Part shown: one piece after another, positions 1 through 14,540 of the stretch
Layout: each line of letters begins with the position of its first letter
How positions within the stretch are numbered: position 1 is the stretch's first letter
DNA from: an uncultured delta proteobacterium
Lineage (GTDB): Bacteria > Desulfobacterota > Binatia > UBA9968
Assembly: GCA_963840855.1 (NCBI GenBank)
Contig: CAWJBB010000025.1
Location: 1-14,540 of the forward strand
Length of the DNA stretch: 14,540 nucleotides
Direction: 5' to 3'
Position numbers and translations under genes: made by a program
Notes under the pieces: generated by a model
The model's input: the letters and a program-made list of their open reading frames with translations, nothing else
Database searches by the model: none
What the model was told of the DNA's origin: nothing

Positions 1-1
1 C

Positions 2-832
2 GCGGTGCAACTTCCTTCTCTCATGGGCGATCGGTATTTTTTGCCCCGTGGCGCGCCGGTTTATGAGACTCGGCGCGTGGTGATCGGCGCAACCGTGATC
101 CTGCAAGATGTGACGCGCCTGAGGCGCTTCGAGGAATTGAAGAACGACCTCGTTGCGACCGTTGCTCACGAGTTTCGCACGCCGCTGACCTCGTTGCGCA
201 TGGCGGTGCATTTGTGCACCGAGCAGGTAGCCGGACCCCTAACTGACAAGCAAGCCGAACTGCTGCATACGGCCAGAGAGGATTGCGATCGACTGCAGGC
301 TATGGTGGACGACCTGCTCGACTTGTCGCGCATCGAGTCGGGAAGGGTGGAACTGTTTCCGTTACCCACGGCGGTTAGCCATCTCGTGCACAGCGCTTTA
401 GAGGGGCACAAGCAAGAAGCCGCCGAGGCGGGACTAAGTTTAACCCTGGAGTCCGCTCTTCCCGAGGCCAGAGTATTGGCAGATCACGAGCGCATCGGGC
501 ACGTGTTTTCAAACATGATCGTCAATGCAATACACCACACGCCCAGGGGGGGCAATGTGACATTGGGCGCCCACGCGCTCAACGGTTTTATGCGCTTTAC
601 CGTCACAGATACCGGGAAAGGAATTTCGCAAGAGTATCGCGACCGGATTTTTGAAAAATTCTTTCGCGTGCCCGACACCGAGCCCAGGGGAACCGGACTG
701 GGTTTGTACATAGCCCGGGAAATCGTTCGCAGCCATGGAGGCGACATCGGCGTAGAAAGCGAGCCGGGAAAAGGCAGCATGTTCTGGTTTACAGTTCCAA
801 TCGCCGGTCAAACTCCTTCGAAGGGAGGATGA
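2..832 (+). CDS. Sensor histidine kinase, KinB-like (PAS tail + HisKA + HATPase_c); 5' end lies outside the window
   Basis: H-box VAHEFRTPLT, N-box NMIVNAIHHT, G1 DTGKGI, F-box IFEKFFR, G2 GTGLGLYI. The PAS C-terminal signature GATVILQDVT precedes the H-box. The frame is open from position 2. Confidence 0.93.
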   Translation, partial: AVQLPSLMGDRYFLPRGAPVYETRRVVIGATVILQDVTRLRRFEELKNDLVATVAHEFRTPLTSLRMAVHLCTEQVAGPLTDKQAELLHTAREDCDRLQAMVDDLLDLSRIESGRVELFPLPTAVSHLVHSALEGHKQEAAEAGLSLTLESALPEARVLADHERIGHVFSNMIVNAIHHTPRGGNVTLGAHALNGFMRFTVTDTGKGISQEYRDRIFEKFFRVPDTEPRGTGLGLYIAREIVRSHGGDIGVESEPGKGSMFWFTVPIAGQTPSKGG

Positions 833-834
833 TA

Positions 835-1485
835 ATGTCGGAAGCCAAGCCGCGTATTCTCATCGCCGATGACGAACGCAATATTCGCAAGAACCTCGCT
901 CTAGTGCTGGAGGCGGCGGGTTATCTGGTCGAGGTGGCAGAGGATGGCGATAAGGCTTTGGAGTTATGCAAACAGAGCCATCCGGATATCGCTTTTGTGG
1001 ATCTCAAGATGCCCAACATGAAAGGCCTCGATGTGCTTGCCCACGTTCGAGCGCTGAGCCCAAAAACCGCTGTCGTGATCATTACCGCTTACGGTACCGC
1101 GGCTAATGCCGTGGAAGCGATGAAGCTTGGGGCGGTCGATTTTCTCGAAAAGCCGTTCGATCCGAAAATTATAGAAATCTTGGCGGCGGAAATCCTTTTT
1201 CGCCAAAGACTCGGCGGCAGTGCTGCTTTTGATGATTTGATGCATCTCGCGGAGCTGGCGCGCAAGCGCAATGCCGTTATCGAAGAGCGGGGTTATTTGA
1301 AAACGGCGATGGCGCGCGCTCTGGATCGTCCCGAGCCATACTATTGGCTCGGGCAATCGTGGGATCGCGAGGGCGATGAGAAACGCGCCATTCGGTACTA
1401 TTACATGGCGGTAACAGCAAGTCATGATTGTCAGCCGGCCATCGATGCTTTGAAGCGTCTGGGTAAGCCGGTCAACGGCCGTTAG
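835..1485 (+). CDS. Response regulator: receiver domain + C-terminal helical TPR-like domain
   Basis: REC motifs [15 protein letters not shown] (phospho-Asp), ITAY, KPF. The C-terminus is TPR-like ([24 protein letters not shown]). GGAGG at 824-828 favours ATG 835; the alternative is ATG 829, which gives an ATGA overlap with the kinase. Confidence 0.88.
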
Positions 1486-2854
1486 TTTCATATTTCTTGC
1501 GCTTGCGCCAGAGGGTCGAAGCGTCGATGCCGAGAATCGCCGCGGCCTCCTCCAAGGTGGCGCTCCTGGCCAGTACCCGCGCGATATGCTCTCGTTCGAT
1601 GGCTTCCAGGGAGAAGTTACCGCCGATCTGTGGCGCTTCAGCGGTTGAGTGTGCAGATATATGCGCGGGGAACGCCTCCGGTTCGATGATCTCCGCCGGC
1701 CAGAGGATGACCGCTCGCTCGATTGTATTGCGTAGTTCGCGGATGTTTCCGGGCCAGGCATAAGCGACCAGCGCGGCTTCCGCCGCCGGGGATAAGCGCG
1801 GCGGTGGCCGGCGCGCTGCTTTGGCGAAGAAGGCCAAAAACCTGCGTGCCAGGCGCAAAGTGTCCTCCGAGCGTTCACGCAGCGGCGGTAGTTGTAAATC
1901 AATCACATTGAGACGATACAGTAGATCTTCGCGGAAATGCCCCTTGGCGACGTGATCCTCCAGATCGCGGTTTGTGGCGGCGATCACACGAACATCGGCG
2001 CGCCGGGTTCGATTCTCGCCGACGCGCTCAAACTCCTTTTCTTCCAAGAAGCGTAGAAGCTTTGCTTGCAAAGAGGGAGAAATTTCGCCGATTTCGTCAA
2101 GAAACAGCGTTCCGCCTTCAGCCGCCTCCACGCGCCCGGCCTGGTCTCGCACGGCGCCTGTGAAAGCTCCTTTGGCGTGGCCGAAGAGCTCGCTCGCCAA
2201 GAGTTCTTCCGAAAGGGTCGGGCAATTGACCACGACGAACGGGCTGCCCGCGCGCGGACTCAAGTTATGAGTCATGCGGGCCAAGACAGTCTTGCCGGTG
2301 CCGCTTTCGCCGCGCAAGAGAACCGCAACATCCGAAGCCGCGGCTTTGGCGGCGACATCGATGACGGAGCGAACTTTGGGTGAATCGCTTTCCAAATCGA
2401 TGTCCGGCGCCGCCTGGCTGAGACGCCCCTCGAGATCGTGAATCTGCCGATGGAGATCCCTTCGGGTGAGATACTGATCGACCAGGTGGCGAATCTGTGA
2501 CGGCGTGAACGGTTTGGCGATATAATCGGCGGCGCCGCGCTTGATGGCCTCAACGGCGCTGTCGATAGTTGCATAGGCGGTCATGATCACCACCATAAGA
2601 TCCGGCGCATCGGCAAGCAGTTTGGGAATGAGATCGAGACCGCTTGACTGTCCCAAGCGCAGGTCAAGAAACGCGAGGTCTTGCCGCTGTCGCGCCAGCG
2701 CATCCAACGCGGCTTCGGCTGAAGCTACGGTGGTGACCTCGCATTCGATTTGCTCAAGGCAGAGAGCCAGGGTGGCGCGGATGTTTTTTTCATCATCGAT
2801 CACCAACACCCGAAGCCCCTTCGCGGATGTCAAGCTCGGCTCGTCTTTTTGCAT
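1472..2854 (-). CDS. Sigma54-dependent response regulator (NtrC/AlgB-like; REC-AAA+-Fis HTH)
   Basis: REC (VIDDE, FLDLRL, TAY, KPF), Walker [22 protein letters not shown], Walker [28 protein letters not shown], and [20 protein letters not shown]. Confidence 0.96.
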
Positions 2855-2995
2855 GGAGCTACTTTAAAAGGGTTGGGCCCAACTCGCAACGGTCAGAGTT
2901 TGCCCTGGATGCAGAATGCACAATGACTCGAATGCAGAGCCGTGGTGTCTGATTCGGTTAACATTCCGCCACAAACCTGCTAAGAGACATGAATC

Positions 2996-5005
2996 GTGCT
3001 CTCGACGCCGCTTGCCTCGCTCAGGGAGTTGCTTCTCGGCAAACCCAAAGATCCTCTCGATCCGAAAGTTTTTCACCAAATATCGCTAGTTGCTTTCCTT
3101 GCCTGGGTTGGTCTTGGCGCGGACGGCCTGAGTTCCTCGGCCTACGGACCGGAAGAAGCCTTTCTCGCCCTCGGCGAGCACTTTTATCTCGCCCTGCCGC
3201 TAGCGCTTCTCATGGCGGTAACGGTCTTCGTTATATCCGCCAGCTACTCACAAATCATCGAGCTGTTTCCTACCGGTGGTGGCGGTTATCTGGTGGCAAC
3301 GAAGTTATTGGGGGCGAAGGCCGGGCTGGCGTCAGGGGCCGCGCTGGTGGTGGACTACATGTTAACCATTACAATCTCCATCGCCGCCAGCGCCGACGCC
3401 TTGTTCAGTTTCTTACCGTCGCCGTACGGGCCTTACAAGATCGTCGCGGAAGTATTTTTGATTTTCGGTCTGATTTTTTTGAATCTGCGCGGCGTGAAAG
3501 AGTCAATCATATTCCTGCTGCCGATTTTCTTGCTGTTTATTTTCATGCACATCGTTGTCATTGCCATGGGTTTACTGCCGCATCTCGGCGATATGCCAGC
3601 TTTGGTCGCGAACTCGTACCGTGAAACGGTGCACGACGTGCAGGGGTTGGGGCTGCTCGCGACATTAGCAATCTTGCTCCGTGCCTACAGCCTCGGCGGC
3701 GGCACTTATACAGGGATTGAAGCGGTGAGCAACGGACTGCAGATTTTGCGCGAGCCGCGCGTGGAGACCGGTAAAAGGACCATGGTTTACATGGCTATTT
3801 CACTCGCATTCACCGCCAGCGGGATACTGCTTTGCTATCTCTTGAATCGGGTCGCCCATGAACCGGGAAAAACCCTCAATGCCAGCTTGTTCGCAATCGT
3901 GTACGGCACCTTCTTCGGCGCCGATTCGCCAACCACCGCAGTCCTTGTGATCATCACTTTGATTACGGAGGCCGCGTTGTTGATCGTTGCCGCACAAGCC
4001 GGTTTTCTCGCCGGGCCGCGGGTGCTTGCTAACATGTCCCTGGATTCCTGGGCGCCGCACCGATTATCCCACTTGAGCGATCAGCTGGTGACCCGCAATG
4101 GCGTCTGGTTCATGGGGCTGACGTCCCTCGGGTTTCTGATTTACAGCCAAGGCCACGTCAAACTGCTGGTAGTCATGTACAGCATTAACGTGTTTCTCGT
4201 TTTCACCTTGTCGCAGATGGGAATGTGCCGCCACTGGTGGGAAGTGCGTAGATCGCAAACGCCGTGGCATCAACGACTGCTTATCGCCGGCCTGGGTTTG
4301 CTTCTAACGGGGACGATTTTGTTCGTAACCGTAACCACCAAGTTTGCGGAGGGCGGTTGGGTAACCATTTTCGTCACTCTCGTTTTCATATCGCTGTGTC
4401 AAGCCGTGCGCTGGCATTACGATCGCGTCAGAGAGGCGCTCAAGAGGCTTGATGACACGTTGCTTGGAATTCCTTTTCAGCCCGACTTGAACGCGGCCGC
4501 TCCGGTGAAGAACCCAAGCGCGCCTACTGCCGCAATCATCGTACGCGATTTTGACGGCATCGCGGTGCATACGCTACTGAACATCCAACGTTTGTTTCCC
4601 AATCATTTCAAAAACGTTGTCTTTATATCAGTTGGCGTCATCGATACCGGTCAATTCAAGGGACATGCCGAAATCGAGAACCTCAAACGCAAAAAGGAGG
4701 AGGACCTCAAGAGCTTCGTGGATTTTGCAACCTGTCTGGGTTGGTATGCCGAGTACCGTTATAGTCTCGGCGTAGATCTGATCGAGGAGTTAGAGCAACT
4801 GTGCGACGCGGTGGCCAAAGAGTTTCCGCGGGTAATTTTCTTCTGCGGCACGCTAGTGTTCGAACAGGAAAACCTGTTTACCCGTTTGTTGCACAATCAT
4901 ACTCCATTTACCTTGCAACAGCGGCTGCAGTTCTCAGGGCGGGACATGATGATTTTGCCGATTCGGGTTTTTACCGATGTTACGCCCGCGCAAAAAGCGG
5001 CATGA
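2996..5005 (+). CDS. APC-fold transporter, KimA/YdaO-like putative K+/H+ symporter
   Basis: About 12 hydrophobic segments plus a soluble C-terminal domain. ADGLSSSAYGPEE resembles KimA SDALSSVAYG. Also PTGGGGYLVA, ALVVDYMLT and TGIEAVSNG. The GTG start is uncertain. Confidence 0.85.
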   Translation: MLSTPLASLRELLLGKPKDPLDPKVFHQISLVAFLAWVGLGADGLSSSAYGPEEAFLALGEHFYLALPLALLMAVTVFVISASYSQIIELFPTGGGGYLVATKLLGAKAGLASGAALVVDYMLTITISIAASADALFSFLPSPYGPYKIVAEVFLIFGLIFLNLRGVKESIIFLLPIFLLFIFMHIVVIAMGLLPHLGDMPALVANSYRETVHDVQGLGLLATLAILLRAYSLGGGTYTGIEAVSNGLQILREPRVETGKRTMVYMAISLAFTASGILLCYLLNRVAHEPGKTLNASLFAIVYGTFFGADSPTTAVLVIITLITEAALLIVAAQAGFLAGPRVLANMSLDSWAPHRLSHLSDQLVTRNGVWFMGLTSLGFLIYSQGHVKLLVVMYSINVFLVFTLSQMGMCRHWWEVRRSQTPWHQRLLIAGLGLLLTGTILFVTVTTKFAEGGWVTIFVTLVFISLCQAVRWHYDRVREALKRLDDTLLGIPFQPDLNAAAPVKNPSAPTAAIIVRDFDGIAVHTLLNIQRLFPNHFKNVVFISVGVIDTGQFKGHAEIENLKRKKEEDLKSFVDFATCLGWYAEYRYSLGVDLIEELEQLCDAVAKEFPRVIFFCGTLVFEQENLFTRLLHNHTPFTLQQRLQFSGRDMMILPIRVFTDVTPAQKAA

Positions 5006-5063
5006 GTTTTACCACGGGGTCTCGGGTAACTCAGCAGCCCTCGAAAAGCGCCATTAATTATCA

Positions 5064-5209
5064 CTCTAGTGAGCTGCAACAATTGATCGCGTCAAGTTCG
5101 AAGAACCCTTCGACAAGCTCAGGGTGAACGGTCAAGGCAAAAGCCGTTCGTGGTGAGGCTCTCGAACCATGAACGACAAACGCTATGTAGTTGTCACAGT
5201 TCACTAGAG
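5064..5209. mobile_element. MITE-like non-coding element with imperfect terminal inverted repeats and CTAG at both ends
   Basis: 5064-5082 CTCTAGTGAGCTGCAACAA versus the reverse complement of 5191-5209, CTCTAGTGAACTGTGACAA (16/19 identical). CTAG at 5066-5069 and 5204-5207. No transposase. Confidence 0.55.
5106..5175. repeat. REP-like palindromic unit (CCCTTCGACAAGCTCAGGG...CCGTTCGTGGTGAG...TCGAACCATGAACG)
   Basis: Stems GAACGG(5126-5131)/CCGTTC(5144-5149), CGTTCGTGGT(5145-5154)/ACCATGAACG(5166-5175) and CCCT/AGGG. It resembles an intergenic repeat I recall from many bacterial genomes. Confidence 0.65.
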
Positions 5210-5737
5210 CAACCCGCGGTAATAGATTTTCGCGCCTTCCGGATGAGCGAACGGCGGTAGCTTATGCCCGTGACAGCCGGTGTCCATGATATGCGCCACG
5301 GACCAGCCTCGAACGAGAAACGCATCCGCGAGCAACTGTCGGTGGCAGCGCCAGGGCACGGCTTCGGCGCACATGAACGCGGTTCGTTTCGTGCCGGCCA
5401 ATCTTTCCACTTCCTCGACGATGTTGTGAAACTCATCCGTCAGCATGAAATCCGCATAGGCGCGGAAGGCGCCAACTTTCCAGCCGGTGTTTGGCGAGTT
5501 AGGCGCCGGTTTGCGAAACCCGCCGAGATCGCCGCGCCAAAGATAGTCGACACCGGCCTGTTCTAACGAATTCGATAACGCTTCGCGGTTAAATTGCGGA
5601 TGGCGCCGAGAGGCAGGCCAGCGGCGTACGTCGACGATCAATTCGATTTCATGGGCTTCGAGCAAGGCGAGAAATGTCTCGATCGTCCTTGTGGAATGGC
5701 CGACCGTATGAATCGTTCGCGCCGAGTCACAATTCAT
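5204..5737 (-). CDS. DUF488 family protein
   Basis: TVGHSTR, IVDVRRWPAS, PQFN, LGGFR and FMCAEAVPWRCHRQLLAD are characteristic DUF488 motifs. Confidence 0.9.
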   Translation of the reverse strand: MNCDSARTIHTVGHSTRTIETFLALLEAHEIELIVDVRRWPASRRHPQFNREALSNSLEQAGVDYLWRGDLGGFRKPAPNSPNTGWKVGAFRAYADFMLTDEFHNIVEEVERLAGTKRTAFMCAEAVPWRCHRQLLADAFLVRGWSVAHIMDTGCHGHKLPPFAHPEGAKIYYRGLL

Positions 5738-5747
5738 TTTAGCTCAC

Positions 5748-5812
5748 GTTCAAATGGTTCAAGCCGTCCGAATTACGGTTTGAACATCTTGAACGACTGG
5801 AACTCCTGGAAC
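5748..5812. repeat. 9-bp-period short tandem repeats in inverted arrangement (GTTCAA arm, TTGAAC arm)
   Basis: GTTCAA at 5748 and 5757, GTCCGA at 5766. Then TTGAAC at 5780 and 5789, TGGAAC at 5798 and 5807. Confidence 0.8.
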
Positions 5813-5852
5813 CGCCGTCGTAGATAGCGTATATCGATGCTATCATCGCGCC

Positions 5853-7091
5853 ATGTGGCATTCCATTCCGCTCACGCTGTTCTGGTTCACTTACTTTGGA
5901 TCGCTGGGAATCTTTTTTCCTTATTTCAGTTTGTATCTCCGGGAGAACGCGGGCCTCTCCGGGACGCAACTGGGAGTGGTCCTGGCCATTTCTCCGCTGG
6001 TGGGGATGATCGCGCAACCATTGTGGGGCCAGGTGGCCGACCGCACCGGCGCGCGCAGCCGTGTATTGGCATTTCTCACTCTGGGCACGGCGCTTGGGTA
6101 TGCGGGTCTCGGACTAGCGCAGGGCTTTGGGTACATCCTGATCGCGATGGCAGCTCTGGCGTCGGTCGGTACGGCGGTATTTCCGCTCATGATTTCCGTC
6201 AGCCTGGCAATTCTCCGCGACGAAGGGCGGCACGCCTTCGGCCGCGTGCGGGTGTGGGGAACCATCGGCTACTTCATCCTTATTCTTCTCTTCCCATGGT
6301 GTCTCAACGTTTATCAACCGCCCGGCGTTGTGCATTCTACCGGCCGGGAAATTTCCCAACCGGGTCTTGGCCTTATGTTTCCAATTACGGCGGCTCTGGT
6401 GCTCGTTGCCGCGTTCATTGCCTTCGTATTGCCGCAAAAGGGCGCGGTTGCGCTGCGCGCGCAGCGCGGCGACTGGCGTGAGCTCATGCGCAATGGCCCG
6501 TTTCTGCGGTTTCTTTTCTTTGCGCTGGCCGCCCACTTCCTGATGCACGGGCCCATGTGGCTATTTCCACTCTTTGTCCGCTCCCGCGGCGGCGATCTGG
6601 AAATGATTCGCGCCATGTGGATATTGATGTTAACCTTCGAGGTCCCGTTGGTGTTTTTGACGGGTAGCGGTCTGAAGCGGCTCGGCGCGCGCGGACTGCT
6701 GGCGGTTGGTGTTTTCGTGGGCGGTTTGCGTTGGACACTATGCGCGGTACTCACCGATCCCATGTTGCTGTTTGCCGTCCAGGCGTTTCACGGCGTGACG
6801 GTGGTTGGCCTCAACTTGGGAAGCCCGCTTTACTTGGACACGGTCGCCCCGGAACGACTGCGCTCGACCGCTCAGGGGATCCTCTCCATGGTGGGGATGG
6901 GGATAGCGGGCATCGCGTCGAATACTGCCGCCGGCTGGTTAGTAGACCACGGCGGGACGGACGCGCTTTACTTGATTTGCGGTTTGGGGGCGTTAGCATT
7001 GGGTTTGCTGACCGGGTGGTTCTTGCCCGCTGCGGCAACGCGTGACGCCAAACGCGCGCAGGAAGTGCTGCCGAGCGAGGTATTGCCGTAG
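5853..7091 (+). CDS. MFS transporter (MFS_1-like; HcaT/nucleoside:H+ symporter-like)
   Basis: 412 aa with about 12 TM segments. PYFSLYL, QPLWGQVADRTG, FGRVRVWGTIGY, FEVP and APERLRSTAQG. Confidence 0.9.
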   Translation: MWHSIPLTLFWFTYFGSLGIFFPYFSLYLRENAGLSGTQLGVVLAISPLVGMIAQPLWGQVADRTGARSRVLAFLTLGTALGYAGLGLAQGFGYILIAMAALASVGTAVFPLMISVSLAILRDEGRHAFGRVRVWGTIGYFILILLFPWCLNVYQPPGVVHSTGREISQPGLGLMFPITAALVLVAAFIAFVLPQKGAVALRAQRGDWRELMRNGPFLRFLFFALAAHFLMHGPMWLFPLFVRSRGGDLEMIRAMWILMLTFEVPLVFLTGSGLKRLGARGLLAVGVFVGGLRWTLCAVLTDPMLLFAVQAFHGVTVVGLNLGSPLYLDTVAPERLRSTAQGILSMVGMGIAGIASNTAAGWLVDHGGTDALYLICGLGALALGLLTGWFLPAAATRDAKRAQEVLPSEVLP

Positions 7092-7112
7092 AATTTTGAA
7101 TTGGAGGCGCAG

Positions 7113-7760
7113 GTGTTGAAAACAACATGGTCTATGGGGGCTGTAAGCCTGATTATCGCGCTCTTGTCCGTGCCGATATTTTCCTCTCCGGTGGCGGCGC
7201 AAAATTCTACGGTAAGCGCGTTTTTGGATGGGTTAGGACGCGAGCCGATGCTTGGGTCCGCGGGCGCTCCCGTTTGGATCGTCGAGTTCTCCGATTTTCA
7301 GTGCGGCTATTGCAGGAGGTTTTGGCAGGATACTTTGCCGAAGCTTAAAGAGTCATATATCGAAAAAGGCACCGTGCGTTTCACTTACCGCCACTTCGCC
7401 GTTCTCGGTAAACCGTCCGAGCAAGCCGCATTGGCCGCTGAATGCGCCGCGGTACAGAAAAAATTCTGGCCATATCACGACAAATTATTCGCCAACCTGG
7501 GGGAATCGCTCTTTACCGAAGCCAATTTCAAACGGTTTGCCCGGGAGGTGGGGCTAGATGCCGATCAGTTCGGCGCCTGTCTCAGCGCCGGCAAGCACAA
7601 GGAAAAAGTAGCGCGCGAAACCGCCACCGCGGCTTACCTCGGCGGCCGGGGGACACCGCTGTTTTTCGTCAACCAAAAGCTTTTGCCAGGCGCCCAGCCA
7701 TACAGCCTGTTTCAGAAAATCATCGCTGAAGAGCTGGCGGCGGTCAATACAAAGCGGTAA
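7113..7760 (+). CDS. DsbA/BdbD-family thiol-disulfide oxidoreductase with N-terminal signal peptide
   Basis: EFSDFQCGYC (CxxC) and cis-Pro loop GTP. Hydrophobic N-terminus ending VAA. GGAGG at 7103-7107 favours GTG 7113 or TTG 7116 over TTG 7101. Confidence 0.9.
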   Translation: MLKTTWSMGAVSLIIALLSVPIFSSPVAAQNSTVSAFLDGLGREPMLGSAGAPVWIVEFSDFQCGYCRRFWQDTLPKLKESYIEKGTVRFTYRHFAVLGKPSEQAALAAECAAVQKKFWPYHDKLFANLGESLFTEANFKRFAREVGLDADQFGACLSAGKHKEKVARETATAAYLGGRGTPLFFVNQKLLPGAQPYSLFQKIIAEELAAVNTKR

Positions 7761-7783
7761 GGCAGCTATCTTTCCGACAAGGC

Positions 7784-8614
7784 ATGGAGCACCGCCTTGA
7801 GTTTTTTCCGCGCCGGTCCATGTTCTGGCGCGTGAATCGCGAGATGGTATCGCTGCTGGCCGGTGGGCGCGCTTTGCTCATGCAGATTGCGCACCCCAAA
7901 GTCGCCGCCGGCGTTGCCGAGCACAGCCGTTTTAAGGATGATCCGCTGGGCCGCCTGCATCGGACCATGAACACCATGTGGTCCATCGTATTCGACGAGG
8001 CCGCCGCTGCCCGGGCTTCCCTGGAACGAGTCAGAAGCGTGCACGGAAAAGTACGAGGAGTCGTGGCGCAAAACGAAGCTTCTTTCACCGGCGCGCGCTA
8101 CGACGCTCTAGACCCGGATCTGCTGCTCTGGGTGCATGCCACGCTGATCGATTCCGGCATCCTAGCCTACGATAATTTCGTTGCGCCGCTTTCGCCGGTG
8201 GAAGCGTCTCGATATTACGAAGAAAGCAAAATACTCGCGCGGTTATTTGATATCCCTGAAGGACTCGTACCCGCTTCGCTGGCCGACTTCCAAGCGTACA
8301 TGAAAGCCATGCTCGCGGGGAATCAAATCGCCGTCGGACCCAGCGCGGGAACGCTGGCAAAGGAAATTCTTTATTCCCTCCCCTGGCTCTTGAAGCCTGC
8401 CGGGCCGCTCTTTCGTTTGATAACCGCCGGATTATTGCCGGCGGAGCTCAGGAAAGCTTATGGCATAGGTTGGAACCAACGGCGAGAAAAAACATTCAAG
8501 CTTTCAACTCTAACGATTCGGACACTGCTGCCTCTTGTTCCGCGGCCGCTGCGCATCGTGCCCCAAGCACGCGCCGCGGAAAAGCGCGCAAACAAAGATG
8601 GAGTGTTGGAATGA
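7784..8614 (+). CDS. MpaB/rubber-oxygenase-like (DUF2236) family protein
   Basis: GGRALLMQIAHPKVAAGVAEHSRF, PLGRLHRT, VRSVHGKVRG and YDALDPDLLLWVHATL. Confidence 0.9.
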   Translation: MEHRLEFFPRRSMFWRVNREMVSLLAGGRALLMQIAHPKVAAGVAEHSRFKDDPLGRLHRTMNTMWSIVFDEAAAARASLERVRSVHGKVRGVVAQNEASFTGARYDALDPDLLLWVHATLIDSGILAYDNFVAPLSPVEASRYYEESKILARLFDIPEGLVPASLADFQAYMKAMLAGNQIAVGPSAGTLAKEILYSLPWLLKPAGPLFRLITAGLLPAELRKAYGIGWNQRREKTFKLSTLTIRTLLPLVPRPLRIVPQARAAEKRANKDGVLE

Positions 8615-8630
8615 CGGAATATTAGAGTGT
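8599..8630 (+). repeat. 8-bp-period degenerate tandem repeat (4 units)
   Basis: TGGAGTGT TGGAATGA CGGAATAT TAGAGTGT. The second unit contains the TGA stop of the upstream gene. Confidence 0.6.
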
Positions 8631-8683
8631 CGTGATGTCCAAGGCTTCGGGTTGCGCCTATACCCTTAACCAACGTCTGTATT

Positions 8684-8726
8684 CTTAACGTCTGGAACGA
8701 TTTGAACGTTCTGAACGGCTTGAACG
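8684..8726 (+). repeat. 9-bp-period TTGAAC-type tandem repeat (5 units)
   Basis: CTTAAC 8684, TGGAAC 8693, TTGAAC 8702, CTGAAC 8711, TTGAAC 8720, each followed by G. Confidence 0.8.
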
Positions 8727-8738
8727 GTACCCGGACCG

Positions 8739-9695
8739 TTACGCGGGCAGACCCGTGCCTTCCCGCGCCCCGAGCATGAGATTCAAGTTCTGAATCGCCA
8801 CCCCCGCTGCGCCTTTGCCGAGGTTGTCCAGCCGCGCCATGAGCAGGACATGACCCGACTGGTGCGGTAGCACCCGCAGAGAGATTCGATTGGTTTCGTT
8901 ATTCGCCTGCGGATCGAAGGTAAGTTCGTTGGCGTCGCTTGCATCCGTCAGCGGTTCGACTTCGACAAAAGTTTCTCTTTCATAGCGCGCCGCAAAAGCG
9001 TCCCACATCGCTTCTCCTGTGGTTGTCTTCGGTAAAGTCTTCGCCGGGATCATTATCGCCACCCGCATCCCGCAGCGAAAAGGGCCGACGGCAGGCAAAA
9101 ATTGCGGTTCTGCGCTAAGCGCGCCGTGGCGCATGATTTCGGGAATATGCTTGTGGACTTTGTTGATGCCGTAGGGCGCTTCGTGGGCGAGCTTGAGCAA
9201 TCCTCGTTTAGGATTCTCCCAGCGCTCGATCAGTGAACGGCCACCGCCCGAGTAGCCGGAAAGCGCGTGGATCGATAACGCTGAATCGGCAGGTAGGAGC
9301 CCGGCATCGACGAGCGGGCGAACGAGCAAAACTACGGCGGACGCATAGCAACCCGGATTCGCCACGCGCGGCGCTGTCGCGATCCGTTCCCGCTGGCCCG
9401 AAACCAGTTCCGGCAAACCGTAAACCCAGCCTTCGCTCACGCGGTGCGCGGTGCTGGCATCGAGAATACGCACCGGCGAGCCGGCGAGCCATGCCGCTGC
9501 GTCCTTCGCTGCGTCGTCGGGTAAGCAGAGAAGCACAATGGTGGCGTCGCGCAAAGCCTGCTTGCGCGCATCAGCGTCTTTGCGCAACTCCTCGGGGAGG
9601 GTGATTACCTCTATGTCATCCCGCCCCGTGAGCCATTCACGGATGCGCAAGGCCGTCGTTCCCGCCTGGCCGTCTATGTAGATTTTGCGTGGCAT
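8739..9695 (-). CDS. argC: N-acetyl-gamma-glutamyl-phosphate reductase, type 2
   Basis: IYIDGQAGTT, LCLPDDAA, DASTAHRV, WVYGLPEL, catalytic ANPGCY, SGYSGGG and LDNLGKGAAG. Start set at ATG 9695, because the TTG at 9734 lies inside a repeat. Confidence 0.95.
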   Translation of the reverse strand: MPRKIYIDGQAGTTALRIREWLTGRDDIEVITLPEELRKDADARKQALRDATIVLLCLPDDAAKDAAAWLAGSPVRILDASTAHRVSEGWVYGLPELVSGQRERIATAPRVANPGCYASAVVLLVRPLVDAGLLPADSALSIHALSGYSGGGRSLIERWENPKRGLLKLAHEAPYGINKVHKHIPEIMRHGALSAEPQFLPAVGPFRCGMRVAIMIPAKTLPKTTTGEAMWDAFAARYERETFVEVEPLTDASDANELTFDPQANNETNRISLRVLPHQSGHVLLMARLDNLGKGAAGVAIQNLNLMLGAREGTGLPA

Positions 9696-9721
9696 ATCGG
9701 ATTTCTTATTATCTAAGCTTG

Positions 9722-9807
9722 GTTCAACGTTCAAGGTTCAGCGTATGCCGGAGTCCAAATTGAACGGCTAAACCGTTGTCCCTAACTTTGAACGTTAAAC
9801 TTTGAAC
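9722..9807. repeat. 7-bp-period GTTCAA/TTGAAC repeats in inverted arrangement
   Basis: GTTCAA at 9722 and 9729, GTTCAG at 9736. TTGAAC at 9788, TTAAAC at 9795, TTGAAC at 9802. Internal hairpin AACGG-ctaaa-CCGTT at 9763-9777. Confidence 0.78.
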
Positions 9808-9819
9808 CGGCGTACCCGC

Positions 9820-10365
9820 TTAGATTCCAGGTTCCTTCGGTGGTAGCGGCGGCTTGGCGATATTCTTGGAGATTTCCTCGACATCCCAAAGTTTCGAGAA
9901 TTTGAGAGCCCTCGGGCAATGGCTATAAGACTCCTCAACGTCGAGTAACAGACCTTGAAGCACTTCGGCTTTTTCGTCGGGATCGTGTACCTCGAGGTTC
10001 ACATTCTGGAGTTCAGCACGGTCGATCACTCTGACTCCGCCGTTGACTCGCACCGTCTGGTTGTGGCCTGGTATAAAGAAAACCAAACCAACCTTCGGAT
10101 TGCTTTCGATATTGCCGTAGCCGTGAAACAGTTTGTTTCCGGCGACGTCGGGAATGAAGAGTTGCCTGTCATTGAGAATCTTCACGAACCCGGGCGTGCC
10201 GCCCTTCGGCGACGCGTCGCAATTGCCATCGGCGTTGCTCGTCGCCAACACGCAAAAGGGCGAGTGCCTGATAAAATCTTGAATCCATGAGGCCATCTGA
10301 GGCTTAACTTTACCCGCGGTACGCGGAACCGGATAGCCAAATTTTTCTTGATATTTGTTCTCCAT
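9820..10365 (-). CDS. Pyridoxamine 5'-phosphate oxidase-like FMN-binding protein (MSMEG_1061-like)
   Basis: FIRHSPFCVLAT, CDASPKGGTPGFV, IPDVAGN, NPKVGLVFFIPG, VRVNG and HCPRAL. GGAG lies 6 nt before ATG 10365. Confidence 0.9.
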   Translation of the reverse strand: MENKYQEKFGYPVPRTAGKVKPQMASWIQDFIRHSPFCVLATSNADGNCDASPKGGTPGFVKILNDRQLFIPDVAGNKLFHGYGNIESNPKVGLVFFIPGHNQTVRVNGGVRVIDRAELQNVNLEVHDPDEKAEVLQGLLLDVEESYSHCPRALKFSKLWDVEEISKNIAKPPLPPKEPGI

Positions 10366-10385
10366 TAGCAACTCCAATTGGATGA

Positions 10386-10751
10386 TTAACACCCGCAGTC
10401 CCCTGCTGCCGTCAAGCCGTAGCATTTCTGCTCAACCCAATTGGCAATTGGGCGGCGGGTGGAAGGCAGCAGTTGTGTTAGGCAGTTTTTTCCCTGCTTT
10501 GCAAGTTCCTGGTCAACCTCTGCCTCAATCTGCTCCAGTGTAATTCTTTTCGTGCTCGCCGAGCGCTCGTCAAGAAATCGCTGGAAAGCCTGACTTCCTC
10601 GCAAAGCTTCTACTTCCCTATCGAAGTCGTCAGCTTCGGCGATACAAAATTCCTTGCCATCTGGTGTCACGAGCAATACCGGCTCTCGGCACGCAATCTT
10701 AATGATTCCGTCTAAATCCAGTTTTTCTTTCTTCAAGTCGATGGTTTTCAA
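10386..10751 (-). CDS. Putative orphan Phd/YefM-like antitoxin; C-terminus probably extended by a frameshift
   Basis: MKTIDL...EPVLLVTPDGKEF has the Phd-like beta-alpha-alpha-beta-beta pattern, with an acidic helical tail ending ITLEQIEAE. TTG start. No toxin gene is adjacent. Confidence 0.55.
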   Translation of the reverse strand: MKTIDLKKEKLDLDGIIKIACREPVLLVTPDGKEFCIAEADDFDREVEALRGSQAFQRFLDERSASTKRITLEQIEAEVDQELAKQGKNCLTQLLPSTRRPIANWVEQKCYGLTAAGDCGC

Positions 10752-10823
10752 TTCTGTACCTGGTAGAAGTTTCTACAGACGCAACGAAGAAAAGCAACGA
10801 GAAAACAAAGATTCTATATTGGC

Positions 10824-11063
10824 TCACGTACCGCCCCCAGGCTCGCGTATAAGTGGCTTGTTGTCCTTCGTGACTCTAATTAGAAACCGCAGCGCCTCAT
10901 TCACTGACTCGGCACTCGGGAACACCTCTGCTACATCGGGCTCTAAACGGACAACCGAGCTGCCGAAACTCTTACGACCCGGGCCGAGCCTCGGCACCTG
11001 TAATCTCTTCAGGTCGTATTACGGCCGCAGTCGATCTTTCATCTCGGGCTTAACCTTCTTCAT
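10824..11063 (-). pseudogene. BrnT-associated (BrnA-like) antitoxin with an in-frame nonsense codon
   Basis: Hand translation: MKKVKPEMKDRLRP*YDLKRLQVPRLGPGRKSFGSSVVRLEPDVAEVFPSAESVNEALRFLIRVTKDNKPLIREPGGGT*. TAA at 11019-11021 sits where E is expected (RxEYD). Confidence 0.85.
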
Positions 11064-11172
11064 AAGCTTTTCTCTCGGAAGAGGTGACTTCTCTGGCGCT
11101 AATCACGCGCACAGACTCTCCTCTTTCTGTGTATGACACAATCAGCAAACGACCTTGCCGCGACTCGCCTAG
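11050..11172 (-). pseudogene. BrnT toxin C-terminal remnant (no N-terminus, no start codon)
   Basis: Hand translation: LGESRQGRLLIVSYTERGESVRVISAREVTSSERKAYEEG*, with the BrnT R-x-I-S-A-R...ER..Y motif. It overlaps the ATG of the downstream antitoxin. Confidence 0.85.
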
Positions 11173-11411
11173 CCGGATTTCAACTGAGCCCTGGTTTGTT
11201 TGGGAAGTGCGGTTATCACTGACCGCAACAAAGAATTTACCAACTCCGGCGACCGGAATACGGAGGCAACATCCGGGTCCAATACAACTGCGACCGTCCC
11301 GCCCTTCATCAGGGGGGCAAATCGGTTTGGACGAGACTTGCGATAGTCGAATCGATATTCTCGTCGCATTTCGTCTCTCTTTGGTCTTTTAGGACCTGAT
11401 GTTTTCTTCAT
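11169..11411 (-). CDS. BrnT-associated (BrnA-like) antitoxin, intact
   Basis: MKKTSG...DEMRREYRFDYRKSRPNRFA...VVLDPDVASVFRSPELVNSLLR, 80 aa. The ORF-track extension to 11636 overlaps brnT and is rejected. Confidence 0.85.
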   Translation of the reverse strand: MKKTSGPKRPKRDEMRREYRFDYRKSRPNRFAPLMKGGTVAVVLDPDVASVFRSPELVNSLLRSVITALPKQTRAQLKSG

Positions 11412-11608
11412 AGTCATACCACCAGCAAGCGTTCTTTGTCCGAATGACCAATGACAATCTCCCGCTGCTCTTCGATCGAGTGGTCCTCGTCGTTGAATAT
11501 TCGGGCTAGAGAATCGCCAAAGACGGTAAGCGCCTCCTCGAACGACACGCCATGCTTGGAGAGGTTGGATGTTGCTTTCCTGCGATCCCATTCGAACTTT
11601 AAGCTCAT
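11389..11608 (-). pseudogene. brnT: BrnT family toxin with internal deletion and frameshift
   Basis: FEWDRRKATSNLSKHGVSFEEA...DHSIEEQR...IGHS...LLVV, then a stop at 11414. The likely original tail DYEENIRS* follows at once in another frame (stop 11389-11391). The R-I-I-S-A-R segment is absent. Confidence 0.85.
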
Positions 11609-11913
11609 TCTTGAGAGAGCACACTAACACGATCACAACTGTCTTTCACATCGCCCTATCGAAGGATAGGACGGATACTGTTTCATTCCCAAATCGTCGA
11701 TGCGCGCTTGATGCGGAAAGTTGCAGGAAGGGACAGCAAATTAAAAATGACTACAAACACGAAAACATCGACGATAGACTTGCCAGAACGAGTACGCAGA
11801 AACAACGGAGTCAGAAAGGCACTCGTCAGGCAAGCAAGGAAAAATCCACCGCAGTCGCTATTCAGAGAGCGGGATCTGAGACTTACTGCACTAAGCTCGA
11901 AAGACTCAAACTA

Positions 11914-13044
11914 TTATTTGAAGGCTCCCTCGCTCGAAAGTCCGGCTTTCAAATTAGCGTGGAGAAGCCTGTGAAACAGGCGTTCGCCTGCTTCGCGTCT
12001 GACTGAGAGCCGCCCGGTGTTGTATGCCCGCGAAGCAAGGCCGCGCTGAACGGATTCGCATATCGCGACGTCCTCCGTCTGAATCCGTTCGCTAACACCG
12101 ATGCTGGCAAGATTGCGCTCGCGCGCGGCTTCAGACACGTCGGCGAAGTAGTAGTCGAAGATTACTTCAGTGCGATCGACCGCGAGGGGAATTACGAGAT
12201 TAGTATCCATCACTCCTTCGTAAACGTTGATCATGAAGTTCGGATAAATCCAATAGTACAGCGCCCGCTTGCCTGTCCGTACGGCGGCGGTTCGGGATTC
12301 AGCTTTATCAGTGACCATCGGGCTAGATTGCAAGCAGAAATGCTCGCCGGTTTCGATCTTGTATTTACCTGGATCGAGAACGCTGTTTAGACTGCCGTGG
12401 ATGTGGGGCACATGGTAGCCGCCGTCGAGATAGTTATCGACGAAGACTTTCCAATTACAGTTGAGCGAATAGTGGCGCCGCTCAAACCAGTGAGGTTGTT
12501 CAAGGTTCAAGGGTTCAAAACGTTCAATAAAATCTCTGCCTAACCATTCTTTCAACGATGGACCGCCCGGTTCGAGTTTTGCCAACAACCAGTGTTGCCA
12601 TTCGGCGATCTGAACCGGGACAAGCCCATTAGCCGAGCGGTCGAAATTGGCGACACCGCCGAATTCCGGCGTATGGATGAGCGCGCCTTGAAGATCATAT
12701 GTCCAGCCGTGATACGGGCAGCGGAGGTTCTCAGCTCTGCCTTGCGGCGCTGTTAAAATAGCGGCAGCGTGATGACGGCAGACGTTGAAGAAACCACGCA
12801 GGATGCCGTCGTTGCCGCGAATAACTAAAATGGGCTCGCCGGCAATCTGACAAGTTAGGTATTGGCCCGGCTCACGCACTTGATCGGCGCGCCCGACCAT
12901 TTGCCACGAGCGAGAAAACACGGTGCGCTGCTCTAGTTCAATGACACGCGGGTCGGTGTACCATGAAGAGGGAGGGGTGGAGGCTTCCGTTAATGGGCGA
13001 TCGGGATTGTACTTGGTGATTATTTCCCTGAGACCAGTGTCCAT
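11914..13044 (-). CDS. Rieske non-heme iron oxygenase alpha subunit, choline monooxygenase-like
   Basis: Rieske ligands NVCRHH...CPYHGW, mononuclear Fe site NWKVFVDNYLDGGYHVPHIH, distal EDVAICESVQRGL, and the N-terminal ASTPPSSWY. Confidence 0.93.
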   Translation of the reverse strand: MDTGLREIITKYNPDRPLTEASTPPSSWYTDPRVIELEQRTVFSRSWQMVGRADQVREPGQYLTCQIAGEPILVIRGNDGILRGFFNVCRHHAAAILTAPQGRAENLRCPYHGWTYDLQGALIHTPEFGGVANFDRSANGLVPVQIAEWQHWLLAKLEPGGPSLKEWLGRDFIERFEPLNLEQPHWFERRHYSLNCNWKVFVDNYLDGGYHVPHIHGSLNSVLDPGKYKIETGEHFCLQSSPMVTDKAESRTAAVRTGKRALYYWIYPNFMINVYEGVMDTNLVIPLAVDRTEVIFDYYFADVSEAARERNLASIGVSERIQTEDVAICESVQRGLASRAYNTGRLSVRREAGERLFHRLLHANLKAGLSSEGAFK

Positions 13045-13073
13045 GTCTTCAGGCGCAATCGGATAAGAAGCAA

Positions 13074-13319
13074 TCAGCCAGTCTTGGCAAGCGGCCGGAC
13101 TGACGGTATTACAGCGGCCGTTAACGGCTCGACGTCACACTCCGAAACAGTAGTCACCGCAATCGTGTCGCAGACGGCATTGAATACCTCCAATGCGTAA
13201 CCGTCCTCGCAGTCTTTTCCGGGCAAATACTCGACGATGGTGGCGACATCACCTTTTCGAAGTCCATGTTCCGGGAGATCGATCCGTAGCGCGACTCGCT
13301 TGAATAGATCAAGTTTCAT
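13074..13319 (-). CDS. DUF4926 domain protein
   Basis: VALRIDLPEHGLRKGDVATIVE...GYALEVFNAVCDTIAV, 81 aa. Confidence 0.88.
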   Translation of the reverse strand: MKLDLFKRVALRIDLPEHGLRKGDVATIVEYLPGKDCEDGYALEVFNAVCDTIAVTTVSECDVEPLTAAVIPSVRPLAKTG

Positions 13320-13381
13320 TGTTTTGCCCTCTTGTCGGGGACCAAGGTGACGAATCTCGTTTCTCCGGTGGCCTCAAGTCT
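13316..13381 (-). pseudogene. C-terminal stub of a DUF6883-like gene (usual upstream partner of DUF4926)
   Basis: Hand translation: RLEATGETRFVTLVPDKRAKQ*. Its TGA overlaps the DUF4926 ATG (ATGA). No start codon. Confidence 0.6.
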
Positions 13382-13404
13382 ATGCGATCTAAAGCGCAAA
13401 TCTT

Positions 13405-13650
13405 CTAACTGCCATCGCCCAAAGATTTGGCAAGTTGAGATATGTCCTCAAAGTAGCGGCGATGCGTTCGTCGCAGAGCTTTTTCGTCTGTGGCTTCCAA
13501 CAAGACGACTTCGTGCTCAATCTTACTTCGGTTGAGATTTAATTCGATCTCAAGGCGTATATTCTCTGCGCGCAACCGTTCAGATTCGTCGAATGTCTTA
13601 AAAGTAACGATACGTCCCTCGGGGCGATTATATTCAATCAGGAAAATCAT
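13405..13650 (-). CDS. Small protein, putative antitoxin of the upstream SAS (CapRel antitoxin-domain-like)
   Basis: 81 aa: MIFLIEYNR...TF...A...RLEIE...EVVLLEA.DEKALRRTHRRYFED. AGGA RBS; ATG lies 4 nt after the SAS stop. Confidence 0.75.
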   Translation of the reverse strand: MIFLIEYNRPEGRIVTFKTFDESERLRAENIRLEIELNLNRSKIEHEVVLLEATDEKALRRTHRRYFEDISQLAKSLGDGS

Positions 13651-13654
13651 TGTT

Positions 13655-14377
13655 TTAGGTCCTTTTTTTCTCAAGGGTATCAATGTGGTTCCGAAGATTT
13701 TCAGCTATCATTTTCTTTCCGAACGCCACTCCCTCTTTGAGGTCCTGGACCTTATCTACTTCGTCAGAGTCCACCTCGTTCAGTAGAAACGCCGACTCCT
13801 TCTCAATCTCCTCAAGCTTCGTAATCAGTTCACACATTGTGCCCAGCAGGTTGCGCGACTCTTCATCCCCGCCGCCATATTTGATGTTTGAGTCTACCAC
13901 GTCAGAGAGCATTTCTGAAAGTTCTGCCCAAACATGCTGCAGATAAGTCCTCACCTGGATCTCTACAGGTTTGCCTGAGCTTTCCATGATTACGTGCACA
14001 GCACGATAACCGTAACTGGGATTTATTCTACGGTCCATAATTCGTACGGTGTCGGGAAATGCAGATAGGAGTAGTCCAACTGCCTCGTCTTGTGCCAGAA
14101 TATCAGTGACGACGATACGGCACCCTGCGATATCCTGAACCTGGCTGAGTCGAATGCTTTCGCGACGTAATTTCTCGATTATCGAGCCAGTAGATTTGGC
14201 TGGCCTTCCAGTCGGTTCTAATTCGAACAGGTCCCGAATTGTTGTGATAACGGCTTTGTATTCTGCTCCGAAAGACCGTCGGTATTGATCCAACAATCTC
14301 AAATCGGCTTCTCTGGGAGGTCCCTTTCTTAAGCGCTCCCCGAGCCGGTCCACTTGGGTTTTGCTGAGAATGGCCAT
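13655..14377 (-). CDS. RelA/SpoT-domain small alarmone synthetase (putative toxSAS, CapRel-like)
   Basis: SKTQVDRLGERL, GRPAKSTGSIIEKLRR, QDIAGCRIV, GYRAVHV and VEIQVRTYLQHVWAELSE. 240 aa, with no HD, TGS or ACT domains. Confidence 0.92.
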   Translation of the reverse strand: MAILSKTQVDRLGERLRKGPPREADLRLLDQYRRSFGAEYKAVITTIRDLFELEPTGRPAKSTGSIIEKLRRESIRLSQVQDIAGCRIVVTDILAQDEAVGLLLSAFPDTVRIMDRRINPSYGYRAVHVIMESSGKPVEIQVRTYLQHVWAELSEMLSDVVDSNIKYGGGDEESRNLLGTMCELITKLEEIEKESAFLLNEVDSDEVDKVQDLKEGVAFGKKMIAENLRNHIDTLEKKRT

Positions 14378-14407
14378 AGGTCGTTCCGGGACGAAAAGTT
14401 CTGCCTC

Positions 14408-14441
14408 GGAGCTATCTTCCCGGGTCGGTCGTTATAGCTCC
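14408..14441. promoter_or_regulatory. Inverted repeat just upstream of the SAS gene
   Basis: GGAGCTAT (14408-14415) and ATAGCTCC (14434-14441) form perfect 8-bp arms, extendable by GCC/GGC with a bulge. Confidence 0.4.
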
Positions 14442-14506
14442 CGGCGGGCTTGTTGGGCGAAGATCTGGTTTCGAACTCGGTCGAGCAGCAGGGGGCTTTG
14501 CTGTTC

Positions 14507-14530
14507 AGCTCTGCCCGTGCGGGCAGGGCT
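14507..14530. other. GC-rich hairpin
   Basis: AGCT-CTGCCCG-TG-CGGGCAG-GGCT. No adjacent U-tract, so function is unknown. Confidence 0.4.
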
Positions 14531-14540
14531 ATGAATGATC

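Follow-up and report, generated by a model that had tools for sequence, protein, structure and literature searches.

The window analysed here is a stretch of 14,540 nucleotides (positions 1-14,540 of contig CAWJBB010000025.1, assembly GCA_963840855.1) from an uncultured delta proteobacterium (Binatia; UBA9968). Two genes of interest lie on its minus strand, a synthetase gene upstream and a small gene downstream, with the following features:

14377..13655, minus strand: putative toxSAS toxin gene, 240 aa, with its ATG at 14377 and its TAA stop at 13657-13655
Parts of its predicted product: toxSYNTH domain at approximately residues 1-170, followed by two long C-terminal helices at residues 172-239
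13651..13669, minus strand: gene junction, comprising the TAA at 13655-13657 and a 4-nt spacer at 13651-13654
13663-13669, minus strand: 7-base homopolymer, A7 on the coding strand
13660-13663, minus strand: AGGA Shine-Dalgarno-like site, 9 nt upstream of the ATG of the small gene
13650..13405, minus strand: putative antitoxin gene of ATphRel/ATcapRel type, 81 aa, with its ATG at 13650 and its stop ending at 13405

Reading of both open reading frames (ORFs) confirmed the layout given in the initial annotation, namely a 240-aa synthetase, a 4-nt gap and an 81-aa gene, and the AGGA 9 nt before the ATG corresponds to the ribosome-binding site that it had assigned to the small gene. The ORFs are separated by the stop, the spacer and a change of frame, and thus do not encode one polypeptide. 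Because its homologues begin M-I-F-L-I-E-Y, the small gene was taken to begin at the ATG and not at a TTG that lies upstream in a 92-aa ORF; as judged from the size of its family (given below), it is a real gene and not a chance reading frame. The homopolymer at the junction carries one extra base in contigs of two soil runs. With that base, the toxin would be 243 aa long and would end in an ATGA stop/start overlap. Overlaps of this 4-nt type occur in 25 of 46 related loci (described below) and overlaps of 1 nt in five, as compared with the 4-nt spacer seen here.

The synthetase matches Pfam RelA_SpoT (E 1.1e-15, residues 60-152) and is without a hydrolase domain. All core synthetase motifs had been said to be present, and alignment agrees, since residues K61, D82, R87, G123-Y124, H128, E139, Q141 and R143 are common to Phrann gp29, a corynephage SAS (small alarmone synthetase) and CapRel-SJ46, with R87 equivalent to SJ46 R116 and Y124 to the SJ46 G-loop residue Y155. 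The exception is SJ46 R79, which aligns with P59 of the synthetase, R58 being offset by one position; G57-R58 is at least 90% conserved within the synthetase clade. The best phage match is Phrann gp29 (PhRel), with 36% identity over 177 residues (E 9e-19), as against only 23% identity to CapRel-SJ46. The synthetase also matches PADLOC model PDC-S33 (3.2e-31) at model positions 8-246 of 349, and CapRel-SJ46 matches the same model end to end (7e-87). A profile built from 37 members of the synthetase clade scored gp29 at 106 bits, WST1 at 91, a Pasteurella phage protein at 76, IME1320 at 69 and CapRel-SJ46 at 67, with a RelQ-like SAS at 46 and long Rel proteins at 22 and 17. A quick maximum likelihood tree of 45 sequences, in which 23 of 42 inner branches were without support and the subfamilies were not separated, placed the actinophage PhRel group inside the clade members (SH-aLRT 93) and put SJ46 and the RelQ-like sequence on very long branches.

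The AF2 model of the synthetase (pLDDT 94.4) was compared with known structures using Foldseek. Its best matches were CapRel 9erv/7ztb (TMq 0.69-0.70 over 256-260 columns, tail included), while RelP/RelQ reached TMq 0.44-0.50 and FaRel2 was found at rank 38 (TMq 0.36). The acidic helical tail that had been read from the sequence is borne out: residues 171-240 have a pI of 4.64 and are modelled as two long helices (H172-201 and H204-239) that superpose on the anchor helices of fused CapRel. The initial proposal that the enzyme is a toxSAS (toxic small alarmone synthetase) of CapRel/PhRel type is upheld by the gp29 match, the clade profile, PDC-S33 and Foldseek.

The 81-aa protein is acidic (pI 5.7) and belongs to a family without a Pfam entry, comprising 961 clusters at 90% identity (44-142 aa) and 531 representatives at 50% identity. 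Conservation of the motif T62-H63-x-R65-Y66-F67 among 78 diverse homologues is complete or at least 90%. When the family profile was compared using hhalign, the validated antitoxin Phrann gp30 was matched at 97.5% (E 6.2e-12), with its THSRYF aligned to THRRYF, and the corynephage partner at 98.2% (E 4.8e-14), the motif there being SHSRYF. The initial annotation had treated H-x-x-Y as a local replacement of the Y-x-x-Y inhibitory motif. That view does not hold, given that H63 is at least 90% conserved and that gp30 and the corynephage protein carry the same form; on these alignments, H-x-x-Y is the conserved norm of the ATphRel-like antitoxin family.

The small protein also matches PDC-S33 at positions 265-338 (E 7.1e-7), and this match, together with likeness of fold, argues for the proposed homology to the antitoxin domain at the C-terminus of fused CapRel. 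An alignment to AYPNYF that the initial annotation had proposed was reproduced by hhalign (EVVLLEA...THRRYF against VLLA...AYPNYF) at a probability of 17.8%, weak by itself and backed by PDC-S33 and the fold. H63-R-R-Y66 aligns with Y352-P-N-Y355 of SJ46, and Y-x-x-Y is absent here. The AF2 model of the small protein (pLDDT 88) has a beta-beta-alpha-beta-alpha topology. In a VIA-align search of 48,161 chains, ATfaRel2 (8pu3_A) came top with Z 5.2 (rmsd 1.9 Å over 57 residues) and CapRel (7ztb_A, residues 286-349) fourth with Z 4.6 (rmsd 3.7 Å over 55 residues), where rows within 1 Z unit are ties and Z values of 4.6-5.2 are weak in absolute terms. Foldseek of the same model against the PDB gave no match at E <= 0.001, CapRel being at E ~1.3. 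Against PDB chains, nothing relevant was found with the single sequence or with the 78-row profile, for which the best match was an endoglycosidase (E 0.12). The modelled domain probably has a pseudo zinc-finger-like fold, to which the structural matches are weak.

Scanning genome contigs with the single 81-aa protein found 60 genome loci. In 46 of these, which span many phyla, the small gene is preceded by an SAS gene in the same orientation, so the gene pair is conserved elsewhere, a point on which the initial annotation had made its proposal depend. In 34 of the 46, an upstream ORF of at least 220 aa lies within -32 to +30 nt of the small gene. Named relatives come from uncultured Acidobacteriota, Planctomycetota, Binatia, Elusimicrobia, Omnitrophota and others. 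The SAS is fused to the small protein in none of the 46 loci, and full SAS-antitoxin fusions were seen only in two of 15 longer relatives, P0121 (323 aa) and P0129 (319 aa). The pair is patchy, occurring in five of 41 related genomes. Searches of viral contigs (IMG/VR) with the single protein or with a 25-row alignment, which can detect close relatives only, found no relatives of the small protein.

A model of the complex between the two proteins reached an ipSAE of 0.82, with 0.18 for the best control; among solved complexes, 58 of 80 attain the mark used, and among mismatched pairs, two of 110. The runs share at least 88% of contacts, and the pLDDT of the partner is at least 88. Because a similar complex (8pu3) has already been solved, this pass may reflect likeness only. 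Docking of THRRYF at the active site had been put forward as a check, and in the model the motif helix does sit against R87 and V89 of the predicted ATP-donor site.

We conclude, with a probability of roughly 0.8, that the locus encodes a two-gene type II toxin-antitoxin system whose toxin belongs to the toxSAS of the PhRel/CapRel clade. This toxin would be the product of the upstream gene and would consist of one RelA/SpoT synthetase domain with anchor helices like those of CapRel; the downstream gene, translationally coupled to it, would specify the 81-aa antitoxin, a member of the ATphRel/ATcapRel family whose fold resembles a pseudo zinc finger. In the model, antitoxin strand 47-54 (HEVVLLEA) is paired with strand 54-60 of the toxin, and the helix after it, which carries T62-H63-x-R65-Y66-F67, would lie against R87 and V89. 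Blocking of this kind at the ATP site would match what has been described for ATfaRel2, acting in trans, and for CapRel-SJ46, acting in cis. The acidic C-terminal helices of the toxin are predicted to grip the C-terminal end of the antitoxin as well. Loss of the antitoxin, or its binding by a phage protein, would free the toxin and arrest the cell, and the role of the module could be phage defence or merely its own upkeep in the genome. By analogy with its homologues (bioRxiv 10.1101/2021.04.30.441581; PMC11782079), the synthetase may pyrophosphorylate the 3'-CCA of tRNA, although the substrate is not readable from sequence because tRNA-using toxSAS are described by Kurata et al. as having no clear sequence signature. 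An anti-phage role of the pair is likewise suggested by analogy.

The closest parallel is the PhRel:ATphRel pair of phage Phrann (gp29:gp30), which also consists of two closely spaced genes with the toxin first, and whose antitoxin shares FLIE(Y/F)NR and TH-x-RYF with the 81-aa protein. Its toxin is longer (292 aa) and its antitoxin shorter (71 aa), and it resides in a temperate actinophage, whereas the present pair is flanked by metabolic genes on the chromosome of an uncultured soil bacterium. CapRel:ATcapRel of Mycobacterium sp. AB308, compared by its description in PMC7229694, has the same architecture as the pair studied here. According to that source (Jimmy 2020), PhRel and CapRel are toxic and are neutralised by homologous antitoxins, ATcapRel is homologous to ATphRel, and CapRel and PhRel are sister clades. 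Specific inhibition of translation by both toxins is reported in bioRxiv 10.1101/2021.04.30.441581, and PMC11782079 describes tRNA-targeting toxSAS as accompanied by pZFD-type antitoxins. In structure, fused CapRel-SJ46 (7ZTB, 9ERV; PDC-S33) comes closest to the toxin, through its toxSYNTH domain and anchor helices; its R116 and Y155 correspond to R87 and Y124, and the 81-aa protein can be aligned to the pseudo-zinc-finger domain at its C-terminus. It differs in being a single polypeptide with Y-x-x-Y, as opposed to two genes with H-x-x-Y, and in being phage-borne with a proven capsid trigger. FaRel2:ATfaRel2 of Coprobacillus sp. D7 (8PU3) is another two-gene system, in which ATfaRel2 neutralises the toxSAS in trans. 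FaRel2 is described as neutralised by beta-sheet extension and by a motif blocking the ATP site (PMC11782079), both of which are seen in our complex model, but there is no detectable sequence similarity, FaRel2 resembles the toxin less well in structure, and the published order of elements at the termini differs (PMC11782079).

The pair could instead have arisen by a recent split of a fused CapRel, with the freed C-terminal domain acting as a phage-protein sensor for a new trigger and with H-x-x-Y as an adaptation. That the two halves match PDC-S33 in order (8-246 and 265-338), that the toxin retains CapRel-like anchor helices and that rare fused relatives such as P0121 and P0129 exist would all fit. 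We nevertheless consider such a split unlikely, as two genes are the rule in the clade (0 of 46 loci fused, with full fusions in only two of 15 longer relatives), the toxin is closer to two-gene PhRel than to fused CapRel-SJ46, and H-x-x-Y is family-wide and present in validated gp30. The initial description of the locus as a divergent, split CapRel is therefore not retained: the two-gene form, toxin followed by antitoxin, was the first to be validated, in Phrann gp29:gp30 and Mycobacterium CapRel:ATcapRel (PMC7229694). It is highly improbable, too, that the enzyme is an ordinary RelQ/RelP-like synthetase making (p)ppGpp and the small protein its regulator. Plain phmmer against PDB sequences did place RelQ first (7.5e-7), above CapRel-SJ46 (4e-4), the only other RSH in the genome is one long Rel, and the context is chromosomal and metabolic. 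However, the clade profile gave the RelQ-like protein 46 bits and PhRel 106, the structural TMq was 0.70 for CapRel and 0.50 for the RelP/RelQ group, the partner is homologous to validated gp30, and the pair is patchy (five of 41 related genomes) and decayed in a sister variant.

PANGU, which we compared by description, is reported to comprise a small partner that activates a toxSAS bearing an acidic DNA-mimicking C-terminal domain (bioRxiv 10.64898/2026.04.06.716658), type I consisting of a NAP sensor and the GRel toxSAS, with the partner being a nucleoid-associated, DNA-clamping activator. Both are two-gene systems with a toxSAS, and the acidic helical tail (pI 4.64) is reminiscent of it. 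The partner here, however, is itself acidic (pI 5.7), which would be unexpected of a DNA-clamping protein, is homologous to antitoxin gp30 and is modelled over the ATP-donor site, and the tail superposes on the CapRel anchor helices; a PANGU-type system was rejected on these grounds as extremely improbable. There is also very little chance that the ORFs are a relic no longer making active toxin. Such decay would agree with toxin-antitoxin remnants in the same block, with a junction one homopolymer base off the usual ATGA overlap, and with the frameshift-ridden copy in a co-binned strain variant (of its 43 indels, which fall mostly in the toxin gene, 41 shift the frame), which indicates that the module is dispensable. 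Both frames are nonetheless complete, match the full length of their 37 and 78 homologues and retain every conserved residue, and independent soil runs carry identical or near-identical pieces, with no net frame disruption within the pieces aligned. In the four public runs examined, short contigs of soil metagenomes span parts of both genes, and no public run contains above 0.20 of the sampled words. Positions 14060-14307 recur without change in a 248-nt contig of a metatranscriptome library, where DNA carry-over is possible. The initial annotation had placed the pair in a block of decayed toxin-antitoxin pairs. A 64-aa ORF (11414-11608, minus strand) would fit this, its first 34 residues, and only those, being matched to the 94-aa PDB 'toxin' 7vd7; the remaining short ORFs were judged by eye.

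The two-gene toxin-antitoxin system proposed here has metabolic neighbours and lies in neither a defence island nor a prophage, a setting that does not speak for a defence role. Among 115 crude ORFs flanking 35 pairs, no recurrent neighbour family was found, DNA methylase and GNAT each accounting for three. DUF4926, encoded next downstream, shows no linkage to the pair, being beside it in 0 of 60 loci. A promoter scan of 13000-14540 gave one site (1.4 expected), which lies inside the toxin gene, and the terminator-like sites in this interval are all on the non-coding strand; only 163 nt of contig precede the toxin gene, which leaves little of its promoter region to be seen.

The pair is an ordinary further member of a described two-gene toxSAS family and not a new kind of system, and it adds little in kind because toxSAS modules of this clade have already been validated and are mechanistically understood. 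The two-gene form and H-x-x-Y, both initially offered as novel, are respectively already known and the family norm. The two-gene PhRel/CapRel form is described as mainly actinobacterial in PMC9712102, and the loci found here indicate that it is widespread beyond that Actinobacteria-centred description, with H-x-x-Y as the conserved state of the inhibitory motif in these two-gene systems. This lineage or H-x-x-Y may already appear in the subfamily datasets of Jimmy et al. or in alignment figures by Zhang et al. Such pairs have likely been missed or mislabelled, since there is no Pfam model for the small protein and PADLOC reaches them only through PDC-S33, a candidate model for fused CapRel.

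It is conceivable, though doubtful, that the 81-aa ATphRel-like domain is a portable neutraliser or sensor module that serves beyond one dedicated toxin. If so, phage sensing would fall to the free antitoxin here, and orphan copies could give immunity to incoming toxSAS. The idea arises from orphan loci, from fusions to other domains and from the treatment of pZFD-type elements in PMC10440598 as almost exclusive to toxSAS. A lone small gene with an intact motif lies beside unrelated genes in approximately 13 of the 60 loci. Rare fusions carry the small domain at the N-terminus of a GNAT acetyltransferase (P0282), of a pP_pnuc_1 nuclease (P0122) and of two recurrent unknown C-terminal domains (P0127/P0130 and P0125/P0144).

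The synthetase and its small neighbor probably form a type II toxSAS (toxic small alarmone synthetase) toxin-antitoxin pair, a reading to which we assign a probability of about 0.8 on the basis of computed evidence and published toxSAS data. Both parts are homologous to a validated toxSAS toxin and antitoxin, the catalytic and motif residues are intact, the coupled gene pair is conserved, and a model of the complex passes its controls. The following features were read from the sequence:

ATG 14377 to TAA 13657-13655, minus strand: gene for the 240-aa synthetase (toxin)
ATG 13650 to end at 13405, minus strand: gene for the 81-aa antitoxin
13663-13669: seven-base homopolymer (A7) at the toxin/antitoxin junction

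A four-base gap separates the synthetase TAA from the antitoxin ATG, which is preceded at 9 nt by AGGA. Since relatives of the 81-aa protein share the N-terminus M-I-F-L-I-E-Y, ATG 13650 was taken as the start rather than the TTG of a 92-aa ORF. Upstream of the toxin gene the contig continues for 163 nt.

The only domain that Pfam searches returned for the synthetase was RelA_SpoT (E 1.1e-15, residues 60-152); a hydrolase domain is absent. Alignment with Phrann gp29, a corynephage SAS and the fused toxSAS CapRel-SJ46 showed that K61, D82, R87, G123-Y124, H128, E139, Q141 and R143 are kept, with R87 corresponding to SJ46 R116 and Y124 to the G-loop Y155. SJ46 R79 lies opposite P59, with R58 adjoining; because G57-R58 is at least 90% conserved in 37 clade members, we tentatively read this apparent mismatch as a one-residue register difference. 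A plain phmmer search of PDB sequences ranked RelQ at the top (7.5e-7), with CapRel-SJ46 at just 4e-4. Among 21 matched phage records the best was the validated toxin PhRel, Phrann gp29 (36% identity over 177 residues, E 9e-19); SJ46 reached 23% (E 1e-3). A profile of the 37 clade members gave scores of 106 (gp29), 91 (WST1), 76 (Pasteurella phage SAS), 69 (corynephage SAS) and 67 bits (CapRel-SJ46), as against 46 for a RelQ-like SAS and 22 and 17 for two long Rel proteins. The AlphaFold model of the synthetase (pLDDT 94.4, confident) superposed best on CapRel-SJ46 (9erv_A and 7ztb; TMq 0.69-0.70, 256-260 columns), as against 0.44-0.50 over approximately 190 columns for RelP/RelQ and 0.36 for FaRel2. 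The acidic helical tail noted in the initial annotation is present (pI 4.64) and, as the CapRel-SJ46 superposition also takes in both long C-terminal helices, it is the predicted counterpart of the CapRel anchor helices. A quick tree did not separate the subfamilies, and either name, CapRel or PhRel, may apply.

The 81-aa protein matches no Pfam or NCBIfam family, and its relatives (961 clusters at 90% identity among proteins of 44-142 aa; 531 representatives at 50%) indicate a genuine protein family. L4, E36 and R65 are invariant in 78 diverse relatives, and M1, Y7, R9, A28, R32, E47, V49, L51, A53, T62, H63, Y66 and F67 are at least 90% conserved. With hhalign, the 78-member profile matched the validated antitoxin Phrann gp30 (ATphRel) at a probability of 97.5% (E 6.2e-12), with FLIEFNR and LKRTHSRYF in register; for the corynephage SAS partner (66 aa) the probability was 98.2%. 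The likeness of THRRYF to CapRel AYPNYF put forward in the initial annotation was borne out when this profile was aligned to SJ46 (residues 307-363), where AYPNYF falls under THRRYF, but at a probability of just 17.8%. The link to CapRel is firmer through the 349-position PADLOC model PDC-S33, which CapRel-SJ46 covers end to end (7e-87); the synthetase matches positions 8-246 (3.2e-31) and the 81-aa protein positions 265-338 (7.1e-7).

The model of the small protein (pLDDT 88, confident) consists, in order, of two strands, a long helix, a third strand and two short helices. Foldseek returned nothing significant, with 7ztb at rank 2-3. In an all-against-all scan of 48,161 PDB representatives the sole match at Z >= 5 was 8pu3 chain A (74 residues, FaRel2/ATfaRel2 complex; Z 5.2, rmsd 1.9 A, 57 residues), and CapRel 7ztb_A residues 286-349 ranked fourth (Z 4.6, rmsd 3.7 A, 55 residues), although these Z values are low and almost tied with unrelated rows. 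Such predicted fold matches are consistent with an antitoxin and are no proof of one.

Modeling of the complex gave an ipSAE of 0.82, versus 0.18 for the best control. Of 80 solved complexes 58 attain this mark, as do 2 of 110 mismatched pairs; runs had at least 88% of contacts in common, with a partner pLDDT of at least 88. The modeled interface sets antitoxin strand 47-54 beside toxin strand 54-60, antitoxin residues 58-65 against toxin R87, V89 and residue 148, and the C-terminal end of the antitoxin (73-80) against the toxin tail (218-232). This predicted arrangement mirrors the published neutralization mode of ATfaRel2, in which a beta-sheet extension puts the motif into the ATP-donor site (PMC11782079). 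Because the similar complex 8pu3 is already solved, the pass may reflect likeness alone.

The initial annotation had named conservation in other genomes as one point of test, and the gene pair is indeed conserved. Among 60 genome loci encoding a relative of the 81-aa protein, 46 have an SAS match directly upstream on the same strand. With start codons picked by rule of thumb, an ORF of at least 220 aa lies -32 to +30 nt from the small gene in 34 of these 46. The two genes overlap by 4 nt (ATGA) in 25 of the 46 and by 1 nt in 5. The ATGA overlap is the usual arrangement in the family, and contigs of two soil runs would have it here: with their one extra base in the junction A7, the toxin would have 243 aa, end in ...EKKKDLKQ and overlap the antitoxin ATG with its TGA. 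None of the 46 loci has a fused toxin-antitoxin. In the relatives P0185 and P0195, what resembles a toxin gene shortened by an internal deletion runs into the antitoxin. The remaining 14 loci lack an SAS match; one has just 64 nt upstream and cannot be judged, and in the rest the upstream gene is unrelated (MacB/FtsX, T2SS ATPase, DEAD helicase, cytochrome, RelE/Xre pair). Three records titled Binatia or Deltaproteobacteria (L012, L014, L049) have an orphan antitoxin gene and no toxSAS at positions 3363-4249 in each, preceded at nearly the same positions by ORFs of approximately 104 and 106-126 aa, which in L012 score as RelE and Xre/MqsA-type HTH.

Many phyla occur among the titles of the 60 records, and the small gene is present in 5 of 41 genomes of the window's order, the window's own included. 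This patchy, self-contained distribution fits a mobile toxin-antitoxin module. The antitoxin domain also forms the N-terminus of longer proteins, joined to pP_pnuc_1 (PADLOC Aga_Nuclease) in P0122, a GNAT acetyltransferase in P0282, a recurrent unknown domain in P0127 and P0130, and a Cys-rich tail in P0125 and P0144; P0143, P0145, P0157, P0182 and P0191 are further cases. Given the orphan copies and these rare N-terminal fusions, the domain may be a portable module.

In published work, PhRel and CapRel are toxic and both are neutralized by homologous antitoxins (PMC7229694). The two specifically block translation, and in vitro assays showed pyrophosphorylation of the tRNA 3'-CCA end by the toxSAS tested (bioRxiv 10.1101/2021.04.30.441581). 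Antitoxins of the pZFD type, which accompany tRNA-targeting enzymes, block the ATP-donor site (PMC11782079). By extension, the toxin would be poisonous and neutralized by the 81-aa protein, which would block the ATP-donor site as pZFD-type antitoxins do. If the pair is a type II toxSAS module, analogy makes tRNA the fairly likely substrate.

The pair had been proposed as a split CapRel. Zhang et al. state that CapRel is mostly fused, Actinobacteria excepted, and that the antitoxins of two-gene systems are homologs of its C-terminal domain (PMC9712102), so "split CapRel" corresponds to a two-gene form already known. Likewise, H-x-x-Y is no local replacement of Y-x-x-Y; it is the conserved family state, common to gp30. 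The pair is a kind of system already known, and with it the two-gene form reaches many lineages outside the Actinobacteria.

The rest of the window encodes signaling, transport and metabolic functions. The genome bin (contamination 8.27%) holds strain variants, approximately 97% identical, of most of the window. Their coordinates, and those of the window's gene next to the pair, are:

G000:C5:8267-11512 (L006): variant on contig C5 of the bin
G000:C36:33220-43971: variant on contig C36 of the bin
13074-13319, minus strand: DUF4926 gene of the window, 81 aa (Pfam 1.4e-12), 85 nt downstream of the antitoxin gene

Beyond the window's end, C5 encodes a cupin, a glyoxalase, a molybdenum hydroxylase and EutA. 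No phage, integrase or defense gene was seen in the window or this continuation; an anti-phage role is possible, and genomic context gives it no support. The C5 stretch matching the pair is 92.9% identical and contains 43 indels, of which 41 shift the frame and 33 lie from 13600 onward; many 1-2 base indels break the toxin gene, the antitoxin gene (two TGA stops) and a Rieske oxygenase. Either the module was lost in a sister strain or the assembly is poor there. The DUF4926 gene is intact and 100% identical in C5, and lies beside the pair at none of the 60 other loci. Soil runs yielded short contigs that agree with parts of both genes at 91-100%.

Overlapping short ORFs at 10386-11636 resemble toxin-antitoxin remnants, which might be BrnT/BrnA-like and Phd-like:

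11414-11608, minus strand: 64-aa ORF matching the PDB "toxin" 7vd7_A (94 aa; E 6.3e-8) over its first 34 residues only
10386-10751, minus strand: 121-aa ORF with no PDB sequence match

Between a permease gene and a DUF488 gene, an approximately 140-base stretch (5066-5207) recurs at 86-95% identity in 13 or more further contigs from this genome, sometimes twice per contig, and looks like a short dispersed repeat.
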